64,000 bases of DNA, taken from contig CAYIWY010000005.1 of the NCBI GenBank assembly GCA_964367355.1, forward strand, positions 19,133-83,132, written 5' to 3'. The notes below the pieces were generated by a model that had not been told where the DNA came from, did not search any database, and worked only from the letters and a program-made list of their open reading frames with translations. Below are positions 1-64,000 of this stretch, in pieces; position 1 is the stretch's first letter, and each line of letters opens with the position of its first letter. A program made the translations under genes and the position numbers. The stretch comes from an uncultured Gammaproteobacteria bacterium. Its GTDB lineage: Bacteria > Patescibacteriota > Microgenomatia > Woykebacterales > RBG-16-39-9b.

Positions 1-126
1 TCATAAGCCTTAATTTTACCGATTCAGGAATAAAAAAACCAGGGGAAAAGTTTTATCCCCTGGTCTGCATCTCAGAACTTGCACGTTCATGTCTCCCTCC
101 TTGACACTATTTCTATAATGGAGCAA

Positions 127-480
127 TTAGGAGTTTCCTATCGATATAACCGATCGTTTCAAGAACCTGGTTAAGTTACGCAAATGCTCCTGATAAACCT
201 GCAATGCTTTTTCGCCGTTTCGCGTCATGCGGTAGAAACGCACTTGTCTTCCCGACCCTGGGTTTTTTGCAAATCTAGAGTACAGATAACCCTGTTCCTC
301 AAGACTTTGTAAATCTCTCGATTCGTTAATTTTACTCGAAACGAACTGGTTCCAAGCCAATAGTTTTGGCAACTGCTTTACGTAGACTCGACCATGTTCT
401 TGGACAGTGCGAAGTACAACCGCTTCCCATTCTCTTAGCAATATACTCACCTTTCTCCCTTTTTGTTCCTTTTCGCACAT
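127..480 (-). CDS. PadR-family winged-helix transcriptional regulator
   Basis: 117 aa; motif YLYSRFAKNPGSGRQVRFYRMTRNGEKAL typical of PadR. Confidence 0.55.
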   Translation of the reverse strand: MCEKEQKGRKVSILLREWEAVVLRTVQEHGRVYVKQLPKLLAWNQFVSSKINESRDLQSLEEQGYLYSRFAKNPGSGRQVRFYRMTRNGEKALQVYQEHLRNLTRFLKRSVISIGNS

Positions 481-558
481 TATACAAAATAAAAAGAGAA
501 ATGTAAACTATGGGATAAAAAGAAGACCAGAGGAAGAGATTTTCCTCTGGTTTGTTTG

Positions 559-924
559 CTATCTGAGAGGCTTTGAAAAGAAAAATCGGTTCAAAAAACC
601 TTTTGGTTTTTTCTCCTCTTCTCGCCTGAGACGCAGTAGTTCCTCATGTCCTTTAGGTGTGAGGGTATACAAACGCAAGCGCTTGTAATTTTCATCTGGT
701 GTTTCCACCCACTCGCCAGAGATTAAACTCAAACGCTCCAATTTGTGAAGAACTTTGTAAAGAGTGCCTACTCCAACAATTGACCGACGCTGCCACCAGT
801 GTTGGTGACGGTTGTCTAGTTTACGTCGCAACTCAATACCAATACCTATGTCGAATCCAGTTCGGGGAACATGAACGAAATCAAGTACCTCAAGGGCCAA
901 AGCTTCAATGCTATTTGGCTTCAC
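559..924 (-). CDS. PadR-family transcriptional regulator (paralog of upstream gene)
   Basis: 121 aa; GTLYKVLHKLERLSLISGEWV...YKRLRLYTLTPKG. Confidence 0.55.
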   Translation of the reverse strand: MKPNSIEALALEVLDFVHVPRTGFDIGIGIELRRKLDNRHQHWWQRRSIVGVGTLYKVLHKLERLSLISGEWVETPDENYKRLRLYTLTPKGHEELLRLRREEEKKPKGFLNRFFFSKPLR

Positions 925-1194
925 TTATCTCCTCCTTCTAGTTGAACTGATTTTGCGACTTTATTGCTCGCATTTTATCATAACTCGCCAATTTTTGCTT
1001 TATTAACTGTTTTTTTAAAATCCCAATCGGTTTGTCATAATTTTCTCTGTCTCCTGGGTATGGTGTACCGTCTTTATCGCTGTGAAATGGAAGTGAAGCA
1101 TTACCAACGCGCAGAGTAATAAGTAAACCAAAATAAAGACGAAAAACAATTAGGACTTTGCTGTATAATAGGCCTTTGTTTAGGAGGTGAGGTT

Positions 1195-1743
1195 TTGACA
1201 ACCTGGATGAGTCTGGATAGACCTGGTTACTTAGGAGCTTTTCGCGATCAGAGAGTTGCTGAATGGAATGAAAAATTCGGAGTCGGTAATTGGCGTTTGG
1301 GGTGGGTGGTCAATGGTTTGGCGCTGAATTTTCTTGGTGCCTGTGCTCTCTACGAGGACGCTTACTTTGAATTTTTGCGTACTCATTGGGATATCCTACG
1401 AGAACTTTGCTCAGCAGCCCGCGAGGTTTATGATGATGCTGAGAGTAACGTAGGTTCTGGTTTGGATTACACCAAACAAGAAACGGAACACACCCACATT
1501 CAGGATATAGCCATTAGGCGTGCTTTAGTCAGATTAGGAGTAGGTTTTACTGGAAGCGAACTCGTTCAGATCAGGGGTGACGTAGGGTCTCACCCGCTTA
1601 GTAAAAGGCTTTCTCCGGGGGTAATTCCTTTCCACCGAAACGATTGGATTTACAGTCCACAATTAAAGGGTTGGTGGAAACCTAGTTCGGTCGAAGCTTT
1701 CTACCAGTCGAATAAATTTTTGCAGTTCAAGGAAGAAACTTAG
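1195..1743 (+). CDS. hypothetical protein (GC-rich island)
   Basis: 182-aa ORF, no recognisable family; followed by hairpin plus T-run terminator at about 1755-1790. Confidence 0.35.
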   Translation: MTTWMSLDRPGYLGAFRDQRVAEWNEKFGVGNWRLGWVVNGLALNFLGACALYEDAYFEFLRTHWDILRELCSAAREVYDDAESNVGSGLDYTKQETEHTHIQDIAIRRALVRLGVGFTGSELVQIRGDVGSHPLSKRLSPGVIPFHRNDWIYSPQLKGWWKPSSVEAFYQSNKFLQFKEET

Positions 1744-1839
1744 TAAAAAGTTAGGGCGACAATGGTTTTTTAAGCCAATGCCGCCCTTTTTTCGGAAGAC
1801 CCCACACTGCAACTGCTCGGGCTTGTTTTTCTATAGCTC

Positions 1840-1868
1840 TTGACAGAACACTATGGGACGTATATAAT
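1840..1868 (+). promoter_or_regulatory. consensus sigma70 promoter: TTGACA, 17-nt spacer, TATAAT
   Basis: ttgaca 1840-1845, 17-nt spacer, tataat 1863-1868; downstream are only small hydrophobic ORFs (15 aa at 1912-1959; 41 aa MTNHKFETIEIIAAFVGALAGTFLGVVVSAEAVFLFLTRFG at 2010-2135). Confidence 0.45.
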
Positions 1869-2122
1869 AATGCAGCTGCTGTTAAACTACTTCCGAAAAC
1901 AGGGTTTGCAGATGAAAAAAATTACAATTTTAACCTTCTTCTGTTTGTTAGTTTACTAGCCTCTGGATTGGATTTGTACTTAGTCTCAGGGAAAATCGAA
2001 AAGGGAGCATATGACAAACCATAAGTTCGAAACAATCGAAATAATTGCTGCTTTTGTCGGCGCTCTCGCCGGGACTTTTCTTGGGGTTGTTGTTTCTGCC
2101 GAAGCTGTGTTTTTGTTTCTGA

Positions 2123-3100
2123 CTAGGTTTGGCTAAGTTTGACCCGATACCCTTTTTTAGTTTTAGCAATAAATTCGTTAATCTCATTACTAAACGTTGG
2201 TATTAAACTTGTTAAGGGTTTGGTTGTCTCCCCAACTTTCACCAGTGGGTCGATATAGCGTACTTTCCCGCGGGTTTCATAATCATAATCTTCCTCGTTA
2301 AATTTCACATCTAGTTTTGGGTTTAATAGTTTTAATAATCTTTGAATATTTTGATCATCGCTCTTTTTTATTTTTTCCATGACAGTTTCATCAGTCGTAA
2401 ATAAATCATTTTCAACCAAAATTCCTTTGGAAAAACAATCTCTAATTAACTCACCCATCAATTCAAATGTAGCCAAGGTTTTCGGTGCATTATAGGAATT
2501 TGAAGCCTGGTTCATAAAATCACGGGCGAATTTTAATGCAACAAGTTGGTTTTTAATCGCGAAGATTTTGTTAACCACGACAAGGTTAGTTAGAATTTGA
2601 TCAACGTTTTTTGGACTGTAAGTTTTGTCACCGACCATGTCACGTAAAATATAATCAATACGGTCAGCACAAAGATTGGGAATTGGTTGTTCAAGCAGAC
2701 TAAAATGTTCGTCGTTGGTAACAAATTCGGGATCGATATTGTATTTCTTTAATATAGCCGGAATTTCTGATTCAAAGACGATTTTTTGTAAAAACCGTTC
2801 ATGGTAAACTTGGCTTTCCCCTTCTTTAAAAACAAAATCAACTGCATGTGAGAAGGCTGTGTGGGGAACATCGTGTAGTAAACCGCCGATTTGTTCTTCG
2901 ATGGATGCATCGTATTTGCGAAGTAGTATCAGGACGCCGACACAATGGTCATAGCGGGTACTGGTTCGGTGCGGTTCAACCAATTGTGTGCCGGCTTGAT
3001 TAACCTTCTTAATTCGTTGCAGTGGTTTGGAATTGATTAGTTCGACCAAAACTGGTTCATTGATTTCTGCCCTGCCATAGACTAGGTCATTAAATTGCAT
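2123..3100 (-). CDS. HD-domain phosphohydrolase, dGTPase/SAMHD1-like dNTP triphosphohydrolase
   Basis: 325 aa; motifs RYDHCVGV, LLHDVPHTAFSH, CADRIDYILRD (H..HD..H..D.D pattern of dNTPase family). Confidence 0.6.
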   Translation of the reverse strand: MQFNDLVYGRAEINEPVLVELINSKPLQRIKKVNQAGTQLVEPHRTSTRYDHCVGVLILLRKYDASIEEQIGGLLHDVPHTAFSHAVDFVFKEGESQVYHERFLQKIVFESEIPAILKKYNIDPEFVTNDEHFSLLEQPIPNLCADRIDYILRDMVGDKTYSPKNVDQILTNLVVVNKIFAIKNQLVALKFARDFMNQASNSYNAPKTLATFELMGELIRDCFSKGILVENDLFTTDETVMEKIKKSDDQNIQRLLKLLNPKLDVKFNEEDYDYETRGKVRYIDPLVKVGETTKPLTSLIPTFSNEINEFIAKTKKGYRVKLSQT

Positions 3101-3142
3101 TGAATCAGTTTAGCAAAAAAACTCAAAAAAATCCCGACTTGG

Positions 3143-3391
3143 TTAAATCGGGATTTTTAATTTCTTCATCTCCCTTTCGATGTATTTAGTTCGAGTCCGG
3201 CTTGGATAACTGTTCTCACACTCTTGTTTGTCAACACAGTCAGTGAAGTCGGGGTAATTAGCAGGCGTATTACCTTCACACACAAGGCAAGGTAACAGGA
3301 TACTTTTGCCTCTTAGGCCTGCCCCCTCCACTATATGTACTCCCGCTCGACCGCAACACCAACAGGGTTGGCCTTGGTGGGTACGGCTCAT
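3143..3391 (-). CDS. small Cys-rich hypothetical protein
   Basis: 82 aa with CWCC...CLVCEG...C..C. Confidence 0.3.
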   Translation of the reverse strand: MSRTHQGQPCWCCGRAGVHIVEGAGLRGKSILLPCLVCEGNTPANYPDFTDCVDKQECENSYPSRTRTKYIEREMKKLKIPI

Positions 3392-3429
3392 CTCACCTCC
3401 TCTTGTTTGAATGTTTGGATTATACAGTA

Positions 3430-3945
3430 TTAGTCGGAGATTTCAATCTTATTGCCAATCTCAACAGTGTTTTTTTCAGAAAACCCAGCGTTTACTTCCA
3501 GAACGTTGGTTACTTCTTTTGGAGATCTGAAGGTTGGAATATTATTCGGGTCTTTGGTAACAGGGCAGTTTTTGTCGATTCCAACTATTACTCCTCTATC
3601 AATCCAGATAATATCGATCGGAAAACGCATATCTTTCATCCAGAAAGTCGAAAAATCCCTGACAGGAAGTTCAAAGTACATACCAAAACCAATCTCAAGG
3701 GTACTTCTATTTGAGAGCCCTAAAGAAAGTTCTTGTCCGTAACTAGCAACTTCTACAGTTAGTTTAATTGGTTTTTTATCGCTTGAACTACTTAGTATCT
3801 CAGCTTGTTTTCTCTTTAGGCCACTGTTTCTGATTGGTGTCTCAGATTGTTGCAGCGCACTAAAAATTACTGCAAAAATCAAGGCAATGCAGATAAAAAT
3901 TACAAAATATTTCAATTTAAAAAGTTTCTCCAAGTAATATTTCAC
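3430..3945 (-). CDS. DUF192-family protein with N-terminal signal/TM
   Basis: 171 aa; FWMKDMRFPIDIIWID matches DUF192 (COG1430) core. Confidence 0.55.
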   Translation of the reverse strand: MKYYLEKLFKLKYFVIFICIALIFAVIFSALQQSETPIRNSGLKRKQAEILSSSSDKKPIKLTVEVASYGQELSLGLSNRSTLEIGFGMYFELPVRDFSTFWMKDMRFPIDIIWIDRGVIVGIDKNCPVTKDPNNIPTFRSPKEVTNVLEVNAGFSEKNTVEIGNKIEISD

Positions 3946-3968
3946 TTGAATTATAGTAATATCATTTC

Positions 3969-4544
3969 ATGGATAAAAAGACTATACGATATTTAATTTT
4001 AGGGTTAATTTTCTTGTTCTCAATTGTTTTTTCTTATTTTAATGATAATCAAAAAAATCCAAGTTCGAAATCAACCACTTCAGGTGTATCTCAAGTTACT
4101 GATAAACAAACTTATTTAGTTACCAAAGTCGTTGATGGTGATACGATTGAAATTGAGGGTGGGCAGAAAGTTCGCTATATCGGGATTGATACTCCAGAAA
4201 CAGTTGATCCAAGAAGACTGATCGGTTGTTTTGGCAAGGAGGCCTCGGCGAAAAATAAAGAATTAGTTTTAGGCAAAAAAGTGCGGTTAGAAAAAGATAT
4301 TTCCGAAACTGATAAATATGGGCGGCTGCTGCGCTACGTTTATTTACCTGCCGACAAGGCAGGTGTTGGTGATAGTTTTATTAACAAGTATTTGGTAGCA
4401 GAGGGTTTTGCCAAAGCTTCTTCTTATCCGCCGGACATTAAATATCAGGAAATATTTCGTGCTACTGAGAAGTCCGCGCGTGAAAGTAAAAAGGGTTTGT
4501 GGGGAAGATGTTTTTCAGGTAATTTGCAGTTTGTTCTAGTTTGA
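3969..4544 (+). CDS. secreted thermonuclease (staphylococcal nuclease-like, SNase fold)
   Basis: 191 aa; N-terminal TM/signal; VVDGDTIEI...VRYIGIDTPE hallmark of micrococcal-nuclease family. Confidence 0.75.
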   Translation: MDKKTIRYLILGLIFLFSIVFSYFNDNQKNPSSKSTTSGVSQVTDKQTYLVTKVVDGDTIEIEGGQKVRYIGIDTPETVDPRRLIGCFGKEASAKNKELVLGKKVRLEKDISETDKYGRLLRYVYLPADKAGVGDSFINKYLVAEGFAKASSYPPDIKYQEIFRATEKSARESKKGLWGRCFSGNLQFVLV

Positions 4545-4552
4545 CTCTCTTG

Positions 4553-4568
4553 ACTTGTTCGGACAAGT
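4553..4568. promoter_or_regulatory. perfect 16-nt palindrome ACTTGTTCGGACAAGT overlapping the -35/spacer of the dinB promoter (-35 ttgact 4550-4555, -10 tataat 4575-4580); candidate repressor operator
   Basis: palindrome read directly; position typical of SOS-type operator. Confidence 0.35.
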
Positions 4569-4586
4569 TTCGGGTATAATATATAT

Positions 4587-5804
4587 ATGATTGCCCGAGC
4601 TTCCTGGATGCATTTGGACATGGATTGTTTCTTTGCATCGGTAGAAATTAAATTAAATCCGTCTCTCAAGGGTAAACCGGTTGTGGTTGGCGGTGTTAAT
4701 CCCCAGGGGAAAAATGTTCCCCGCGGTGTGATTGCCACTGCTTCTTACGAAGCCCGTAAATTCGGTTGTAAGAGTGGTATGCCGCTCTTTAAAGCACTGC
4801 AGCTTTGTCCGGATGCAATCGTCGTTGGTGGGCACTACGAGGATTACATCGATTGTTCTGACCAGGTGATGCAGATCGCTGCAAGATACGCTCCCAAAGT
4901 CGAGCAGATCGGTATTGATGAGGCTTTTTTAGATTTCTCAAATACTGAAATACTTTACCCCGATTTAAGAATAGTTGCTGAAAAAATTCGGGCTGATATT
5001 AAAAAAGAAATCGGGATAACCGCTTCGATTGGCCTAGCGGCAACTAAAGTCGCGGCTAAAGTTGGCAGCGATTTTAATAAACCGGATGGTTTTACTTATG
5101 TTAAGGAGGGAACAGAAAAATCATTTCTCGCTCCCCTACCACTACGTGATTTACCTGGGATTGGCTATAAAATGGAAGAATATTTCCACAACCTTGGAGT
5201 GACAACTTTAGGACAATTAGCCGCTGTACCTTTCAAAAAAATCGAAAACTGGGGCAAGTTTGCCATTAACCTTTGGGAAGCAGCCAATGGTGTTGACAAC
5301 ATTTGGTTTCATCCCAGTGCAACAGTGAAATCAATTTCCAGAAGCGAAACTTTTTATAAAGATACGCCGGATGAAAATTTTATTTTGGCAATGCTAAGAA
5401 AGTTAACTGAAAGTGTTGGAACCGAAGCTAGGGCTGAGGGTTATTTCGGTCGAACGGTCCACCTCACGATTCGCTACAAAGATTTTCGGACGGTTTCCCG
5501 CCAGCGCGTCCTGACTAAACCAACCAATGTCACCAAAGAGATTTACGATCTTGGGGAAATTTTATTAAAAGAACTTTGGGACAGCAAAACTCCGTTGCGT
5601 TTGGTGGGAATTGGTTTAACTCAGTTTGGTAGTGAAATAACTCAACTGTCTTTGTTTGACCAAGCTCATGACAAGCGGTTGGAACTGGAGAAACGCATCG
5701 ATTGTTTAAGAAAGAAGTATGGTATGCAAGCCGTTAATCCTCTTGCCTTGTTATATTTAGATCCGAGTGTCAGACAATTTAAGGGTAAAGCGTTTTATAC
5801 TTGA
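4587..5804 (+). CDS. dinB: DNA polymerase IV (Y-family)
   Basis: 405 aa; MHLDMDCFFASVE start motif and overall Y-family pattern. Confidence 0.9.
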   Translation: MIARASWMHLDMDCFFASVEIKLNPSLKGKPVVVGGVNPQGKNVPRGVIATASYEARKFGCKSGMPLFKALQLCPDAIVVGGHYEDYIDCSDQVMQIAARYAPKVEQIGIDEAFLDFSNTEILYPDLRIVAEKIRADIKKEIGITASIGLAATKVAAKVGSDFNKPDGFTYVKEGTEKSFLAPLPLRDLPGIGYKMEEYFHNLGVTTLGQLAAVPFKKIENWGKFAINLWEAANGVDNIWFHPSATVKSISRSETFYKDTPDENFILAMLRKLTESVGTEARAEGYFGRTVHLTIRYKDFRTVSRQRVLTKPTNVTKEIYDLGEILLKELWDSKTPLRLVGIGLTQFGSEITQLSLFDQAHDKRLELEKRIDCLRKKYGMQAVNPLALLYLDPSVRQFKGKAFYT

Positions 5805-5844
5805 CTACTCGAACCAGAACAATCTAATATAACCTATATTACAA

Positions 5845-6438
5845 GTGTCTGACACAAGTGTGAGAAATAATAGAAATTTTCAAATAAATTCTGTTCACCA
5901 CCTTATTACAAAAGGCAATAACCAAGATATATTTCTTGACGATCGTGATTTCAACCGGTATATCTTTAGCCTAAGGAAATTTTCTAAGAGATTAAGTGTA
6001 AGGATCTTAGCCTTTTGTTTAATGCCAAACCATGTTCATATACTTGCCAGGCAAGATTCGGAAATAAGCTTATCTAAATTTATGCAGACTCTTTCCACTG
6101 CATATGCCAACTATTTCAATACTCGCTACAAGCGACAGGGCCATCTTTTCGAAGCTAGATTCAAGAATATTGAGGTTACTACCGATGAATATTTAATTCA
6201 CTTGAGCAGATACATTCATCTCAACCCCTCTAGTTCCCAAATAGTGCAAAGTCCGCAGCATTATAAATGGGGTAGTTACAAGCACTATTTAGGGAATGGT
6301 AGTTTAGATTTTATTGACGAGAGAATTATTCTTGCTTATTTTTCCAAAGACAATCCCAGAAGGGATTACCAAGAGTTTGTTGAATCAAGAATTGAATATC
6401 AAAAAGACATTAGCTTGCAAAAACTATTACTAGAATGA
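5845..6438 (+). mobile_element. IS200-like Y1 transposase / REP-associated tyrosine transposase (RAYT)
   Basis: 197 aa; LMPNHVHIL...YANYFNTRYKRQGHLFEARF (HUH plus Tyr motifs). GTG start overlaps palindrome GTGTCTGACAC (5846-5856); near-copy GTGTCAGGCAC at 6453-6463 downstream. Confidence 0.7.
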
Positions 6439-6491
6439 ACTTATAGTTCAAGTGTCAGGCACCCGATTCTAAATGTATTTGAAAAATTGAG

Positions 6492-6527
6492 AAAAAAAAG
6501 AGCTCAACACATGGGTGTGGTGAGCTC
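6492..6527 (-). terminator. strong rho-independent terminator oriented for minus-strand transcription
   Basis: hairpin gagctcaacacatgggtgtggtgagctc (7-bp stem) preceded on plus strand by A8, which is U8 after the hairpin on the minus strand. Confidence 0.6.
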
Positions 6528-7682
6528 TGGGGGCTAGGTACTACATCTCTCTACTCTCCTCTGGTTTTGTCCTCAGCAGTCGAAACTGTTGAAGCCTTTG
6601 GTTAAATCTGCGGCAGGAGCTGACTTATTAAATTAAAGCTTTGCTCATAACTGCCGCCGTAGTTAACAATTGGTGAGGGTCAACTTCTCAGAACTGTCAC
6701 TCTGAAAAGCCCATGCCATTTCGCTGGTGATGAAATGGACCGCTCTGCGATGGATAACTACTTCCGGAAACGGGCGTTTTACCCTTGGCCAAGAAGCTGC
6801 GAGTGAAGTGAACCCTAGGAGTACACTTACCGTTCACTTGCATCAAATCCACTTTTTTGTTAAAGACACCATCGATCGCCAGGGTCACTGGAGTCGAATA
6901 GTGCTACTCCCATCCTGCTAACAGCTCGCAGAAGTGAAGCTAAATTTGTGCCGTATGTTTTCGACATCCCACCAACGTGAGTCTATCTCAACACTTAAGA
7001 ACCTCGCAGTCCCGGTTGCGGCACCAACCAGAATCCAAACACTCCTAAGGTCCAGTTCCCAGATCACGAGGACTAGGTTGACTTCCCTTTTAACGCTCTT
7101 GACGACCATTTTTCAGATCAAGCGTCGGAGTGAAGGAAACCAAAAGTTAAGTCGACAGCCGCTCGTCATTATTACCCTGCATTGTGATCGAAACCACTTT
7201 GCTAGGCCGCAAGAGATGACTTGGCGTTAGAACTCTTTGCGTTTTTTACACTGTCGACTCCCGCAAGCAGATCCGAAGACCTGATTGTAGGTTTTGGATC
7301 GCCGAGGTGAAGGTTGACTAACACGTTGGGGCCCCGCTGTTGAGCGCTTATCCCACTTCACACCTTCGGCGAACTATGAACCAGGATGACCATCGAAGAC
7401 ACGAAGGTCCGCGACGGTTCTGTCCCGGTAGCAAAATTAACCCGGTCAGTTGGTTTGTCCCTTTCTCAGCTCGCGAAGCCAAGAAAGAGCTCCTGGTAAT
7501 CGCGGCCGCGAATATCCAAGAGGGGTGTCTAGAGTCTTGCAATTGTGCAAGTACTCAACCAACCAAAAAGACACTCCTGGAAAAAAGACCGGGTCCCCCT
7601 GCGCAGAGGAACTTGTCGCTAAAATGTTAGAAACAAATTTCTCCGCACAAAGGTTTTTTCTTACTTCATTTTTTAAAGTACG
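6492..7682 (-). ncRNA. candidate large (about 1.2 kb) structured non-coding RNA, unknown family
   Basis: 50-57% GC versus about 37% in flanking genes. No ORF longer than 98 aa on either strand; the small ORFs overlap on both strands. Bounded by a consensus promoter (7689-7717, minus) and the terminator at 6492-6527. Many local stems, e.g. gagtacttgcacaattgcaagactc and cgcggccgcg. Confidence 0.35.
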
Positions 7683-7688
7683 TTTTTC

Positions 7689-7717
7689 TTTATAACACAT
7701 TTGGCAAGAAATGTCAA
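7689..7717 (-). promoter_or_regulatory. minus-strand sigma70 promoter TTGACA, 17-nt spacer, TATAAA
   Basis: plus strand tttata 7689-7694 and tgtcaa 7712-7717, exactly 17 nt apart. Confidence 0.5.
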
Positions 7718-8037
7718 GATACTATGAGTCTGAATTACTTTTTTGGAAAAGTAATCAAAAACTTTTGCCTTGCTTGTGCTGCTAAAGAAATTCAAGTCGC
7801 TCGTATACGTCGACAACTCTCTTCGTTCAAACACGTCCGACTTAATATCTCGCTTGTTGAATTTATTTTTAACGCTGCTCGCAACGGCAATTTTTTCTGC
7901 GCTGACCTCTTTTGAAGTATTCTACTAATTTAACTGCGATTGGAAAAATTTAAAGGAGAAACCGGCAAATGCTTTTTTAGCAGATGCCGGTTAATTTGCG
8001 AACTGTTTATCAGACTTGTCCATCACTCCCTTCCCTA

Positions 8038-8463
8038 CTAGACTTCCAGTAATTGCGGCGTTACATCCACACGTTCGTTTCTGTTGAGCGGGATGCTGGC
8101 GTCGACGTTGTGCGGGTATTCCAGTCCGCGCTCGAGTATGTGGATGCGTGTTCTGCGAAGCGAGAACGCGTCAACAATCTTGTCGATTGCCGGGAGCTCG
8201 TCGAAGCCCTTGCACGAAAAGATGTCCACCCAAACCTGATTGTGTTCTGGAAATGTGTGGACAGCGATGTGACTTTCGGCGATCAAAACGAAGCCCGAAA
8301 TCCCCCAATCTTCTGGATTAACACCAGCGTACTCAAAGACGTTTGGCACCGAGATCTTGGTCATCCCGATTTCTTCGGGGTAACGGTCGAGAAGGTTGCG
8401 GACTAGTTCCAAGTCCCCGAGTTGCTTTGGGTCTCCTCCGAACCCATCGATCGTAACGTGCAT
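8038..8463 (-). CDS. speH: S-adenosylmethionine decarboxylase proenzyme, SpeH-type (pyruvoyl-dependent)
   Basis: 141 aa; ESHIAVHTFPE self-cleavage/pyruvoyl motif; hairpin terminator downstream at about 7975-8010. Confidence 0.7.
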   Translation of the reverse strand: MHVTIDGFGGDPKQLGDLELVRNLLDRYPEEIGMTKISVPNVFEYAGVNPEDWGISGFVLIAESHIAVHTFPEHNQVWVDIFSCKGFDELPAIDKIVDAFSLRRTRIHILERGLEYPHNVDASIPLNRNERVDVTPQLLEV

Positions 8464-8629
8464 CGGTCTTCTCCTTTCTACTAAAAAAGATCGTAAATTG
8501 AATTATTAAAAAATAAAAAGCTACTTGTCAATACAATGATTTGCAAATTTGAGGCCGTAGAGTTAAAATCTGCTTGTTCTCAACCGGAGAGAGCTGGCTA
8601 GTTCAAAATGGCAGGGCAAGAGAGGTCTT

Positions 8630-9571
8630 TTGCCAAAAAAGAGGAAGGATCTTCAAGTTGTTGCGTCTTGGATTGATAGGAGGATTATTAAGTCGCAGAA
8701 ACCTTCGGTTCTGCAATTAGCTCACGCTAAGAGCTACTTTGTCATTGAATGGGACCGGCCGAGGCTGCCGCCGTTGCAAGAGACTGGTTTCAAAGGTCCC
8801 AACAACTTAATGTACATTTCTGCAGGAAGTGTGCTTAACAGTCGTTGGATTACCATGGGAAGACATTCATACATGCGAAGATTTCTGGACAAACCAGAAG
8901 ACTTACAGCGGTTGGGAATCTATATCAAAAACGGTGTTCCCACAGTTCGGATCTATGAAGTTATTGACGGCCTTGCTTTTGCGGAGAGAAAAAGTGATCA
9001 CATGCTGGCTGGTTACCAGGAGGAACTGGCAAGTTTGCGCAATACCCTGAAGGAAGCCGAAATTCTTCTCGGGGATTTGTCGAAAGGCATGCCTCGCGAA
9101 AGACGGGTTAAACTAGAACTTCTAAGCTTCCGAACCAGCAAGCGGATTGAGAACATTCAGGCAATCATTGCTGACCATGCTTTCCGGCAAGTAAATTTGC
9201 ACTTTGCCTTCGAGCGGGCAGTCAGTCGTCTGAATGAGATGGCAGTGCTTTTGGAAAGGATTGTTTATCATGTTCGCACCCGTACGATACGAGTTGGTGC
9301 GATTCAAGTGGTGACAAACCGAATACTTTCAGAACTGCCCTTCTTTAATAGTAAGGAGATTCGTCTGGAAGTAAACAGTGCCAAACTGGTCTTGAGTGAA
9401 ATTTCGAGAGATGAGGACAAGCACTCAGTTGCAACGTGGTTAACTTCTGAAAAACTGCAAAAGACGGCTGATTATTTGTTCACTGCTTCTTCAAAACTTC
9501 TAGCTGCAGCGCTTGATGTACCAGAAGAAGAAAAACGGAGTGCTCGAGAGATTCTAACATTTGGACCGTAG
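8630..9571 (+). CDS. hypothetical protein
   Basis: 313-aa ORF, no recognisable family; 11-bp stem plus T-run terminator at 9575-9612 supports a real transcription unit. Confidence 0.4.
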   Translation: MPKKRKDLQVVASWIDRRIIKSQKPSVLQLAHAKSYFVIEWDRPRLPPLQETGFKGPNNLMYISAGSVLNSRWITMGRHSYMRRFLDKPEDLQRLGIYIKNGVPTVRIYEVIDGLAFAERKSDHMLAGYQEELASLRNTLKEAEILLGDLSKGMPRERRVKLELLSFRTSKRIENIQAIIADHAFRQVNLHFAFERAVSRLNEMAVLLERIVYHVRTRTIRVGAIQVVTNRILSELPFFNSKEIRLEVNSAKLVLSEISRDEDKHSVATWLTSEKLQKTADYLFTASSKLLAAALDVPEEEKRSAREILTFGP

Positions 9572-9676
9572 TATCAATAAAGCCTTGTGCAATTAGTGCG
9601 CAGGGCTTTTCTTTTTGAAAAGAAAAAACCCGGCAGTCCAGTGGTCACGAATTGACTTAGGCTGTCGGGTTCACAT

Positions 9677-10084
9677 TTACGCTTCTCGAGGGGCTCCACT
9701 GAATGACACCAGGGTTGGGTCGTCCACGTAGTCCGGATCGGCGTACATTCCCGGATAGTCGACTTTTCTCTTTGAGGTCAGGTTGTGAACATCGTACTCG
9801 ATCGAACCAATTCGTTTTGAAGTCGAGTACCTTGCTGTGAACTTTGACCAGAAACCACGGATATGCAGTTCTCCTGTCAAATCCCAGACTTCTGGACCAG
9901 GAGCTCTGGTGCAACCGTGGATGATTGCTTCTACATTTCTTCTTGTAAGTCTCGATGGTGCCTCACCATAAACGATCGTTAGGTGGACAGAACGAAACAT
10001 ACCACCTGGTAGGTCGAACATTGCCACCGATAGGTCCCACTTGCTTGGACCATCTTTGATCTCTGCGCGTGGCATACACCACAC
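9677..10084 (-). CDS. hypothetical protein
   Basis: 135-aa ORF; minus-strand hairpin plus U-run terminator at about 9617-9670. Confidence 0.35.
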   Translation of the reverse strand: MWCMPRAEIKDGPSKWDLSVAMFDLPGGMFRSVHLTIVYGEAPSRLTRRNVEAIIHGCTRAPGPEVWDLTGELHIRGFWSKFTARYSTSKRIGSIEYDVHNLTSKRKVDYPGMYADPDYVDDPTLVSFSGAPREA

Positions 10085-10160
10085 CTCCTGAAACTAACAT
10101 CCCAACCATCCGGAAAGGAATAAGCTTATTGTAGCATAATAAACCGAGAAAGTCAAGACT

Positions 10161-10583
10161 ATGGGTTTGACTTTTAGGCTGATTTGTGGTATAATTCTTA
10201 TTAGTAAGTTGGAAGCTAGGAGGGCTGCAGTGGTCGACTGTCAAGGCTGTTCGAAAACGGATATGACCAACGGCTATGGTTACTGCAAAGATTGCGAGAA
10301 GATTTTCTGCAATCTCTGCCTCGGTAACCACCAGTGTTCGAAGAGGAAGAAGAAGGAGACCAAAACTTCGAGCAAGATCGTTCAGCTCCCGGTTCGGACG
10401 AAGAAAGGTGTGAAGCTTGACTACTTTCGAACTCTGACCCGTGATTGTCCAAACTGCGAACAGAAGATGACTTTCGCTGAAGGTTGTCTGTTCTGCCCAA
10501 ACTGTGGACGGACAATTAAAGGAGTGATAATACTGAGTGATTCCCGTCCTGTGAGCATTAAGGCCGCCAATCGGAAACGATAA
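10161..10583 (+). CDS. Cys-rich zinc-ribbon protein (multiple CxxC pairs)
   Basis: CQGC, CKDCEKIFCNLC, CPNCEQ...CLFCPNCG; true start may be an internal Met. Confidence 0.4.
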   Translation: MGLTFRLICGIILISKLEARRAAVVDCQGCSKTDMTNGYGYCKDCEKIFCNLCLGNHQCSKRKKKETKTSSKIVQLPVRTKKGVKLDYFRTLTRDCPNCEQKMTFAEGCLFCPNCGRTIKGVIILSDSRPVSIKAANRKR

Positions 10584-10698
10584 CTGGCGGTCTTTCTCTT
10601 TTTAAAATATTCGTCAAACTCATCATTTTGCTGCGTAAAAAGTAGAAACCGCGAAAGAGAGAAAACTCAATCGCGGTTAAATAATGAGCTTATTTACC

Positions 10699-11844
10699 TC
10701 ACTCTACCTTATTGTCGGATGTTATCAGTTTGCCGGTGGGTATCTTCGGTTGTTTCCCGTCGATAGTAAAACCAAACAGGGCATCAGGTGGAAAGTTCGG
10801 ACAAGACCAAGCAAAAGTTGGCACCCCAACTTTAGACTCTTTTAATTCACGTCTTTTTTGGGCTTGTTCGAGACTATAACACTGGTGTTGCCACTCAATA
10901 TGCAAGTGGCTGCCATCACCAGTTGAGCTGCAAACAAAACCAGAATTGCCAGCTTGGGCGATTGGTTGACCTTGTTGGACTATGTCTCCAACTTTTACCA
11001 AGGCCGAATCTTGTAGAAGATGGACATAGGTCAGATTGACATCTTTGGAGGTTTGAATAACGATGACGTTGGTCTGGTCGCGAAGATTGCTAGAACACGA
11101 TCCAGCTCCAAAACTGTCTTCAATCCAAAGTACCATCCCCATTTCCGAGGCAACTATAGTATCCCCTTTCGTCATGTCAATGTCATAAGCACGGGTCGTT
11201 TTATGTTCCCCAACTCCGGGCAAAACCGTGAACTTGTGGCTTATTCCAGCTGGCCAAGGAAGTTTATAAACTGGCTCTTCCGCAAAAGCTCGTTTCCCAA
11301 TGATCCTGTTTCCGAGCTGGTCCGTGTTTGTTGGAACGAACGTTACTTCAGTGTAAACGTCATTGAAATCCCGATCGGTATAGTCCTCCCAAGAAATTGT
11401 CCAGCTCTCCCCACCGTTGTGACGGATTCGGGCATGACTTGGATTGGTGGAAACCCGACTGGTTTTACAAAAACCAGGAGTGCTAATTCCGAGAATTATT
11501 TCTGTTCCAGCTGGATATGGTCCAATCTCGACGTTTTGAATCCCAGCTCCGTAATTGTGAAGTAAAATCTGCTCTGCATTTTTTTCCGTACCCGGAGTTT
11601 TCCCTTTGTCCTTTGGCTTATTACTCGGCGAAGAATAAATCAATTTAAGTTCTGGGCTGACCAAAACCAATTGACCCTGTTTACAGATCGCTTTTCCTGG
11701 CCAAGTCCTTAATACTACTGTGGATTCTTTTCCCAGAATCAGCTTTCCACTAACAGTAGAAGTTGTAGGTAAATAACCCGCAGCCTCTGCTTTAGTCAAC
11801 GACAAAACTAGCCAAAAAGCCAGGGTAAGAAATACCCAACGCAT
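10699..11844 (-). CDS. secreted M23-family (LytM-like) metallopeptidase
   Basis: 381 aa; signal peptide; YVHL...GQPIAQAGNSG...GSHLHIE (HxxxD / HxH M23 motifs). Confidence 0.7.
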   Translation of the reverse strand: MRWVFLTLAFWLVLSLTKAEAAGYLPTTSTVSGKLILGKESTVVLRTWPGKAICKQGQLVLVSPELKLIYSSPSNKPKDKGKTPGTEKNAEQILLHNYGAGIQNVEIGPYPAGTEIILGISTPGFCKTSRVSTNPSHARIRHNGGESWTISWEDYTDRDFNDVYTEVTFVPTNTDQLGNRIIGKRAFAEEPVYKLPWPAGISHKFTVLPGVGEHKTTRAYDIDMTKGDTIVASEMGMVLWIEDSFGAGSCSSNLRDQTNVIVIQTSKDVNLTYVHLLQDSALVKVGDIVQQGQPIAQAGNSGFVCSSTGDGSHLHIEWQHQCYSLEQAQKRRELKESKVGVPTFAWSCPNFPPDALFGFTIDGKQPKIPTGKLITSDNKVE

Positions 11845-12200
11845 GAAGTCTCTCCTACTAGCGGAATTTGTGGTTGTTAAAGTGCGCTTCTTAGTATCGG
11901 TCTACTCGATTGATCGCGTCAATATCCAATAATTAACTACTTTTACGTCGCACAATGGTTGCTTTCTGCGTAGAGATTAGTTAAACTTTACTTAATGCTC
12001 TCCTCAAAGATCGTAATTATTCTGGCAAGTTCTCTGACGGGTCTACTTTTAGGTCTCCTTTCCTACCCTTTAGTTTTACGCTTACTTGGAAACAACCATT
12101 ATCAAATGACAGAAGAGCTTATATCTGTTGCTGTGGGTTTGTGTATTTCAATTTTTGCAGGTGTAACTATTGGCAATATTTTGGAAAGAAGGTTGAAAAA

Positions 12201-13124
12201 ATGACACTTTCCAAACACATTACTGACTTTCTCGAACATCTTGAAATTGAAAAAAATGCGGCGCAACTGACGATTCGCAATTATGATCATTATTTAAAAC
12301 GCTTCGTCGATTTTGCTGGTGATATTGAGCCCAAGGGTATTAATCAAGAAATGGTGCGTAAATATCGCGTTTTTCTCGCTCGGTGGGAGGATCCTAAAAG
12401 TGGTTTGTCTTTGAAAAAAGTTACCCAAAATTATTTTGTCATTGCCTTGCGGGCTTTTCTGCGTTATTTAGCCAAAAACGACATTGAAACTTTAGCAGCG
12501 GAAAAAATTGAACTCGGTGATCAAGATCCGCGTCCGATTAAAGTTCTCGATACCGACCAACTTTCGCGTCTACTATCTTCCCCGGATATTGGAACTAATG
12601 ACGGTTTACGTGACAAAGCTATTCTCGAAACCTTGTTTTCCACTGGGCTGCGGGTTAGCGAATTACAAAAACTCAACCGCGATAAGATTAACCTCTCACG
12701 TCGGGAATTTGGAATTGTTGGCAAAGGGGGAAAAGAGCGAGTTGTTTTTATTTCTGACGACGCGGCCGATTGGATTGATCGTTATTTAAAAACGCGGTCG
12801 GATCGTTACAATCCTCTATTTATCCGTTATTCCGGAGGCGAAGATCCCAGTAAGAACGGTGAAAAAATGCGCCTCTCCGTGCGCTCGATTGAACGAGTAT
12901 TAGATAAGTATGTAAGAAAGGCACAAATTCCGATCAAAGCTTCGCCGCATACTTTGCGCCACTCTTTTGCCACAGACTTATTAATTAATGGTGCCGATAT
13001 CCGTAGTGTTCAAGAAATGCTTGGACATGCCAACATCGCTACCACTCAAATCTATACGCACATCACTAATAAACATCTGAAAGACGTTCATAAGGCTTTT
13101 CATAGTGGAAATAAGGATCAATAA
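12201..13124 (+). CDS. tyrosine site-specific recombinase, XerC/XerD family
   Basis: C-terminal HTLRHSFATDLL...LGHANIATTQIYTHI catalytic motifs; start taken at Met after a small overlapping upstream ORF. Confidence 0.85.
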   Translation: MTLSKHITDFLEHLEIEKNAAQLTIRNYDHYLKRFVDFAGDIEPKGINQEMVRKYRVFLARWEDPKSGLSLKKVTQNYFVIALRAFLRYLAKNDIETLAAEKIELGDQDPRPIKVLDTDQLSRLLSSPDIGTNDGLRDKAILETLFSTGLRVSELQKLNRDKINLSRREFGIVGKGGKERVVFISDDAADWIDRYLKTRSDRYNPLFIRYSGGEDPSKNGEKMRLSVRSIERVLDKYVRKAQIPIKASPHTLRHSFATDLLINGADIRSVQEMLGHANIATTQIYTHITNKHLKDVHKAFHSGNKDQ

Positions 13125-13225
13125 GAATTAATCCTTGCGCTTAGAAAGCTAAAGGATCAATAAGCTTTGGCTTGCGCCTTTGAAGGCTAAAGAATTAATC
13201 CTTGCGCTTAAGAAAGCTAAAAGAA
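13113..13225. repeat. tandem/interleaved direct repeats at the 3' end of the recombinase gene: aaggatcaataag twice; aattaatccttgcgctta(a)gaaagctaaa twice
   Basis: read directly from sequence; hairpin plus T-run terminator follows at about 13240-13275. Confidence 0.6.
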
Positions 13226-13425
13226 GAATAAAAAAAGGAAAAGACCCACTGAAAGTGAGTCTTTATAAATTTAGTAAATTCTTATCCCTCTTTTCTTCCG
13301 ACGACTAGGTGTAAATAAAAAGCCCCAGGATTCCAATTTTTTCTTCGGTTGTTTCGCCCGGGCAATTCGTGAAGGTTTCTTGCGCATCGCACTGCGGTGG
13401 TCAAAGTTTGGGCCCTTTCGATACG

Positions 13426-13725
13426 TTAGCCGCATTCGTTAGCCAATCTCCTCCAGGTGGTGATCTCTGTGCTGATTGCCGTTTCAATTTCCGAAACCAT
13501 TTGACTACTGGTATTGGGGTCCGAAGATAGTCCCAAATGCAAAGGTTGACAGGTCTCCAAAATTGCCTGCTGTGTTTTGTTGGTAATCAGATCTTCAACA
13601 AACGCTCTGCGTGTCAATGCTTGAACAGTGGTAAAGCCAGTGTCAAAGCGTAAGGCAGTCAGTAATGCGTGCTTGAGGCTTCGTAACTGGTCAATTTGAT
13701 CCTTGGTAGACGTCGTCAACCTCAT
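13426..13725 (-). CDS. hypothetical protein (GC-rich island)
   Basis: 99-aa ORF. Confidence 0.3.
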   Translation of the reverse strand: MRLTTSTKDQIDQLRSLKHALLTALRFDTGFTTVQALTRRAFVEDLITNKTQQAILETCQPLHLGLSSDPNTSSQMVSEIETAISTEITTWRRLANECG

Positions 13726-13823
13726 CTCCTTTGATTTTACCCCTTTGAAAACTTTTTATATCATAACTATAAGATAAAGGAAAGCCTCAACTTTGTTAAG
13801 TTAAGGCTTTTTGTGGGTCTGAC

Positions 13824-14129
13824 CTAGGAGACTGCCGCTTGTTTTTCCGGAAAGACATCCTTCAGGCCGATGCAGAAAAGATTGTGTAGGCGCCAGAGGT
13901 TTCTTTCCCAGTATTTAGTTGTCTCCAAGTGTTGGCGGACTTTCTCGAGATGCTTCTGTATGTAGCTCAAGAGATTCTTAAGTGCATCTTCGACAATAAT
14001 CCCCAAACGCAGAGCCTCGTTAAGGGTGTTAATTAACCGATGTTCCGTGTCCATGACATCCTGTTCCCGAACGTCCTTTGGGCGGGCTTCGACAATCAGT
14101 TGGTTGAAAAGACCGTAACTCCCTTCCAT
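13824..14129 (-). CDS. hypothetical protein (GC-rich island)
   Basis: 101-aa ORF. Confidence 0.3.
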   Translation of the reverse strand: MEGSYGLFNQLIVEARPKDVREQDVMDTEHRLINTLNEALRLGIIVEDALKNLLSYIQKHLEKVRQHLETTKYWERNLWRLHNLFCIGLKDVFPEKQAAVS

Positions 14130-14347
14130 GGTACCTCCCTGCCAGTGCTTGCTTGTTTAACTTAAGGATACGCCTCGCAAATTTTGATTGTCAAGAAAGT
14201 TTGTTCCAGTATCCACACTCTTAGTTCGAGGGTCAGGCCCGTAGGCGTAGTTTGTTTAGCGAAGAGTAAAGGTTTGCTTTTTCAGTAGGCTTGAATTAAC
14301 ATTATTCACAATATGCTGCTAAAGCATCAGTAATTTGAAGATAAATT

Positions 14348-15580
14348 ATGGAAATAGAAAAAACTGATCCGGTAATTGCAAAATTAATTAATAAAGAAAA
14401 ACTCAGACAAGAGTCTGTCTTAAATCTCGTAGCTAGCGAAAACTATGTTTCAGTTGCAATCAGAGAAGCTTCAGGTTCTGTTTTAACCAATAAATACGCC
14501 GAAGGCTATCCCAGAAAACGCTATTACGGTGGAACTGCCGTTATTGACGAAGTGGAACAACTGGCGATCGAGAGAGCCAAAAAACTTTTCGGTGCCGAAC
14601 ATGCCAATGTCCAACCCTACTCTGGGACAAACCCAAACTTAGCTGTTTATTTTGCCGTAATGGAACCAGGAGATACCGCTATGGCGATGAATTTGCAAGC
14701 CGGTGGTCACCTTTCGCACGGCTCTCCCATGTCGATTTCAGGAAAAATATTTAACTTTGTTCAGTACGGGGTTAACTTAGAAACTGAACTTCTAGATTAT
14801 TCTGAAATTGAAAAAATTGCAAAGAAAGAAAAACCAAAATTGATTGTTGCTGGTGCGTCAGCCTACAGTCGGTTAATCGATTATAAACGCTTTCGAGAAA
14901 TTGCCGATTCGGTCGGTGCCTACTTACTCGTGGATATGGCCCACATTGCCGGATTGGTTGCAGCTAAAGTTATTCCCTCTCCAATTCCACATGCCCATTT
15001 TGTGACTAGTTCAACCCACAAAACTTTGCGTGGTCCCAGAGGTGGTTTGATACTTTGCAAAGAAGAATTTGCTGAGAAAGTCGATAAAGCTCTTTTCCCG
15101 GGTCTTCAAGGTGGCCCACTAGAAAATATTATTGCTGCTAAAGCTGTAGCCCTCGAAGAGGCAGCAAAACCGAAATTTAAAATCTATGCTGAAAACATAA
15201 TTAACAATGCGAAAAGTTTAGCTGAAAATTTGGAAGCAGAGGGTTTTCGGATTGTGTCCGGTGGAACCGATAACCACTTATTAAATATTGATTTTGGCAA
15301 TGATGGTTTGACTGGAAAGGAGGCGGAAAGCATTCTCGAATCAGTCAATATTATTGTTAACCGTGAAGTTGTGCCCCGCGACACTCGTAAGCCTTATATT
15401 GCCTCTGGTATTCGACTCGGTACTTCGGTGGTAACAACCAGAAAAATGGGACAAGAACAAATGAAAACTATCGCCCAGTTGGTAGCAGCTGCGCTGAAAT
15501 CCAAAGACGACCAAGCAAAAAAAACCTCTATTCTTAACGATGTAACCGATCTGACAATGCAATTTCTTTTGCCTGATTAA
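14348..15580 (+). CDS. glyA: serine hydroxymethyltransferase
   Basis: 410 aa; full-length SHMT with [15 protein letters not shown]-lysine motif. Confidence 0.95.
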
Positions 15581-15703
15581 ATTTAAGTAATTACTTGCAG
15601 TAAATTTAAAAAACACGTATGCTAAAAACACTGGAATTTAGAAAATAAATAATATCGCTATTGCGATACAAGAAGCGAGCGATATAATCGCGAGACAATT
15701 ATA

Positions 15704-17977
15704 ATGCCGATCACTGCCGCGCCATCTGTAATCTTTGATTTTGCTTTTAACCCCTACGCTCTTCTTTCGTTGTTTGGTATCGTCGTAGATTTAGTTCTCA
15801 TCTATCTAATTCTTTCTCGTGGTTTGCAAAGTAGTGCCAATAAATGGTTTACCCTGTTTCTATCTTTTCTTGTCCTTTGGGGTATTGGGGAATTTCTTGG
15901 ACGTATGAGTAACAATGTAATTGCGTCCAATTTTTGGGGATCAGTCAGTTCTCCAGGATACGTTTTCATGAGTCCCGTGTTTTTCACATTTACTTTAGCC
16001 TATGTCGGTAAGGAGAGTTTCCTGGAGGGCTTTGGCAAACGGGTATTAGTTTTTGGTTCTTCCCTACTGATGATTTTTTTGGTCTGGAATACCGACCTTA
16101 TAATTGTCCATACCCTAAAAGGAATTGAAAGAGTGCCCTGGGGTTGGAATGGTCCATCTGGCGATTATTTTCCGATATTTATTGTTTGGTTGGAATCTTT
16201 TTTTATTGTCTCACTTTACCTTTTAATTCGTTATTACCGTAAGGTCTCAGATCAGCTTAAAAAAAGACAAACTCTGCTGATAATTATTGCGCTTTTGATT
16301 CCGCTTATTCCTGGAACTTTCACTGATGCGCTATTTCCGATAATTGAGGTTATTTTTCCCGGAACAGCAATTTTATTTACCTCGGTTCTGGGGATGATAA
16401 CTACTTATGCCATTTTAAAATACAAACTCTTTGTCATTAACCCGGCGACTCACTTTGCCAATATCGTGAAAACGATGAATGAGGCAATGATTGTTTTTAA
16501 CAATAATAAAGAAATTGAGTTTGCAAACGAAGCAGCGGAAAGATTGTTTGGTTATGCACTTGATGAGCTAACGCACAAAAAAATCCAAGATTTAATCAAA
16601 GATCAAAACGCACGTAATTCTTTTGAATGGAATTTTTCCGATAAACTTAACCAGGATAAACTAATCAATGGCTTTGAAATTGATTTTAATAATAAAAACG
16701 GCGAGGTTGTACCCGTTAGTTTATCGGGGGCTTCTTTGAAAGATAGTAATGGAGAGTCAGTTGGGTCGGTCATGATTGCAGCCGATATGAGAGAGTTGAA
16801 AAAACTAGTTTACAACCTTGTCGCTGAAAGAAATAAACTGAGTATTACACTTTCGGGAATTTCGGAAGGAGTTTTTGTAGTTGATAAAACTGGTGTAGTT
16901 TCCTTTTTAAATCAAGCGGCGGAAAGAATATTTGGGATGAAAGGATCTCAAGTACTCGGTAAAAAAGCTGACGATGTTTTTAAAATCGAAGACGATGACG
17001 GAAGAATTGTGGTTGAGTATTTTTTTCCGAAAGAAAAGCTTTCCAAAGATATGGTTACCTTTAGCCGCAATGGAGTAAAAATTACTCAACCAGGTGACAA
17101 GTTGGTTTTTGCTGATCTAATTGCCGCCAATATTGTTGAAGGAGAAGGTGTTAATCTCGGAGCGATTGTGACACTGCACGACGTTTCCAAGGAAAAAGAT
17201 TTGGAAGAAATGAAGCTGGACTTTGTTTCCATGGCAGCCCATGAGTTGCGTACGCCACTAACCTCGATTCGAGGCTATCTTTCCGTATTACAAGAGGAGA
17301 TTGGAAAAACCCTAAAGCCAGAGCAATCATCCTTCCTAGAAAAAGCTTTTATTTCGAGTACGCAACTGGCCGCTTTAGTTGAGAATTTACTGTCCGTTTC
17401 TCGAATTGAGCGTGGGTCATTGCAAATCCAAGCTCAACCAACCCACTGGGAGCCTTTGATAGACGAGACTTACAACAACTTCTTACCCCAAGCATCTGAA
17501 CGCCAAGTCAAACTGACCTTTGTAAAACCAAAAGAGGATCTTCCATTGGTTTTAGTCGACCGTTTTCGTATTAGCGAGGTTGTTTCCAATTTAGTTAGTA
17601 ACGCCTTGAACTACACCCCGTCTGGAGGGTCTGTCGAAATTTCCCTGGAACATAAAGATAAGGAAGTTATTACTCATGTAATTGATACTGGTCCAGGAAT
17701 TCCGGAGGCCGCCCTACCGAAGCTTTTCACCAAATTTTTCCGTGTCTCTGGTGTTTTGGAGCAAGGCTCAAAAGGGACTGGACTTGGGCTTTATATTTCA
17801 AAAGCAGTGGTTGATATGCACAAAGGACGAATCTGGGTTGAGTCAACTTTAGGAAAAGGTAGCGTCTTTTCTTTTAGTGTGCCAGTTTCGAAGGTTCAGG
17901 ATTTACCAAATTCACCAAAGTACCCGGCTGGAAAACAAATGTTTTTAAAGAAAAAAGTAGAAAAAGCTAAAAGGTAA
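15704..17977 (+). CDS. sensor histidine kinase: N-terminal multi-TM sensor, two PAS-like regions, HisKA plus HATPase_c
   Basis: 757 aa; MAAHELRTPLTSIRGYL H-box; GTGLGLYISK G2 box; no adjacent response regulator. Confidence 0.85.
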   Translation: MPITAAPSVIFDFAFNPYALLSLFGIVVDLVLIYLILSRGLQSSANKWFTLFLSFLVLWGIGEFLGRMSNNVIASNFWGSVSSPGYVFMSPVFFTFTLAYVGKESFLEGFGKRVLVFGSSLLMIFLVWNTDLIIVHTLKGIERVPWGWNGPSGDYFPIFIVWLESFFIVSLYLLIRYYRKVSDQLKKRQTLLIIIALLIPLIPGTFTDALFPIIEVIFPGTAILFTSVLGMITTYAILKYKLFVINPATHFANIVKTMNEAMIVFNNNKEIEFANEAAERLFGYALDELTHKKIQDLIKDQNARNSFEWNFSDKLNQDKLINGFEIDFNNKNGEVVPVSLSGASLKDSNGESVGSVMIAADMRELKKLVYNLVAERNKLSITLSGISEGVFVVDKTGVVSFLNQAAERIFGMKGSQVLGKKADDVFKIEDDDGRIVVEYFFPKEKLSKDMVTFSRNGVKITQPGDKLVFADLIAANIVEGEGVNLGAIVTLHDVSKEKDLEEMKLDFVSMAAHELRTPLTSIRGYLSVLQEEIGKTLKPEQSSFLEKAFISSTQLAALVENLLSVSRIERGSLQIQAQPTHWEPLIDETYNNFLPQASERQVKLTFVKPKEDLPLVLVDRFRISEVVSNLVSNALNYTPSGGSVEISLEHKDKEVITHVIDTGPGIPEAALPKLFTKFFRVSGVLEQGSKGTGLGLYISKAVVDMHKGRIWVESTLGKGSVFSFSVPVSKVQDLPNSPKYPAGKQMFLKKKVEKAKR

Positions 17978-17993
17978 GGTTTTAGAAAAAGGG

Positions 17994-20516
17994 TTAGTTT
18001 TTAGTTTTTCTTTTAGATTTCTCATCTTGTTTTGGTTCTTTACGAATTGTGGTCACCGCTGCCACTGAATCATCTTTTTTCGCTAACCGTATCAAAATCA
18101 CACCTTGAGTCTGCCTGGTCAAGAGTGGAATGTCTTTCAGAGGAAGCTTGATGACTTGGCCGCCTTTCGAAGTTATAATCACATCCTGATCTTCTTTGGA
18201 GAGGACCCGGGCAGCCATAACTTTACCAGTTCTCGCTGTTACATCTGCTGCTTTGACCCCGCTGCCGGAGCGTTTTTGCATTGGCCAGTCTGAAATTTTA
18301 CTTTTTTTGCCAAGTCCGTTTTCGGTTACAACCAAGAGTTCTCCTTCGCTAGGTGCGATATCAGCACAGATAACCTCGTCATCTTTACCGAGTCGTATTC
18401 CCATAACACCGGCAGTAGCGCGGCCCATGGAACGAACATCGTTTTCAGAATAACGAATTGACTGACCCTTCCTGGTTGCCATAATTATCGAGTCCTTACC
18501 GCTGGTTAAATTTACAAAATTTAGACTATCGCCCGAACTCAAATTGATGGCGATAATTCCGCTTCGTCTAATATTGGCAAATTCCAGAAGGTTAGTTTTC
18601 TTGACCACGCCTTTTTTAGTTCCCATGAAGACGAATCCGGATTTCACTGACTTAGGGACATTGAACATGGAAGTTACCAGCTCACCCTGCTCAATGTTTA
18701 TTAAGTTGATAATTGCCTGCCCTTTTGAAATTCTTGACCCCTCAGGAAGTTCGTATACTTTAATTTGGAAAACGCTACCTTTATTGGTAAAGAACATCAT
18801 ATTGTCATGAGTATTGGCAAGATAAAGAGCCGAAATCCCATCCTCGTCCTTTAAGGTAGCTCCAGTAACCCCCTTTCCACCGCGTTGTTGAGTGCGGAAA
18901 GTATCGATTGGGGATCTTTTGATATAGCCGGTTTCTGTGACCGTGACAATGACATTTTCTGAAGGGATTAAATCTTCTTCTGAGAAATCGCCGATTGCTT
19001 GTTTATAAACTCTGGTTCGTCTGTCGTCGCCGTATTTTTCCTTTAGCTCTTTAAGTTCTACCTCAATCACCGCCAGAATTTTCTTTGGGTGCGCGAGTAA
19101 ATCTTCCAGATAATCAATATTTTTCAAAACCTCTTTGTACTCGTCCTCGATTTTTTTACGCTCTAGGGCTGCCAACCGGCGCAGCTGCATATCCAAAATC
19201 GCCTGCGACTGAATTTCTGACAATTTAAAACGGGTCATTAAGTTGATTTTGGCGTTGTCAGCGTCAGAGGATTCTCTGATCGTTTTGATTACCTCATCAA
19301 GGTGATCTAAGGCAATTTTTAAGCCTTCGAGAATGTGCGCGCGCGCGCGAGCTTGGTCCAGCTCAAACTGAGTTCTTTTGGTAACAACGTCTTGGCGATG
19401 ACGAATATATTCCGTCAAGATTTGTTTCAGTGTCAAAGTTTGCGGCGTTCCATCAACCAAAGCCACCATATTGACGTTAAAGGCCATCTGCATACTGGTG
19501 TGTTTAAAGAGTTGGTTAAGTAGGTTTTGCGCCCGAGCGTCTCGTTTTAGCTCGACAACTATCCTCATTCCACTGCGATCAGATTCGTCACGCAAATCTG
19601 AAATTCCTTCAAGTTTTTTGTCCTTTACTAGCGCGGCTATTCGGGAAATAAGTTGAGATTTATTAACCTGAAATGGTATTTCAGTCACGATAATTTTGAA
19701 GCGATTGGTCTTGTCTTCTTCAATCTCGGCCTTGGCCCGCATCACGATCCGACCCTTACCGGTGGCGTAAGCGGCAATAATTTCGTTGATATCAAAAATT
19801 GCTCCGCCAGTTGGAAAGTCTGGGCCTTTGATAAACTGCATTAATTCTTCCAACGGGCTTTCCGGGTTTTCGATCAAATGTATGATGGCATCACAGATCT
19901 CGTTTAAATTGTGAGGGGGAATATTGGTCGCCATTCCGACCGCGATTCCGCTTCCTCCCGAAAGCAGTAAATTTGGCAGTTTGCCTGGTAAGTACACTGG
20001 TTCTTTTCTGGTGGCGTCAAAGTTATCAATCCAGGAAACAGTGTTTTTATCAATATCTGCCAAAAGTTCATCGGAAATTTTTGCCATTCTAGCTTCGGTG
20101 TAGCGCATTGCCGCGGGTGGATCACCGTCAATACTCCCAAAGTTACCTTGTCCATCAACTAGTGGGTAACGCATCGCAAAGTCTTGGGCGAGACGAACCA
20201 TAGCGTCATAAACCGGACCGTCCCCATGAGGGTGGTATTTACCCAACACCTCTCCGACAACAGTCGCACTTTTTCGGTATTTGGCACTGTGAGTTAATCC
20301 GATTTCGTTCATAGCGAAGAGAATACGGCGGTGAACCGGTTTCAAGCCATCTTTGACATCCGGCAAAGCACGAGCGACGATGACACTCATCGCGTAGTTG
20401 AGGTAACTTGTTTTCATTTCCTCGACTATTTGCACGTCTTTGAGACGACCAATGTCGTTGTTATCAGTCGGTTCGTTATTAACTTGTTCTTCGTTTTCTA
20501 TTTCTTGTTCGTCCAT
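17994..20516 (-). CDS. gyrA: DNA gyrase subunit A
   Basis: 840 aa; AMRYTEARM and [15 protein letters not shown] motifs. Confidence 0.95.
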
Positions 20517-20575
20517 AAATTCTTACTATCTTCCGAGATTGCTTTATTTATATGACGCTTTGTGGCATATATTTC

Positions 20576-22705
<2,130 letters not shown>

Positions 22706-22813
22706 TTAGAAAACTAAAATAACTTCCCAATACTAAGGGAAGAGAGAGCCTGTAATATACTAGCAGAACTTAAGGATCTCTGGCAAGCTTGACCATTTTT
22801 GATACTTAAAACC

Positions 22814-23440
22814 TCAGATTTTAGGAACCTCTAAAGCTAAAATAAGTTCGATTAGCTTTTTGTTCACCAAAGATTTTTCCGCTTTTACCATTTTTAGGAG
22901 CAATTTATTGTAACGATGGACAATTCTTATTTTATTATTCCCTTTGGCAACAAGGTCTTTCAGTATATTTTCCCAAAATAAAATATAATCCTCCCTTCTG
23001 GAAGTCTCTAACAAATTGATTTTTTCACTTAAAGTTTTTTGGGCTAAATTTTCCCAGAGTGTTCGACTCTCATTACTTAAAATTTCCATCGATAAGTTTA
23101 CTTCTGTAAGTCGGCTAGAAACTGTCGGCAGCAAGGTGTCACGACTTTCAGCAGTCAATATTATTTGCACAGTCGCAACGGGTTCCTCCAATAGTTTCAG
23201 AAGGGCGTTTTGAGCCTCTTTGGTTAATTTTGAAGCTTCAAGAATAATAATAGAGGTTACTCGACTGTTTATAGGTTTGTGTGAAGCTTCAGTGACTACA
23301 GATCGTGCAACTTCAATTCCCCGGCTCTCAGTAGTATCAAAAACTTTGGTATCAAATTGGCTTGATTGTTCCAGCGCAATTTCTTTTGCTTTCAGCTGTC
23401 TTGATTCTTGGTTTCCGCTACTAATTAAGATTGATCGCAT
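22814..23440 (-). CDS. holB: DNA polymerase III delta-prime-like subunit (short form)
   Basis: 208 aa; LTKEAQNALLKLLEEP and TVSSR motifs of clamp-loader delta-prime; lacks the usual N-terminal region. Confidence 0.5.
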   Translation of the reverse strand: MRSILISSGNQESRQLKAKEIALEQSSQFDTKVFDTTESRGIEVARSVVTEASHKPINSRVTSIIILEASKLTKEAQNALLKLLEEPVATVQIILTAESRDTLLPTVSSRLTEVNLSMEILSNESRTLWENLAQKTLSEKINLLETSRREDYILFWENILKDLVAKGNNKIRIVHRYNKLLLKMVKAEKSLVNKKLIELILALEVPKI

Positions 23441-23532
23441 AATATTTTAAGTCTAAACCTTAATTGACATTATAACAGCAGCCGTACTAAAATAAATTGT
23501 TAGTACTAATAATTACAACAAAAACTGCCTAA

Positions 23533-25299
23533 ATGGACACCGTCAATAAAAGCATTGAAGATTTACTCTTCGAAAAGAAAAAAATAACCACTGAGAATCG
23601 TTCACTGATCAAACTTGAATCAGTCAACACTGGCAAAACTCCTGAAGACATCATCAAAGAACACAATTTTGTTTCATCTGAGGATTTGATTGCCGCTCGT
23701 GGTGAGATGATGGGAGTCTCTTTTGTAAATCCCACATCAAAGCCGATTTCAAGTGAAGTACTTTCCCTCATTCCCGAACCAGCGGCCCGTCGCTATATTT
23801 TAATTCCTTTCGACCTTTCCCCCGAGGGGGTTTTATCAGTTGCCATGGCTGATCCGTTGGATTTGCAGGTGGTGGAATTTATCGAAAGAAAAAGTCGCAG
23901 GCGAATCAAGACCTTTATTTCTTCACCGGGTTTAATTACAGCGGCAATTTCCGATCAATATGCCCAAAGTTTGACGACGAGTGTCACCGCGGCGGTTGAA
24001 GAAGCCTCGCCGGTTGAGGTTAAGGAAACCCTCAAGGATTTAGATAAAGTTGAGGAAGTTATTAAGGAGGCTCCGGTTGCCAAAATTGTCGCCACTTTAC
24101 TCGAATACGCCATGAAAGGTCGGGCGTCCGATATTCATATTGAACCACAAGAAGATAAAACCAGGGTTCGCTATCGGATTGATGGTGTTTTGCAAGAAAG
24201 AGTTGTTTTACCAAAAAAGGTTCATGAAGCTTTAGTTTCACGGGTAAAAATACTTTCCAATCTCAAAATTGACGAAAAACGTATTCCCCAAGATGGCCGT
24301 TTCAGTTTTAAAGTTGGTGAGCAAGCTGTCGATCTGCGTGTTTCTACCCTACCGACTGTCCATGGTGAAAAAATCGTTATGCGACTTCTTCCCAAAGCTG
24401 GCAGCGCTCCAACTTTGGCTCAATTAGGGTTACGTGGTATGGGGTTGAAACTTTTTGAAGAGAATATTTCTAGGCCTAATGGGATTATTTTGATTACCGG
24501 TCCCACTGGTTCAGGAAAAACAACCACACTGTTTGCGGCTTTATCAAAAATAAATTCTCCAAAAGTAAATATTGTAACTTTGGAAGACCCGGTTGAATAT
24601 CAAATTCCCGGAGTCAATCAGGTTCAAATTAACCCAGTGGCTGGGCTTACTTTCGCTTCTGGACTACGGAGTTTTCTCAGGCAAGACCCAAATATTATTA
24701 TGGTCGGTGAGATTCGAGATTCAGAGACAGCGGGTTTGGCGATTCAAGCGGCACTCACCGGGCATTTAGTGTTTTCAACCTTGCATACAAGTAGTTCCGC
24801 TGGTTCCCTGCCGCGTTTGTTGGATATGGGAGCAGAAACCTTCCTGCTCGCCAGTTCGATCAACGCTGTGGTCGCCCAGCGGGTTGTTCGGCAAATTTGT
24901 ACTGATTGCAAAGCCGAATATGATCCACCGGAGATGGTAATTCAAAATATAAAAACGGTTTTAGGAAATTTGACCAATCAAGTTGCCGGCAAAAAGCTTG
25001 ATGAAATTGAAACAAAAGACATCGCAGAAATTTCCGGAACTAAGAAGTTTAAACTATTTAAAGGTAAGGGTTGTGATAAATGTGGCGATTCTGGTTACAG
25101 GGGCCGTGTCGGTTTATTTGAAGTACTAAACATTACCGAGAAGATTGGAAAACTGATTTTGGAAAGAGCGCCAAGTACTGAAATTGAAAATATGGCGATC
25201 GCTGATGGAATGGTAACAATGAAGCAAGATGGTTATCTGAAGGCTTTGGAAGGTTTGTCAACGATTGAGGAAGTAATTCGAGTGGCGCAGGATGCTTAG
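23533..25299 (+). CDS. pilB: type IV pilus assembly ATPase PilB (GspE family)
   Basis: 588 aa; Walker A GPTGSGKTTTL; C-terminal tetracysteine; N-terminal GSPII_E_N-like domain. Confidence 0.9.
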   Translation: MDTVNKSIEDLLFEKKKITTENRSLIKLESVNTGKTPEDIIKEHNFVSSEDLIAARGEMMGVSFVNPTSKPISSEVLSLIPEPAARRYILIPFDLSPEGVLSVAMADPLDLQVVEFIERKSRRRIKTFISSPGLITAAISDQYAQSLTTSVTAAVEEASPVEVKETLKDLDKVEEVIKEAPVAKIVATLLEYAMKGRASDIHIEPQEDKTRVRYRIDGVLQERVVLPKKVHEALVSRVKILSNLKIDEKRIPQDGRFSFKVGEQAVDLRVSTLPTVHGEKIVMRLLPKAGSAPTLAQLGLRGMGLKLFEENISRPNGIILITGPTGSGKTTTLFAALSKINSPKVNIVTLEDPVEYQIPGVNQVQINPVAGLTFASGLRSFLRQDPNIIMVGEIRDSETAGLAIQAALTGHLVFSTLHTSSSAGSLPRLLDMGAETFLLASSINAVVAQRVVRQICTDCKAEYDPPEMVIQNIKTVLGNLTNQVAGKKLDEIETKDIAEISGTKKFKLFKGKGCDKCGDSGYRGRVGLFEVLNITEKIGKLILERAPSTEIENMAIADGMVTMKQDGYLKALEGLSTIEEVIRVAQDA

Positions 25300-25428
25300 T
25301 AGCAATTTAAAAATAGTTTAAAGTATCGTGCTAAAAATTTGTAATTTTTGAAAAATTAGGATTTTATTATCCGCACGATATTGCTTTAAAATAAGGAAAT
25401 AAGTAGTTTTTAAGGAAATTTTAAACCT

Positions 25429-26502
25429 ATGGAAATTCAACAAATTTTAGAAGAAGCCCTTAAACGCGGTGCCAGCGATGTTCACTTGATGGTGGGTACT
25501 TACCCGACTTTGAGAATCAACGGTGAGTTGGTCCCAATTGCCAAAACCAACGACCCGACCCCGGAATATATCGAAAAGTTGGTCTTTGGTTTGACCACAG
25601 CTGAGCAAAAAGAACTTTTATTGACCAACAAGGAAATTGATTTTTCTTTTGCACTCGGCGATCTGGCTCGTTTTCGTATTAATGCTTTTTACCAAAAAGG
25701 TTATATTTCAGCTGCCCTGCGTTTGATTCCGGCAAAAATACCAGCTTTGGCGGAACTACACTTGCCAAAAGTTTTTAGTAACTTTTCAAAACTGCGCCAG
25801 GGTTTAATTCTGGTTACTGGTCCAACTGGACATGGTAAATCGACGACGATTGCCTCAATCATCAATGAGATCAACGAGAGCCGCAGCGTTCACATCGTCA
25901 CGGTTGAAGACCCGATTGAGTATGTCTACCCATCCCGAAAATCTTTAATTGCGCAGCGGGAAATGCACCTTGATACTCATAGTTGGGAGATTGCCTTGCG
26001 AAGTGTTCTTCGTGAAGATCCGGACGTAGTGTTAATCGGAGAAATGCGTGACTATGAAACTATCGAAGCTTGTTTGACTATCGCTGAAACCGGACATTTA
26101 GTTTTTGCGACTTTGCATACCAACTCAGCATCGCAAAGTGTCGATCGTATTGTTGGAGTGTTCCCGGAAAACCAACAAGCTCAGATCCAAATGCAGCTTT
26201 CTAACGTAACTGAAGCAGTTATTTCTCAAAGATTAGTTCCGGGGATTCAAGCCGGACGTTACCCAGCGACTGAGGTATTACTTGGTAACGGCGCAGTTCG
26301 AAACGTTGTCCGTGAAGGTAAAACTCACTTATTGGACAATATTATTCAAACTTCCACCGGAAGTGGTATGAACACTATGGAGTTTAGTTTAGCTTCACTG
26401 GTTAAAGAAGGAAAAATTAGTTTGGAAACAGCCTTGAGTTACAGTTTGAAGTCTGAGGATTTGCTGCGAGAAGTGAAACGAATTACTCCAACTAAAGGAT
26501 AA
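25429..26502 (+). CDS. pilT: twitching-motility/retraction ATPase PilT
   Basis: 357 aa; VTGPTGHGKSTT, GEMRD. Confidence 0.9.
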   Translation: MEIQQILEEALKRGASDVHLMVGTYPTLRINGELVPIAKTNDPTPEYIEKLVFGLTTAEQKELLLTNKEIDFSFALGDLARFRINAFYQKGYISAALRLIPAKIPALAELHLPKVFSNFSKLRQGLILVTGPTGHGKSTTIASIINEINESRSVHIVTVEDPIEYVYPSRKSLIAQREMHLDTHSWEIALRSVLREDPDVVLIGEMRDYETIEACLTIAETGHLVFATLHTNSASQSVDRIVGVFPENQQAQIQMQLSNVTEAVISQRLVPGIQAGRYPATEVLLGNGAVRNVVREGKTHLLDNIIQTSTGSGMNTMEFSLASLVKEGKISLETALSYSLKSEDLLREVKRITPTKG

Positions 26503-26505
26503 AAT

Positions 26506-27705
26506 ATGCAACAGTTTACTTACATTGTTAAAGATAAGGTCGGCCAAACAAAAAAAGGTCTTATTGAAGCTGTTGATGCCCGAGCTGCTTCGGCAATTTT
26601 GCACGAGAAGGGTTTTGTTGTTATCAAGATCGAGGAAAAGAAAAAAGAATTTAGTTTTTCTTTTGGCGGCGTCAATCTTGGAGCGGTGGCCAACTTTACT
26701 CGTCAACTTTCAACTATGATCGCGTCTGGTTTACCACTTACCGACTCGCTAGTAGTCCTGCAGAAGCAGACTGAAAATAAGGTTCTTCAGGAAATCATTA
26801 CTTCAGTTGCCGATGATATTCAGGGCGGCTCGACCTTTGCCTCTTCTCTAGCCAAACACCCAAAAGCCTTTTCGATTGCCTACATCAACATTGTCAAAGC
26901 CGGAGAATCTTCCGGAACCTTGGATAAAGTACTTTTAAAGCTAGCTGACACAATGGAGAAGGATCGGGAATTTCAGTCGAAAGTCAAAGGTGCCTTTGTC
27001 TATCCAACAATTATTATGATTGCTATGGCGATGGTTATTACAATAATTATGATTTTTGTCGTCCCAAAACTAACTGATTTGTACTCTCAGCTGAATGTTG
27101 ATTTACCCTTGCCCACTAAGATACTGATGTTTTTAAGTAAGTTTATGGTCAATTTTTGGTGGTTGTTAATTATTTTAGGAGTTGGTGCCTCGACTATGCT
27201 GCGACGGTATCGAAAAACTGAAGCTGGGGCACTAGTGATCGATAGAATTATTTTAAAAATACCGATAATGGGTAAACTCAACCGTGATTCTTCTTTGACT
27301 GAATTTACCAGAACGCTGAGCTCTCTGATTGGTGCGGGGGTGCCGATCCTGGAAGGCTTAAAAATTTCCGGTGATGTCGCTGGTAATGCGACTCATAGAT
27401 TGGGAATAAAAAAAGCCGCAGTTTTGGTGGAAAAAGGGACCCCACTTTCCAAAGCAATTGGTCAGGATGATACTTTCCCGGCGATTGTGCCGCAGATGAT
27501 CGCCGTTGGGGAGGAAACTGGAAAAATTGACGAAGTACTAGAGCGTGTTTCCAACTATTTTGATCTTGAGGTTGATCACCAAGTTAAAAATCTAACTGCG
27601 TCACTCGAACCAATTATTATGATTGTCCTAGGTATTATGGTGGCACTTTTGGTAATTTCGATCATCATGCCAATTTACGGTCTCACCTCTTCGTTTGGAA
27701 ACTAG
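26506..27705 (+). CDS. pilC: type IV pilus inner-membrane platform protein PilC (GspF family)
   Basis: 399 aa; duplicated GspF domains, 3 TM. Confidence 0.9.
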   Translation: MQQFTYIVKDKVGQTKKGLIEAVDARAASAILHEKGFVVIKIEEKKKEFSFSFGGVNLGAVANFTRQLSTMIASGLPLTDSLVVLQKQTENKVLQEIITSVADDIQGGSTFASSLAKHPKAFSIAYINIVKAGESSGTLDKVLLKLADTMEKDREFQSKVKGAFVYPTIIMIAMAMVITIIMIFVVPKLTDLYSQLNVDLPLPTKILMFLSKFMVNFWWLLIILGVGASTMLRRYRKTEAGALVIDRIILKIPIMGKLNRDSSLTEFTRTLSSLIGAGVPILEGLKISGDVAGNATHRLGIKKAAVLVEKGTPLSKAIGQDDTFPAIVPQMIAVGEETGKIDEVLERVSNYFDLEVDHQVKNLTASLEPIIMIVLGIMVALLVISIIMPIYGLTSSFGN

Positions 27706-27825
27706 AACTTAATTTTTAATTATTAATTCTTAATTTCTAATCAAATCTTAATGATTAAATGTTTTAAATATTAAAGAATTAGAAATTCATTAAAAATTTT
27801 GAATTAGAAATTGAAAATTTAGAGT

Positions 27826-28425
27826 ATGCTAAAAAAATTGCTACTTTTCACCTTCGCGATATTAGTAATTTTAACAATTGGCATAGTTGTGTTTAACCCA
27901 ATTGAGAGAATGCGTGAATCGCGTGATACAACCAGAGTCAATGATTTAACCTCCATAAAAAAAGCGATTGATATCTATATTAACAATAACGCTAAAGATA
28001 TTGCTGCCAATCCTGGATTACTTTGTTCAAACTGTAGTGTCGGAAAAGAAGTCTTTTCCTACCGTTCAATCAAACTTATAGTATCAGTGTCAGACACTGG
28101 TCTAACAACCGTCGAAAAGCATAGTCTCTATGTTAATGCTACTGGTTGGCTTCCGCTCGATTTAGCCCGTAACGCTAGGCTTGGACAGACTCCACTGAAG
28201 GTTTTGCCGCTTGACCCGCTGGAAAAAGGTTACTCTATTCGCACCAAACTACCATTTTTTAGCAAAGAAGAAAACTTTGTCTACACTTATACTGCCGGAA
28301 TCGACAATAAATATAAACTAACTGCTAAGTTGGAGAGTAAAAAAGGCCTCGAAAAAGCAAAAAATGATGGTGGGACGCTCGATGATCGGATTGAAGTCGG
28401 GACAGATCTGACACTTAAACCATGA
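27826..28425 (+). CDS. membrane-anchored pilin-like/hypothetical protein
   Basis: 199 aa; N-terminal TM followed by RDTTRVNDLTSIKKAIDIY resembling a pseudopilin helix, but no G-F-T-L-I-E motif; contains REP palindrome at 28086-28098. Confidence 0.4.
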   Translation: MLKKLLLFTFAILVILTIGIVVFNPIERMRESRDTTRVNDLTSIKKAIDIYINNNAKDIAANPGLLCSNCSVGKEVFSYRSIKLIVSVSDTGLTTVEKHSLYVNATGWLPLDLARNARLGQTPLKVLPLDPLEKGYSIRTKLPFFSKEENFVYTYTAGIDNKYKLTAKLESKKGLEKAKNDGGTLDDRIEVGTDLTLKP

Positions 28426-28697
28426 TTAGGTCGTTTTGTTTTGTCTCGCTTAACGCAATGCGCGTAAAGCGGATTAAAACCGCCGTTGGATTAGTCAGCG
28501 TCAAGAAAATTGAGTTTTGTAAACTGGTTCCGAAGGAAAATTTTTCAACTGTTTGACGCTTCTTTGAAGAGGAGTTTTGGAAAATTAAGTGAACAAAACG
28601 AGATTTTTAGCTGGAGGATCCAAGGCGGCAGTTTGGTTCAACCTTTGCTGTCAAAGGTTGCAATAAATAAGAAATTGATTAGAAATTAGTTAAAGCA

Positions 28698-28761
28698 TAA
28701 TACTTGACGCTTGATACCTGATACCAGTCGCTTGATACTTGACACATGATACTTGATACCC
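28698..28761. repeat. degenerate tandem array of T(T)GA(T/C)AC units (six or more copies) spanning the pilD start codon
   Basis: atacttgacgcttgatacctgataccagtcgcttgatacttgacacatgatacttgataccc; inverse copy (gtatcaag) plus tandem 14-mer at 29681-29711 on the other side of pilD. Confidence 0.6.
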
Positions 28762-29648
28762 TCTTTATTATATTTATCTTTCTTTTCGGTGCCGCCATCG
28801 GCTCATTCTTAAACGTAGTTATTCTTAGACTTCACTCAGGTAGAACCCTCGGAGGCCGTTCGCAGTGCCCACACTGTCACCACACGCTGGCAACGCTTGA
28901 TTTAATTCCAATCCTAAGTTACCTATTATTATCGGGCAAATGCCGCTATTGCGGCCATAAATTGTCGATCCAATACCCGTTGGTTGAGCTGACCGCAGCG
29001 ATCTTGTTTACAATCGCTTTTCTCTCTTGGGGTCAGGCCGCCTTTGGGTGTCAGACACTCATCCCCCAGTGTCTGACACCGGTCAATCTTTCATCTTTAA
29101 TCTTTAATCTTTTCCTCGTTTCAGTTCTAATCGTCATTTCAGTTTATGATCTTAAGTGGGGTCTGGTTCCCGATAAAATAATACTACCAGCTAGTGTAAT
29201 TGCCTTTGGATATCAATTATTAACCTTTGTCATTGCGAGTGTAACGAAGCAATCTAATTTGTCATCTCGAGGACTCTTAGACGAGAGATCTCAAGGATTT
29301 CTCTCTTCGTTCGAAATGACACTTTTACCCAATCTATTCACTGCCTTTGGTATTGGCTTATTCTTCTTTCTAATAATTCTTTTCACAAAAGGCAAAGGCA
29401 TGGGAGGCGGAGACTTTAAACTAAGCATATTTATAGGACTTGCCTTAGGTTGGCCGCTAGCCTTGGTCGCTGTCTTTTTGGGTTTCTTGACAGGTGCCTT
29501 GGGGGCTGTTATGCTTATATTGTTAGGCAAGAAAAGCTTCAAGCAAACAGTTCCTTTTGGACCGTTTTTAGCTTTAGGAAGCTTGCTTGCAATACTAGTA
29601 GGAAACCAGATTTTGGAATTATATCTGAAATCTATGGGGTTAAAATAA
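28746..29648 (+). CDS. pilD: prepilin peptidase (A24 family) PilD, with in-frame repeat-element insertions
   Basis: 300 aa; CPHCHH...CRYCGHK zinc motif; catalytic Asp in VYDLKWGLVPD and GMGGGDFK; extra segments GCQTLIPQCLTP (29047-29080 palindrome pair) and KQSNLSSRGLLDERSQGFLSSFEMTLL (29261-29321 element). Confidence 0.85.
   Translation: MILDTLFIIFIFLFGAAIGSFLNVVILRLHSGRTLGGRSQCPHCHHTLATLDLIPILSYLLLSGKCRYCGHKLSIQYPLVELTAAILFTIAFLSWGQAAFGCQTLIPQCLTPVNLSSLIFNLFLVSVLIVISVYDLKWGLVPDKIILPASVIAFGYQLLTFVIASVTKQSNLSSRGLLDERSQGFLSSFEMTLLPNLFTAFGIGLFFFLIILFTKGKGMGGGDFKLSIFIGLALGWPLALVAVFLGFLTGALGAVMLILLGKKSFKQTVPFGPFLALGSLLAILVGNQILELYLKSMGLK
29047..29080. repeat. inverted pair of the 11-nt REP palindrome GTGTC(A/T)GACAC inside the pilD ORF
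   Basis: ggtgtcagacact-catcccc-cagtgtctgacacc; same 11-mer flanks the RAYT gene (5846-5856, 6453-6463) and occurs at 28086-28098. Confidence 0.7.
29261..29321. repeat. about 60-nt imperfect palindromic element (MITE/RPE-like), copy A, in-frame inside pilD
   Basis: gtcatctcgagga...gacgagagatctc...cgttcgaaatgacac; second copy at 29737-29796. Confidence 0.65.
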
Positions 29649-29736
29649 ATACATGTTACACTCTGCCCGAGCGTTAAATAGTATCAAGAATCATGAATCA
29701 AGAATCATGCTTTTGGTACTTTCTTTTTTTTCCTAT

Positions 29737-29796
29737 GTCATCTCGAGGAATATTTTGACGAGAGATCTCTCACTCGCCTACTCGTTCGAGATGACA
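29737..29796. repeat. about 60-nt palindromic element, copy B, in the pilD to pilin intergenic spacer
   Basis: gtcatctcgaggaatattttgacgagagatctctcactcgcctactcgttcgagatgacac; preceded by tandem 14-mer atcaagaatcatg(a/c) twice (29684-29711). Confidence 0.65.
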
Positions 29797-29882
29797 CCTG
29801 TTTTCAATTCTGAATTCATAATTGGTACAAATATAAGTCAGCTTATAATTCATAATTCAAATCTGAGAGGGGGTGAGAACGT

Positions 29883-30329
29883 ATGACGGAAAAACTTCGC
29901 TCTCACTTAAAGACTGAAAAGGGTTTTACCCTGATCGAACTGTTGGTCGTAATCGCGATTATCGCTATTTTAGTCGTCATCGTCTTGGTAGCTATCAATC
30001 CATTACAACGAATTAGGGACGCTAATACTCGATCTGCTGGATCTAGTGCACAACAGATTGGAACAGCTACAGCTGCTTGTATAACAAATAGTCTACAAAC
30101 ACTGTCTTTGGCCGCTTCCATAGCTGCTTGTGACGCAACCCCTTGGTCCGAAATGGCTAATTATTCAAACCTATCAGCTCTACCTACGGGTACAACCGTT
30201 GCTGCTATTACGACCGCAGCTGTCAACACAGATATCTGTGTTACATCTACAGTCGGTAACGGAGATCCGCAGTACTTCACATACCTTCGAGGTAGTGTTA
30301 GTGGTACAGCGTGTCCAGCTTCGACCTAG
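29883..30329 (+). CDS. type IV pilin (class III signal peptide, GFTLIEL)
   Basis: 148 aa; KTEKGFTLIELLVVIAIIAILV prepilin motif; strong SD gagggggtgag upstream. Confidence 0.85.
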   Translation: MTEKLRSHLKTEKGFTLIELLVVIAIIAILVVIVLVAINPLQRIRDANTRSAGSSAQQIGTATAACITNSLQTLSLAASIAACDATPWSEMANYSNLSALPTGTTVAAITTAAVNTDICVTSTVGNGDPQYFTYLRGSVSGTACPAST

Positions 30330-30445
30330 TTATGTAGTAATTGGTAACACCCAAATTACTGATTATTATTTAGGGATAGTAATTAGTAACTTATATACGG
30401 ACTAAATTTGAGCTTATACGAGGACGTATTATTAAGAATTAAGAA

Positions 30446-30961
30446 ATGATGAAAAAAATAAATAGCAAAGCGTTTACTTTAATAGAACTCTTGATCGTAA
30501 TTGCAATTATCGGTGTTTTAGTTACTATTGTTGTGGTTGCGATCAATCCAGTAAAATTAATTAACGATGCCAAAGATTCTAGAATGAGAGCTGATTTGAA
30601 TCAAATTAAGGCCGCGATGCAGCTTTATTATAACGATTGTAAAGTTTACCCTACGACAGGCGATTACAACACACTTTATTCAGGAACTTTGTGGAACGGT
30701 ACTGGAGATGCAATTGGAGCCTGTAGTCCTAATGCAACTATCTACATGAGAAGACTTCCAACAGATTCTGCTGGTGGCAACTATCTCTATTCGACTACTT
30801 CAGGCTGTAATAACGGTGTTGGGGGTAATTGTGTAGATTATGTGGTTGGAGCTACACTTTCAACGGTAACGGGTGATGATACTAATACTCAAACAAAATG
30901 CTCCGCTGCAGCCACATCTACTACAGCAAATGCCGGAACATTCAAAGTCTGCAATGACTAA
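30446..30961 (+). CDS. type IV pilin (KAFTLIELLIVIAIIGVLV)
   Basis: 171 aa with canonical prepilin N-terminus. Confidence 0.85.
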   Translation: MMKKINSKAFTLIELLIVIAIIGVLVTIVVVAINPVKLINDAKDSRMRADLNQIKAAMQLYYNDCKVYPTTGDYNTLYSGTLWNGTGDAIGACSPNATIYMRRLPTDSAGGNYLYSTTSGCNNGVGGNCVDYVVGATLSTVTGDDTNTQTKCSAAATSTTANAGTFKVCND

Positions 30962-31472
30962 AATCCGATTAAATCAAAAAGGATTTGGGGTTATTTCAGC
31001 TATTATACTTTTAGCTTTAATTTTTGCTGGGTTAAATGCTTACGCTTATTACAACCCTTCCTTTTCTTTGGCAAAGTACTCTCCTCTCAACTATTTCCGT
31101 TTGAAGCTTGATGAAGAAAGAATCAAAGATTTAAAGAGTTTGGAAAAAGCAGTCCTTTCCTATTACGAAGAGAAAAGTGAAATGCCAGGGAGAGACGGTT
31201 GGTGTGGTCGTATGTCAGGTATCTTGCATCCCGAAGTTGCAACTGCTGTAAGGGGGTATTTCCCCAATGAAGATATCCCCAATGATCCGACCCACGGTGG
31301 GGATGATAAAGACTATTTCTACTATCGAGTTGACCGAGCGCACTATATACTGATGGCGGCTCTTGACGTACCGAAAGAAGATACTAATGGCAAATACAAC
31401 TACACTGCCTGTCACGACTGGCCCGGAAACGACGTGTACAACTACCAAATCAACAACCTCAACTCCAACTGA
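30954..31472 (+). CDS. atypical pilin-like protein
   Basis: start taken at internal Met (MTKIRLNQKGFGVISAIILLALIF); pilin-like hydrophobic N-terminus without Glu at +5; ATGA overlap with upstream pilin. Confidence 0.5.
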   Translation: MTKIRLNQKGFGVISAIILLALIFAGLNAYAYYNPSFSLAKYSPLNYFRLKLDEERIKDLKSLEKAVLSYYEEKSEMPGRDGWCGRMSGILHPEVATAVRGYFPNEDIPNDPTHGGDDKDYFYYRVDRAHYILMAALDVPKEDTNGKYNYTACHDWPGNDVYNYQINNLNSN

Positions 31473-31584
31473 AATTTCCACACCGGGGTGGACATTCTTG
31501 ACAAGGACGGGCCTTGTCGTCTTGCAGATCAACCACCCTAACCTAATTGTTTTCCATTTTGGATTATGCTACTCTCTGATTAGT

Positions 31585-31863
31585 ATGACAAAAATAATTC
31601 CTTTTATAGTCAAAATAACCTACGAGGAGGCTTCTAAAGATGCTCCATTTGTAGCCTATTCACCTGAATTTGATGTTGCTTCAGCAGGACTTACAAAAGC
31701 TCAAGCTAAGAAGAATCTTTCCGAGGCTCTTTCACTAGTTTTAGCTGGGGCAAAGGAGGATGGAAATCTTTCCGAAATTCTTGAAGAAGCAGGTTTTAGT
31801 GAAAAGGAGGGACAGTTTCACCGACAAAAAATAGAGATCGAAGAACTTTCAGTCCACATTTAA
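31585..31863 (+). CDS. hicB: HicB-family antitoxin (UPF0150)
   Basis: start at internal Met (MTKIIPFIVKITYEEASKDAPFVAYSPEFDVASAGLTKAQAKKNLSEAL) fits the HicB N-terminal domain pattern. Confidence 0.6.
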   Translation: MTKIIPFIVKITYEEASKDAPFVAYSPEFDVASAGLTKAQAKKNLSEALSLVLAGAKEDGNLSEILEEAGFSEKEGQFHRQKIEIEELSVHI

Positions 31864-31867
31864 CAAA

Positions 31868-32101
31868 ATGCCCAAAATTTCTCCAATAGATTATCGTATA
31901 TTAATAAAAATACTTGAACATGAAGGTGCAGTTGTTGTTGGCCAGAAAGGTAGTCACATCGTGATGACTAAGAAAGGTGCAAAACGTCGTTTGGTTATCC
32001 CATCTTATAAACAACTACCAATCTTCATCATTTTAAATAATTTAAAAACAGCGGGTATAAGTCGAGATCGATACCTGGAACTGTTAGATAAGTTAAATTA
32101 A
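31868..32101 (+). CDS. hicA: HicA-family mRNA interferase toxin (YcfA-like)
   Basis: 77 aa; GQKGSHIVMTKKGAKRRLVIPSYKQLPIFIILNNLKTAGIS fits the GSH-x-F-Hp...vP-H-K...G-Tl...IlkqaG pattern. Confidence 0.6.
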   Translation: MPKISPIDYRILIKILEHEGAVVVGQKGSHIVMTKKGAKRRLVIPSYKQLPIFIILNNLKTAGISRDRYLELLDKLN

Positions 32102-32130
32102 ATTTCCACTCCCGGAGTGGAAATTTAAAA
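32101..32130 (+). terminator. rho-independent terminator after hicA
   Basis: perfect hairpin aatttccactc-ccgg-agtggaaattt followed by A/T-rich run. Confidence 0.5.
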
Positions 32131-32218
32131 AGGTAGGTGCATAATACTTGATTGGTCAGAGTTGATACTCTATAATGAAGTTAGACATTATGAGTTTCTT
32201 AACGATATAATTTACGTA

Positions 32219-32896
32219 ATGAGTTCTGCTCAACTCCACTCTAATCCAAAAATCTCTCAATCAGGCCAAGGAATACTTGAGGTAATTGTCACTATTGGCA
32301 TTGGGACAATTATGATTATGGCTCTGGTCGTGCTGTCGGTTCGAACCAACCGTTCGAGTGACTTTTCCAAAGCTTCTTCCCAAGCTTCCAGTCTCGCCTC
32401 CGAAGGGATTGAAATTATTACAAATCTTAAGGAGATGAATGGTACTACCCCAGGGGGAGTTAGATTATTCACATTAGATGACATTGCCTCTTGTACTGGA
32501 AACAGCTCAAATTTACGAAGTTGGGATGATTTGTTTGGAATAGACATTAATGATAATATTTCTTGCCCAGCAGGTTCTCATGGAAGAGTTGGTTACATAA
32601 TAGAACCATCGTGTAATGATGTGACTAACACGACTTTTAACTGTATTTCATTTCCAACAGCAAATCCAGCCCTAGGATCTGAGTTGGTCGACACACGGAC
32701 TTATATTAGAGAAGTTTTTATCGCCGATACTCCGGTTAGTTCTACCCCACCTGGGAAAAGTAATTGCAACACAAACGATGACACAGATCCAAATGTTGGA
32801 GATTGGGATAACATTAAACAATTTGCAGTTGTAGTTAGTTGGACAGATTCTTCCGGTTCGCACAACCAAACTCAAACAACCTGTTTACAAAGATGA
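32219..32896 (+). CDS. minor pilin/pseudopilin
   Basis: start at internal Met; SQSG|QGILEVIVTIGIG gives Glu at +5 after a Gly cleavage site. Confidence 0.55.
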   Translation: MSSAQLHSNPKISQSGQGILEVIVTIGIGTIMIMALVVLSVRTNRSSDFSKASSQASSLASEGIEIITNLKEMNGTTPGGVRLFTLDDIASCTGNSSNLRSWDDLFGIDINDNISCPAGSHGRVGYIIEPSCNDVTNTTFNCISFPTANPALGSELVDTRTYIREVFIADTPVSSTPPGKSNCNTNDDTDPNVGDWDNIKQFAVVVSWTDSSGSHNQTQTTCLQR

Positions 32897-32943
32897 AAAT
32901 TTTATTTTCGAGTTCTAAAAAACCGTGGATTCTTAATCCACGG

Positions 32944-33537
32944 ATGAAGGCCGAAGAAAACGAAACTTTAGAGATGAAACCGAGGGTCTTAACCCTCAGA
33001 GGTTCATTCATAAATAAAAAAGGTTTCACCCTACTCGAAGTGCTGGTAACGACTGCAATCATCGGTGTTCTTTTTGTTGTTTCTTCCTCGATTTTTATCA
33101 ACACCATCCGCAGCGCCAATAAAGCCAATATAACCAATGAAGCTAAAGAAAATTCAAGTTTGCTGATCGAAAGTTTACAGCGGGACGTTAGAAATTCTAC
33201 TGGAGCCTCAGTTACCCTTGCTGGACTTCCAGGTCCTACCGGGGATACTTTGACCATTACCACAGCCTCTGGAAGCTCTATTACTTGGATTTGTTCAGCC
33301 GCGACGTCAACAGATAATGGATATATCACACGAGAAGCCCTTACTGTCACAAACAGAGACCCAGTTAACGGGGTTAGTGTAGTAGACTGCAGCAATTTTT
33401 TCACAGTAACAGCTGGAGCTAATTATTTGCTTACAATTGACTTTGGTTTTACTCAAGGTAAAGGTGTAACTGGTGGATCACAAGATATTCAAACATTGGT
33501 AAGTCATAAAGTCTCGATTTCAGCACGGGGCCACTAG
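32944..33537 (+). CDS. type IV minor pilin (KGFTLLEVLV)
   Basis: prepilin motif after a short leader; start likely at an internal Met (32944 or 32974). Confidence 0.7.
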   Translation: MKAEENETLEMKPRVLTLRGSFINKKGFTLLEVLVTTAIIGVLFVVSSSIFINTIRSANKANITNEAKENSSLLIESLQRDVRNSTGASVTLAGLPGPTGDTLTITTASGSSITWICSAATSTDNGYITREALTVTNRDPVNGVSVVDCSNFFTVTAGANYLLTIDFGFTQGKGVTGGSQDIQTLVSHKVSISARGH

Positions 33538-33590
33538 CCTACTTGACTGATGTTATAAACCTGTTCTAATATTAATTTAATACACATACG

Positions 33591-34598
33591 ATGTCACTGC
33601 CAAAACAAATCAAAAATTCACAGTCCGGACAAATCCTAATTATCTTTTTACTAATTCTCGTGGTTGGTTTGGCAATTGTGCTTTCAATTGCCTCGCGAAC
33701 CGTTACTGACGTTCGCCAGACCACAACTTCCGATGAATCCAACCGAGCTTATTTCGCCGCTGAATCTGGAGTAGAAAATGCTCTAAAAAAGATTCAGGAC
33801 AATTCGATTACTGCTGCATCTTCTGCTGGAGCTGGGGACAATTCAGCATTTATCAACCTCTCCGATGTTAATCGAACAAAAGCAGATGTAAATGTGAAGA
33901 CACTTTCTGTCGGATCGGGTGAAGTTTTCGTATTTCCGAACGCAATAAAAAAAGATGATGTTGCCCAAGTGAATTTAATGAGTGATTTTAATAGTTTAGG
34001 GACTGCAGGATTGGGGGCAAGTATTTTTGGTAGTGAAGGTTTGACAGTTTATTGGACAACGGCTGCTACAATACCAGCAATCGAGGTTTCAGTAATTAGT
34101 TGTTCCTCTTGTGCTTCTGCGACCCCAACTTTTAATATCGCTAAATATACTTTTGATCCAGATTCGGCAAGAGGAGGAGTTGGTCCAACATCTAATGGTT
34201 TTTGTGAAATTGGAGAGGCTGGTTCAACTTTAACTACAGGAAGTTTTGTCAAAACTCCTTCGGTTGGATCCGGATCAACCACAACTTTTCAACACCAAGC
34301 TGTTGTTAGATTCCCGACTGCTGCTTGTAGAAATGATAGTGTTGTTGGAAATCCTGTTTTAGCTAGAATCAGATTGCTTTATAGTGACTCAAATGTTGCT
34401 GTTAGCGCTACGACAAATGCATTTACGCCAGAATCTAAATTACTACCGAATCAAGGGTCGTTAATTACTTCAATTGGCTCCACTCCTTCCGGAGTTAACC
34501 GAAAGTTAACTGTTACCCGCCTCTACCCCGCTCTACCGGCGATTTTTGATTACGTTCTTTACAACGGTTCAACAACCTCACCTCTTTCTAAGCCATAA
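33591..34598 (+). CDS. PilX-like minor pilin
   Basis: 335 aa; SQSGQILIIFLLILVVGLAIVL...NRAYFAAESGVENAL resembles the PilX N-terminal domain. Confidence 0.55.
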   Translation: MSLPKQIKNSQSGQILIIFLLILVVGLAIVLSIASRTVTDVRQTTTSDESNRAYFAAESGVENALKKIQDNSITAASSAGAGDNSAFINLSDVNRTKADVNVKTLSVGSGEVFVFPNAIKKDDVAQVNLMSDFNSLGTAGLGASIFGSEGLTVYWTTAATIPAIEVSVISCSSCASATPTFNIAKYTFDPDSARGGVGPTSNGFCEIGEAGSTLTTGSFVKTPSVGSGSTTTFQHQAVVRFPTAACRNDSVVGNPVLARIRLLYSDSNVAVSATTNAFTPESKLLPNQGSLITSIGSTPSGVNRKLTVTRLYPALPAIFDYVLYNGSTTSPLSKP

Positions 34599-34667
34599 AC
34601 TTATCTTTATTTCCTAGTATAAAAGTCTTGCTTAACTTTATAAATCTATGCTAAAATTTACTTAGTT

Positions 34668-35705
34668 ATGCCTGCCATCAATCACTTTGGTTTAGATATT
34701 GGTACACATAGTATCAAAGTCGTACAACTTACCGGTTCAACCGAAACTCCCACATTTGTAACAGCTGGTCTTTTCCCAACCCCAAATAATGTTTTTGTTT
34801 CTGAAGCACCTGAAGATCAACAAGCACTAGCAGAAACGATAAAAAATCTTCTTAAGGAAGCGCGGATTACGACCAATCGGGTTGTTACGGCTCTACCTGA
34901 ATCCCAAATATTCACTCGGGTTGTCGAAATGCCGCAACTTTCCAAACAAGAAATGGAAAGCGCGATTGATTATGAAGCCGAGCAGTACGTGCCGATACCG
35001 ATTTCCGAAGTCAGACTGACCTGGCAGGTAATTTCCTCGCGTGTGGGACCGGATAAAAAAACAATTATGGATGTACTTCTAGTTGCCGCTCCAAAAAACC
35101 TGATTGAAAAATATTTGAATATTTTAAAAGCCGCTGGTTTGAACCCAGTTTCTTTGGAAACAGAAACCACAGCCGTTATCCGAGCCTTGGTTCAACGAAT
35201 TGCCGGCTCGCCCACAACCTTAGTTTGTAGTATTGGTGCCTCGACTACGGATTTGACAATTATTTCTGACAACCAAATAAAGTTTACGCGTTCAATCGCG
35301 ACTGGAGGTATGGCGCTGGCCAGGGGTGTAGCCAACGATCTTGGGTTTGAAATTGATCAAGCGGTCGAGTATATGAAAACCTACGGTTTGGACGGTACTC
35401 AGCTCGAGGGAAAAGTAATGCAATCGATCAAGCCGGTTTTTGATGTCGTTGTCAACGAAATTCGTCGGGCAATCGCCTACTATAGTGGTAAAAACCCAGA
35501 CAAACCAGTCAAGCGAGTTGTTCTAGCTGGTGGAACGGCGAAGTTACCCGGAATAGTAATTTATTTGGCCGAGTCTTTAGGTCTTGAAGTGCAAATTGGC
35601 AATCCTTGGGATGGAATCGCGCTGCCTCCAGGAATGTCACAAAAATTGATTGAAGAAGGAACTTCGTATAGTGTTGCGGTTGGATTGGCGCTGAAGGCGG
35701 TTTAA
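34668..35705 (+). CDS. pilM: type IV pilus assembly protein PilM (actin-like ATPase fold)
   Basis: 345 aa; FGLDIGTHSIKVVQL N-terminus and overall PilM architecture. Confidence 0.85.
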   Translation: MPAINHFGLDIGTHSIKVVQLTGSTETPTFVTAGLFPTPNNVFVSEAPEDQQALAETIKNLLKEARITTNRVVTALPESQIFTRVVEMPQLSKQEMESAIDYEAEQYVPIPISEVRLTWQVISSRVGPDKKTIMDVLLVAAPKNLIEKYLNILKAAGLNPVSLETETTAVIRALVQRIAGSPTTLVCSIGASTTDLTIISDNQIKFTRSIATGGMALARGVANDLGFEIDQAVEYMKTYGLDGTQLEGKVMQSIKPVFDVVVNEIRRAIAYYSGKNPDKPVKRVVLAGGTAKLPGIVIYLAESLGLEVQIGNPWDGIALPPGMSQKLIEEGTSYSVAVGLALKAV

Positions 35706-35795
35706 AAAATATGAACTTATATCACGCTAAAAAATTGTTGTTTTTAAAAAACCAAGAAGTAATTATTCGCGTGATACTTTATCGAGGACGCTAAA

Positions 35796-36362
35796 GTGGA
35801 ATCTGGAATAAACCTACTACCGGAAATAACTGAAAAAGAAATAAAAGCTGGTGTTTACCAGAAGAAGGTTAATATTGCTGCAATTGGAGCCCTCTTTGCA
35901 GTCGGTATAATAATTCTCGGGTTAATCTCCTATAAAGTCTTTTTGAAAGTTAGTGCCGACACTGTCGAAAATAAATCACATCAGGCAGAAGAGAGAATTT
36001 CCAAAAATAGCGCAATCGAAATCACACACCTTTCCCTGAAAGAAAAATTGGATAAAACCCAATCTATTTTAGAAAGTGAAATGCCAGCCTCAATTTTGAT
36101 TGATGAAGTTACCAAAGCCTCGTTAACAAGTCAGCCAATCACCCTTCAAGGTCTAAGCGCCCAGGCGGATGGAACAGTTTTGGTGGATGGTACGGCCATA
36201 AATTCAACAATTTTTAAGGAATGGATTGATAACCTGACCAATGATAATGCAGCGGATTTTTTCTCGAAAATAAAAATTGTTTCCTTAACCGGTGATCCGT
36301 CAGGTTACAAATTTTCCTTTAGTTTGAGTTTTCTTAAAAAGGGAGTTTATCAACAAAAATGA
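35796..36362 (+). CDS. pilN: PilN-like bitopic membrane protein
   Basis: 188 aa; INLLP motif, single TM, coiled coil; position after pilM. Confidence 0.6.
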   Translation: MESGINLLPEITEKEIKAGVYQKKVNIAAIGALFAVGIIILGLISYKVFLKVSADTVENKSHQAEERISKNSAIEITHLSLKEKLDKTQSILESEMPASILIDEVTKASLTSQPITLQGLSAQADGTVLVDGTAINSTIFKEWIDNLTNDNAADFFSKIKIVSLTGDPSGYKFSFSLSFLKKGVYQQK

Positions 36363-37123
36363 AGCCTAATAGTGTTTTACAAAAAATAACAGCCTACATT
36401 GTTCCGGTCGTCAGTATTTTGGTAGTCTTGATTTTGATACCGGTAGTTATCATGCCACAACTAGATAGTATTGTTGCCTCTAGTAAAATACTAAATAAAA
36501 ACAAGGGTAGATTAGATAAGATTGAATCAAAAGCCAATAAGCTTGAAGAATTAGCTACTCAAAAAGAGGAGCTTGAGAACAATCTTAAGTTTGTCGAAAC
36601 AGTTTTGCCGATAAATAAGGAAGTTGCGGCATTAGTTTTGGGTATTCAAGGTTTAGCGCGAAATAGTGGCTTGGCAGTTTCTTCTTTTAAAATCCAACCA
36701 GGCAAAACCGCCACGCAGTCAGCTAGTCCAGCAGACAAAACTGCCGGCAGTGTGCCAAACACTCCCGCAACACCAACCTCTTCAAAAGAAAATCTGGTTT
36801 TCAATATTGGGTTACAGGGAGATCTGAAATCTTTGAGAACATTTCTAGCAGCTTTAGAGTCAGGAAAACGTATTTTGACTCTTTCGCAAATGAAGTCAAG
36901 TAATACTCTCGGGGCGAACTATACTTTTGATTTGTTCCTTAATTCTCCATTTGGTTCGTTGCCGACACTTTCGAAGGATCAGATTGGTAGTCCCCTAGCA
37001 GAGTTGACCAGTAAAAATCTGAAGCTGCTTGAGGATCTACGTACGCCGATATTTTCTGATATTACTGGCGTTCAGGTAGCACCTGGGCCGACTGGTCCAA
37101 CCAATCCATTTACCGGTAATTAA
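36359..37123 (+). CDS. pilO: PilO-like bitopic membrane protein
   Basis: 254 aa; TM plus coiled coil; overlaps pilN stop; position. Confidence 0.55.
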   Translation: MKPNSVLQKITAYIVPVVSILVVLILIPVVIMPQLDSIVASSKILNKNKGRLDKIESKANKLEELATQKEELENNLKFVETVLPINKEVAALVLGIQGLARNSGLAVSSFKIQPGKTATQSASPADKTAGSVPNTPATPTSSKENLVFNIGLQGDLKSLRTFLAALESGKRILTLSQMKSSNTLGANYTFDLFLNSPFGSLPTLSKDQIGSPLAELTSKNLKLLEDLRTPIFSDITGVQVAPGPTGPTNPFTGN

Positions 37124-37845
37124 CTTTTCTTTTCTAGCAAATCAGGACGTAATCGTTTGGTTTTTTCTAGTGACATCTCTAGTCGCCATTTTTTTATTTT
37201 CTCGTGATCTCCAGAAAGCAAGATATCGGGAACTTTAAGATCTTCAAAAATCTCCGGTCGGGTGTACTGTGGGTACTCAAGTAATTTGCCATCAGCTTGG
37301 CTAAAAGATTCGGCTTCTAAAGATTCCGCGTTTCCGATTACACCTGGAATTAACCTGGCAATAGTTTCCAGTATGACCAAGGTCGCCGCTTCCCCGCCAC
37401 TGAGAACATAATCACCTAAAGAAATTTCTAAATCGACATATTTTTCCCGAAATCGTTGATCAACACCTTCATAGCGACCACAGACAAAAATCAAATGTTC
37501 TTTTGTAGCTAGTTGGTTGGCTAAAGATTGATCAAATTTTTTTCCAGACGGATCAGGGAGAATTACCAGGGAATTAGCCCTTTTTGTTGCTTTGACTGCC
37601 TTTGCTAAAATATCTACTTTTAGAATCATGCCGGCTCCTCCACCGTAAGGACTATCATCGACTTGTTTGTGTGGCAACTCTGAATAATCTCTTAGGTCAA
37701 TAGTTGTGATGTCTAAAATTTTATTTGCGATGGCTTTTTTTACTAAACTCTCGTTTAGCGGCGAAGTAAAATAATCGGGAAAAAGGGTAATGATATCAAA
37801 TTTCATGACTGCTTGTGGAAGGTTACTGCTGATCCTATTGATCAA
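37120..37845 (-). CDS. trmD: tRNA (guanine37-N1)-methyltransferase
   Basis: 241 aa; MKFDIITLFPDYF... SPOUT/TrmD pattern. Confidence 0.95.
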   Translation of the reverse strand: MINRISSNLPQAVMKFDIITLFPDYFTSPLNESLVKKAIANKILDITTIDLRDYSELPHKQVDDSPYGGGAGMILKVDILAKAVKATKRANSLVILPDPSGKKFDQSLANQLATKEHLIFVCGRYEGVDQRFREKYVDLEISLGDYVLSGGEAATLVILETIARLIPGVIGNAESLEAESFSQADGKLLEYPQYTRPEIFEDLKVPDILLSGDHEKIKKWRLEMSLEKTKRLRPDLLEKKS

Positions 37846-38071
37846 GTAAAACCAAATTTACTTTCTTTTTGTCGACAATTGCTTTTGTTCGAATTAAACT
37901 TCTAACCGCCTTAATTATCTTACCGCCTTTACCGATGACTAGTCCCATATCTTCTGGGTTAACTTTCAATTCAAGAACAACTTCTCCAAACTCTCTGGTT
38001 TGTTCACTTACCTTAACGTCAGCAGGATTGTTGACAATATTTTCGACAATGTAGAGTAGGAGTTCTTTCAT
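37835..38071 (-). CDS. KH-domain RNA-binding protein (YlqC/UPF0109-like)
   Basis: 78 aa; VIGKGGKIIKAVRSL GXXG KH motif; conserved rpsP/KH/trmD neighbourhood. Confidence 0.8.
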   Translation of the reverse strand: MKELLLYIVENIVNNPADVKVSEQTREFGEVVLELKVNPEDMGLVIGKGGKIIKAVRSLIRTKAIVDKKKVNLVLLDQ

Positions 38072-38304
38072 TACTTGGTAATTTGTAGTAATTTTTCAAT
38101 CGCCTCGGTCGGACGAGCCCCAACTGAAACCCAATAATCATAACGATTCTTATCGATTTTGAAAAAAACCGGCTTAACTGTGGGGTTGTATTGGCCGAGA
38201 ATTTCCAAGAATTTTCCATTGCGTGCCGCTGCCTCGTCGGCTACGATTACTCGATACTTTGGTTGATTTTTTGTTCCGACTCTTGTAAGTCTTATCTTTA
38301 CCAT
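38071..38304 (-). CDS. rpsP: 30S ribosomal protein S16
   Basis: 77 aa; MVKIRLTRVGTKNQPKYRVIVADEAAARNGKFLEILGQYNP. Confidence 0.95.
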   Translation of the reverse strand: MVKIRLTRVGTKNQPKYRVIVADEAAARNGKFLEILGQYNPTVKPVFFKIDKNRYDYWVSVGARPTEAIEKLLQITK

Positions 38305-38352
38305 AAGTTAAATAACATACTAAATCTTTTAACGAAAGCGATATTACTAAAT

Positions 38353-39033
38353 TTAAGTAAATTTTGCAAGTGCGCTCTCAGCTGCTTCTTGCTCAGCTAT
38401 CTGTTTACTCTTACCACTCCCCTCCCCAACTTGATTTTCGCCGATAAATACACCGACTTTAAAGGTTCGGTTGTGGTCAGGGCCGCTTTCCTCTAAAACT
38501 TTATACGAGGGAGTAGTATTTTGTTTTTCCTGAGCGACTTCCTGAAACGCGCTTTTAAAATCCTTGTAAAGTTTTTTATCAATAATGTCCTCAAGCTTAG
38601 GCAAAAGTTCCGCGTGAATTAGTTTTTTTGCTTGGTCAATTCCACTGTCAAGGTAGATTGCTCCCAGGAGTGCTTCAAACGTATTGGCTAATAAATATTG
38701 GCGATCCCGACCACCGGTAGCTTCTTCACCTTTGGAAAGCAGTAGAAAGTCACCTAAACCGATTTTTTTGGAAACTTCAGCCAATGTACGGGCGTTGACT
38801 AAGGATGAGCGGAAATTGGTTAAGTCGCCTTCAGCGTGGGCAGGGTATTTGATAAAAAGATGCTCTGAGACAACAAAACCAAGCACACTGTCTCCCAAAA
38901 ACTCCAGCCGCTCGTTGTGGGGAATTTTTTCCTCTGGATGTTCGTTCAAATAGGATCTGTGAATAAAGGCGCTTTTTAATAGGTCTTTATCTTTAAAGGT
39001 AACCTGTAGCTTTTTTTCTATATTTTCCAGCAT
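38353..39033 (-). CDS. rnc: ribonuclease III
   Basis: 226 aa; ERLEFLGDSVLG signature plus C-terminal dsRBD. Confidence 0.95.
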   Translation of the reverse strand: MLENIEKKLQVTFKDKDLLKSAFIHRSYLNEHPEEKIPHNERLEFLGDSVLGFVVSEHLFIKYPAHAEGDLTNFRSSLVNARTLAEVSKKIGLGDFLLLSKGEEATGGRDRQYLLANTFEALLGAIYLDSGIDQAKKLIHAELLPKLEDIIDKKLYKDFKSAFQEVAQEKQNTTPSYKVLEESGPDHNRTFKVGVFIGENQVGEGSGKSKQIAEQEAAESALAKFT

Positions 39034-39114
39034 TTAGTTTTTATTGAATTAGTGACTGGTAACTAGCTGTAAAAAGATTACAAGCTAACTAATTACGAAT
39101 AACCAATTCCCTTT

Positions 39115-39354
39115 CTAGACTTCACCGATTTTGTCGGCAATAAAATTAATAATATCTTCCACTTTATCAAATTTCTGACTCTCATGAGGTGGAATCTCGA
39201 TTTGAAATTCATCCTCCAGGCTGACGACTAAATCAGCTATTGTTAAAGGATCAGCATTTAAATCGTCCTGCAAATAGGAGTTTTGGGTAATTTCGTTTAC
39301 GGGAATTCCCAAATGATTGGCGACAATTTCCTTAACACCCTCTTCCACGTTCAT
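39115..39354 (-). CDS. acyl carrier protein homolog lacking the phosphopantetheine-attachment Ser (DPL instead of DSL)
   Basis: 79 aa; aligns with ACP (DDLNADPLTIADLVVSLEDEF versus [21 protein letters not shown]); codon cct (Pro) read at the Ser position. Confidence 0.7.
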   Translation of the reverse strand: MNVEEGVKEIVANHLGIPVNEITQNSYLQDDLNADPLTIADLVVSLEDEFQIEIPPHESQKFDKVEDIINFIADKIGEV

Positions 39355-39851
39355 TTTGTCTTTTTACCTTTCTTTTTGGCAGTCTTTGACATTGCACTTT
39401 CAGTCACATCGGGCATTAATTCTTTAACAACTGTCCCCAAGACACCATTGATAAATTTACTTGAGTTCTCTCCCCCAAATTGTTTCGCGAGCTCGACCGC
39501 TTCATCAATCGCTACTTTCGGAGGAACACTTCTAGCAATATAAAGTTCAAAAATTGAAATCCTTAAAGTTTCCAAATCAACCTTGGCGATTTGCTCAAGT
39601 GGCCATTCGGGGGCAGCCTGGGCGATTATTTTATCGATAGTATCAAGATTTTCGGTGATACCTTTTACCAGGAAAAAAACTAATTTTTGATCAATCTCAG
39701 TTCTTGGAAGTTCGCTGTCACTTTCACTGGAAATATTTTCAAGGTTTCTTTTGGCGATTTCTTCAATGTCAGTTGAGTTAAAGCTCCATTCAAATAAGGA
39801 TTGCAGTGCTACTTTGCGAGCTTCGTGTCGACTGTCTTGCAATTTTTTCAT
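39351..39851 (-). CDS. nusB: transcription antitermination factor NusB
   Basis: 166 aa; ARKVALQSLFEWSF and NusB fold pattern. Confidence 0.85.
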   Translation of the reverse strand: MKKLQDSRHEARKVALQSLFEWSFNSTDIEEIAKRNLENISSESDSELPRTEIDQKLVFFLVKGITENLDTIDKIIAQAAPEWPLEQIAKVDLETLRISIFELYIARSVPPKVAIDEAVELAKQFGGENSSKFINGVLGTVVKELMPDVTESAMSKTAKKKGKKTK

Positions 39852-39891
39852 AAGCAGTGTTGAAACCTTAATCTTCGGTTTGAAAGTAATA

Positions 39892-40110
39892 TTACTTTTC
39901 TTTTGAACTGACTTTAGTAACTTTTGTCTTTATCTTTGGCGCAACTAGGACCTGGCCTTTATAAGTACCACAATTTCCACAAATTTGGTGTGGGATTTTT
40001 AGGTTTTTGCAGTTCTCACAATTTACTAGAGTTGTTTTTGGCAGAGTAATTGCTTTTCGTCTTTTTCCTTGTCGGCCAGATGAAAGTCTTCGTTTTGGTA
40101 ACGGGGTCAT
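39892..40110 (-). CDS. rpmF: 50S ribosomal protein L32
   Basis: 72 aa; PKRRLSSGRQGKRR...C-x2-C...C-x2-C zinc-ribbon L32. Confidence 0.85.
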   Translation of the reverse strand: MTPLPKRRLSSGRQGKRRKAITLPKTTLVNCENCKNLKIPHQICGNCGTYKGQVLVAPKIKTKVTKVSSKEK

Positions 40111-40227
40111 ATTTTTTATTTTTTACAAAACCATTCTAAAACATATATTATGCTTCTGCGCAATATATTCGCCTATTATATTCAAAAGCTGCCTGTAGTG
40201 TCAACCTTAACTCGAAAAAACAGTTTT

Positions 40228-42246
40228 TTAATCACTCAATATTTCATTGTTAGACAACCTACTGATCTTTTCAAGCAGAGTCCCCTTGAGATCATCATTA
40301 ATCAAATCTTGTGCCGCGTTGCGAGATTTTACAATCAATTCTAGATTGACACTATTTAATAATTTCAAATTGAATTGGCCACTTTGAGCCGTACCAAATA
40401 AATCTCCCGGGCCTCTTTTTTCAAGATCCATTTCCGCTAATTGCAAACCGTTGTTATATTTTTCCAATAATTTCAAGCGCTCCATTACAGACATGTTCTG
40501 GGACTCGCTAAAAATCAAACAATAACTTTGTCGATTGCCGCGACCGACTCGTCCCCGAAGTTGATGGAGTGAAGATAAACCAAACCTTTCTGCGGCTTCA
40601 ATCAGCATAATTGAGGCGTTGGGGATATCGATACCAACCTCCACCACTGGAGTAGAAACCAGGATGTCGATCCTGCCTTCTCGGAAAGCTGCCACGACTG
40701 TTTCCTTTTCAGTACTTTTTAGTTTTCCGTGCAGTAAGCCAAGCTTGTAGGTTGGAAAAACCTCCTGTTTTAAGCGGTTAAATTCTTCTTTAGAGGACTT
40801 TACACTGACTAAAGTTTCTGATACCTCAATCAGCGGGCAGATAATAAAAGCCTGCCCTCCGGAATCCAATTCTTTTTTTACAAATTTATAAGCATCGTCC
40901 CTTTTTGCTCTGTTAACAACGTAAGTTTTGACTCCTTGTCTTCCCGAGGGGATTTCATCAAGAACTGAAATATCCAAATTTCCATAAATAGTCAGAGCCA
41001 GAGTTCTCGGAATGGGGGTTGCCGTCATTGTCAAAAAATGCGGCTGACTTTTTTGGTTTTTTAAAAAAGATCGCTGCACGACCCCAAACCGCTGTTGCTC
41101 ATCTATGACTATCAAACCTGGGTTTTTGATCTCAAAATTTTGATTCAAGACTGCATGAGTCCCAACAACAACGTCAAAATCGCTAGAGTTTGCTTTTGAA
41201 GAGCTGGTGTGTAGTTCTATCTTATACTTACCTCCGAGAAATTCATTGATTGTTTGAAAATGTTGACGAGCTAAAATCTCAGTTGGGGCAAGTAGCACAG
41301 CTTGATAACCACTTAAAATGCAAGCTAGTATTGGAAAGGCGCTGACAACTGTTTTACCGCTACCAACCTCGCCTTGTAGCAAGCGGTTCATTGGTTTTTT
41401 TGAATTCAGATCGGTTTCAATCTCGGAAATAGCGTCAAGTTGCGAGGCGGTAAGTTTAAAGGGGAGTTTTTCCTGGAATTTATTTAACTCTGCCTTTTTA
41501 TAATTAAATCGAACTGAACTTTGTTTGCTTTCTGATAGCTTTTTTTGTTGTAGATTGCTCAGATGGAGCATTAAAAGTTCATCAAAAGCTAACCGCTCAC
41601 GAGCTTTGGTAGCTTTTTCAAAAGTTGTCGGGAAGTGAATTTCGGCCAGTGCGGTTTTAAGATCAATTAATTTTTGCTCTGACAAAAAAGTTGTATCCAA
41701 AAAGTCCCTGATTTCCAGACTACTTTCCAGAAGATTAAATATCTTTGTGCGCAGCCACTTACTGCTAACTCCGGTTGATTCAGAATAAATTGGGACTAAT
41801 CTTTCAGTATGAATCGGGTTAATCTGTAAATCTTTAATAATTTCATAACTTGGGTTGAAAAGAGTTCTTTTGTTAGCAAACATCCCCACCTTTCCGGAAA
41901 AATTGACCAGCATATTGGGTTTTAACACGGTAAGCAGATAGACCTGATTAAACCAAATAATATCCAGTGCCCCGGAGGAATCGTTGACAGTTGCCTTGAT
42001 GATGGTTTTGCCGGTTTTGGTGCGCAGTTTAGTGATTTGCCAAAGGGTTGCTTTGATTGTTATTGTCTCGCCAATTACACAGTCGGCAATCGATTTTTTT
42101 TCGGAAAGGTCTTCGTAACGAAACGGAAAGTAATAAAGTAGGTCCTCAACTGTCAAAATTCCAAAACTTGCTAGTTTTTTTTGATAGACAGGCCCGATCA
42201 AAGGAATAACTTTTATTGATGAAGCTAAAGTTAGTTTAGCGACCAT
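40228..42246 (-). CDS. recG: ATP-dependent DNA helicase RecG
   Basis: 672 aa; wedge/OB domain plus SF2 helicase motifs (GEVGSGKT, DEQQRFG). Confidence 0.9.
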   Translation of the reverse strand: MVAKLTLASSIKVIPLIGPVYQKKLASFGILTVEDLLYYFPFRYEDLSEKKSIADCVIGETITIKATLWQITKLRTKTGKTIIKATVNDSSGALDIIWFNQVYLLTVLKPNMLVNFSGKVGMFANKRTLFNPSYEIIKDLQINPIHTERLVPIYSESTGVSSKWLRTKIFNLLESSLEIRDFLDTTFLSEQKLIDLKTALAEIHFPTTFEKATKARERLAFDELLMLHLSNLQQKKLSESKQSSVRFNYKKAELNKFQEKLPFKLTASQLDAISEIETDLNSKKPMNRLLQGEVGSGKTVVSAFPILACILSGYQAVLLAPTEILARQHFQTINEFLGGKYKIELHTSSSKANSSDFDVVVGTHAVLNQNFEIKNPGLIVIDEQQRFGVVQRSFLKNQKSQPHFLTMTATPIPRTLALTIYGNLDISVLDEIPSGRQGVKTYVVNRAKRDDAYKFVKKELDSGGQAFIICPLIEVSETLVSVKSSKEEFNRLKQEVFPTYKLGLLHGKLKSTEKETVVAAFREGRIDILVSTPVVEVGIDIPNASIMLIEAAERFGLSSLHQLRGRVGRGNRQSYCLIFSESQNMSVMERLKLLEKYNNGLQLAEMDLEKRGPGDLFGTAQSGQFNLKLLNSVNLELIVKSRNAAQDLINDDLKGTLLEKISRLSNNEILSD

Positions 42247-42347
42247 ACGATAAAGTAACTAAAAGGGGCGCAATTACAATCGAGAGAAGCATAATTATTG
42301 ATAGAATTATCCAGACGATTCGTGCTTTTTTGCTTAAATTCATAGTG

Positions 42348-43565
42348 TTAGGTAAAAATTATTTTTTTAAAGTTTCTTTTTCCAGCTTTAATTGTCAGTT
42401 CCGAAAGTTCAGTATTAAACATTTCCCGAATATTTTCAATTCTTTCAGAGTTAAAATAAACGGCTGCTTGGGAAGCTAGTCTGGCTGCTTCGGAAACAGA
42501 TTCACACATACCAGTTTCGGTAAGAAAAAAGTGGTAAGGTTTTGGTAGAATATTTCTCGAAAATTCGATTTCTTCAATTAGCTCTGGCATTTCTTTTTTC
42601 TGAACAACCCTTTCAAACTGCGCTTGCGCTTTTTTGGCAGTTTCCGTATCGAAGTACTGCTCAACCAGTGTAAACGCCAACTTCTTTTTAAGGTTTATTG
42701 GATTGTCGACTTTAATCTTATTTCGTATCGCTTTCAGCTCACCTTGTGAAATATCAGTTGTCATTTCAAAAAACTTCAAGATTAAATCATCTTTTAGAGA
42801 CATAACTTTTCCGTACATATCATTTGGAGTTTCTGTTAGATCAATACTATTGTTGAATGATTTACTCATTTTTCGAGAGTCGGTTCCTTCAAGTAACGGC
42901 AGGGTGATAACGAATTTTTCCTTCCCATTTAGATCACGCAACAGCGCACGCCCAACCAGCATATTAAAAGTCTGATCACTACCGCCGATCTCGATATCTA
43001 CGTTCATAGCGACCGAATCATAGCCTTGCATCAACGGGTATAAAAATTCATGCAGGCCGATGGGTTTGTTTTCGCTCAAGCGTTTTTGAAACATATCGCG
43101 CTCCAGCATTTGCTGAACAGTGAAATGCGAGCTTAATTTAACTATTTTCTCAAAAGTAAGCTTAGAGAGCCAATGACTATTGTAAAGCACCTCAGCTGGG
43201 TTTTTGCCGGAAAAATTTAAAATTTTCTCCGCTTGTTTTTTGTAAGTAGCAGCATTGGCCAAAACTTCCTCCTTCGTTAGTGGTTTGCGGGCTGCATTAC
43301 GGTCAGTCGGATCCCCAATCATGCCAGTAAAATCGCCAATTAAAAGAATGACTTGGTGACCCAAATTTTGAAATTCCTTGAGTTTTCGCAAAGCAATCGC
43401 ATTGCCAAGGTGGATTTTTGTGCTTGAAGGATCGATTCCCAAATAAATTTTGAGTTTTTGTTTGCCAGAAAGTTTTTCGACTAGAGCTTTCTTGCTCGGG
43501 TAAATTGTGTCTACGTTTCTAGTTGTGATTTCATCAAAAAAGTCCATATGTCTTAAATAATACAA
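42348..43565 (-). CDS. tyrS: tyrosyl-tRNA synthetase
   Basis: 405 aa; GIDPSSTKIHLGN (HIGH-like), GDPTDRN, KMSKS. Confidence 0.85.
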   Translation of the reverse strand: MYYLRHMDFFDEITTRNVDTIYPSKKALVEKLSGKQKLKIYLGIDPSSTKIHLGNAIALRKLKEFQNLGHQVILLIGDFTGMIGDPTDRNAARKPLTKEEVLANAATYKKQAEKILNFSGKNPAEVLYNSHWLSKLTFEKIVKLSSHFTVQQMLERDMFQKRLSENKPIGLHEFLYPLMQGYDSVAMNVDIEIGGSDQTFNMLVGRALLRDLNGKEKFVITLPLLEGTDSRKMSKSFNNSIDLTETPNDMYGKVMSLKDDLILKFFEMTTDISQGELKAIRNKIKVDNPINLKKKLAFTLVEQYFDTETAKKAQAQFERVVQKKEMPELIEEIEFSRNILPKPYHFFLTETGMCESVSEAARLASQAAVYFNSERIENIREMFNTELSELTIKAGKRNFKKIIFT

Positions 43566-43641
43566 AAAGTAACGTGTTTAATGATAGTCAACTTTATGGT
43601 AAAATACAACGACGACAAATGCTTTTCATATTTTAAATAAG

Positions 43642-46164
43642 ATGAGTTATTCAATATTGCCACCACCGCCAAGATCCCACAGTCGATTGTTGAAGTCTCG
43701 TCGTACTAAGAGACGAAAAGTTAAAATTCTCGCAGCTTTAGTTACAGCTGGATTTATATTCTTTGTGGTTTCGATCTTGGCAACTGCAATTGCTTTTGGC
43801 TATTTCGCCAAGGATCTCCCCTCCCCAACCAAATTAACTGATCGTAGCCCGTCTCAAAGTACGAAAATTTTCGATCGCACCGGCAAGAAACTACTTTACA
43901 ATATTTATGGTGATAAAAATCGAACACTGGTTAAGCTTGATAAAATTCCAAAGGAACTGCAACAAGCTACAATTGCGATCGAAGACCAAAATTTTTACCG
44001 CCATAAAGGTTTTGATTTCAGCGGTATTGCCCGTTCCCTCAAAGAAATTGTTGTCGATAAGAAACTTCAAGGCGGTTCTACGCTCACGCAGCAACTCGTA
44101 AAAAACGCGCTCCTGAGTCAAGAACGAACAGTCACGCGTAAAATTAAAGAAGTTATTTTATCGATACAAATAGAAAGAAGGTATTCAAAAAGCGAAATAC
44201 TCCAGATTTATTTAAACGAAATCCCTTATGGCGGTACGGCTTGGGGAGTTGAAGCTGCCTCCAACCAATATTTTGGTAAGGATGTTTCAGAATTAAATCT
44301 GACAGAATCAGCGATTTTAGCCGGACTACCCCAATCGCCTAGCATTTATTCGCCCTTTGCTTCCGACTCAAAAGCTTATATCGCCAGAACTACCTCAGTT
44401 TTAAGGCGAATGCGGGAGGATGGTTATATCAAAAAAGAACAAGAGGCTAAGTCAATTAAGGAGTTACCGGATGTAAAATTTGCTGCTTTCGGGCAGGGTA
44501 TTAAGGCGCCGCATTTTGCAATTTATGTCAAGAAACTCTTGGAGGAAAAATATGGTGAGCAGAGAGTCCTGCAAGGTGGTTTACAAGTTACCACCAGTTT
44601 AGATCTTGATATTCAGGAGCAGGCTCAAAAAATTGTCCTTGATCAAGTCAACTCCGCCCAAAATAAAAAATTGCGAGTTGGAAATGGAGCTGCAGTTGTT
44701 CAAAACTCGAAAACCGGGGAAATTTTGGCCTTGGTTGGTTCTAAGGATTACTTTGCAACTGATATTCAGGGTAATTTTGATGTCGCCACTCAAGGTTTAA
44801 GACAACCAGGAAGTGCTCTCAAGCCTTTCAATTATATAACCGGATTTGGAAAAGGTTTTACTCCGTCCACCCTTTGGCTGAATCAAAAAACTGATTTTGG
44901 TGGTGGTTACGCACCTCTAAACTACGATAGTAATTACTTTGTCCCCGGTCAAACTAGATATGTTCTGGCAAATTCTTTAAATATTCCGGCAGTCGAGCAT
45001 CTAGCTGTGATCAGTTTGCCCTCGATGTTAAAAACTCTCAGCAATTTTGGGATTACAACTTTGAATAAACCTGACACCTATGGTCTCTCACTAACCCTTG
45101 GGGGTGGCGCAATCAAACTTTATGAACTAACTAATGCTTATGCAATTTTAGGTAATCAGGGTAAATATCATCCGAAGGTTGCGATTCTAAAGGTAACTGA
45201 TTCTTCGGGAAAAGTTTTGGAGGAATTTAAACCAAAAGATGGGGAACAATTGGTACCTTATACTCAGGTTTATCTTTTGGATAATATTTTGTCAGATAAA
45301 AATGCTAAATCCCAAGGCTACGGTACTTATTGGGCCAATCGACTACATTTTCGCGATGGTATTGGCGTAAAAACCGGAACTAGCGAATATAAAACCGACA
45401 ACTGGACTTTTGGGTACACCAATTCCTATACAGTTGGAGTTTGGGTGGGAAATAACGACAATACCCCAATGAACCCAGCTCTTGCTTCCGGTGTTACCGG
45501 AGCTGCCCCAATCTACCACGATATTATGGAGGCAATTCTCAAAGGTAAGCCCCAGGAAAATTTTATACGACCTGAAGGAATTGTTGAAATGGCAGTCGAT
45601 TCCCAAACTGGTATGCGACCGAATCCCAATAATCCTGGAGTTGCAACCCGAAGTGAACTTTTTGATAAAAATAACTTACCTCAAGTAGATGATATGCGGG
45701 TTAAAGTACGGATCTGCAAACCGTCTGGCTTGCTCTCAACTCCAGCTTGTGAGGCGGCAGGACTTTCTGAGGATCGATATTATTTAGTTATGTACGATCC
45801 ATACTGGAAACAGTTCAAAAATGGACAAACCTATTGCAACCCGTGTCCCCCAACAGAGAAAGACACCAGTGTGACGGCACCAGAAAATATAAAGCCAACA
45901 ATCACAATTACTTCTCCAGGTAGTGGTGCTACTGTTACCAAAAACTTTACTGTTGAAGCGACTGTGACGTCCCCGGCAAATATTACTGAAGTTAAATTTA
46001 CTATAAATACAGCCGTTCCCCAAACTAAAACCGACAGCAATGCTCCCTACAAAGGATCGTTTACCAGTGTAGCAAACGGTACTTATACGATCACAGTAAC
46101 TGCCACCGATGATGCTGGAAACTCGAATGCCTCTTCAATTTTGATTACAGTATTTTCCCCATAG
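43642..46164 (+). CDS. bifunctional class A penicillin-binding protein (PBP1A; glycosyltransferase plus transpeptidase) with C-terminal Ig-like extension
   Basis: 840 aa; IAIEDQNFYRHKGFD GT51 motif; TP domain STLKP, KTGT. Confidence 0.9.
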   Translation: MSYSILPPPPRSHSRLLKSRRTKRRKVKILAALVTAGFIFFVVSILATAIAFGYFAKDLPSPTKLTDRSPSQSTKIFDRTGKKLLYNIYGDKNRTLVKLDKIPKELQQATIAIEDQNFYRHKGFDFSGIARSLKEIVVDKKLQGGSTLTQQLVKNALLSQERTVTRKIKEVILSIQIERRYSKSEILQIYLNEIPYGGTAWGVEAASNQYFGKDVSELNLTESAILAGLPQSPSIYSPFASDSKAYIARTTSVLRRMREDGYIKKEQEAKSIKELPDVKFAAFGQGIKAPHFAIYVKKLLEEKYGEQRVLQGGLQVTTSLDLDIQEQAQKIVLDQVNSAQNKKLRVGNGAAVVQNSKTGEILALVGSKDYFATDIQGNFDVATQGLRQPGSALKPFNYITGFGKGFTPSTLWLNQKTDFGGGYAPLNYDSNYFVPGQTRYVLANSLNIPAVEHLAVISLPSMLKTLSNFGITTLNKPDTYGLSLTLGGGAIKLYELTNAYAILGNQGKYHPKVAILKVTDSSGKVLEEFKPKDGEQLVPYTQVYLLDNILSDKNAKSQGYGTYWANRLHFRDGIGVKTGTSEYKTDNWTFGYTNSYTVGVWVGNNDNTPMNPALASGVTGAAPIYHDIMEAILKGKPQENFIRPEGIVEMAVDSQTGMRPNPNNPGVATRSELFDKNNLPQVDDMRVKVRICKPSGLLSTPACEAAGLSEDRYYLVMYDPYWKQFKNGQTYCNPCPPTEKDTSVTAPENIKPTITITSPGSGATVTKNFTVEATVTSPANITEVKFTINTAVPQTKTDSNAPYKGSFTSVANGTYTITVTATDDAGNSNASSILITVFSP

Positions 46165-46561
46165 GGGGCTTCCTTGCTAGTTGATTTAATAGTTATTTTA
46201 TGCTACTACTTTGGCCATAGAGATCTTTTGATCAGATTTTGAGTAGGAAGGAGGTGAGAAAGTTGGATCGTCTTCTCGAAGAGTTGCAGACAATTTTGCA
46301 AAAGTTGATCTGCGTCGATAGGCTTTGGGAAAAACCACTGCCAGTGGCTCGTGACCAAAGCAAAGTCAGGTCGCTCATGGGTGCCTCGCGCTACACTGTT
46401 GTGGGCACCAGCAAGCGGGAAGAGATCTTTAGCAAAGTTCTTGCTGAAGAGAAGGAGTGTCACACAAAGAAAGTTGGGTGTGACAAAGAGCCAGTATTCG
46501 CAGGGAGGCAATGAAGGGGTATGTCAGACGGTAGTAAACAAATAGGAAGCAGAGAGACTTA

Positions 46562-46594
46562 AAGCCGTTCTTGTATTCAAATCAAGAGCGGCTT
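46562..46594. terminator. bidirectional hairpin between convergent PBP1A and pheT
   Basis: aagccgttcttgtattcaaatcaagagcggctt (12-bp stem with one G.U). Confidence 0.45.
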
Positions 46595-48584
46595 AGTCTT
46601 GTCTAACCTTAACCCTAAATTTTTTAGTTAGGTCTTTTTCAAGCCTAAGTCTTATTTTTTCCACCACTTTGCTTGTAAGTGTTTCCCTCGGATTTTGAAA
46701 CTCCAAACGCACGGCGAGAGATAATTTATTTTCTTTTTTAAAAGCATCAATTATCCAGGCTTTAACCAAGAGTTCATCGAATTCCTCGATGAATTCGACA
46801 ATTTTTGAGGCTAGATTTTCTTGGTCAACGAAAAAAGAAATATCCTCAAAAACACTTGGGAATTTTCCAGCCCCTAGATATTTAGTTTGCAAAGTTTGTT
46901 TTGCTAAATACTCAAAATCAAGCCAAGCGAAGGTGGTATTTAATATAATTTCAAAATTATCTAGGACTTCTGGACTGACAATTGCCACCTGGGCGACTAC
47001 CGCTTCGCCGACTTTATAACTTGTACCGTAAGAAAAAGGTTTTTCATCTGGAAGAGCTTCCTGCTTAAAATTAATAGCAAAACTTTTGAGTAAAGCTTCG
47101 GTTTCGGCTTTTACTTGTCCAAAAGAACGTGTTGAGATAAAGCTAAGTGAACGGTCTTGTTTTGGAAGATTTGTTTTCGGGTCGATTTCTTTACTGAATT
47201 CTTTGGCGATTTCAAAAAACGCTAAACTTAAGTGTTTTTGATTTACTTGGATTGCCTTGAGCAAATTTATAATCAGGCTGGGTCTTAAAAAAACAAAATC
47301 TGAACTAGTGGGGTGTAAAACCTTGATTGTCTTCTCTGGAGTTACAAATATCTTTTTCAAATCCGCCTCGGAAACTAAACTATAACCGGTTGTTTCAAAA
47401 TAGCCATAATTAATCAATTTTTCCCGAACGAAATGTTCTGTATCTTCCTCAAAAAGTTCTTTTTGTAAAGGAATTTCCCCAGAAGGTAGGTTTTTCAAGA
47501 AATTGTTGTAGCCGTAAATTCGCCCAAGTTCTTCGAGAATATCTTCCGGCAAACTGACATCAGGTCGATGCGATGGTATTGTGATCGACATTGTTTCTTC
47601 ATTTAATGGTTGAGAGCTAACTCTAAAACCAAGCGGGGAAAGAATATTGACAATTTCAGTTGGTTGCAAATCGATTCCGAGAATTTGTTTAACTAATGTA
47701 GTATCAAAGTTTATTGTTTTTTGTTGTTCGGGGAAACCCACAGTAGTAATCGTACTAGCAAAAGTCGCGCCAGCGTTTTCGGTAAGCAGTTTAATCGCCC
47801 GGTTCAAAGCGGTTGGGTGCATATTTGGATCAAGTTTTTTTTCAAAACGAGACGAAGCTTCAGTTCGAAGTCCGGTAAAAAGTGAAGTTTTGCGAATTGC
47901 CACCGGGTCATAAAAAGGAACCAAGAGTAAGATTGCTTTTGTTTTCAGGTCGATTTCACTCGATTTTCCACCCATTAAACCCGCTAGATCAATTAAACTA
48001 TTTCCATCTTCAATAATAATTGCTCCCTCTGGGAGTTTTCTTTCGACATTATCCAATGTCACTACAACCTCACTTTTTTTCGCGGCTCTAACTACTGGAA
48101 TTCCTTTTATTTTTGCAGCGTCAAACGCGTGCATCGGCTGACCCAGTTCGAGCATCACCAGGTTCGTGATATCAATGACATTATTTAGTGGTCGGATACC
48201 GGACAGTTTTAAAATTTGAGCGATCCAGTTCGGAGAGGGTTTTATCGAAATATTTTCCAGTTTTACCAGGCTATAGTACGGACAAAGCTTTTTGTTGGCA
48301 ACTTTGAAAGGAATTTTTCGATTTACTATTTTTGAGTTAAGAATTAGGTTGGTGTCCGGAGGTTCTAAATCCAGATCCAAAAGTGCAGCTACTTCCCGCG
48401 CAATTCCGTAAAACGACAAGGTGTCAGCTCGATTTGGGGTAATTTCTAAATCAAAAACGATTTCGCCGTTAATTTTTTTTATCTCTTCGACTTTGGTTCC
48501 GGATAAAAGTAATTTTTCAGCCAATTTTTCTACTGAGAGCTTTATTTTTACGTATTCTTCTAAGGCTAAAAGTGGCAGTAACAT
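46593..48584 (-). CDS. pheT: phenylalanyl-tRNA synthetase beta subunit (short form without N-terminal tRNA-binding domain)
   Basis: 663 aa; B3/4, B5 and C-terminal catalytic-like domains; directly downstream of pheS. Confidence 0.9.
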   Translation of the reverse strand: MLLPLLALEEYVKIKLSVEKLAEKLLLSGTKVEEIKKINGEIVFDLEITPNRADTLSFYGIAREVAALLDLDLEPPDTNLILNSKIVNRKIPFKVANKKLCPYYSLVKLENISIKPSPNWIAQILKLSGIRPLNNVIDITNLVMLELGQPMHAFDAAKIKGIPVVRAAKKSEVVVTLDNVERKLPEGAIIIEDGNSLIDLAGLMGGKSSEIDLKTKAILLLVPFYDPVAIRKTSLFTGLRTEASSRFEKKLDPNMHPTALNRAIKLLTENAGATFASTITTVGFPEQQKTINFDTTLVKQILGIDLQPTEIVNILSPLGFRVSSQPLNEETMSITIPSHRPDVSLPEDILEELGRIYGYNNFLKNLPSGEIPLQKELFEEDTEHFVREKLINYGYFETTGYSLVSEADLKKIFVTPEKTIKVLHPTSSDFVFLRPSLIINLLKAIQVNQKHLSLAFFEIAKEFSKEIDPKTNLPKQDRSLSFISTRSFGQVKAETEALLKSFAINFKQEALPDEKPFSYGTSYKVGEAVVAQVAIVSPEVLDNFEIILNTTFAWLDFEYLAKQTLQTKYLGAGKFPSVFEDISFFVDQENLASKIVEFIEEFDELLVKAWIIDAFKKENKLSLAVRLEFQNPRETLTSKVVEKIRLRLEKDLTKKFRVKVRQD

Positions 48585-49594
48585 TAAAATTGCTCCAAAA
48601 ATTCGATCTCATTTGAATAAAATGATCTAATATCACTGATTCCATATTTGAGCATCGCAATACGTTCTGGTCCCATCCCGAAAGCAAAACCCCGATAAAC
48701 TTTTGGATCGATATTGCAATTTGTTAAAACCTCTGGGTGCACCATACCGGCTCCAAGTATCTCGAGCCACCGACCGCTTTTGTGTAGCACCTCAACCTCA
48801 ATAGAAGGTTCCGTATAAGGAAAATGATGACCGTAAATTCTAATTTTAGTTTTTTCACCGAACATTTTCTTGGCAAATAAATCCAAAACGCCGATCAACT
48901 CGGTCATTGAGGTTTTTTTATCAACCAGGAGTCCTTCCAGCTGATAGAACGCTGGTAAGTGAGTTGCATCAAGGTTTTCCCGGCGATATACACGACCGGG
49001 AAAAAGCATCCGTATCGGTGGTTTATGTTGTTCCATATAGCGAATTTGCATTGTAGAAGTCTGAGTTCGTAGTAGTACTTCCTGGTTAATGTAGTAGGTT
49101 TGTTGAGTATCACGGGCGGGGTGATCCTTATGGAGTCTGAGTTTTTGGAAATTATACAAGTCAAATTCGACTTCAGGTCCATCCATCCAGCCAAAGCCAA
49201 GATAGTGAAAGATTTCCTTGATCTCATCGATAACCAAGAGAGTTGGGTGTTTGTGGCCAATGTCTACCCTATCTGTGGGAATTGTCGGATCAAGTAAATA
49301 AATGTCCGTAGTATCCTTTTCGTCTATTTTTTTGGGCGTAATTTTTGAGAGTCGTTGGCCAATTTTCGCGAATTTTTCTTCGGCCTCTTTTTTTAGTTTA
49401 TTTAAGAGTGGGACGATTTTTCGCTTTTCTTCGTTTGAAAGTTTTGGAATTTCGGCGAATAAATTGGTAATTGCACCGTTTTTACGACCTAGGAACTCGA
49501 TACGGGTTTTCTCGAGAGAATCGATTGTCTCAACAGAACCTAATTTTTTTCCCAAATCGCTTGAAATTTTATGAAGAAGCTCGACTTTTAGCAT
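48584..49594 (-). CDS. pheS: phenylalanyl-tRNA synthetase alpha subunit
   Basis: 336 aa; class II motifs, FPYTEPSIEVEV. Confidence 0.95.
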   Translation of the reverse strand: MLKVELLHKISSDLGKKLGSVETIDSLEKTRIEFLGRKNGAITNLFAEIPKLSNEEKRKIVPLLNKLKKEAEEKFAKIGQRLSKITPKKIDEKDTTDIYLLDPTIPTDRVDIGHKHPTLLVIDEIKEIFHYLGFGWMDGPEVEFDLYNFQKLRLHKDHPARDTQQTYYINQEVLLRTQTSTMQIRYMEQHKPPIRMLFPGRVYRRENLDATHLPAFYQLEGLLVDKKTSMTELIGVLDLFAKKMFGEKTKIRIYGHHFPYTEPSIEVEVLHKSGRWLEILGAGMVHPEVLTNCNIDPKVYRGFAFGMGPERIAMLKYGISDIRSFYSNEIEFLEQF

Positions 49595-49741
49595 AAGCTA
49601 TTGCTTATCATACAAAAAAAGCCTAAATTGAGCAACAAAAAGAAGTTTGTGAAAAACAAAAAAAGAGATTTTTTTATTTCAGAAAACAAAAAAGGATGTT
49701 TTTTGAAGCAAAAAATAAGAAGACGTATTTTTTATCGGAAT

Positions 49742-49810
49742 AAAAAATCGGTCCGGTGGTGGGAAGCTCACGCCTGCCCTACATGAGCCTCCCACTACAG
49801 AACCGATTAA
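49742..49810 (-). terminator. rho-independent terminator after rplT / before the pheST leader
   Basis: minus-strand hairpin (gtagtgggaggctcatg...cgtgagcttcccaccac) followed by U6. Confidence 0.5.
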
Positions 49811-49893
49811 CTTTAGTTAGTATAGCAGAGAATGTGACAAATGTCAAGACTATGGGGCAATTACACTGAAGCACTATAAGTTATCTGGTCAAA

Positions 49894-50229
49894 TTAACCT
49901 TCAATTAGCTTCAAAAAAGTATCTTTATCGGTTTGCGCAATTTCAGCAAGTACTTTTCTATCGAGAAGAATGTTTTGCTTTTTTAAGTTATTAATGAAAT
50001 CTTTGTAGGCTACGTCTTCTCCAAGAGCTGCGTTTATTTTAGTTATCCAGAGTGTTCTCGCTTGTTGCTTTCGTTGTTTTCGACCAGCGTAAGCATAGGA
50101 GCCTGCATGCATTACTGCTTCCCTTGCGGTCCTAACAAGTTTACTTCGACCACCACGATAACCCTTGGCGCTTTGAAGGATTTTCTTATGGCGGGCTTTA
50201 TTTGTAATACCTTTTTTTACTCTTGTCAT
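49894..50229 (-). CDS. rplT: 50S ribosomal protein L20
   Basis: 111 aa; MTRVKKGITNKARHKKIL... Confidence 0.95.
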   Translation of the reverse strand: MTRVKKGITNKARHKKILQSAKGYRGGRSKLVRTAREAVMHAGSYAYAGRKQRKQQARTLWITKINAALGEDVAYKDFINNLKKQNILLDRKVLAEIAQTDKDTFLKLIEG

Positions 50230-50242
50230 AAGTTGTTGTCTT

Positions 50243-50428
50243 TTACTTTAACATCATTCTTTTTATTCGCTTCTCATCTGCTTTGGCTACAAGTTTAGGC
50301 TCGTTTTGAGATCGTAATCGGCGAGCTGATTTATGTAGTTTCTTATGGGAACTCAGCCCACCTTTACGGAGGATTTTTCCTTGAGAAGTTAATTTAAATC
50401 TTTTTGTTACTGCTGATTTACTTTTCAT
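50243..50428 (-). CDS. rpmI: 50S ribosomal protein L35
   Basis: 61 aa, basic; position between infC and rplT. Confidence 0.85.
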   Translation of the reverse strand: MKSKSAVTKRFKLTSQGKILRKGGLSSHKKLHKSARRLRSQNEPKLVAKADEKRIKRMMLK

Positions 50429-50429
50429 T

Positions 50430-50996
50430 TTACTTTGGTTTTTTCACTGGGTTAAACGAAAGGGCTAAATTACGTCCAAAAAATTTCGCTTCCCCACTTG
50501 GTTCTCCGGACTCTGCCAAAAATTCTTTCGATTTTTTTAAAACGTCGTGTCCAAATTCCGGATGATTCATTTCACGACCGGAAAATTTGACTGTCAATTT
50601 AACCCGGTCTCCGCCTTTTAAAAATTCCAATGCACGAGTGAGTCTATTTTCCAAATCGTGCTTACCGATCAAAGGCCCGAGCCAAATTTCTTTCGTATCG
50701 GTTTCATGCGTGTTTCTCTTGGCAAGCCTTTCTTTTTTGGCCTCTTCGTATTTAAATTTTTTAAAATCTACAATTTTAACAATTGGTGGACTCGCCTTTT
50801 CATTTATTTCCACCAGGTCTAAATCTTGTTCCCTAGCTTTTTCTAAAGCTTCCGTAAGCTTCATGACACCAATTTGTTTGTTATCAATACCTAAAACTCG
50901 AACTTCGCTTGCTCGAATATTTAGATTTAATTTGTAGTATTTTCCTATTTTTTTTACTCCTGAATTAACTCTAAGTCTTTGAAAAAACCTGGTCAA
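50430..50996 (-). CDS. infC: translation initiation factor IF-3
   Basis: 188 aa; IRASEVRVLGIDNKQIGVMKLTEALEKAREQDLDLVEI; true start may be a non-AUG codon. Confidence 0.9.
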   Translation of the reverse strand: MTRFFQRLRVNSGVKKIGKYYKLNLNIRASEVRVLGIDNKQIGVMKLTEALEKAREQDLDLVEINEKASPPIVKIVDFKKFKYEEAKKERLAKRNTHETDTKEIWLGPLIGKHDLENRLTRALEFLKGGDRVKLTVKFSGREMNHPEFGHDVLKKSKEFLAESGEPSGEAKFFGRNLALSFNPVKKPK

Positions 50997-51567
50997 TTAC
51001 TTCTTTACTTATTGGTCCAGCTCGAACTAGTTTGTAATTCTTGTTATTTTCAAACGAGATGATCGTTGAAGGACGCAGTCCTTCAGGCTCAATATCGACA
51101 ACGTAGTCTACCAGTATAATTAGTTCTTTGTCAATCTCAGCCAAAAACTTTGCTGGTTTGCCACCTTGAAAATTGGCAGAAGGGGCTAAAAGCGGGACTC
51201 CCACCTGTTTTAGTAAGTTTAGCAACCACTTGTGTGCCGGAACTCTAACCGCCAAGGTATTTTGGGGTCCTAGGATCGATTTTGGGACACTTTTTCTACT
51301 CTGGAGGCAAATAGTCAAAGGGCCCGGCCAAAACGCGTCTGCTAGCTGTTTAGCTCTGGCGTTAAAAACTACCAATTTTTCCAGTTTCTCGACACTACTA
51401 GCCAAAACTAAAGTTGGTTTAGCGACATCTCGTTTTTTTATTTGATAAAGTTTTTCAATACTTTTTGGAAAGTTGACTAAACAACCGATTCCAAAAACCG
51501 TATCGGTTGGAAAAATTATTATGCCGCCTTCTTGTAAAATTATTTTAGCAGAAGTGAGTTGCTGCAT
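50971..51567 (-). CDS. tsaC: L-threonylcarbamoyladenylate synthase (YrdC/TsaC family)
   Basis: 198 aa; IIIFPTDTVFGIGC...LLAPSANFQG. Confidence 0.8.
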   Translation of the reverse strand: MQQLTSAKIILQEGGIIIFPTDTVFGIGCLVNFPKSIEKLYQIKKRDVAKPTLVLASSVEKLEKLVVFNARAKQLADAFWPGPLTICLQSRKSVPKSILGPQNTLAVRVPAHKWLLNLLKQVGVPLLAPSANFQGGKPAKFLAEIDKELIILVDYVVDIEPEGLRPSTIISFENNKNYKLVRAGPISKEVIDQVFSKT

Positions 51568-53307
51568 TTAAGTTGGCAGTTCTTTTTGAATATGGGTGAC
51601 AAAATTTTCAATTGAAATTGTCCCCAGGTTTTTACCATCACGATCACGGACGGCAACTTCTTTTTTAACTTGTTCCCGATCACCTACGATCAGCATATAA
51701 GGTATTTTTTGAATCTGCGCGTCGCGAATCTTAGCTCCCATTGGTTCTGATTTGCCGTTAACTTCGGCTCTAAATCCTTGCTTCTGCAGATCTTCCTGCA
51801 CATTGTTCGCGTAGTCTAAATGGCGGTCTGAAATTGGAATAACTTCGATCTGGATTGGGGAAAGCCAAGTCGGAAGTTTGCCGCTGTAATGTTCCAACAA
51901 AAACGCCATAATTCTTTCAATTGCTCCGATTGAAGAGCGGTGAATAACCACAACTTCCGCTTCTTTACCTTGATCATCAATATATTTTAGGTCAAATTTC
52001 TTGGGTTGAACAAAATCATATTGAATCGTATAAGCAGTCTCTTCTTTTCCGAGAACGTTTCGCATTTGAATATCGATCTTAGGTCCGTAAAAAGCAGCCT
52101 CATTTTCAGCTTCAAAAAACGGTGCTTTTGCTTCTTGTAAAACTTCTCGCAGAAGGTTTTCGGCCTGATCCCAAGCAGCATCGGCTTTAAAATATTTCTT
52201 AACTTCTTTGCGGTCACCGAGAGATAATCTAAACCGATAGTCTTCGCCTTTTTTTAAACCCAATGTTTGGTTGACTTCTTCGATTAAATCCAAAACACCT
52301 TTAATTTCGGCTTTTGCTTGGTCTGGTTTACAAATAATGTGCGCATCGGACAATGTAAACATACGAACTCGCATCAGACCAGAAAGTTCACCACTTTTTT
52401 CATAACGAAATTGCTCTGCGATCTCAGCTAGTTTTATCGGAAGTTCCTTGTAGCTATGAATCTCCGCTTTATAAAGCATGAAGTGATGTGGGCAAGTCAT
52501 TGGACGGAGTATTAGTTCTTCGTCGTCAACTACCATCGGTGGGTACATCGTGTCCTTATAATATGGGTAGTGGCCGGAAAGTCGGTACAAATCGACCTTG
52601 GCTAACGGTGGAGTTTGGACGTGTATGTATCCTTTCGACAACTCAAGGTCGACAATATATCTTTCCAAAACTCGTCTGAAAGTTGTACCCTTTCCGGTGA
52701 GTAAAGGCAGACCCTTGCCGACAAGATCAGAAAAAACAAAAAGTCCAAGGTCCTTACCGATTTTGCGGTGGTCACTTTCTTTGGCCAATTCAAGTTTAGT
52801 CAGATAATCTTCTAGTTCGGCTTTTGTTGGCCAAACCGTTCCGTAGATTCTAGTCAGCATTGGGTTTTTCTCACTACCACGCCAATAAGCACCGGCAATA
52901 GAAAGTAGTTTAAACGCGTCAATTTCCTTGCTTGGATTTTCACAATGAGCGCCTTTGCAAAGATCAACAAAGTTTCCACTTTGGTAAAGGGAGAGTGTTT
53001 TACCTTCTTTTGAAAATTCTTCGATTAGCTCTATTTTAAAAGGATTGTTCTTAAATCTCGCCAATGCTTCTTTTTTAGTAACCTCAATTCGGGTAAAATT
53101 CTTCCAAGATTTAACGATTTCGGTCATTTTCTTTTCAATTTTTGGTAAATCAGTTTCAGAAATCGGTTTTTTGAAGTCAAAATCGTAGTAAAAACCATTT
53201 TCAATCGCTGGTCCAATTGCTAGTTTTGTATCTGGATAGATATCCAAAACAGCTGCGGCTAGTAAATGGGCACTGGAGTGTCGAAGATCATTGAGATTAT
53301 TTTTCAT
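51568..53307 (-). CDS. thrS: threonyl-tRNA synthetase (lacking N-terminal TGS domain)
   Basis: 579 aa; editing-domain HSSAHLLAAAV; class II core and anticodon-binding domain. Confidence 0.95.
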   Translation of the reverse strand: MKNNLNDLRHSSAHLLAAAVLDIYPDTKLAIGPAIENGFYYDFDFKKPISETDLPKIEKKMTEIVKSWKNFTRIEVTKKEALARFKNNPFKIELIEEFSKEGKTLSLYQSGNFVDLCKGAHCENPSKEIDAFKLLSIAGAYWRGSEKNPMLTRIYGTVWPTKAELEDYLTKLELAKESDHRKIGKDLGLFVFSDLVGKGLPLLTGKGTTFRRVLERYIVDLELSKGYIHVQTPPLAKVDLYRLSGHYPYYKDTMYPPMVVDDEELILRPMTCPHHFMLYKAEIHSYKELPIKLAEIAEQFRYEKSGELSGLMRVRMFTLSDAHIICKPDQAKAEIKGVLDLIEEVNQTLGLKKGEDYRFRLSLGDRKEVKKYFKADAAWDQAENLLREVLQEAKAPFFEAENEAAFYGPKIDIQMRNVLGKEETAYTIQYDFVQPKKFDLKYIDDQGKEAEVVVIHRSSIGAIERIMAFLLEHYSGKLPTWLSPIQIEVIPISDRHLDYANNVQEDLQKQGFRAEVNGKSEPMGAKIRDAQIQKIPYMLIVGDREQVKKEVAVRDRDGKNLGTISIENFVTHIQKELPT

Positions 53308-53549
53308 CGCCTGATTGAGGTATTTTGAACATAATTAAGAATGTCAGAAATGTAATCACCTATCAATGGAACAGTATCTAGTTGACTAAGAATAAAAAGT
53401 AAAAAAGCCAAAACAAACGTAGCTCCAATTACTGTTCCAAGACCCCAGGCCATACCGGAAAGAAAATTGGCAAACACCATTTTTCCAATTGAAGCTTTTA
53501 TTTCAACCATTTTACCTGAGGCGACAATTTTAATTAGTTGCTCTGGCAT
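53304..53549 (-). CDS. small membrane protein, hypothetical
   Basis: 81 aa; two hydrophobic helices; ATGA overlap with thrS start. Confidence 0.4.
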   Translation of the reverse strand: MPEQLIKIVASGKMVEIKASIGKMVFANFLSGMAWGLGTVIGATFVLAFLLFILSQLDTVPLIGDYISDILNYVQNTSIRR

Positions 53550-53552
53550 TTA

Positions 53553-53729
53553 TTTACCTCTGACGGTTAATTGCAAAAAGATTGTAATCAGGTAAAAAGT
53601 TGCTGAAGTGAAGATTACTAAAATGAGTCCGTTTGTATCGAGGATTCCAACGGAGAGAATTTTATCAAATCCGGCAAAAAGCAGGAGAAGGGTGGCAATA
53701 ATATTAATATAGATCAGTATTTTTCCCAT
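53553..53729 (-). CDS. small hydrophobic protein (about 59 aa; MGKILIYINIIATLLLLFAGFDKILSVGILDTNGLILVIFTSATFYLITIFLQLTVRGK)
   Basis: hand-translated from minus strand; below the ORF-track cutoff. Confidence 0.3.
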
Positions 53730-53762
53730 TTAGGCAGCCTTTCAGTTAGGTAAATAATAATA

Positions 53763-53839
53763 TGGTGGACGGTACAGGGATCGAACCTGTGACCTCCGCA
53801 ATGTCAATGCGACGCTCTAACCAGCTGAGCTAACCGTCC
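53763..53839 (-). tRNA. tRNA-Val (anticodon GAC), CCA encoded
   Basis: reverse complement ggacggttagctcagctggttagagcgtcgcattgacattgcggaggtcacaggttcgatccctgtaccgtccacca folds as a cloverleaf; anticodon loop ttGACat. Confidence 0.85.
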
Positions 53840-53862
53840 AAAACAAATCAAGTCTCAAAACT

Positions 53863-54465
53863 TTACTTGAGCGGAGTTTTGACTTTCCTTCCTTCGATTA
53901 CTTTATCAATTATACCATAGTTTTTAGCTTCGGTTGCACTCATGAAGAAGTCGCGTTCAGTATCTTTTTCAATTTGGGAAATTTTCTTCTTGGTTTCTTT
54001 AGCTAAAATTTCGTTAAGTAGTTTTTTGGTTTTTAAGATTTCTTCAGCGTGGATTTGAATATCACTAGCTTGTCCCTCAATTCCCCCTAGTGGCTGGTGA
54101 ATCATTATTTTTGAATTAGGAAGTGAAACACGTTTGCCCCTCTCGCCTCCGGCTAACAAAACCGCGGCTCCAGAGGCAGCCATACCAACACAAACTGTGG
54201 AAACGCAGGCTTTAATAAACTTCATTGTGTCATAAATTGCTAAAGTTGAGTGTACGTGCCCGCCGGGTGAGTTTATATAGAAAGAAATATCTTTATCGGA
54301 ATTTTCATTATCCAAAAAAAGTAACTCTGCAATTATCACGTTGGCCACGTCATCGTTAATTGGCCCACCAAGAAAAATAATTCTTTCTTCAAGAAGCCGA
54401 CTAAAAATATCATATGCGCGTTCCCCGTTTGGTTCCCGTTTCACCACCATTGGTACTAAGTCCAT
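53863..54465 (-). CDS. clpP: ATP-dependent Clp protease proteolytic subunit
   Basis: start taken at internal Met ([25 protein letters not shown]...); [14 protein letters not shown] (Ser), IMIHQPLGG (His). Confidence 0.9.
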
Positions 54466-54619
54466 AATTTGAAGTTTCCTTAAAGCTATTATTAATTTTA
54501 GCTTTGAATTATATCTCGCGAAGCGAGTTATAAGGTGTATTCTAACAAACCTAAGCAAATTGTCCATCGGACAAAAAGGAACCCCTGGCAACAATTTTGT
54601 TACCAAGGGTTTTATTGCT

Positions 54620-55005
54620 TCAACGAACCTCGAAAAAATCACCAAGTTCAAGTTGGAGTCTCAATCTCTCGTAGTAAAGTTTTTCCAACTTTCCTTGCGG
54701 GATATTTTGACCAGCTGATTTTGCAGTTGCTTGTCCAATTCTTGCACAAACACTAACGTATTGTGCGTATATCCGTTCGGTTTTTGTCGCTTTAGTGTCA
54801 GCAAATGGCGGTTCCATACCTACTCCATTCCGTAATGCTGACGGGTTATTTTTCCCATTAAGGCCTCGCGTCGTTCCTGAGTAGCTCTGGTTACGAATGA
54901 AGTTGGAATAGTTCTGGTCAAAAGACCAACCTCATCTTCAACAACGACTGCCCCATCCTTCACCTTAAGGTCAGGTTCTTCGCTTATTTTTCTTCCTGAA
55001 GACAT
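54620..55005 (-). pseudogene. hypothetical gene split by a frameshift into 61-aa and 65-aa ORFs (GC-rich island)
   Basis: ORF 54820-55005 has strong SD ggagg plus ATG; its stop (tag) lies 2 nt before the ATG of ORF 54620-54817 in another frame. Confidence 0.3.
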
Positions 55006-55204
55006 GTAACCTCCATGCTTATCTTAACGATCAACCTTTCTCTCTTGTAACGGGCTCCTTTCCTCTCGTCCTTCGATCCTTTCCAACCACTTTTCGTGGG
55101 AATTTGTTTGGTGGGAAGTATGAGTCTCAAACTCACAAAGCGGGACGACTGTTGGGATCACCAACAAAGTTTCGCACCTTCCCAAGTTTTACCCACTAAA
55201 AAAG

Positions 55205-55232
55205 CCCCTTTTGGGGGCCTTTGTCTTCTCTA
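55205..55232 (-). terminator. rho-independent terminator (GCCCC-AAAA-GGGGC plus U6 on minus strand)
   Basis: plus strand aaaaaagccccttttgggggcc. Confidence 0.5.
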
Positions 55233-55372
55233 TTTGATTTGCGGTTTAGCTTTTGGCCCCCAATGCAAAACCGCCCTTAGTAACCGTAAGGACAAAGCTA
55301 AGCATAATAATATGGCTAAAAACTTTCATCTGCTTGATTGTATGCTTTAGTGATAAAAATTGTCAAGTAAAA

Positions 55373-56287
55373 TTACCTTATTTCAATACTCGAAGCAGAC
55401 CCGGTTATTTCAATTTCTATTTTAATTGCAGCTTGATCAAAATTAGTTGATTTATAGTTTTCCTTATCGATCTGTTTAAAGCGAGTCGAGTCAATCTTTA
55501 ATGATTTAAAAGAAGAAACAATTTTTAAGGAAGCCCCGTCTTCCTTGGGAATCGTTAGAGTTATCAACGAAGCCTGGGTAAAGAAATAAGCTTTGGTTGA
55601 AAAATCTTTGGCAAAGTTAGCCTTGATTGTACCGGTTTTTGAATTTATTTCTACCTCTGTGACTCGTAATTTTTTTAAATTCAGATCAAATACACCGGAA
55701 TTTGAAACAAAAGAAAGCCTTAATGGAATGGAACTAGTCAGTTTAAATTCGCCGCTATTGCCAATATTGTTCGACAACGGAACTTGCTTTTTGTTTTCTT
55801 GAATTATTTTGTATTCGACTTCACCAAACTGTCGATTTTCAGTAAGCTTGGGTTTTGGTAAAACCTGAGAATATTTTAAGAAGCCAGAAAAAGATTTAGT
55901 TGAATTTTCATTGAGGTTTCCGATTTTTAAATTGGTCGATGGTAGTTCAAATCTCAAACTTGCCTTTGTTAGATTTCCCAATGGTTTTTCAAAGTTCACT
56001 TTTTTGGTGGCCAGTGGATTGCCCGTAAATGGATTCAAAACTAAAATGATTGGGACTAAAAAAATCAAAATCAACAAAAAAACAAAACTTTTCACCGAGG
56101 CGTTTCGTCCTAAGATTATCTCCACTCCAAAGAGAACAAGTAAAATTGGCCAGAATTTCCACAAATTTTGCCATAGATCCCAGGATAAAACCCCGAAATT
56201 GTTTAAGAGAAAAACTATACCCAGTAGAATCAAAAAGAGAGCTGTGAAAGAGAAACCTTTGCTGTTTTTTTCAAAATTATTCGACAT
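55373..56287 (-). CDS. LiaF-like membrane protein (N-terminal TM bundle plus C-terminal beta-rich DUF4097-like domain)
   Basis: 304 aa; 3-4 N-terminal TM helices then low-complexity beta-strand repeats. Confidence 0.4.
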   Translation of the reverse strand: MSNNFEKNSKGFSFTALFLILLGIVFLLNNFGVLSWDLWQNLWKFWPILLVLFGVEIILGRNASVKSFVFLLILIFLVPIILVLNPFTGNPLATKKVNFEKPLGNLTKASLRFELPSTNLKIGNLNENSTKSFSGFLKYSQVLPKPKLTENRQFGEVEYKIIQENKKQVPLSNNIGNSGEFKLTSSIPLRLSFVSNSGVFDLNLKKLRVTEVEINSKTGTIKANFAKDFSTKAYFFTQASLITLTIPKEDGASLKIVSSFKSLKIDSTRFKQIDKENYKSTNFDQAAIKIEIEITGSASSIEIR

Positions 56288-56288
56288 A

Positions 56289-56702
56289 TTAAATTTTTCG
56301 GTCTAGCTTCGAAGATTTATATTTAGCTGGATTATAAGGTTTAAGACGCCGCAGTGCCACTTGCGTTAAGCGATGACTTCTTAAAGCTTTCCTAAGTTCA
56401 AAAATAGTTGGTTTTTGATCGTAACCCAGAGCGATTAAGTCAATTTTATTAGTTCTCAAGGTTCGAAAATAATTGTTGGTTTTTGATCCCAAAATAACTT
56501 TATCAGCAATTTTTGCTTTTCGAACCGCCCTGAGACGGGCCTTTTCATTGTTTCTTGGCAGCTTACCTTTAACTTTGAGAGTATTTTGATCACGAGCCAC
56601 GACAATAAGAAGATAGTCGCCTAGCTTTTTTGCTTGTTTTAAAAAAGAAATATGACCTGGGTGAAAAATATCAAAGGTTCCAAAGGCGACAACTCTGTTC
56701 AT
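56289..56702 (-). CDS. cytidylyltransferase-like nucleotidyltransferase (FAD synthetase RibL / NMNAT-like)
   Basis: VVAFGTFDIFHPGHISFLKQAKKLGDYLLIVVARD (T/HxGH motif); start taken at MNRVVAFG. Confidence 0.6.
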   Translation of the reverse strand: MNRVVAFGTFDIFHPGHISFLKQAKKLGDYLLIVVARDQNTLKVKGKLPRNNEKARLRAVRKAKIADKVILGSKTNNYFRTLRTNKIDLIALGYDQKPTIFELRKALRSHRLTQVALRRLKPYNPAKYKSSKLDRKI

Positions 56703-56796
56703 ATAGGGATTATACAACGGAAAAAAAGCAGCCCTAGGTGAAAGTCTCACTTAGGGCTTTTGGGCAAGCAGTGCGTGTGTCTTCTCTGCCTAGATC

Positions 56797-57366
56797 TTAG
56801 TCAGATTGTGGATCGTCCTCCTCGTCGTCCTCATTCTCGTCTTCAACTTCGTGAAGGAGATCTTCATCGCCTGGATCGTCGTCTGGGTCCTCAAATGAGT
56901 TTCGCTGTTCTGATTGATGCGAACTGCTGTCGTCAGTTGAGCCAGTCTGCTCTCCTTCCCAACTTTGAGTTGGCTGTAAGGTGCCAGCTCGAATACCCCG
57001 GTAAAGAGTGAGCATTTCTGCTAGGTCTTTACCACACATTTTCAACTCGTAGTTTTCTCCGTGGCTGTAGGGACTTATGTCAAGCTCGGCTTCCGAATCT
57101 CCGTGCTTGTAAACTCCAAGCTTTCGAGATGGTCGGGTTGGAATATTGTCCCGAAAGGTTAAATGAGTGACGAATTCCCGAATGAACTCAGGGATCTGGT
57201 CCGTCAACTCCTGTAGGGAGAAGTGCCAACCATGCTCTCGGTGGATGGAGAGACCCTTGAAATAGTGGTCGTGCCAGCGTTGGGTGGGCTTTCCTCCTGA
57301 ACGCTCCACCGCCTCGAATCCTTCCTGGTTTTCGACCTCTTCCTTCACATAAACGTTAACCGACAT
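56797..57366 (-). CDS. hypothetical protein with highly acidic C-terminal tail (GC-rich island next to tRNA-Leu)
   Basis: 189 aa; C-terminus DPDDDPGDEDLLHEVEDENEDDEEDDPQSD. Confidence 0.4.
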   Translation of the reverse strand: MSVNVYVKEEVENQEGFEAVERSGGKPTQRWHDHYFKGLSIHREHGWHFSLQELTDQIPEFIREFVTHLTFRDNIPTRPSRKLGVYKHGDSEAELDISPYSHGENYELKMCGKDLAEMLTLYRGIRAGTLQPTQSWEGEQTGSTDDSSSHQSEQRNSFEDPDDDPGDEDLLHEVEDENEDDEEDDPQSD

Positions 57367-57561
57367 CTCTCTACTACTCCTTTGTCGTCCGGTCTTCCGC
57401 AGGGCTACTCACCTCTGTCGGTCCTGTCAACGACCACTAGTTACCAGAAACTCTCTGGCAAACGAAAATAATATACCATACTATGGGTCAATTGTCAAGA
57501 TCAATCTTAGAAATTATTAGACAGAAAAGTATTTAAGATACCTTTGAAGATGGGGATTTGC

Positions 57562-57567
57562 TATAAT
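57562..57567 (+). promoter_or_regulatory. extended -10 (TGcTATAAT) promoter for tRNA-Leu
   Basis: ttgctataat about 20 nt upstream of tRNA 5' end. Confidence 0.4.
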
Positions 57568-57586
57568 GCTTAGGTTAATAAGTAAG

Positions 57587-57670
57587 CGGTCGTGGCGAAA
57601 CTGGCAGACGCGCAGGCCTTAGGAGCCTGTGGGGCAACCCGTGGAGGTTCAACTCCTCTCGACCGCACCA
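57587..57670 (+). tRNA. tRNA-Leu (anticodon TAG), type II long variable arm, CCA encoded
   Basis: gcggtcgtggcgaaactggcagacgc... D-arm nearly identical to E. coli tRNA-Leu; anticodon loop ctTAGga; T-arm ggaggttcaactcctc. Confidence 0.9.
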
Positions 57671-57671
57671 T

Positions 57672-58415
57672 TTAATGAGTTTTGAGTGTACGTTCAACTG
57701 CCGTCTGGTGGGCTAAGTTTTCCTCATTATCGTTGATAAATTTCAAGTCAAGATCGCCAAAGCGTTTTTGCAGTGCCAATTTTATTAAATAATCAGCAAA
57801 GAGTGGATTTTTTGGTAAAACAGGGCCATGTAAATAGCAGCCGTGGACATTATTTTCAATTGCTCCTTCTGTTCGATCTTTTCCGTTGTTGCCAAAACCA
57901 ATTATCACATTTCCAAAGGGTTTTGCTCTCTCCCCCAACACTGTTTTTCCAGAGTGGTTTTCAAAACCGACTAATTTTTCTTTTATAAAGGTTGGTTCTA
58001 TCAAAATATTACCCGTCATTCTCTCTTTTCCGGCGGTGGTTGTAACATCTAGAATACCCAAACCTTCAAGTTCGTTTCCATCACTGTCGCGGTAATAATG
58101 GCCAAAAAGTTGGTAGCCACCGCAAATACCCAAGAAAACTTTTTTATCGTCTGCCTCTTGATTCAAAAAATCCTTTTTATAATGTTTTAAATCCTCTGCA
58201 ACTTGAATTTGGGATTGATCCTGGCCTCCACCGAAAAAGTAGATATCAGTCCAGTCTGGTCTTAGTTCCTCTTTGAGGCCGATTTCTTCAACCTTGACTT
58301 CGATATCGCGCCAAGTTGCTCTTTTGACAAGGGTGATGATATTACCGCGATCCCCATAGGTGCTCATCTCCTTTGGATAAAACCAAGTTATATTTAGTTT
58401 AAGCTTAGTGTTCAT
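57672..58415 (-). CDS. gatD: lipid II isoglutaminyl synthase glutaminase subunit GatD (CobQ-type GATase)
   Basis: FLGICGGYQLFGHYY catalytic-Cys motif; immediately downstream of murT; start taken at internal Met. Confidence 0.7.
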   Translation of the reverse strand: MNTKLKLNITWFYPKEMSTYGDRGNIITLVKRATWRDIEVKVEEIGLKEELRPDWTDIYFFGGGQDQSQIQVAEDLKHYKKDFLNQEADDKKVFLGICGGYQLFGHYYRDSDGNELEGLGILDVTTTAGKERMTGNILIEPTFIKEKLVGFENHSGKTVLGERAKPFGNVIIGFGNNGKDRTEGAIENNVHGCYLHGPVLPKNPLFADYLIKLALQKRFGDLDLKFINDNEENLAHQTAVERTLKTH

Positions 58416-58459
58416 ATAAATTATTTTTTTACTTTTTCTTTTTGACTTTTTACTTATTT

Positions 58460-59833
58460 TTAATCTTCCCAAAATTCACCGCTAATACCTTTTTTAACAA
58501 ACAGTTTTTTAAGTGAAAGCATGGCCGTGTAGGTTGGAATTATTAGTAGTGTACCCTCTTGTGGAAGCGACGAAAGACCTTTTTCAAGTGCATCCTCGAC
58601 TGTCGAAATATTTTCGTAGTTCTCAATTCCGGCATATTTCAGTCTCAAAGCCATATCGGCACTACGAACACCGCTAGTTAAAAATTTATGCTTGAGGGGC
58701 TTTAATTGTTCAAAGTTAACATCCCAAAGCCAGGAAACATCGCGTCCATCGGCGATAAAATCATTTATTAAAATTAGAACTGTTTGCGGTTCTTTTTTAA
58801 GGTAAGTGTTGATGATCTCGTTAAATCCGGTGGGGTTTTTCGCCAGTGCAACTATGATATTGCGACCTTGGTGTGAAAGTTTTTCAGCTCGCCCAAAAAC
58901 CGGTTTAAAATCACGGGCAGTGAGTGCAAAACTATCAAGATTAAATTTGCTTTCTTTCAAGGCGGCGTAACTACTTAAACAGTTGTAAATATTGTAGAGG
59001 CCTGGGGTGTTTATGGTCAAATCCAGATTAATTTCATTTTTGTCGTTTAAATCAAAGGTACTTAGATTTTCCAGGGTTTTTATTTTTGCGGCGACTACTT
59101 GGGTTTCTGGTCGCTTAAAACCACATTTAAGACAAGAATAATGTCCTTGATGTGAGATAAAGTAACCGCGATACTTCAACTCTGATTTACATTTGGGACA
59201 GCGAATATTGTCAACAGCCAGTGGTACTTCTTCATTCAAATATTGTGTGTCGTTGAGACCGAAATAAATCACCTTGCAGCGTACATTTTCGCCTAAGTAC
59301 GCTAGAGTTGGGTCGTCAGCGTTTAGTATCAGTGTTGTGTTTTCGTCAAGGTTGGCAATACATTTTTCCCAACTCTTTCGAATATTGTCGACCTCACCAT
59401 AACGATCAAGTTGGTCGCGAAATAGATTGGTGATTACTAGAACTGTTGGCGAAAGTTTGGTAATTACTGACGGCAACGCAGCTTCATCGACCTCAAAAAG
59501 AGCAGTTGTTGTGTGTAGTTTTCCAAAAAATGTAGTTTTTTTTAAAAAAGAAGAAATGATTCCTCTTTCAAGATTCGAACCCTGGCGATTGTGAATATAG
59601 TCTATGCCAAGTTTATCCAAATGATTACCAATAAGTCGACTAGTGGTCGTTTTTCCGTTTGTTCCGGTAACTAAAATTGTCGTTTTAAGGCCGGCTGCAA
59701 GTTTATTGAGAATTTTCGGTTCAAAATATAAACTGGCTAATCCTGGGGCGGCTGTGGCGCCACCGCCGGTTTTATTGATTGTGAATTTAAAAAGTTTTGC
59801 AATTATTAATGCAGCTTGAAATCGAAGGTTCAT
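58460..59833 (-). CDS. murT: lipid II isoglutaminyl synthase MurT (Mur-ligase-like with Cys4 zinc ribbon and DUF1727)
   Basis: 457 aa; VTGTNGKTTTS P-loop; CPKCKSELKYRGYFISHQGHYSCLKCG. Confidence 0.8.
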   Translation of the reverse strand: MNLRFQAALIIAKLFKFTINKTGGGATAAPGLASLYFEPKILNKLAAGLKTTILVTGTNGKTTTSRLIGNHLDKLGIDYIHNRQGSNLERGIISSFLKKTTFFGKLHTTTALFEVDEAALPSVITKLSPTVLVITNLFRDQLDRYGEVDNIRKSWEKCIANLDENTTLILNADDPTLAYLGENVRCKVIYFGLNDTQYLNEEVPLAVDNIRCPKCKSELKYRGYFISHQGHYSCLKCGFKRPETQVVAAKIKTLENLSTFDLNDKNEINLDLTINTPGLYNIYNCLSSYAALKESKFNLDSFALTARDFKPVFGRAEKLSHQGRNIIVALAKNPTGFNEIINTYLKKEPQTVLILINDFIADGRDVSWLWDVNFEQLKPLKHKFLTSGVRSADMALRLKYAGIENYENISTVEDALEKGLSSLPQEGTLLIIPTYTAMLSLKKLFVKKGISGEFWED

Positions 59834-59869
59834 GCGCTAAATATTAGCACAGTTTAAGAAATATTGAAT

Positions 59870-60418
59870 TTAGAACGCCTGAATTTCAGCTTGGTATTTC
59901 GCCACTCTAACTGCCCAAGTGGGAGAAGCAGCATACATTTTACCAATTCTAAATGGTGTAATGTCGCCAGTTGGTGCATAACGGGTACGCAAGCCGTGGG
60001 CTACGGTTTCATTAGCATTTTCCCAGCTTAAAAATCTAAAGTTACCGTTGTTCCAGCCATACGGATTGAATGAACCAGCGGGAATCATTTTCCCTAGTTG
60101 TGATTCGAGATTGGCAATCGCGGGAAGTAGAGTCCAGTCAATATCGTAACGGTCAGCTACTTCAATAAAATTTTGAGCATAAGGAGTAAAAGGTGAAACC
60201 TTGGCAGCAAAATATTTTGTTAAACGACCAACACGATCATCTTTTGCAGCCACCACATCAAAAACAATCACGTCTGGATTTTGTGTTTGTGTACCCAAAG
60301 CAGTTGGTGTTTCCACCGCCTGGGTCTTTTCAGTAGAATTTGAAATTGTGGGACTTATTACAACTGCCAATAAAACAATCGTAACAAGGGCAAACGTCCG
60401 GGAAATAAACTTTAACAT
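59870..60418 (-). CDS. secreted GH73-like peptidoglycan glucosaminidase-domain protein
   Basis: LLPAIANLESQLGKMIPAGSFNPYGW (E-S-x-x-G catalytic region pattern); signal/TM at N-terminus. Confidence 0.45.
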   Translation of the reverse strand: MLKFISRTFALVTIVLLAVVISPTISNSTEKTQAVETPTALGTQTQNPDVIVFDVVAAKDDRVGRLTKYFAAKVSPFTPYAQNFIEVADRYDIDWTLLPAIANLESQLGKMIPAGSFNPYGWNNGNFRFLSWENANETVAHGLRTRYAPTGDITPFRIGKMYAASPTWAVRVAKYQAEIQAF

Positions 60419-60553
60419 CGTCTCCCCGATAAATCGAGGGAGCCAAAGAGAATCCCGATACAATCGGGACAAAAAAAATCTGTCTTGCGACAAATTACTT
60501 CGTAATTATAACCTATAATTCCCAAGGTGTCAAGTTTTGAGGAAATACTTAAT

Positions 60554-61174
60554 TCATTTTGGGGTCATTTCTTCAATTGCAAAGTTAACTCCAAATGCCC
60601 AGGAGCCATCACTGTCGGTATAACGGGTCATTATGGCTTCAGGAGTATTCAAACCACGGTCTATGTAATCGGTTTTTAGGCCTTTGGCTACTGTTTCGAT
60701 GGCAAACTGCCAGTCATGAAATTTAGCACCTGAATTGGTTCCGGTATAAATTGCCCAACCAAAGGCGTTATGGGATCCTTGAGGCATTCTTTTGCCCAAT
60801 GTAGATTCCTGGAAAGCAATTGCTGGGATAAGTCGATAATCAAGGCTGTATTTGTCCGCCTCAGAAACAAATATCTTTCCTAAACCACTCATGGGTGAAT
60901 TGTGTTTGGCGAGAAAATTGTCGATTATTACCGGGCGGCTATCAGATCTCCCGATTGACGATAATGAATTACCCTTATCCTGAGAAGCAGCGTAGTAAGA
61001 ATCGATTGGAGAATTGATAATATTTTTACCTTCTATTTTGAATTCTTCTGGTATTTGTTGACTGCCGTTATTTGTGGCTAAGGCAGTAAAATTTGAAAAA
61101 AGAAAAATAATACCACCAAGTATTAAAAAACCAAAAAAGGAAAAAATAAGCAGGTTTCTTTTCATTGACATCAA
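60554..61174 (-). CDS. secreted GH73-like glucosaminidase-domain protein (paralog)
   Basis: LIPAIAFQESTLGKRMPQGSHNAFGW...; paralogous to upstream gene. Confidence 0.45.
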   Translation of the reverse strand: MMSMKRNLLIFSFFGFLILGGIIFLFSNFTALATNNGSQQIPEEFKIEGKNIINSPIDSYYAASQDKGNSLSSIGRSDSRPVIIDNFLAKHNSPMSGLGKIFVSEADKYSLDYRLIPAIAFQESTLGKRMPQGSHNAFGWAIYTGTNSGAKFHDWQFAIETVAKGLKTDYIDRGLNTPEAIMTRYTDSDGSWAFGVNFAIEEMTPK

Positions 61175-61259
61175 TCCTAAAGCAGAAATATATTTTTGTC
61201 AAAACCTAGTTTTCCGATAAAGCCTAGTTTTTTTAGTTGTTTTGTGCTAAAAGTGAGCC

Positions 61260-61700
61260 ATGACGAAGTTTTCTGCGCTGGATCCAGAAGAAGCTCGAAA
61301 AATCGAGAAAAAAGCACTTGAGCAATTTGCTCCTGGACTCGAGAAAGAGCTAGAAAAAGAAAAAGCAATCCCAACCAAGGTACAACCTCTTTTTATAGTA
61401 AAATCAATTTTTCCCTTCCAACTTTTTCCTGATGAACTCCAAATATATAAAGATAAAGTTACTCTTATAACTCGCTTAGGGCCGGGAATGGAAAAAATTC
61501 GCCATCTGCATTTGCAAGAAATTGCTCAACTTGAGGCTGATTGTGGACCAATTTTCGGACATCTTCATATAATCCCAAAATTACGAACAGAAGAGACGAT
61601 GTTAATTGATCGCCTGAGCCGAAAACAAGCTCTAGAGGCAAGGGAGTTTATTGAGGATTTGATCGATAAACCCAAGGAAATTAAAGAGTCGACTTTTTAG
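61260..61700 (+). CDS. hypothetical protein
   Basis: 146-aa ORF; followed by hairpin ggaagggaaagaaagttctttccctttcc. Confidence 0.35.
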   Translation: MTKFSALDPEEARKIEKKALEQFAPGLEKELEKEKAIPTKVQPLFIVKSIFPFQLFPDELQIYKDKVTLITRLGPGMEKIRHLHLQEIAQLEADCGPIFGHLHIIPKLRTEETMLIDRLSRKQALEAREFIEDLIDKPKEIKESTF

Positions 61701-61973
61701 CTTTTTTAGAATTTTCTTCAAACTTTTCTTAAAAAAGCTGCTTTCAAGAAAAGGAAGGGAAAGAAAGTTCTTTCCCTTTCCTATGCCTCCTTGCCTAACG
61801 TCATCGCTTTTCTTAAATAGTAAGTTGAACGATTTATGGTTGTCAAACAACTATCTAATTATCAATTTAAGTTTTTTGTTGGGTAAAATAACCAGACTGA
61901 AATGTTCGGTCGAGACACTTGAATACAAGTGTATAATGCAGCATAACTAGGCGAAATTAGACAAGGAGAAGAG

Positions 61974-62327
61974 GTGATGGAGAGTTGGCTGTGGTGGGCC
62001 CTGGGTATCAGTTGGCTGCCAGTCGGGTATGTTGGTTCTCGACTCCTGGTAGTTCTGATTAGATTTATGAACTTCATGTCCGAACGAGAAGGAGAGCAGA
62101 AAACAATCAGTGGGGTGAACACTATCGAGGATGTCTTCTTTTTTTTCGTTGGTATTGCTCTCGGCTATATAACACTGGGATTTTTCCTGTTTTTCGGGGC
62201 TATTATTGCCTTGACTTGGCCAGGTCTTGGACTAATTGCCTTAGTAGGGATTATAGAAGAGAGAACCCATTTTTTCTTGAATCTCGGTCGTAGGGTCGAC
62301 AAATTTGTTAGGAAATTTGCCAAATGA
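61974..62327 (+). CDS. small membrane protein, hypothetical
   Basis: 117 aa, 3 predicted TM. Confidence 0.35.
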   Translation: MMESWLWWALGISWLPVGYVGSRLLVVLIRFMNFMSEREGEQKTISGVNTIEDVFFFFVGIALGYITLGFFLFFGAIIALTWPGLGLIALVGIIEERTHFFLNLGRRVDKFVRKFAK

Positions 62328-62455
62328 GTACGAAGTTCGTGCTTCGAGACGTAACAATCAGTTGCGTCTCTCTTTTTTTAATGTGAGACTATACCGATGT
62401 AGAACCAGACAGGCGTTACTTTAGCAATTAAACACCTTAAGAGAGTTTCCCTCAG

Positions 62456-62722
62456 TTAATGTTTCTTTCCCAAAGCCTCAAAAACCTCGTCTTCACTAAA
62501 ACCCCAGGTCACAATAAGAGTTTTAACTAAAGCTTTTTGAAAGTGCTTGTCTCTCTTAATATCGTGGGGGAATACAAAAAACGGTCTTGCACCGTCTGTA
62601 GGGGTTTTAGTTGGGTGTTTAAACTTATATTGGTGGTTGCCACCGTTTGCGTCAGAAAAACCTAACTTTACTAAGGCTTTAACAAACTTCTTAGCGTCAA
62701 AATCTGGAATGTCGGTACGCAT
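62456..62722 (-). CDS. HicA-like toxin (YcfA family), tentative
   Basis: 88 aa; KKFVKALVKLGF...HQYKFKHP...FVFPHDIKRD...; downstream of HicB-like gene. Confidence 0.45.
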   Translation of the reverse strand: MRTDIPDFDAKKFVKALVKLGFSDANGGNHQYKFKHPTKTPTDGARPFFVFPHDIKRDKHFQKALVKTLIVTWGFSEDEVFEALGKKH

Positions 62723-62730
62723 TGTAGATA

Positions 62731-63054
62731 CTAAGCTGGAATAAGTACGGGGTTAGAAACCAGTCTAACCGATTCTTGTCTTGATTTCATTTCTTTACCT
62801 TCAAACAAGTTCTCTGACTGGTAGGATAAAATAATACTTTTTTGTAATTCACTAGGAATATCGAAATAATCAAACACAGCTGACTTAAAATTTATACTTG
62901 CTTCATTTAAAGTATCACCTTGAGCAAAACAACCAGGTAAGTTAGGTGAATCTACCCAGAAACCACCTTTATCAGAGGCGTGAAAGGTGACGTCTGCGGG
63001 AAGTTTGGAAGCTAAGTCTTTAATTTCGGAAGGTAAGTTTTTTTGGGGGTTCAT
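62731..63054 (-). CDS. HicB-like antitoxin (UPF0150)
   Basis: 107 aa; GGFWVDSPNLPGCFAQGDTLNEASINFKSAV matches the HicB N-terminal domain pattern. Confidence 0.55.
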   Translation of the reverse strand: MNPQKNLPSEIKDLASKLPADVTFHASDKGGFWVDSPNLPGCFAQGDTLNEASINFKSAVFDYFDIPSELQKSIILSYQSENLFEGKEMKSRQESVRLVSNPVLIPA

Positions 63055-63157
63055 AGTTAACTCCTTTATAGTAAGTTTACTATATCAACTCTGTCAACTA
63101 GGAACCGACCACTAATAATTTTAATTAATTTGGCATCAAAAATTGAGGTTAAAAAAC

Positions 63158-63307
63158 ATGGAGCTCCAGACAGGGCGTTTAGTCTTCTTAGCCGCAGGAC
63201 GCTTTAGCGATCTAATTGAACTAATTGAGGCTGTTAAGAAAATCTCCTATCCTGCACTAGTTTTGAAAGAAGGTTCCTACTTGCTAGAAGCTGGAAGTTA
63301 GGGAGTA
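63158..63307 (+). repeat. copy 1 of an about 150-bp degenerate direct repeat encoding a small ORF (49 aa, MELQTGRLVFLAAGRFSDLIELIEAVKKISYPALVLKEGSYLLEAGS)
   Basis: aligns at about 70% with 63755-63880 (MCQFEANNIGSPEWTLLELFQTVRQISHPILVLKETLYFIK). Confidence 0.5.
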
Positions 63308-63763
63308 GATTGGCCATATAATAGCGAAAGCCAAAAACAAAAACCCGACGAAAAATAAAGCGGGACCAAATATAGTACTCCACAACAAGCTGTTTTTTAC
63401 AATTTCTTTTTTCTTTTCTTTTTTGTAAAGATAAAAGGAATATGCAGAATTTAATATTGGCAAAATAGCTGCGAGCAAAACTTCTAGGTAAAAAGGTATT
63501 AGGTTAAATACCCCTATCCTTAATTCTGAGTAAGTTGAATATAATTTGGAAAACCAAAAAATGAAAAAGAGTCCACAATAACAGATTGATATTATTACAG
63601 AAATAAAAGAAACTATTTTTGCAGTTTCCATTTGCGATTCTATGTTAACTGGAATAGGTACATTGGATTGATCAAAAGGTTTTGGATTCTGAGATTGTTG
63701 CGTCTGTTCACTAATCACTTGTTCCATCTTTTTAATTATGACTTTTGAATGTGTATGTGTCAA
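63284..63763 (-). CDS. membrane protein, hypothetical (4 TM)
   Basis: 159-aa ORF, hydrophobic. Confidence 0.4.
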   Translation of the reverse strand: MTHTHSKVIIKKMEQVISEQTQQSQNPKPFDQSNVPIPVNIESQMETAKIVSFISVIISICYCGLFFIFWFSKLYSTYSELRIGVFNLIPFYLEVLLAAILPILNSAYSFYLYKKEKKKEIVKNSLLWSTIFGPALFFVGFLFLAFAIIWPIYSLTSSF

Positions 63764-64000
63764 TTTGAGGCTAATAATATTGGGTCTCCAGAGTGGACAC
63801 TGCTAGAACTTTTCCAGACTGTTAGACAAATCTCACACCCCATTCTAGTTTTAAAAGAAACGCTGTACTTTATTAAGTAAAAAAAGAAGCTCCTAGTTTT
63901 CTAAACTGGAGCTTCGCAGGCCTTCTGGTGTAAGTTTCCAGTTGTTAGCAAAGGTCCGCCAGTTATCAAAAGTTGTTCTTGGTTTTAAAGTCAGCTGATA

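What the first reader, a model, noticed from the sequence alone, without database searches (positions are those of the whole stretch)
5821..6470. RAYT/IS200-like Y1 transposase flanked by an 11-nt REP palindrome that has spread into coding regions
The Y1 (HUH) transposase has its GTG start inside the palindrome GTGTCTGACAC (5846-5856). A near-copy, GTGTCAGGCAC, lies just past its stop (6453-6463). This is the arrangement described for REP-associated tyrosine transposases. The same palindrome recurs at 28086-28098 (inside the pilin-like gene) and as an inverted doublet at 29047-29080 (inside pilD). That suggests an active or recently active REP/RAYT system in a small genome.
Basis: partly seen in the sequence, partly recalled or inferred. 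Interest (0 to 1): 0.55.

Follow-up and report, generated by a model that had tools for sequence, protein, structure and literature searches.

The report
Tyrosine transposase gene with cognate palindromes
A single-copy HUH/tyrosine "transposase-like" gene in a Woykebacteria (CPR) genome is bracketed by copies of a short palindrome that also sits, in frame, inside two pilus genes. This is a real but low-copy member of the known RAYT/TIRYT world and shows no sign of a recent burst of activity.

Summary
GTGTCWGACAC occurs 6 times at up to 1 mismatch, against 0.37 expected. The ORF is a Y1 HUH protein: Pfam Y1_Tnp, best PDB match E. coli TnpA_REP (4ER8) by both sequence and fold.

Corrections:
- The real start is most likely GTG 5860, giving 192 aa like all orthologs. 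The palindrome then lies 4 nt upstream of the start, not across it.
- The repeat unit is about 39 nt, not 11.
- Eight Woykebacteria genomes share one architecture: 1-2 units upstream (two in seven of the eight), a promoter-like site between or beside them, and 1-2 units downstream. All units point the same way as the gene. This is unlike classical REPtrons, whose REPs are inverted and carry a GTAG head.
- Stem position 2 covaries perfectly (T-A in 14 copies, G-C in 14).
- The protein motifs (NHVH, FQ, YIHLNP, WSS) fit TnpA-Y1 subclass 2.1, which corresponds to RAYT Group 1 and the TIRYTs. The core is a palindromic form of the TIRYT motif GGGGWSAS.

Ortholog comparison confirms in-frame copies in pilD and in a pilin-like gene. 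These copies are shared with other species, so they are old, and their synonymous sites are conserved. Dispersed copies are few: 3 sites in about 77 kb.

Verdict: a new member of a known kind, of modest interest.

Side finding: a conserved, structured, ORF-free RNA candidate of about 1.2 kb lies next to the gene on the minus strand.

The parts
5751..5789 (+). Repeat unit A (core GTGTCAGACAA, 5767-5777). It overlaps the last codons of dinB (ORF 4587-5804).
   Evidence: Covariance model R1, 29 bits on +; core match; the same position relative to dinB in L006 and L093.
5801..5830 (+). Sigma-70-like promoter candidate TTGACT-18-TAATAT, between units A and B.
   Evidence: Consensus scan. TTGACA-like hexamers sit at the same place between or beside the upstream units in the orthologs (sequences). 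Function is inferred.
5829..5867 (+). Repeat unit B (core GTGTCTGACAC, 5845-5855). It ends 4 nt before the probable start codon.
   Evidence: R1, 28.5 bits; exact core.
5860..6438 (+). Y1 HUH gene, 192 aa from GTG 5860. HuH motif NHVH, catalytic-Tyr motif RYIHLNP.
   Evidence: Pfam Y1_Tnp 55 bits; alignment with orthologs fixes the start and the invariant H58, H60 and Y118; AlphaFold pLDDT 90; fold match to 4ER8, TM 0.65/0.74.
6436..6474 (+). Repeat unit C (core GTGTCAGGCAC, 6452-6462), starting inside the stop codon.
   Evidence: R1, 31.8 bits on + and 22.1 on -; 25-nt direct repeat with unit B, 80% identical.
14214..14252 (+). Solitary intergenic unit of the other core type (GGGTCAGGCCC). 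Its flanks resemble the unit downstream of the L094 gene.
   Evidence: R1, 31.8 bits; sequence comparison; intergenic by the gene calls of L001.
28071..28109 (+). Unit D inside the pilin-like gene 27826-28425, in frame (encodes ...IVSVSDTGL...).
   Evidence: R1, 22.4 bits; not in the training set. The core is present in L095 and L096; their orthologs carry the VSDT segment while L097 lacks about 9 residues there.
29047..29080 (.). Inverted doublet inside pilD (28746-29648), in frame (encodes GCQTLIPQCLTP). A degenerate third core, GGGTCAGGCCG, lies 21 nt upstream at 29027.
   Evidence: Exact cores. As ssDNA the doublet folds at -14 kcal/mol, z = -5.2. PilD alignment: present in P0123, P0125 and P0126, absent in P0122, P0124, P0127 and others.

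Best explanation
This is a REPtron/TIRtron-type unit. It consists of a single-copy HUH/Y1 single-strand-DNA endonuclease-ligase of the RAYT lineage (TnpA-Y1 subclass 2.1-like, a short form without the C-terminal HTH) and its cognate repeat of about 39 nt. The heart of the repeat is the palindrome G(T/G)GTC-W-GAC(A/C)C.

Shown:
- the enzyme fold and the catalytic motifs;
- the conserved arrangement: 1-2 units upstream (two in seven of the eight loci), a promoter-like site, the gene, then 1-2 units downstream, all on the gene's strand;
- co-variation of the palindrome between genomes;
- relocation of the whole unit between three chromosomal sites in related genomes;
- a few solitary or paired units elsewhere, including in-frame copies in pilD and a pilin-like gene.

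Inferred, by analogy with E. coli TnpA_REP and IS608 TnpA: the protein binds the small hairpin that the palindrome forms on single-stranded DNA, for example at the replication fork. It reads the asymmetric flanks (TTTAGCTTCAA on the 5' side, CTTAGG on the 3' side), cuts through a 5'-phosphotyrosine intermediate, and occasionally rejoins the piece elsewhere. On that view only insertions that keep the frame in tolerant loops survive inside genes.

Activity is low and the system is old, not recently expanded.
For: Protein:
- Pfam Y1_Tnp, 55 bits.
- NCBIfam REP_Tyr_transpos is the best hit, ahead of IS200.
- The profile of the family hits 4ER8 TnpA_REP across both the HuH and the Y regions, whereas IS200-type TnpAs match only the N-terminal half.
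- The predicted structure (pLDDT 90) is closest to 4ER8.
- H58, H60 and Y118 are invariant in 22 relatives.
- The motifs NHVH / FQ / YIHLNP / WSS match the Table 1 row for subclass 2.1 in PMC6006769.

Repeats:
- Enrichment of 6 observed against 0.37 expected.
- All 8 Woykebacteria loci have 1-2 units upstream and 1-2 downstream.
- Stem pair 18-26 is G-C in 14 copies, T-A in 14, and unpaired in none.
- Model scores favour the gene's strand for all but two flanking units, where the two strands are within 2 bits.

Mobility of the unit:
- recG and rpmF are adjacent in L009, but about 0.95 kb containing 4 units plus the gene separates them in L007.
- The gene lies after dinB in 4 genomes and inside the pilus cluster in 3.

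Same core in other phyla, next to distant homologs:
- L023, L062, L066, L079, L090 and L130 carry it.
- 23 perfect palindromic cores lie within 400 bp of the gene in 7 of 80 loci, against 6 in the remaining ~1.1 Mb or so.
- At least 120 metagenome loci carry doublets; my estimate of the chance expectation is only a few.

Intragenic copies: ortholog comparisons.
Against: - No biochemical evidence exists for this protein.
- Single units are thermodynamically marginal hairpins: -0.2 to -6 kcal/mol, not better than shuffles.
- The palindrome symmetry, and its covariation, would equally fit a double-stranded site bound by a dimer.
- There are few dispersed copies, and no polymorphic insertion was seen within this species; L002-L005 are 100% identical to the window.
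- RAYT identity is a flat 54-68% even between genomes whose DinB is 89% identical. Simple vertical co-descent does not explain this.
- The subclass assignment rests on motif signatures only.
Confidence: 0.72

Rival explanations
1. It is an autonomous IS200-like insertion sequence of about 0.73 kb (5751-6474). Units A/B form the left-end hairpins and unit C the right-end hairpin. The element moves as a whole by peel-and-paste, and the solitary units are footprints or miniature derivatives.
For: The flanking units lie on one strand, as do the LE and RE hairpins of IS200/IS605 elements (my background knowledge). Its 0.73 kb length is IS200-sized (my background knowledge). The whole unit occupies three different sites in related genomes and appears as an insertion between rpmF and recG in L007. 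Two hosts with 89% identical DinB carry genes only 56% identical at the same site, as if the cassette had been replaced.
Against: There is one copy in the 64-kb window. No near-identical copy is reported in any relative; cluster sizes are 1-5 members, seen as the same contig context. The Y motif is Y---NP rather than the Y---Q of IS200 transposases. NCBIfam transpos_IS200 scores 26 bits, below its cut-off of 55. The gene persists next to dinB in four diverged genomes.
Confidence: 0.13
2. The palindrome is a double-stranded operator or other host signal, for example for autoregulation or termination. It would be bound by a dimeric protein and not mobilised at all. The copies in the pil genes would then be convergent or functional sites.
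For: Single units fold poorly as hairpins. One unit sits between the promoter-like site and the start codon in every ortholog. The intragenic cores are conserved at 14 of 14 synonymous positions, against 62-78% outside them.
Against: The units share about 15 nt of asymmetric flank beyond the palindrome, even inside the pilin-like gene, which points to common descent by copying. Orthologs lack the inserts. The same core forms dispersed doublet families in many unrelated genomes. The associated protein has the fold of an ssDNA hairpin-binding nuclease.
Confidence: 0.1
3. Chance recurrence of an 11-mer near an unrelated gene.
For: None beyond the small absolute numbers.
Against: 0 of 100 shuffles reach the observed count. 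The adjacency is conserved in 8 genomes with covariation.
Confidence: 0.01

Closest known systems
TIRYT / TIRtron (Di Nocera et al. 2013, PMC3733652), corresponding to TnpA-Y1 subclass 2.1 (Quentin et al. 2018, PMC6006769) and RAYT Group 1 (Bertels et al. 2017, PMC5581495)
   Same: The motif signature matches: NHVH, FQ, Y[IV]HLNP and the 'SS' tail. Copy number is low. The flanking repeats contain GGGTCWG, close to the TIR motif GGGGWSAS. Distant homologs L062 and L090 are flanked by GGGGTCWGACCCC in inverted orientation, and L090 has a C-terminal HTH. Relatives with the Bac_DnaA_C domain are 37-40% identical.
   Different: The protein is 192 aa and has no distal HTH domain. Each flanking unit is itself a palindrome, and the units are direct rather than terminal inverted repeats. 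The host is a CPR bacterium. Quentin et al. found no REP-like sequences near subclass 2.1 genes, whereas cognate units are obvious here.
E. coli TnpA_REP (RAYT, PDB 4ER8) and its REPtron
   Same: It is the best sequence and fold match. It shares the Y---NP motif, is a single-copy gene bracketed by its own palindromic repeats, and its repeats also occur elsewhere in the genome.
   Different: E. coli REPs have a 5' GT[AG]G head and long stems, flank the gene as inverted pairs, and number in the hundreds (the copy number is from my background knowledge). Here there is no GTAG head, the stems are 4-7 bp, the orientation is direct, and only a handful of copies are seen. The protein is below the NCBIfam equivalog cut-off.
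IS200/IS605 insertion sequences (IS200, IS608, ISDra2)
   Same: The HUH/Y1 fold is shared. Hairpins sit at both ends on the same strand, the size is about 0.7 kb, and one hairpin lies next to the translation start, as in IS200 (the IS200 and IS608 anatomy is from my background knowledge).
   Different: IS200/IS605 transposases have the Y---Q motif, high copy number and near-identical copies. None of these was seen here.
Rickettsia palindromic elements and intragenic REPs (Ogata et al. 2000, as summarised in PMC3733652)
   Same: Short palindromic repeats are inserted in frame in conserved genes. They are often dimers that add 10-30 residues in tolerant regions, and they are absent from orthologs.
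   Different: Here the repeats have an identifiable cognate Y1 gene. Only two genes are affected in the DNA examined.

Membership tests
HUH / Y1 transposase superfamily (Pfam PF01797) | Profile match above the curated cut-off | tested here: met
   55 bits against a cut-off of 23.
HUH / Y1 transposase superfamily (Pfam PF01797) | HuH motif and catalytic tyrosine, conserved and placed in the right fold | tested here: met
   NHVH (H58, H60) and Y118 are invariant in 22 sequences. The model (pLDDT 90) matches 4ER8 and the IS608/ISDra2 TnpAs.
RAYT / TnpA_REP (class 2 of TnpA-Y1) | Y---NP signature instead of the Y---Q of IS200 | tested here: met
   RYIHLNP; signature definition from PMC6006769.
RAYT / TnpA_REP (class 2 of TnpA-Y1) | NCBIfam REP_Tyr_transpos equivalog score | tested here: not met
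   65.1 bits, below the cut-off of 80.
RAYT / TnpA_REP (class 2 of TnpA-Y1) | Gene flanked by REPs with a 5' GT[AG]G head, in inverted orientation | tested here: not met
   Repeats do flank the gene, but without GT[AG]G and in direct orientation. Definition.
RAYT / TnpA_REP (class 2 of TnpA-Y1) | Cognate repeat abundant and dispersed, mostly extragenic | tested here: inconclusive
   Away from the gene there are 4 units at 3 sites in about 77 kb, and 3 of the 4 units are intragenic. The whole genome was not available.
RAYT / TnpA_REP (class 2 of TnpA-Y1) | Single copy per genome | tested here: inconclusive
   One copy in the 64-kb window. The rest of the genome was not seen.
TnpA-Y1 subclass 2.1 / TIRYT | Motifs NHVH or NH[YF]H; W[EQ]/FQ; YIELNP or Y[IV]HLNP; proximal 'SS' tail | tested here: met
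   NHVH, HLF(E/Q), YIHLNP and W-SS-Y in alignment A1, compared with Table 1. This is a motif comparison only; the authors' HMMs were not available.
TnpA-Y1 subclass 2.1 / TIRYT | Distal C-terminal HTH domain (Bac_DnaA_C, HTH_23/28) | tested here: not met
   No Pfam hit beyond residue 125. The tail is a single long helix in the model.
TnpA-Y1 subclass 2.1 / TIRYT | Flanking terminal inverted repeats carrying GGGGWSAS | tested here: inconclusive
   The core (A/G)G(G/T)GTCWG matches 6-7 of 8 positions and is palindromic. The units are direct, not inverted. Distant homologs L062 and L090 show the exact motif in inverted orientation.
IS200/IS605 insertion sequence | IS200-type transposase (NCBIfam transpos_IS200; Y---Q) | tested here: not met
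   26 bits, below the cut-off of 55. The motif is Y---NP.
IS200/IS605 insertion sequence | Several near-identical copies in a genome | tested here: inconclusive
   None in the window. The genome is incomplete.
In-frame intragenic palindromic elements (RPE-like) | Insert keeps the reading frame and is absent from orthologs | tested here: met
   pilD: 12 REP-encoded residues, with a net +7 aa against L096 and L097. Pilin-like gene: about 9 residues absent in L097.

The most novel reading that the evidence does not exclude
The palindromes may be more than leftover selfish DNA. The Y1 enzyme and its sites could be a domesticated single-strand-DNA processing system linked to the type IV pilus (DNA-uptake) locus of these CPR bacteria. 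The points that leave this open:
- The gene itself sits inside the pilus cluster in 3 of 8 relatives.
- In this genome the only intragenic sites found are in pilD and a pilin-like gene.
- Those sites have been kept across species with all 14 synonymous positions unchanged.
- They bracket a stretch of about 1 kb whose content differs between relatives (toxin-antitoxin and nuclease cassettes).

A second reading also stays open. GKGTC-N-GACMC may be a distinct, phylum-spanning class of REP, cognate to subclass 2.1 Y1 proteins, that earlier surveys missed because they required a GTAG head.
Probability: 0.12. Interest if true: 0.65.

Novelty: new member of a known kind. Interest (0 to 1): 0.36.

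Why it matters
- It places a RAYT/TIRYT-type system, with a clearly defined cognate repeat, in a reduced CPR genome.
- A Y1 subclass reported as lacking REPs does have cognate palindromes here, and the same core recurs from Patescibacteria to Actinomycetota and Gammaproteobacteria.
- It gives a clean pair of filled and empty orthologous sites for in-frame palindrome insertions in an essential pilus-processing enzyme.
- For annotation: the start codon is mis-called, and the extra residues in PilD and the pilin-like protein are repeat-derived.

None of this overturns current understanding of REP/RAYT biology.

Tried and rejected
It returned only distant homologs (30-44% identity) and not the Woykebacteria orthologs or the source genome.
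- The 11-mer alone is too short for a collection scan, so only doublets could be scanned. Two of those hits (L106, L165) are unrelated tandem repeats.
- A full-text search for the core strings found only primers and viral sequences, with no bacterial repeat literature. The supplements of Di Nocera et al. do not contain the strings.
- Rfam gave nothing for the gene-free stretch next to the gene.
- I first considered that units A and C are an inverted pair (I1). I rejected this after seeing that unit C is nearly symmetric and that all orthologous units are direct.
- The DNA boundary of a possible cassette replacement between the window and L094 is not sharp on the left side.

Full report
**What is in the sequence**

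The window comes from a 92.8-kb groundwater contig (Hain_H52) of a Candidatus Woykebacteria (CPR/Patescibacteria) genome. The palindrome GTGTCTGACAC is at 5845-5855 and GTGTCAGGCAC at 6452-6462. Both are one base lower than reported. GTGTCAGACAC lies at 28087-28097, and the inverted doublet lies at 29048-29058 and 29069-29079. At up to one mismatch the motif occurs 6 times against 0.37 expected, and no shuffle of 100 reaches 6.
- one at 5767-5777, inside the last codons of dinB;
- a variant unit (GGGTCAGGCCC) in an intergenic spacer at 14230.

The repeat is longer than 11 nt. About 15 nt of left flank (AACYTATAKT-N4) is shared by the copies at 5845, 6452 and 28087. A covariance model of 39 positions recovers the copy in the pilin-like gene full length, although that copy was not used to build the model (22.4 bits).

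**The protein**

The ORF matches Pfam Y1_Tnp (55 bits). In NCBIfam it scores 65 bits against REP_Tyr_transpos (cut-off 80) and 26 against transpos_IS200 (cut-off 55). The closest 17 relatives, from Woykebacteria-type metagenome bins, are 191-194 aa. All 21 aligned relatives start MRxxRxF, which aligns with GTG 5860 and not GTG 5845. The gene is therefore most likely 5860-6438 (192 aa), and the palindrome ends 4 nt upstream of it.

H58 and H60 (NHVH) and Y118 (RYIHLNP) are invariant. A profile of the family hits E. coli TnpA_REP (4ER8) across both motifs, while ISDra2-type transposases match only the N-terminal half. An AlphaFold model (pLDDT 90) is closest to 4ER8 (TM 0.65/0.74), followed by the IS608, ISDra2 and IS200 transposases.

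The motif set NHVH / FQ / Y[IV]HLNP / W-SS corresponds to subclass 2.1 of Quentin et al. 2018. That subclass equals Bertels' RAYT Group 1 and most of Di Nocera's TIRYTs. The present protein lacks the distal HTH domain of that subclass. Relatives that carry it (Bac_DnaA_C) are 37-40% identical.

**Comparative anatomy**

I fetched seven orthologous loci at 54-68% protein identity. Every one shows the same plan:
- one or two units upstream (two in seven of the eight loci), 75-92 nt apart where there are two, with a TTGACA-like -35 box between or beside them (in the window, TTGACT-18-TAATAT at 5801-5830);
- the gene;
- one unit 10-25 nt after the stop, and in some loci a second.

The consensus is TTTAGCTTCAA-G(K)GTC-W-GAC(M)C-YTAGGY. 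Four genomes use GTGTC/GACAC and four use GGGTC/GACCC. Across 28 copies, stem pair 2 is T-A 14 times, G-C 14 times and never unpaired. The structure beats all 500 shuffles for cells paired and for covariation score, and it beats every slid register.

By model score, all but two flanking units have the orientation of the gene; for those two the strands score within 2 bits. A simple consensus score agrees for 24 of 28 copies. This differs from the inverted REP pairs with a GT[AG]G head that define classical REPtrons. It resembles the same-strand end hairpins of IS200/IS605.

Single units are weak hairpins as ssDNA (-0.2 to -6 kcal/mol, not better than shuffles). The pilD doublet is a strong one (-14 kcal/mol, z = -5.2).

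**Is the unit mobile?**

The gene follows dinB in four genomes (window, L006, L093, L094). It lies among pilin genes of the type IV pilus cluster in three (L009, L091, L092) and between rpmF and recG in one (L007). In L009 recG and rpmF are 40 nt apart. In L007 they are separated by about 0.95 kb that consists of four units and the gene. The whole unit has therefore moved or been lost as a block.

Protein identity among the eight Y1 genes is a flat 54-68%, even between the window and L094, whose DinB and SNase neighbours are 89% identical. The solitary unit at 14230 in the window is of the L094 type. This suggests either fast evolution or replacement of the cassette at the same site. I could not decide between the two.

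**Abundance**

Only one Y1 gene lies in the window. With filters off, the model finds no units beyond the seven listed. It finds none in the further 4.2 kb and 9.7 kb of the same contig. It finds only one solitary unit (L093 2824) in about 100 kb around the orthologs. So this is a low-copy family, as described for TIR families of TIRtrons, and far from the hundreds of copies of enterobacterial or pseudomonad REPs. A genome-wide census was not possible.

**Copies inside genes**

In pilD the doublet encodes GCQTLIPQCLTP in a loop that varies in length among orthologs.
- The same peptide is present in P0123 (81% identical PilD), P0126 and P0125. P0125 carries a second one in another loop.
- It is absent from P0122, P0124, P0127, P0128 and others.
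- At the DNA level the filled alleles (window, L095) have 48 nt where the empty ones (L096, L097) have 27 nt, a net gain of 7 codons.

In the pilin-like gene the unit encodes ...VSVSDT.... It is present in L095 and L096, while L097 lacks about 9 residues there.

These insertions are shared by genomes 14-22% apart in these proteins, so they are old. Within the cores, all 14 third-codon positions of identical codons are unchanged, against 62-78% elsewhere in the same genes. Treated as independent, which they are not quite, that is roughly P = 0.004-0.008. This hints at constraint on the DNA itself. In-frame REPs in genes are already known from Rickettsia RPEs and from several REP families.

**Wider distribution**

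Most hits are 60-73% GC soil contigs with the extended palindrome GGTGTCWGACACC, usually as inverted pairs 5-8 nt apart. Several copies with identical flanks lie on different long contigs of one sample. One locus (L130) has a Y1 homolog bracketed by them.

Among 80 distant homologs from GTDB genomes, 7 have perfect palindromic cores of this kind within 400 bp of the gene: 23 cores in total, against 6 in the remaining ~1.1 Mb or so.
- In L062 and L090 (Actinomycetota) the flanks are GGGGTCWGACCCC in inverted orientation. This is the published TIRYT motif GGGGWSAS, and L090 has the HTH tail.
- In L023 the core also sits in frame inside the Y1 gene itself, encoding GSDP.

The strings do not occur in the searchable literature in a bacterial context.

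**Verdict**

The following should be corrected:
- the start codon;
- the size of the unit;
- the claim that the arrangement is the classical RAYT one (it is direct, has no GTAG head, and is subclass 2.1/TIRYT-like);
- the claim of recent activity.

The most likely mechanism is hairpin recognition and cleavage-ligation on single-stranded DNA. This is inferred from homology, not shown. I rate the finding a new member of a known kind.

**Things seen in passing**

Immediately downstream of the gene lies 1.2 kb with no ORF and raised G+C: 45-53% against 33-39% in the neighbouring stretches.
- On the minus strand I read TTGACA-17-TATAAA at 7716-7688 directly from the sequence. It is preceded by a TG and conserved in L093. 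The consensus scan did not list it because its sixth base is A rather than T.
- A 13-bp hairpin followed by T8 lies at 6528-6490 (I9).
- The 5' 270 nt fold with z = -7.3 on the minus strand against -3.8 on the plus strand.
- This segment is 84.5% identical to L093 although the two Y1 proteins are 54% identical.
- All 75 predicted pairs are kept in both genomes: 15 through one-sided changes and 3 through compensatory changes.
- Rfam has no match.

This looks like an undescribed large structured RNA and may deserve its own follow-up.

pilD also carries a second, unrelated palindromic element of about 60 nt in frame at 29261-29323. A second copy lies at 29737-29798.

Noticed in passing
window 6490-7690, minus strand: An ORF-free stretch of about 1.2 kb with raised G+C lies between the Y1 gene and the AdoMet_dc gene. 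On the minus strand, TTGACA-17-TATAAA at 7716-7688 is read directly from the sequence (the consensus scan did not list it). An intrinsic-terminator-like hairpin with a T8 run lies at 6528-6490. The 5' 270 nt fold with z = -7.3 and are 84.5% identical to L093. All 75 predicted pairs are kept in both genomes, 3 of them through compensatory changes. There is no Rfam match. This is a candidate for a new large structured RNA.
   Followed up: partly
window 29261-29323 and 29737-29798: A second palindromic element of about 60 nt has terminal inverted repeats TGTCATCTCGA...TCGARATGACA. One copy is in frame inside pilD, encoding LSSRGLLDERSQGFLSSFEMT. That insert is also present in PilD of P0122 and P0124 and absent in 12 other orthologs. 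The other copy is in the spacer after pilD.
   Followed up: partly
window 29232-29258: A small hairpin, gtcATTGCgagtgtaacgaaGCAATct, lies in pilD just before the 60-nt element and encodes VIASVTKQSN. It resembles widespread small palindromic elements I recall from other genomes. Not tested.
   Followed up: no
window 7810; ends of L002, L003, L004 and L093: Three Logan contigs of the same strain, and the contig of a different species (L093), all end at the homologous position (...GTCGCTCGTATACGT). The metaSPAdes contig reads through it. This may be a repeat boundary or a structural polymorphism.
   Followed up: no
window 28425-28746 and the equivalent spacer in L092, L095, L096, L097: The spacer between the pilin-like gene and pilD varies between relatives. 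It is 320 nt of non-coding DNA here, a DUF433 plus Mut7-C/DUF5615 pair in L095, two small ORFs in L097 and nothing in L096. At the comparable position next to the presumed pilD, L092 has a PDDEXK_3 gene. In the window the two REP-bearing sites bracket this stretch.
   Followed up: no
window 28695-28759 and 32139-32168: Overlapping repeats of CTTGATAC / GATACTTGAC lie immediately upstream of, and across, the pilD start. A related 30-mer lies 3.4 kb further on (family D2).
   Followed up: no
L023 10130 and 10397; L066 10417: In distant homologs (a gammaproteobacterial MAG and Howlettbacteria) the cognate core GGGTCSGACCC lies inside the Y1 gene itself. In L023 it reads in frame as GSDP. In-frame inserts of this kind have been reported so far for subclass 2.4.
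   Followed up: partly
L136, L168, L170, L177 (JGI sample Ga0182736) and many other metagenome loci: GGTGTCAGACACCCTTCGGGGTGTCTGACACCTGG-type inverted doublets recur on different long, high-GC contigs of one sample. More than 100 metagenome loci carry doublets of the same core. This suggests a widespread REPIN-like family built on the palindrome.
   Followed up: partly
L218 1941-3455 (same contig, beyond the window end): A large serine recombinase (Resolvase/Recombinase/Zn_ribbon) is followed by about 8 kb dense in toxin-antitoxin-like small genes (HicA/HicB, MqsA, DUF4258). This may be an integrated element.
   Followed up: no

Follow-up and report, generated by a model that had tools for sequence, protein, structure and literature searches.

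What is encoded by the 1.2 kb of DNA that separate a RAYT-like Y1_Tnp open reading frame (ORF; 5845-6438, plus strand) from speH (8038-8463, minus strand) in an uncultured groundwater bacterium? We address this question in a 64,000-nt stretch of DNA (hereafter the window) that originates from a 92.8-kb contig of a 0.1-µm-filtered Hainich groundwater metagenome (ENA ERZ1292617). A preliminary description of the window had correctly placed a region at 6492-7717 (minus strand) between these two genes, and had read it as a large structured noncoding RNA (ncRNA). We find that this reading is supported by the absence of coding signal, by a conserved promoter and terminator, and by compensatory changes, and we estimate a probability of roughly 85% that the window, from 7682 to 6492 on the minus strand, carries a single-copy gene for a large structured ncRNA of a previously undescribed family.

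The region had been described as jumping to 50-57% GC from about 37% in neighboring genes. The enrichment stands while its size does not: GC is 47.6% in 6492-7717 compared with 40.4% in the whole window (46-55% in 200-nt windows), which places the region in the top 0.3% of 1200-nt windows, and the contrast was overstated because the adjoining speH is itself 49-54% GC. The sigma70 promoter reported on the minus strand (7689-7717) is borne out, with TTGACA as the -35 element (7712-7717), a 17-nt spacer ending in TGT that adds an extended -10 TG, and TATAAA as the -10 element (7689-7694). In 64 kb, 0.02 occurrences of the pattern TTGACW-N14-TGn-TAWAMW are expected and 3 are observed; a generic promoter scan missed the match at 7689-7717 because it demands T at position 6 of the -10 hexamer. 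The RNA is predicted to start near 7682. Both terminators of the preliminary description are also found, i.e. a strong intrinsic terminator for the RNA (6492-6528, minus strand), with a hairpin AGAGCUCA-CCAC...GUGU-UGAGCUCU followed by U8 (-16.4 kcal/mol, z -6.6), and a separate hairpin behind speH (7960-7992, -18.5 kcal/mol). A strong extended -10 promoter that follows the speH terminator, together with a terminator of its own, marks the RNA as an independent transcription unit as judged by sequence signals.

The other two matches to the promoter pattern lie elsewhere in the window. One is exact (10167-10195, plus strand; TTGACT-N14-TGG-TATAAT) and sits inside the 5' end of a called 140-aa ORF (10161-10583), itself with just a weak zinc-finger-like match; either the true start codon of this ORF is further downstream, or the promoter belongs to another transcription unit. 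The third (49600-49847, minus strand) lies ~220 nt upstream of a 336-aa ORF (48584-49594) that, from its translation, we take to be pheS, the ORFs before this promoter resembling rpmI and rplT in the same way. It is followed by a GC-rich hairpin and U-run (~49745-49805) that looks like a leader attenuator, and the leader (49600-49847) has no Rfam match.

Five further lineages of this narrow clade (L151, L155, L103, L153, and L161) carry homologs of the RNA, always directly downstream of speH; syntenic loci were reached via speH and a lineage-specific 313-aa protein whose gene adjoins it. The L151 copy (nhmmer E 3e-67) is near full length at ≥850 nt, with a 3' end that is not defined, L155 (E 2e-54, and 1.2e-11 for the 3' part) is full length at ~883 nt, and L103 (E 2e-43) is cut by a contig end. 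L153 (E 5e-08) and L161 (E 1e-06) are full-length short forms of 462 and 592 nt, and a covariance model trained only on the long forms (R1) recovers both at full length, with 39 and 47 bits, respectively. The window copy, at 1197 nt, is the longest and most expanded form, so that the family ranges from ~460 to 1197 nt. The sequence set therefore holds five full or nearly full copies and one partial copy (L103), which fall into two groups and are too few for R-scape-type statistics. Another covariance-model match, in L060 (19.9 bits), is without helices P2-P4 (described below) and is hence a false positive.

All six loci share a promoter, TTGAC(A/T)-17-TGn-TAnAnT, just past the speH terminator, and the RNA ends in a 3' hairpin and U-tract of its own in L155, L153, and L161, as expected of an independent structured ncRNA gene. 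Conservation in related genomes, on which the preliminary description had made its reading depend, is thus found for promoter, terminator, and position, along with many compensatory changes. The spacer between the speH terminator and the RNA promoter (7718-7950) is ~230 nt long and noncoding; the L151/L148 lineage retains it at 87-88% identity, L103 does not have it, and a 63-aa ORF within it (7724-7915, plus strand) is interrupted by stops in relatives. Contigs of four independent assemblies stop within this spacer, at ~7775-7800.

The gene order GyrA, histidine kinase, SHMT, integrase, M23 peptidase, 313-aa protein, speH, RNA, DinB, and SNase is syntenic. As the whole block from DinB through speH to GyrA is retained in the clade, the neighboring genes say nothing about the function of the RNA. 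A metagenome scan by speH returned 63 loci, with the RNA only in the same species and in L103. The SpeH protein is 75-89% identical to lineages that have unrelated neighborhoods and no RNA (L086-L109), and only 72-76% identical to the clade's own relatives. With 85-89% identity in unrelated lineages it is a poor phylogenetic guide, and the pattern suggests that speH either was transferred horizontally or is unusually conserved. Among the long forms, nucleotide identity is 80-83% for the 5' core of the RNA, compared with 59-75% for the flanking speH, dinB, and 313-aa genes. Contigs that carry the clade's speH often end (9 of 13) between speH and RNA position ~210 (RNA position i being window coordinate 7689 - i). 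The strong conservation of the 5' core may explain these breaks, i.e. an rRNA-like sequence common to co-occurring genomes may affect assembly. In L151, the RNA is succeeded on its own strand by a tRNA-Met gene (L151 1639-1714), and the lack of a terminator between the two suggests that they are co-transcribed and then processed; we count this arrangement toward a stable-RNA context. Overall, we find the family only in one narrow clade of uncultured bacteria, which come from groundwater wherever their source is traceable and which are probably Patescibacteria/CPR.

What the copies share is a 5' core of ~215 nt, formed by a long hairpin P1, a closing helix P2, helices P3 and P5-P7, and a pseudoknot P4, plus a second domain. 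P1 (7597-7652; RNA 37-92) is a 56-nt three-part hairpin and the best-conserved helix (-26.5 kcal/mol, z -7.0); it is predicted in five of five independent folds, and of its 24 pairs 8 are changed on both sides and 9 on one. P2 (7587-7595 / 7439-7447) closes a multi-helix junction (7439-7595) and has 8 of 9 pairs changed on both sides, with GACCCGGUC/GACCGGGUU in the window replaced by GUCCAGGAG/CUCCUGGAU or CCUAGGAGA/UCUCCUAGG in others. Inside the junction lie P3 (7569-7576 / 7523-7530; 6 of 8 pairs changed on both sides), P6 (7492-7520; 9 of 10), the variable helix P7 (7459-7489), and the variable hairpin P5 (7536-7551), in which all 6 pairs are changed on both sides: CUUGCA/UGCAAG in the window becomes CUCGUC/GGCGAG, UCACCC/GGGUGA, GUGGCU/AGUCAC, or GCUAGU/AUUAGC elsewhere. 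The two local stems quoted in the preliminary description are real and correspond to P5 and to the tip of P6. P4 is a predicted pseudoknot that pairs GGUUGGUU (7557-7564) with AACCAACU (7448-7455) across P3; it is invariant except for one G-C to G-U change, so no pair is changed on both sides and its conservation is one of sequence. Short forms carry an additional hairpin, P2a, after P2.

The minimum-energy folds of five 5' domains, each obtained independently, agree in the order of their helices. Automatic MAFFT and covariance-model alignments do not reproduce the inner helices of the two short forms because of the inserted hairpin P2a, and for this reason we used a gapless core alignment (A7) in which helix strands of equal length were extracted by hand. 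In A7, which covers five sequences in two groups and whose construction favors pairing, 96.6% of 350 cells pair and 40 of 70 pairs are changed on both sides. None of 500 shuffles reaches the observed pairing, and sliding the partner strand by 1-3 columns lowers it to 35-50%. For this hand-extracted core of five sequences, the structure is thus supported by compensatory changes beyond both the shuffled and the slid controls, and the independent folds agree with it; covariation was the other observation that the preliminary description had asked of its reading. The 5' core and the second domain are maintained by compensatory substitutions across lineages.

The same alignment identifies the strand of the RNA. 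A7 contains 42 G-U cells, and the antisense strand accordingly pairs in only 84.6%; similarly, the 5' domain folds better than shuffles with z -8.2 in sense and -4.3 in antisense. The RNA strand is therefore the minus strand of the window. The heptamer CCAGGAG occurs twice in the 5' core (7582-7588 and 7492-7498), and CCUCUUGG (7515-7522) could pair with either copy. The L153 short form has an analogous duplication (CAAGAG / CUCUUG / GCAAGG), and short forms keep such a duplication; it may reflect alternative pairing or coincidence.

Downstream of the core, domain 2 (7300-7371) is closed by a helix CGCCGAAGGUGUGAAG / CUUCACCUCGGCG and contains internal hairpins. Its closing helix covaries, reading GGUGAG/CUCACC in L151 and L155, GGGUGGGUUG/CAACCCACCC in L161, and GGGGUGGU/ACCACCCU in L153. 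Two further elements are present in long forms only, as seen when the window, L151, and L155 are aligned and folded to a consensus (7150-7295): a conserved ACCUACA-hairpin-UUGCGGG element (AAAACCUACA, a hairpin, and UUGCGGG; 7260-7295), and domain 3, whose 10-bp closing helix AGUCGACAGU / GCUGUCGACU (7250-7259 / 7150-7159) is invariant. An expansion segment of ~205 nt (6940-7149) is partly common with L151 and missing from L155, where nhmmer skips positions 585-788. The 3' domain (6529-6939) shares the blocks 6709-6741, 6677-6701, and 6652-6664 with L155 (second nhmmer match, E 1.2e-11), and ~120 nt past the hairpin that serves as terminator in L155 are found in the window lineage alone. For the 3' 940 nt, folding surpasses that of shuffles by only a modest margin (z -2.5 sense, -2.2 antisense). 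Gain or loss of peripheral hairpins and 3' domains distinguishes the lineages and gives lengths from 460 to 1197 nt. The preliminary description is refined accordingly: conservation defines a core unit of ~450 nt, and the 1.2 kb seen here represent its longest, expanded version.

Could the region instead be, or contain, a protein-coding gene? All six frames of 6492-7717 are interrupted, as had been described, and the longest ORF is 98 aa; recoding is ruled out because TAA, TAG, and TGA are mixed in every frame. A decayed coding sequence, i.e. tnpB or another transposon gene, or a horizontally acquired GC-richer gene broken by stops, would fit the adjoining IS200-like Y1 transposase gene and a GC content above the genome background, and the preliminary description itself had raised a protein-coding homolog spanning the region, such as a decayed tnpB. 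None is found: Pfam searches of all six frames with stops masked return nothing at E≤10, tnpB, RuvC, and zinc-ribbon domains included, and neither does a concatenated six-frame translation of 7000-7720 searched against 5.8 billion proteins at the same threshold. The latter search was also meant to reach homologous loci through spurious ORFs, and returned no such loci. Translated similarity between RNA copies is independent of frame, extending over several frames on both strands, and is lower in amino acids (45-50% identity) than in nucleotides (~83%), a signature of noncoding conservation. With promoter and terminator conserved, helix substitutions compensatory, and relatives that have no transposase at the RNA site, the decayed-gene reading is largely refuted, and we give it almost no weight. 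A transcript that doubles as messenger for one or more small proteins is very improbable as well. The RNA strand does hold several ORFs of 40-84 aa, but the 84-aa ORF begins upstream of the -10 box, no ORF is kept in frame among homologs, where U-run indels shift the frames, and public gene callers call no gene in 6492-7717. The region thus has neither coding capacity nor coding-type conservation, in line with a structured ncRNA gene.

The position of the RNA, always directly downstream of speH and on the same strand, would also suit a cis-acting element, such as a long speH 3' UTR or a leader or riboswitch of a downstream gene. This adjacency is uninformative given that the entire block is syntenic, and a cis-regulatory role has a slim chance because the strong speH terminator and then the conserved near-consensus promoter separate speH from the RNA, and because no same-strand ORF follows that the RNA could regulate within one unit. 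Its own terminator (6492-6528) is followed by a gene that converges on it in the window, and the next gene differs by lineage (RAYT-like gene, tRNA-Met, hydrolase, or DinB). A link to that RAYT-like gene defines the remaining alternative, in which the RNA is that of a mobile element or a remnant of one: an ORF-less group II intron, an IS200/IS605 omega RNA, or the RNA partner of the RAYT-like gene. ORF-less group II introns have a conserved 5' GUGYG, a domain V/VI consensus, and mobility with variable insertion sites, and HEARO and the omega RNAs of IscB and TnpB (IS200/IS605) are structured RNAs that, like the one in the window, can lie beside an IS200-family Y1 transposase gene. The window RNA has GUGCG near its 5' end, and beside its terminator the Y1_Tnp/RAYT-like gene (5845-6438) is bracketed by near-identical 14-nt direct repeats, CAAGTGTCTGACAC / CAAGTGTCAGGCAC (5842-5855 and 6449-6462), each partly palindromic. 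However, the intron and HEARO/omega RNA models give no match at E≤10, homologs have GCGCA or GGUUG in place of GUGCG, and the RNA is single-copy in the window, at a chromosomal position fixed in all lineages. Unlike HEARO and omega RNAs, it has no TnpB or IscB ORF or remnant and does not co-occur with a transposase, since 80 loci with RAYT homologs (≤45% identity) hold 0 copies, and no viral, phage, or plasmid copies were found in our searches. The transposase gene is missing from this position in the syntenic L153 and L155, and is therefore a recent insertion beside the RNA terminator; being absent from homologous loci and bounded by its own repeats, it is unrelated to the RNA, and we consider a mobile-element origin highly unlikely.

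A gene for a large structured ncRNA being the reading we retain, we wondered whether this RNA belongs to a known family. At gathering score, Rfam 15 models find two tRNAs elsewhere in the window and nothing at the RNA locus; relaxing the threshold to E≤10 for 6300-8000 gives only chance miRNA- or CRISPR-like hairpin matches, and the four homologous loci searched at E≤5 give only chance hairpin-type matches. The RNA is thus not a member of any Rfam 15 family, including OLE, GOLLD, ROOL, HEARO, group I and II introns, RNase P, tmRNA, 6S, and SRP. A literature search found no description of this RNA, and BLAST of the RNA region against phages and plasmids found no similarity. Viral contigs gave 0 matches to an invariant 29-mer and 29 loci for a loose P4 motif, 0 of which were confirmed by model R1. 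We conclude that the family is previously undescribed, i.e. unrelated to any described RNA family, and that it groups with the orphan large structured bacterial ncRNAs.

Among these, OLE (ornate large extremophilic) RNA is a ~600-nt RNA of Bacillota whose gene lies in an operon with those of its protein partners. It is thought to work as a ribonucleoprotein (PMC12054373). Like OLE, the RNA described here is a large bacterial ncRNA that is confined to one lineage, has multiple helices joined by highly conserved sequences, and is without a classical catalytic or regulatory role; it differs in phylum, in the lack of a match to the OLE Rfam model, and in having no evident partner gene. GOLLD and ROOL are giant ornate RNAs of 580-800 nt, whose genes often lie within prophages and beside tRNAs. 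Their homo-oligomers consist of RNA only (PMC12286853). By its sequence, the RNA would share with them the size class, an ornate modular build with a variable and a conserved half, and independent transcription, and one homolog (L151) lies directly before a tRNA gene. In contrast to GOLLD and ROOL, it has no Rfam match, is chromosomal, single-copy, and syntenic, has no viral-contig matches, and is limited to one clade. By analogy, formation of RNA-only homo-oligomers is a possibility here too. As in RNase P RNA, several domains are combined with a long-range helix of invariant strands and with peripheral helices gained or lost by lineage; unlike RNase P RNA, the helix order is other, P4 crosses P3 as a true pseudoknot, and no RNase P model matches at E≤10. 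RNase P RNA also has universally conserved sequence blocks, which are missing here, the sole similar string lying in the variable helix P7. As such, the closest analogs would be OLE, GOLLD, and ROOL in function and RNase P RNA in architecture, a matter of analogy and not homology.

Confidence in any specific mechanism is low. The RNA would most likely act in trans, as a stable and abundant molecule. Its functional centre would be the invariant P4 strands together with the joining regions next to them, which could bind a protein or ligand or form a core for catalysis or assembly. The variable hairpins and 3' domains would expand a scaffold, much as in OLE, GOLLD, ROOL, or RNase P RNAs. The sole candidate partner is the 313-aa protein, which has the same distribution as the RNA, i.e. 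12 homologs among 5.8 billion proteins and 23 representatives among 1.84 billion. It has no sequence match in Pfam, NCBIfam, or PDB, and AlphaFold predicts a helical bundle (pLDDT 72) for which Foldseek finds only generic matches; as the whole block is syntenic, its co-occurrence with the RNA proves nothing. A more speculative and rather unlikely scenario is that the RNA is the founding member of a new "ornate" large RNA class in a Patescibacteria-like clade, whose invariant pseudoknotted core would have a biochemical job of its own in minimal genomes (catalysis, sequestration of a ligand or protein, or RNA-only self-assembly as in ROOL and GOLLD), with 3' expansions that would represent ongoing modular growth.

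Very few bacterial RNAs longer than 400 nt have complex conserved folds, and several of those that do proved biologically unusual, as exemplified by OLE ribonucleoproteins and GOLLD/ROOL cages. The ~215-nt core with its invariant pseudoknot is a compact target for structure probing, cryo-EM, and metatranscriptomics, and in the length series from 460 to 1197 nt, nature provides an example of how a functional RNA accretes modules. A new RNA family in ultra-small groundwater bacteria, which retain little that is dispensable, points to an unrecognized RNA-based function.

Follow-up and report, generated by a model that had tools for sequence, protein, structure and literature searches.

In-frame REP-type palindromes within pilD, a prepilin peptidase gene, in a groundwater CPR bacterium

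In a 64-kb stretch of DNA from a groundwater CPR bacterium (hereafter the window), the gene for the type IV prepilin peptidase, pilD, reads through palindromic segments with neither stop codons nor frameshifts. The initial annotation had described pilD as open through two repeat-derived segments, and both are indeed in-frame, a hairpin at 29047-29080 and a palindrome at 29260-29322; to these we add a third, solitary in-frame unit at 29229-29254. The gene, its inserts, and its downstream neighborhood comprise the following features:

28746..29648, plus strand: pilD, type IV prepilin peptidase, 300 aa, ORF intact, with three repeat-derived in-frame segments
29047..29080, plus strand: REP hairpin, a REPIN-like inverted pair of the 13-mer GGTGTCAGACACT with an 8-nt loop
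29229..29254, plus strand: solitary TGTC-tagged REP unit GTCATTGCGAGTGTAACGAAGCAATC, stem triplet TGC/GCA, loop TGTAA, in-frame
29260..29322, plus strand: copy 1 of the 60-nt element, 63 nt, a tags-outward dimer of TGTC-tagged REP units
29736..29797, plus strand: copy 2 of the 60-nt element, located in the pilD-pilin spacer; it measures 62 nt, its central hairpin having been deleted
29883..30329: major pilin gene, downstream of pilD

The product of pilD matches Pfam A24_N_bact (E 2.5e-30) and Peptidase_A24 (E 1.1e-10), the latter in a match split into two stretches. When the window protein is aligned with 30 orthologs, Asp135 (in VYDLKWG) and Asp223 (in GGGDFK) are invariant across the 31 sequences, and the alignment places the longer palindrome between these two motifs, as had been proposed. 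We consider it probable, at roughly 0.8, that two unrelated REP families have inserted in pilD and are tolerated there as coding sequence.

The shorter of the two palindromes, the 34-nt hairpin, has arms of 13 nt each (29047-29059 and 29068-29080) that are 100% complementary across the 8-nt loop, with a fold of -23.6 kcal/mol (z = -4.6), and it codes for GCQTLIPQCLTP, residues 101-112 of PilD, in the loop between TM2 and TM3. Perfect hairpins with a stem of at least 11 bp number just three in the window. The core of the repeat, GTGTCWGACAC, occurs with at most one mismatch at six sites in the window against 0.37 expected, a count reached by 0 of 100 shuffles, and three of the six sites flank a RAYT-like transposase gene:

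5766..5778, plus strand: REP unit AGTGTCAGACAAT, inside ORF 4587..5804 at its 3' end, upstream of RAYT
5844..5856, minus strand: REP unit TGTGTCAGACACT, abutting the RAYT start
5845..6438, plus strand: RAYT-like Y1 (HUH) transposase gene, Pfam Y1_Tnp E 1.1e-14
6451..6463, minus strand: REP unit GGTGCCTGACACT, 13 nt past the RAYT stop codon
28086..28098, plus strand: single REP-like 13-mer AGTGTCAGACACT, inside the 199-aa ORF 27826..28425

The best NCBIfam model for the transposase gene is REP_Tyr_transpos, with a score of 65.1 bits that falls below the 80-bit equivalog cut-off; IS200 scores 26 bits. The gene is likely the mobilizer of the GTGTCAGACAC REPs. That the same core flanks this gene bears out the earlier description of the hairpin as a REP inverted doublet, and, judged by sequence, the 34-nt hairpin is a REP/REPIN that has its core in common with the RAYT-like gene flanks. 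Neither a GTAG nor a CGTC tetranucleotide stands beside the REP units of this family in the window, which, in the terminology used by Di Nocera et al., makes it an 'untagged' REP. The single 13-mer AGTGTCAGACACT is conserved in the orthologous genes of two other loci (L002 and L001), and may be an old insertion or a coding sequence that matches by chance.

REPINs were reportedly described by Bertels and Rainey. As in REP-RAYT systems (Nunvar et al. 2010, PMC2817692), the repeat is a short palindromic unit, found singly or as an inverted pair forming a hairpin; copies of this unit flank a Y1 HUH gene whose best model is a REP-associated tyrosine transposase; and the element is mobile, in that it is present or absent at orthologous sites and has inserted a second time in the ortholog L082, in loop 2. 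The system departs from that model in lacking the GTAG tag on the 34-nt hairpin, in having a very short unit (11-13 nt) that is itself a palindrome, and in a RAYT score below the curated cut-off. REP/REPIN-RAYT systems usually exceed 100 copies per genome, mostly extragenic; within the 64 kb of the window, the hairpin family occupies four loci, two of them intragenic.

The longer palindrome belongs to a different family, with TGTCA/TGACA ends in common with the hairpin. Copy 1 of this 60-nt element codes for LSSRGLLDERSQGFLSSFEMT, residues 172-192 of PilD, in the TM4-TM5 loop, and the solitary unit, 3 nt upstream of the dimer, forms part of FVIASVTKQSN (residues 161-171). A covariance model built from copies of the element in other genomes (CM R1) recognizes copy 1 at 63.3 bits (E 3e-15) and copy 2 at 47.3 bits (E 8e-11), both on the plus strand, and finds no further significant match in the 64-kb window. 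The downstream copy that had been noted before the major pilin gene is thus truly related to the one within pilD; on its minus strand it folds at -31.2 kcal/mol (z = -6.9). A regular-expression pattern for the TGTC unit matches three times in the window, each match being TGTC-tagged, and in 0 of 200 Markov-simulated windows. Of the marks of a MITE with terminal inverted repeats, a target-site duplication could be seen neither at the REP hairpin nor at copy 1 or copy 2, and no parent IS with the same ends was seen in the 64 kb or in the 8-kb loci. Against Rfam 15, the window and 19 loci gave only tRNAs at the gathering score, with generic hairpins as the sub-threshold matches.

A search for further copies found the exact 22-nt core of the 60-nt element in 76 stretches of species-representative genomes, from about seven phyla going by record titles, and CM R1 places about 100 sites in 77 loci; the genomes found to carry the family number roughly 30. 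Each unit consists of a tag (T/C)GTC, an eight-position stem AT-NNN-GAG / CGA-NNN-AT with a tandem G.A mismatch, a loop, and a tail CTN; because positions 6-7 are the conserved G.A/A.G mismatch, the eight positions of the stem contain six Watson-Crick pairs. The stem triplets NNN, of seven types, are Watson-Crick complementary in 223 of 235 units, and the base before GTC in these 235 is T in 202, C in 22, A in 8, and G in 3 (TGTC 86%, CGTC 9%). Tails are CTC (142), CTA (30), CTT (26), or CTG (15), and both units point their tags outward in 70/86 pattern matches. In canonical copies the loop of the 3' unit has 5 nt (CTTCG) and that of the 5' unit about 11 nt, with a GCGAAGC-type mini-hairpin, while many copies elsewhere hold long variable hairpins nested in their loops.

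Compensatory changes support the unit hairpin (covariation, helix 5). A rod or four-way-junction fold, made of an outer and a central stem, also fits (91% of cells paired, vs 95% for the unit hairpins), and was rejected because substitutions in L016, L042, and L072 are compensatory only for the unit hairpin; those in L063 and L071, read from the sequences, are likewise compensatory for it alone. Two further identities were set aside. A hammerhead or other small ribozyme is suggested by GAAA and GUC, yet the element has no CUGAUGA core and no Rfam match. An integron attC site was considered in view of same-orientation arrays with gene-length spacing in L037 and L022, and rejected because the ends, TGTCAT...ATGACA, have no AAC/GTT core sites of the attC forms R'' RYYYAAC and R' GTTRRRY and because the L037 arrays sit in a nuo operon, not in cassettes. 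Six copies of the element lie in an Omnitrophica nuo operon, and other-genome copies occupy intergenic spacers of operons.

A linked RAYT for the 60-nt family was likewise discarded, as tblastn with the window's RAYT over loci L001-L079 returned only a chance-level match (E 0.59); in the window, the RAYT gene is flanked by the 34-nt-hairpin repeat and not by the 60-nt element. The canonical element had no BLAST match among plasmids and phages, a metagenome scan with a 21-mer of the minimal form gave three chance matches that the covariance model does not recognize, and literature searches by sequence and peptide strings returned irrelevant matches alone, for example cyanobacterial ITS.

Its architecture would place the 60-nt element in the superfamily of CGTC-tagged REPs described by Di Nocera, De Gregorio and Rocco (2013, BMC Genomics 14:522, PMC3733652), as judged from that paper's text and supplement peptides. 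The superfamily includes Neisseria dRS3 and, in Rickettsia conorii, RPE-6 (CGTC-1) and RPE-4 (CGTC-4), and no transposase gene flanked by its repeats is known (PMC3733652). Shared traits are a terminal CGTC tag 'changed to TGTC ... in many repeats', with variants TGTC and CCTC (here mostly TGTC); an 8-9 bp stem opening with A-T, T-A (here eight positions from AT); a short tail after the stem; and a prevalence of inverted dimers, whose tags would point outward as judged by back-translating the dimers of Additional file 3 (PMC3733652). Copies in both cases lie inside known genes, the superfamily's dimers encoding 20-30 residues; no dedicated flanked transposase is known in the superfamily, and none was found here by tblastn over L001-L079; and the peptides are alike in flavor (SFRGEAVEPGIQ...RGND and WMPGTRPGMT in the paper, SSRGLLDERSQ...FEMT here). 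Loops of 4-5 nt in the superfamily compare with 5 nt in the 3' unit, TGTAA in the solitary unit, and about 11 nt in the 5' unit. The element differs in its conserved tandem G.A mismatch in the stem, in a tail of CTN instead of CCA, and in the mini-hairpin loop of its 5' unit here and the long nested hairpins in other genomes. Its hosts differ as well: the superfamily has been reported from Proteobacteria, Chlorobi, Bacteroidetes, Spirochaetes, and Thermotogae (PMC3733652), while the 60-nt element reaches Patescibacteria, Omnitrophota, Planctomycetota, Synergistota, and Desulfobacterota.

The comparison with Rickettsia palindromic elements made in the initial annotation turns out to be closer than analogy, given the CGTC/TGTC architecture and the inclusion of RPE-4 and RPE-6 in the superfamily (PMC3733652). 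The accompanying remark that in-frame tolerance is rarely reported elsewhere does not stand, as, in many species, the same paper records REPs located within genes, well above one hundred in all (PMC3733652). In-frame palindromic repeats are real at this locus, but they are already documented in other bacteria, including Rickettsia. According to a review of the work of Ogata et al. 2000 (PMC10969869), the Rickettsia elements are in-frame palindromes in unrelated housekeeping genes, within exposed parts of the proteins, and the pilD insert similarly spares the conserved core and leaves the ORF open; in both systems the element found at a given hotspot varies among orthologs. The ends of the 60-nt element, GTCAT/ATGAC, agree with the ATGAC motif that an analysis of R. 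japonica gives as a signature of RPE-4, -6, and -7 (PMC3767692). RPE-1 to RPE-3 are unlike the present inserts, being about 100-150 bp long with a conserved peptide, against 34-63 nt here, and the hosts contrast an obligate intracellular alphaproteobacterium with a free-living or episymbiotic groundwater CPR bacterium.

Escherichia coli BIMEs are inverted pairs of Y- and Z-type REPs with a variable linker. The 60-nt element resembles them (PMC2817692) in joining two slightly different inverted unit types around a variable central linker and, in other genomes, in its position in operon intergenic spacers; it is unlike them in that its sequence is unrelated and copies here are intragenic.

The PilD orthologs show that the inserts are extra loop sequence, missing from most of the 30 proteins aligned. 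In ortholog DNA, the REP hairpin is present in L002, L082, and L083, occurs as a variant with compensatory changes (GGGGTCAGACCCT/AGGGTCTGACCCC) in L084, and is absent from L001 and L003; the 60-nt element is present in L001 and L003, which also hold decayed sequence homologous to the solitary unit, and is absent from L002. Close orthologs carry either element, both, or neither, and the distribution on a neighbor-joining tree is patchy. In the ortholog L082, each of the two loops holds the REP hairpin, so that a second insertion, in loop 2, must have taken place independently. At the corresponding spacers, L002 and L084 have no copy 2. Some orthologs do share the segments at the protein level (P0002 and P0004 the 60-nt element; P0003, P0005, and P0006 the hairpin), so that the concern that they might be conserved native sequence applies in part; the patchy distribution, independent for the two elements, nevertheless indicates gain and loss and not native sequence. 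In two further PilDs from Patescibacteria, these two loops hold palindromes of other, unrelated kinds. Across lineages, these loops have been colonized by at least four palindrome families, which marks them as permissive sites. The 60-nt insert has no clean empty site for comparison, since the entire loop is different in L002.

Between the window and L001, the 60-nt element differs at 2/63 nt, against about 75-80% identity in the flanking gene. This conservation could be a sign of constraint or of gene conversion, and not of neutral tolerance.

How PilD accommodates the inserts is suggested by the protein itself. Deleting the 21 residues of the 60-nt insert makes the Peptidase_A24 match contiguous and raises it from 42.3 to 56.9 bits. 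The core fold is confidently predicted in an AlphaFold model (mean pLDDT 89.1, pTM 0.86), in which the only 10-residue blocks averaging a pLDDT below 80 are 101-110, 171-180, and 181-190, that is, the inserts. Both insert loops are poor in lysine and arginine (0 and 2 K/R residues, vs 2-5 in the loops alternating with them, where the Cys4 motif and both Asp are found), which suggests that they face outward, on the extracytoplasmic side opposite the cytoplasmic active site Asp135/Asp223. A Foldseek search with the PilD model against the PDB gave no meaningful match and hence no structural support for this topology. Each insert is open in three of its six frames.

Taken as two REP insertions, the locus can be given a plausible history. 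The RAYT-like single-strand Y1 transposase, encoded 23 kb away, most likely copied the 34-nt hairpin into the TM2-TM3 loop, in which case hairpin-forming single-stranded DNA would be its substrate and the RAYT the mobilizing enzyme. The TGTC dimer and the solitary unit, of a family that would fall within the CGTC-tagged REP superfamily by architecture, sit in the TM4-TM5 loop, with a sister copy in the pilD-pilin spacer. The inserts would persist because they passed three filters: lengths of 36 and 63 nt that keep the frame, a frame in use that has no stop codon, and a position in two short, probably extracytoplasmic loops. The resulting PilD is presumably made and active.

An alternative that overlaps with this reading and does not exclude it is that the hairpins owe their presence to a role in the pilD-pilin transcript, where selection would keep them as RNA stabilizers, partial terminators, or pause sites controlling the peptidase:pilin ratio, their coding being incidental. 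Both window copies are in sense orientation, copy 2 separates pilD from the pilin gene and is closely followed by a promoter-like site (29822-29849), a half element sits just upstream of a pilin gene in the Patescibacteria MAG L043, and the element is better conserved than the flanking gene between the window and L001; REPs are, moreover, mostly transcribed, being located between unidirectional or convergent genes (Di Nocera et al., PMC3733652). However, 100 sites show no orientation bias relative to neighboring genes ('<E<' 21 vs '>E>' 19, with genes called crudely from ORFs), the copy in L003 no longer folds (z = +0.64) but is still in-frame, and orthologs without either element retain the same operon. 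On balance, we regard selection for a transcript function as unlikely. More doubtful still is a reading in which the TGTC dimer is a structured single-stranded DNA or RNA element for a widespread host or mobile factor and its capture in PilD loops is selected surface variation, an idea that draws on the 22-nt-identical core, the conserved unpaired nucleotides, and the co-varying stems across about seven phyla with no linked transposase. If it were true, repeated palindrome capture in outward loops of PilD would vary surface-exposed pilus machinery, for instance against phages or host defenses in episymbionts.

The remaining alternatives question the gene or the sequence. Three repeat-derived segments are a heavy load for one 900-nt gene, and might mean that pilD is decaying or inactive and its open frame transient. 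This is very unlikely, given that the gene has no stops or frameshifts and retains 46/46 family-invariant positions of the alignment, including both Asp and four Cys; that three orthologs, diverged to 74-78% identity, hold the 60-nt insert open; that an identical allele is found on 7 contigs; and that pilD is the sole copy in a complete-looking type IV pilus cluster, no second pilD being found in the 64-kb window. That the segments form a native, lineage-specific loop, palindromic by chance and with a chance match as the second copy, would accord with their sharing of positions in some orthologs, but is hardly credible for sequences that recur outside pilD, next to the RAYT gene and in the spacer as well as in 76 stretches from unrelated genomes, with covariance-model E-values of 1e-10 to 1e-15; together with the independent distribution of the two elements among close orthologs, these recurrences refute it. 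Palindromes can also confuse assemblers, and the Logan contig L081 departs from the window upstream of about 28477. Nevertheless, chimeric joins or other metagenome assembly artefacts have next to no probability for a gene whose 300-aa product is identical on 7 contigs from independent assemblies (ENA and Logan) and for elements that also occur in diverged orthologs from other samples.

If two REP families did insert in pilD, then REP-type selfish palindromes, including the transposase-less CGTC/TGTC type, are active in small CPR/Patescibacteria genomes, and REPs can reshape an essential membrane protease and leave it working, provided that PilD is active as we infer. The permissive loops of PilD may be of use for protein engineering and topology models, and the near-identical core across many phyla offers a sequence and a covariance model with which to seek a mobilizing or binding factor. 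Annotation calls for caution at such loci because the inserts split domain matches and create lineage-specific 'loops'. An aldo-keto reductase in L072, considered as a second in-frame example, was rejected as ambiguous, its score showing no gain on deletion. In a gammaproteobacterial MAG, an in-frame copy of the 60-nt element splits a GHMP-kinase domain.

The type IV pilus cluster around pilD comprises pilB, pilT, pilC, a gene for a 199-aa protein, several pilin genes, pilM, and pilO, and the window holds no second pilD. The initial annotation had pilD staying open through two palindromic segments, with a relative of the second in the spacer that precedes the gene for the major pilin; both statements are borne out by the features below.

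Features discussed here
5845..6438: ORF, RAYT-like (RAYT, REP-associated tyrosine transposase)
28746..29648, + strand: pilD, intact ORF, 300 aa
29047-29080: 34-nt hairpin (REP) in PilD loop 1 (TM2-TM3)
29229-29254: single TGTC unit
29260-29322, + strand: 60-nt element (TGTC dimer), copy 1, 63 nt, in PilD loop 2 (TM4-TM5)
29736-29797, + strand: 60-nt element, copy 2, 62 nt, in the spacer
29883..30329: major pilin gene, downstream of that spacer

The 34-nt hairpin has perfectly complementary 13-nt arms (29047-29059 and 29068-29080) around an 8-nt loop and encodes GCQTLIPQCLTP, residues 101-112 of PilD. The 64-kb window has only two other perfect hairpins whose stems reach 11 bp, and the RNA fold of this one reaches -23.6 kcal/mol (z = -4.6). 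Within one mismatch, the core GTGTCWGACAC occurs at six sites in the window versus 0.37 expected, a count reached in 0 of 100 shuffles, and three of these sites (5766, 5844, and 6451) flank ORF 5845..6438. This ORF matches Pfam Y1_Tnp (E 1.1e-14), and its best NCBIfam model is the REP-associated tyrosine transposase at 65.1 bits, below the equivalog cut-off of 80 bits, with IS200 at 26 bits. REP systems are defined by this layout, in which copies of a repeat flank the RAYT gene presumed to mobilise it (PMC2817692). The hairpin unit carries neither a GTAG nor a CGTC tag. Judged by sequence, it is a REP whose putative transposase gene lies in the same window. The REP unit 5' of the RAYT gene (5766-5778) falls within the 3'-terminal 13 codons of ORF 4587..5804 (405 aa), which we take from its sequence to resemble a Y-family (DinB-like) DNA polymerase, and may thus have reshaped the C terminus of that protein.

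The second insert, an imperfect palindrome, encodes LSSRGLLDERSQGFLSSFEMT (PilD residues 172-192). A covariance model (CM) made from 30 copies out of species-representative genomes scores copy 1 at 63.3 bits and copy 2 at 47.3 bits, with no further significant match in the window. Two inverted units make up the element, each with a (T/C)GTC tag, an 8-position stem (AT-NNN-GAG / CGA-NNN-AT) with a conserved G.A/A.G mismatch at positions 6-7, a loop in which long nested hairpins are possible in other genomes, and a CTN tail. Of 235 units in the loci examined, 202 have T and 22 have C ahead of GTC, and the NNN triplets, of seven types, are Watson-Crick complementary in 223. Substitutions compensate within the unit hairpin in L016, L042, and L072, and also, as read directly from the sequences, in L063/L071; a rod-like fold for the whole element was rejected because the same substitutions are not compensatory for it. 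A third unit, GTCATTGCGAGTGTAACGAAGCAATC, lies in frame as well, 3 nt 5' of the dimer, and the unit pattern, with its three matches in the window, was found in 0 of 200 simulated windows.

Further copies proved widespread: scanning species-representative genomes for the exact pattern GTCATCTCGAGGA-N(4-12)-GAGAGATCT returned 76 stretches, often with many copies per genome. By record title these include Saccharibacteria, Roizmanbacteria, and Levybacteria among Patescibacteria, and beyond them Omnitrophota, Planctomycetia, Synergistaceae, Syntrophaceae, Desulfocapsaceae, other Deltaproteobacteria, Alpha- and Gammaproteobacteria, and Bacteroidota. The 3' half (...GATTTCTC...TCGAAATGAC), though outside the search pattern, is also present in 70 of the 86 pattern matches, and a CM search of 77 loci gave about 100 sites. 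The element had no match in Rfam or in plasmid and phage collections. Its orientation relative to neighbouring genes is unbiased, and in Omnitrophica contig MHFI01000009 (L037 1937-7395) six copies occupy intergenic spacers of a nuoA-B-C-(TPR)-D-E operon, all on the gene strand and 10-60 nt past stop codons; these two properties make the element REP/BIME-like. A 75-nt TGTC dimer also lies in frame, on the antisense strand, in a GHMP-kinase gene of a gammaproteobacterial MAG (L038 6931-7947; also L023), where it splits a GHMP_kinases_N domain that becomes contiguous once 25 residues are deleted. The L038 protein has a second repeat-looking segment at about residues 118-160 (...VIDPRMRASMTEG), which may be another in-frame insert.

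Other copies have settings of their own. In the delta proteobacterium contig CAWCTI010000017 (L022 243-4713), seven copies on one strand, spaced about 570-850 nt, lie between toxin-antitoxin modules (HigB/HTH, ParE, DUF4258); the layout is similar to that of a cassette array, a reading we rejected because attC core sites are absent. Contigs of MAG JBDRAP01 (within L006-L079) hold about 30 copies with a common conserved central hairpin of about 45 nt, and upstream of each the 5' unit is partly duplicated over 25 nt (ACAACCTCGAAGAGTACTCGACCTT). A half element, 5' unit only, at about 2330-2389 of L043 (Patescibacteria JAHJRZ010000034) lies about 60 nt 5' of a pilin gene (MRNGIKRSKGFTLIELLVVIAI), echoing copy 2 of the window.

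In the CGTC-tagged REP superfamily, units occur mainly in inverted dimers, no dedicated transposase is present, and dimers within known genes encode 20-30 residues (Di Nocera et al. 2013, PMC3733652). R. conorii CGTC-1 and CGTC-4 are RPE-6 and RPE-4, respectively, and the Neisseria members are dRS3 (PMC3733652). The REP-encoded peptides in Additional file 3 of that paper (SFRGEAVEPGIQ...RGND, WMPGTRPGMT, and VIPGLDPGIH...GRVKPGHD) would back-translate to GTCAT...ATGAC elements with outward tags, like the 60-nt element, and an independent analysis gives ATGAC as the signature of RPE-4, -6, and -7 (PMC3767692). The 60-nt element shares the tag, stem, dimeric arrangement, intragenic occurrence, and lack of a transposase, but differs in its tail (CTN, where the superfamily has CCA) and in the loop of its 5' unit. 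We therefore place it, by architecture, in the superfamily as a putative TGTC-tagged member. Intragenic REPs, including the family with RPE-4 and RPE-6, are already known, and the pilD of this CPR bacterium adds a further case.

Several observations bear on how PilD accommodates these segments. The same 300-aa protein occurs, identical, on seven contigs of independent assemblies (one being Hain_H52_01um_R3_63), and it keeps 46 of 46 invariant family positions in the ortholog alignment. It matches Pfam A24_N_bact (E 2.5e-30) and Peptidase_A24 (E 1.1e-10), the latter broken into two stretches; without the 21 loop-2 residues, the Peptidase_A24 match becomes contiguous over positions 1-102 of 104, and its score of 42.3 bits rises to 56.9. 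The REP segment separates the two domains, so its removal leaves the domain match unchanged. The AlphaFold model, for which the ortholog alignment was supplied, is confident (mean pLDDT 89.1, pTM 0.86), and the 10-residue blocks averaging below 80 all fall in the inserts (101-110, 68; 171-180, 64; 181-190, 59). Each element has three of six frames open, and those in use are stop-free. Work on PilD and TcpJ has established that prepilin peptidases hold their Cys motif and catalytic Asp residues on the cytoplasmic side. Lys and Arg number five in the four-Cys-motif loop, two in each of the loops adjacent to Asp135 and Asp223, and zero and two in the insert loops. Given these locations and the positive-inside rule, both insert loops are predicted to face outward, opposite and away from the active site.

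Aligning 31 PilD proteins, a check suggested at the outset, identifies both inserts as extra sequence relative to most orthologs. Their presence was read from the DNA of the closest orthologs.

Inserts in the closest PilD orthologs (locus, protein, identity to window)
L002 (P0003), 81%: REP hairpin in loop 1, nearly identical; 60-nt element absent from loop 2 and pilD-pilin spacer
L001 (P0002), 78%: REP hairpin absent; 60-nt element in loop 2
L003 (P0004), 74%: REP hairpin absent; 60-nt element in loop 2
L083 (P0006), 68%: REP hairpin present, decayed; 60-nt element absent
L082 (P0005), 67%: REP hairpin in loop 1; 60-nt element absent, REP hairpin in loop 2 instead
L084 (P0012), 58%: hairpin variant GGGGTCAGACCCT/AGGGTCTGACCCC in loop 1; 60-nt element absent

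The L084 hairpin differs from that of the window by compensatory changes in both arms, L002 and L084 lack copy 2 in the orthologous spacer, and the insert distribution on a rough NJ tree is patchy. These comparisons indicate insertions gained and lost independently of each other. Within the 60-nt element, the window and L001 differ at 2 of 63 nt, with flanks roughly 75-80% identical; constraint is one possible cause, recent gene conversion another. Unrelated palindromes also occupy these two loops in two Patescibacteria PilDs that are more distant: in loop 2, L090 (gene 201-1067) has a palindrome with 15-nt perfect arms and L089 (gene 201-1064) one of GCCCAAGGC/GCCTTGGGC type with 25-nt arms, 80% complementary, and loop 1 of L089 has, by eye, a related palindromic sequence. 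With various palindromes there in orthologs and distant PilDs alike, the two loops are recurrent landing sites. Loop 1 of L090 holds four tandem copies of a 14-nt unit, CCACCCTCTACTTT, inside the ORF.

Known REP/RAYT systems suggest that the window RAYT most likely copied the 34-nt hairpin via a single-stranded intermediate. The TGTC units would most likely have come by the same route as CGTC-type REPs, whatever that route, and selection would then, most likely, have retained only copies in frame, stop-free, and in loops. Both families share end pentamers (5' TGTCA and 3' TGACA, then C), and it is a possibility that the window RAYT acts on both. The hairpins might also possibly act in the pilD-pilin transcript, a role to which orientation statistics lend no support. 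The initial annotation was right both in its description, which is correct as written, and in its interpretation; to this we add a putative cognate RAYT for one of the two elements, the finding that different palindromes have repeatedly colonised one pair of PilD loops, and a host range for the TGTC/CGTC-tagged family much wider than reported.

The window holds other repeats. One, unrelated to both REP families, is a perfect palindrome of 14 bp around a 3-nt loop (TTAAATTTCCACTCC-CGG-GAGTGGAAATTTAA, 32098-32128) and lies 5' of ORF 32162..32896. Mutually complementary short repeats bracket pilD (28695-28760 and 29681-29709; also 32139-32168), with three overlapping GCTTGATACTTGACAC-type motifs on its 5' side and two tandem copies of ATCAAGAATCATG on its 3' side; their arms, 38-44 nt and 75-79% complementary, are about 920-960 nt apart. 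These repeats could be promoter/operator repeats or the ends of something.

The surroundings of pilD also vary. The 320-nt spacer 5' of the gene (28426-28745) is missing in L001, L003, and L084, where the 199-aa gene abuts pilD, and in L002 a toxin-antitoxin-like pair (DUF433 + DUF5615/Mut7-C; 3754-4758) occupies its position. Logan contig L081 (1-731) has an identical pilD preceded by different sequence, with a ribosome recycling factor gene; its breakpoint against the window lies near 28477, at AACCGCCGTTGGATTAGTC. Directly past the pilD stop codon, the window, L002, and the far more distant L084 share an identical 12-mer, ACTCTGCCCGAG (29660-29671), amid spacer sequence that otherwise diverges; it may serve in processing or regulation.
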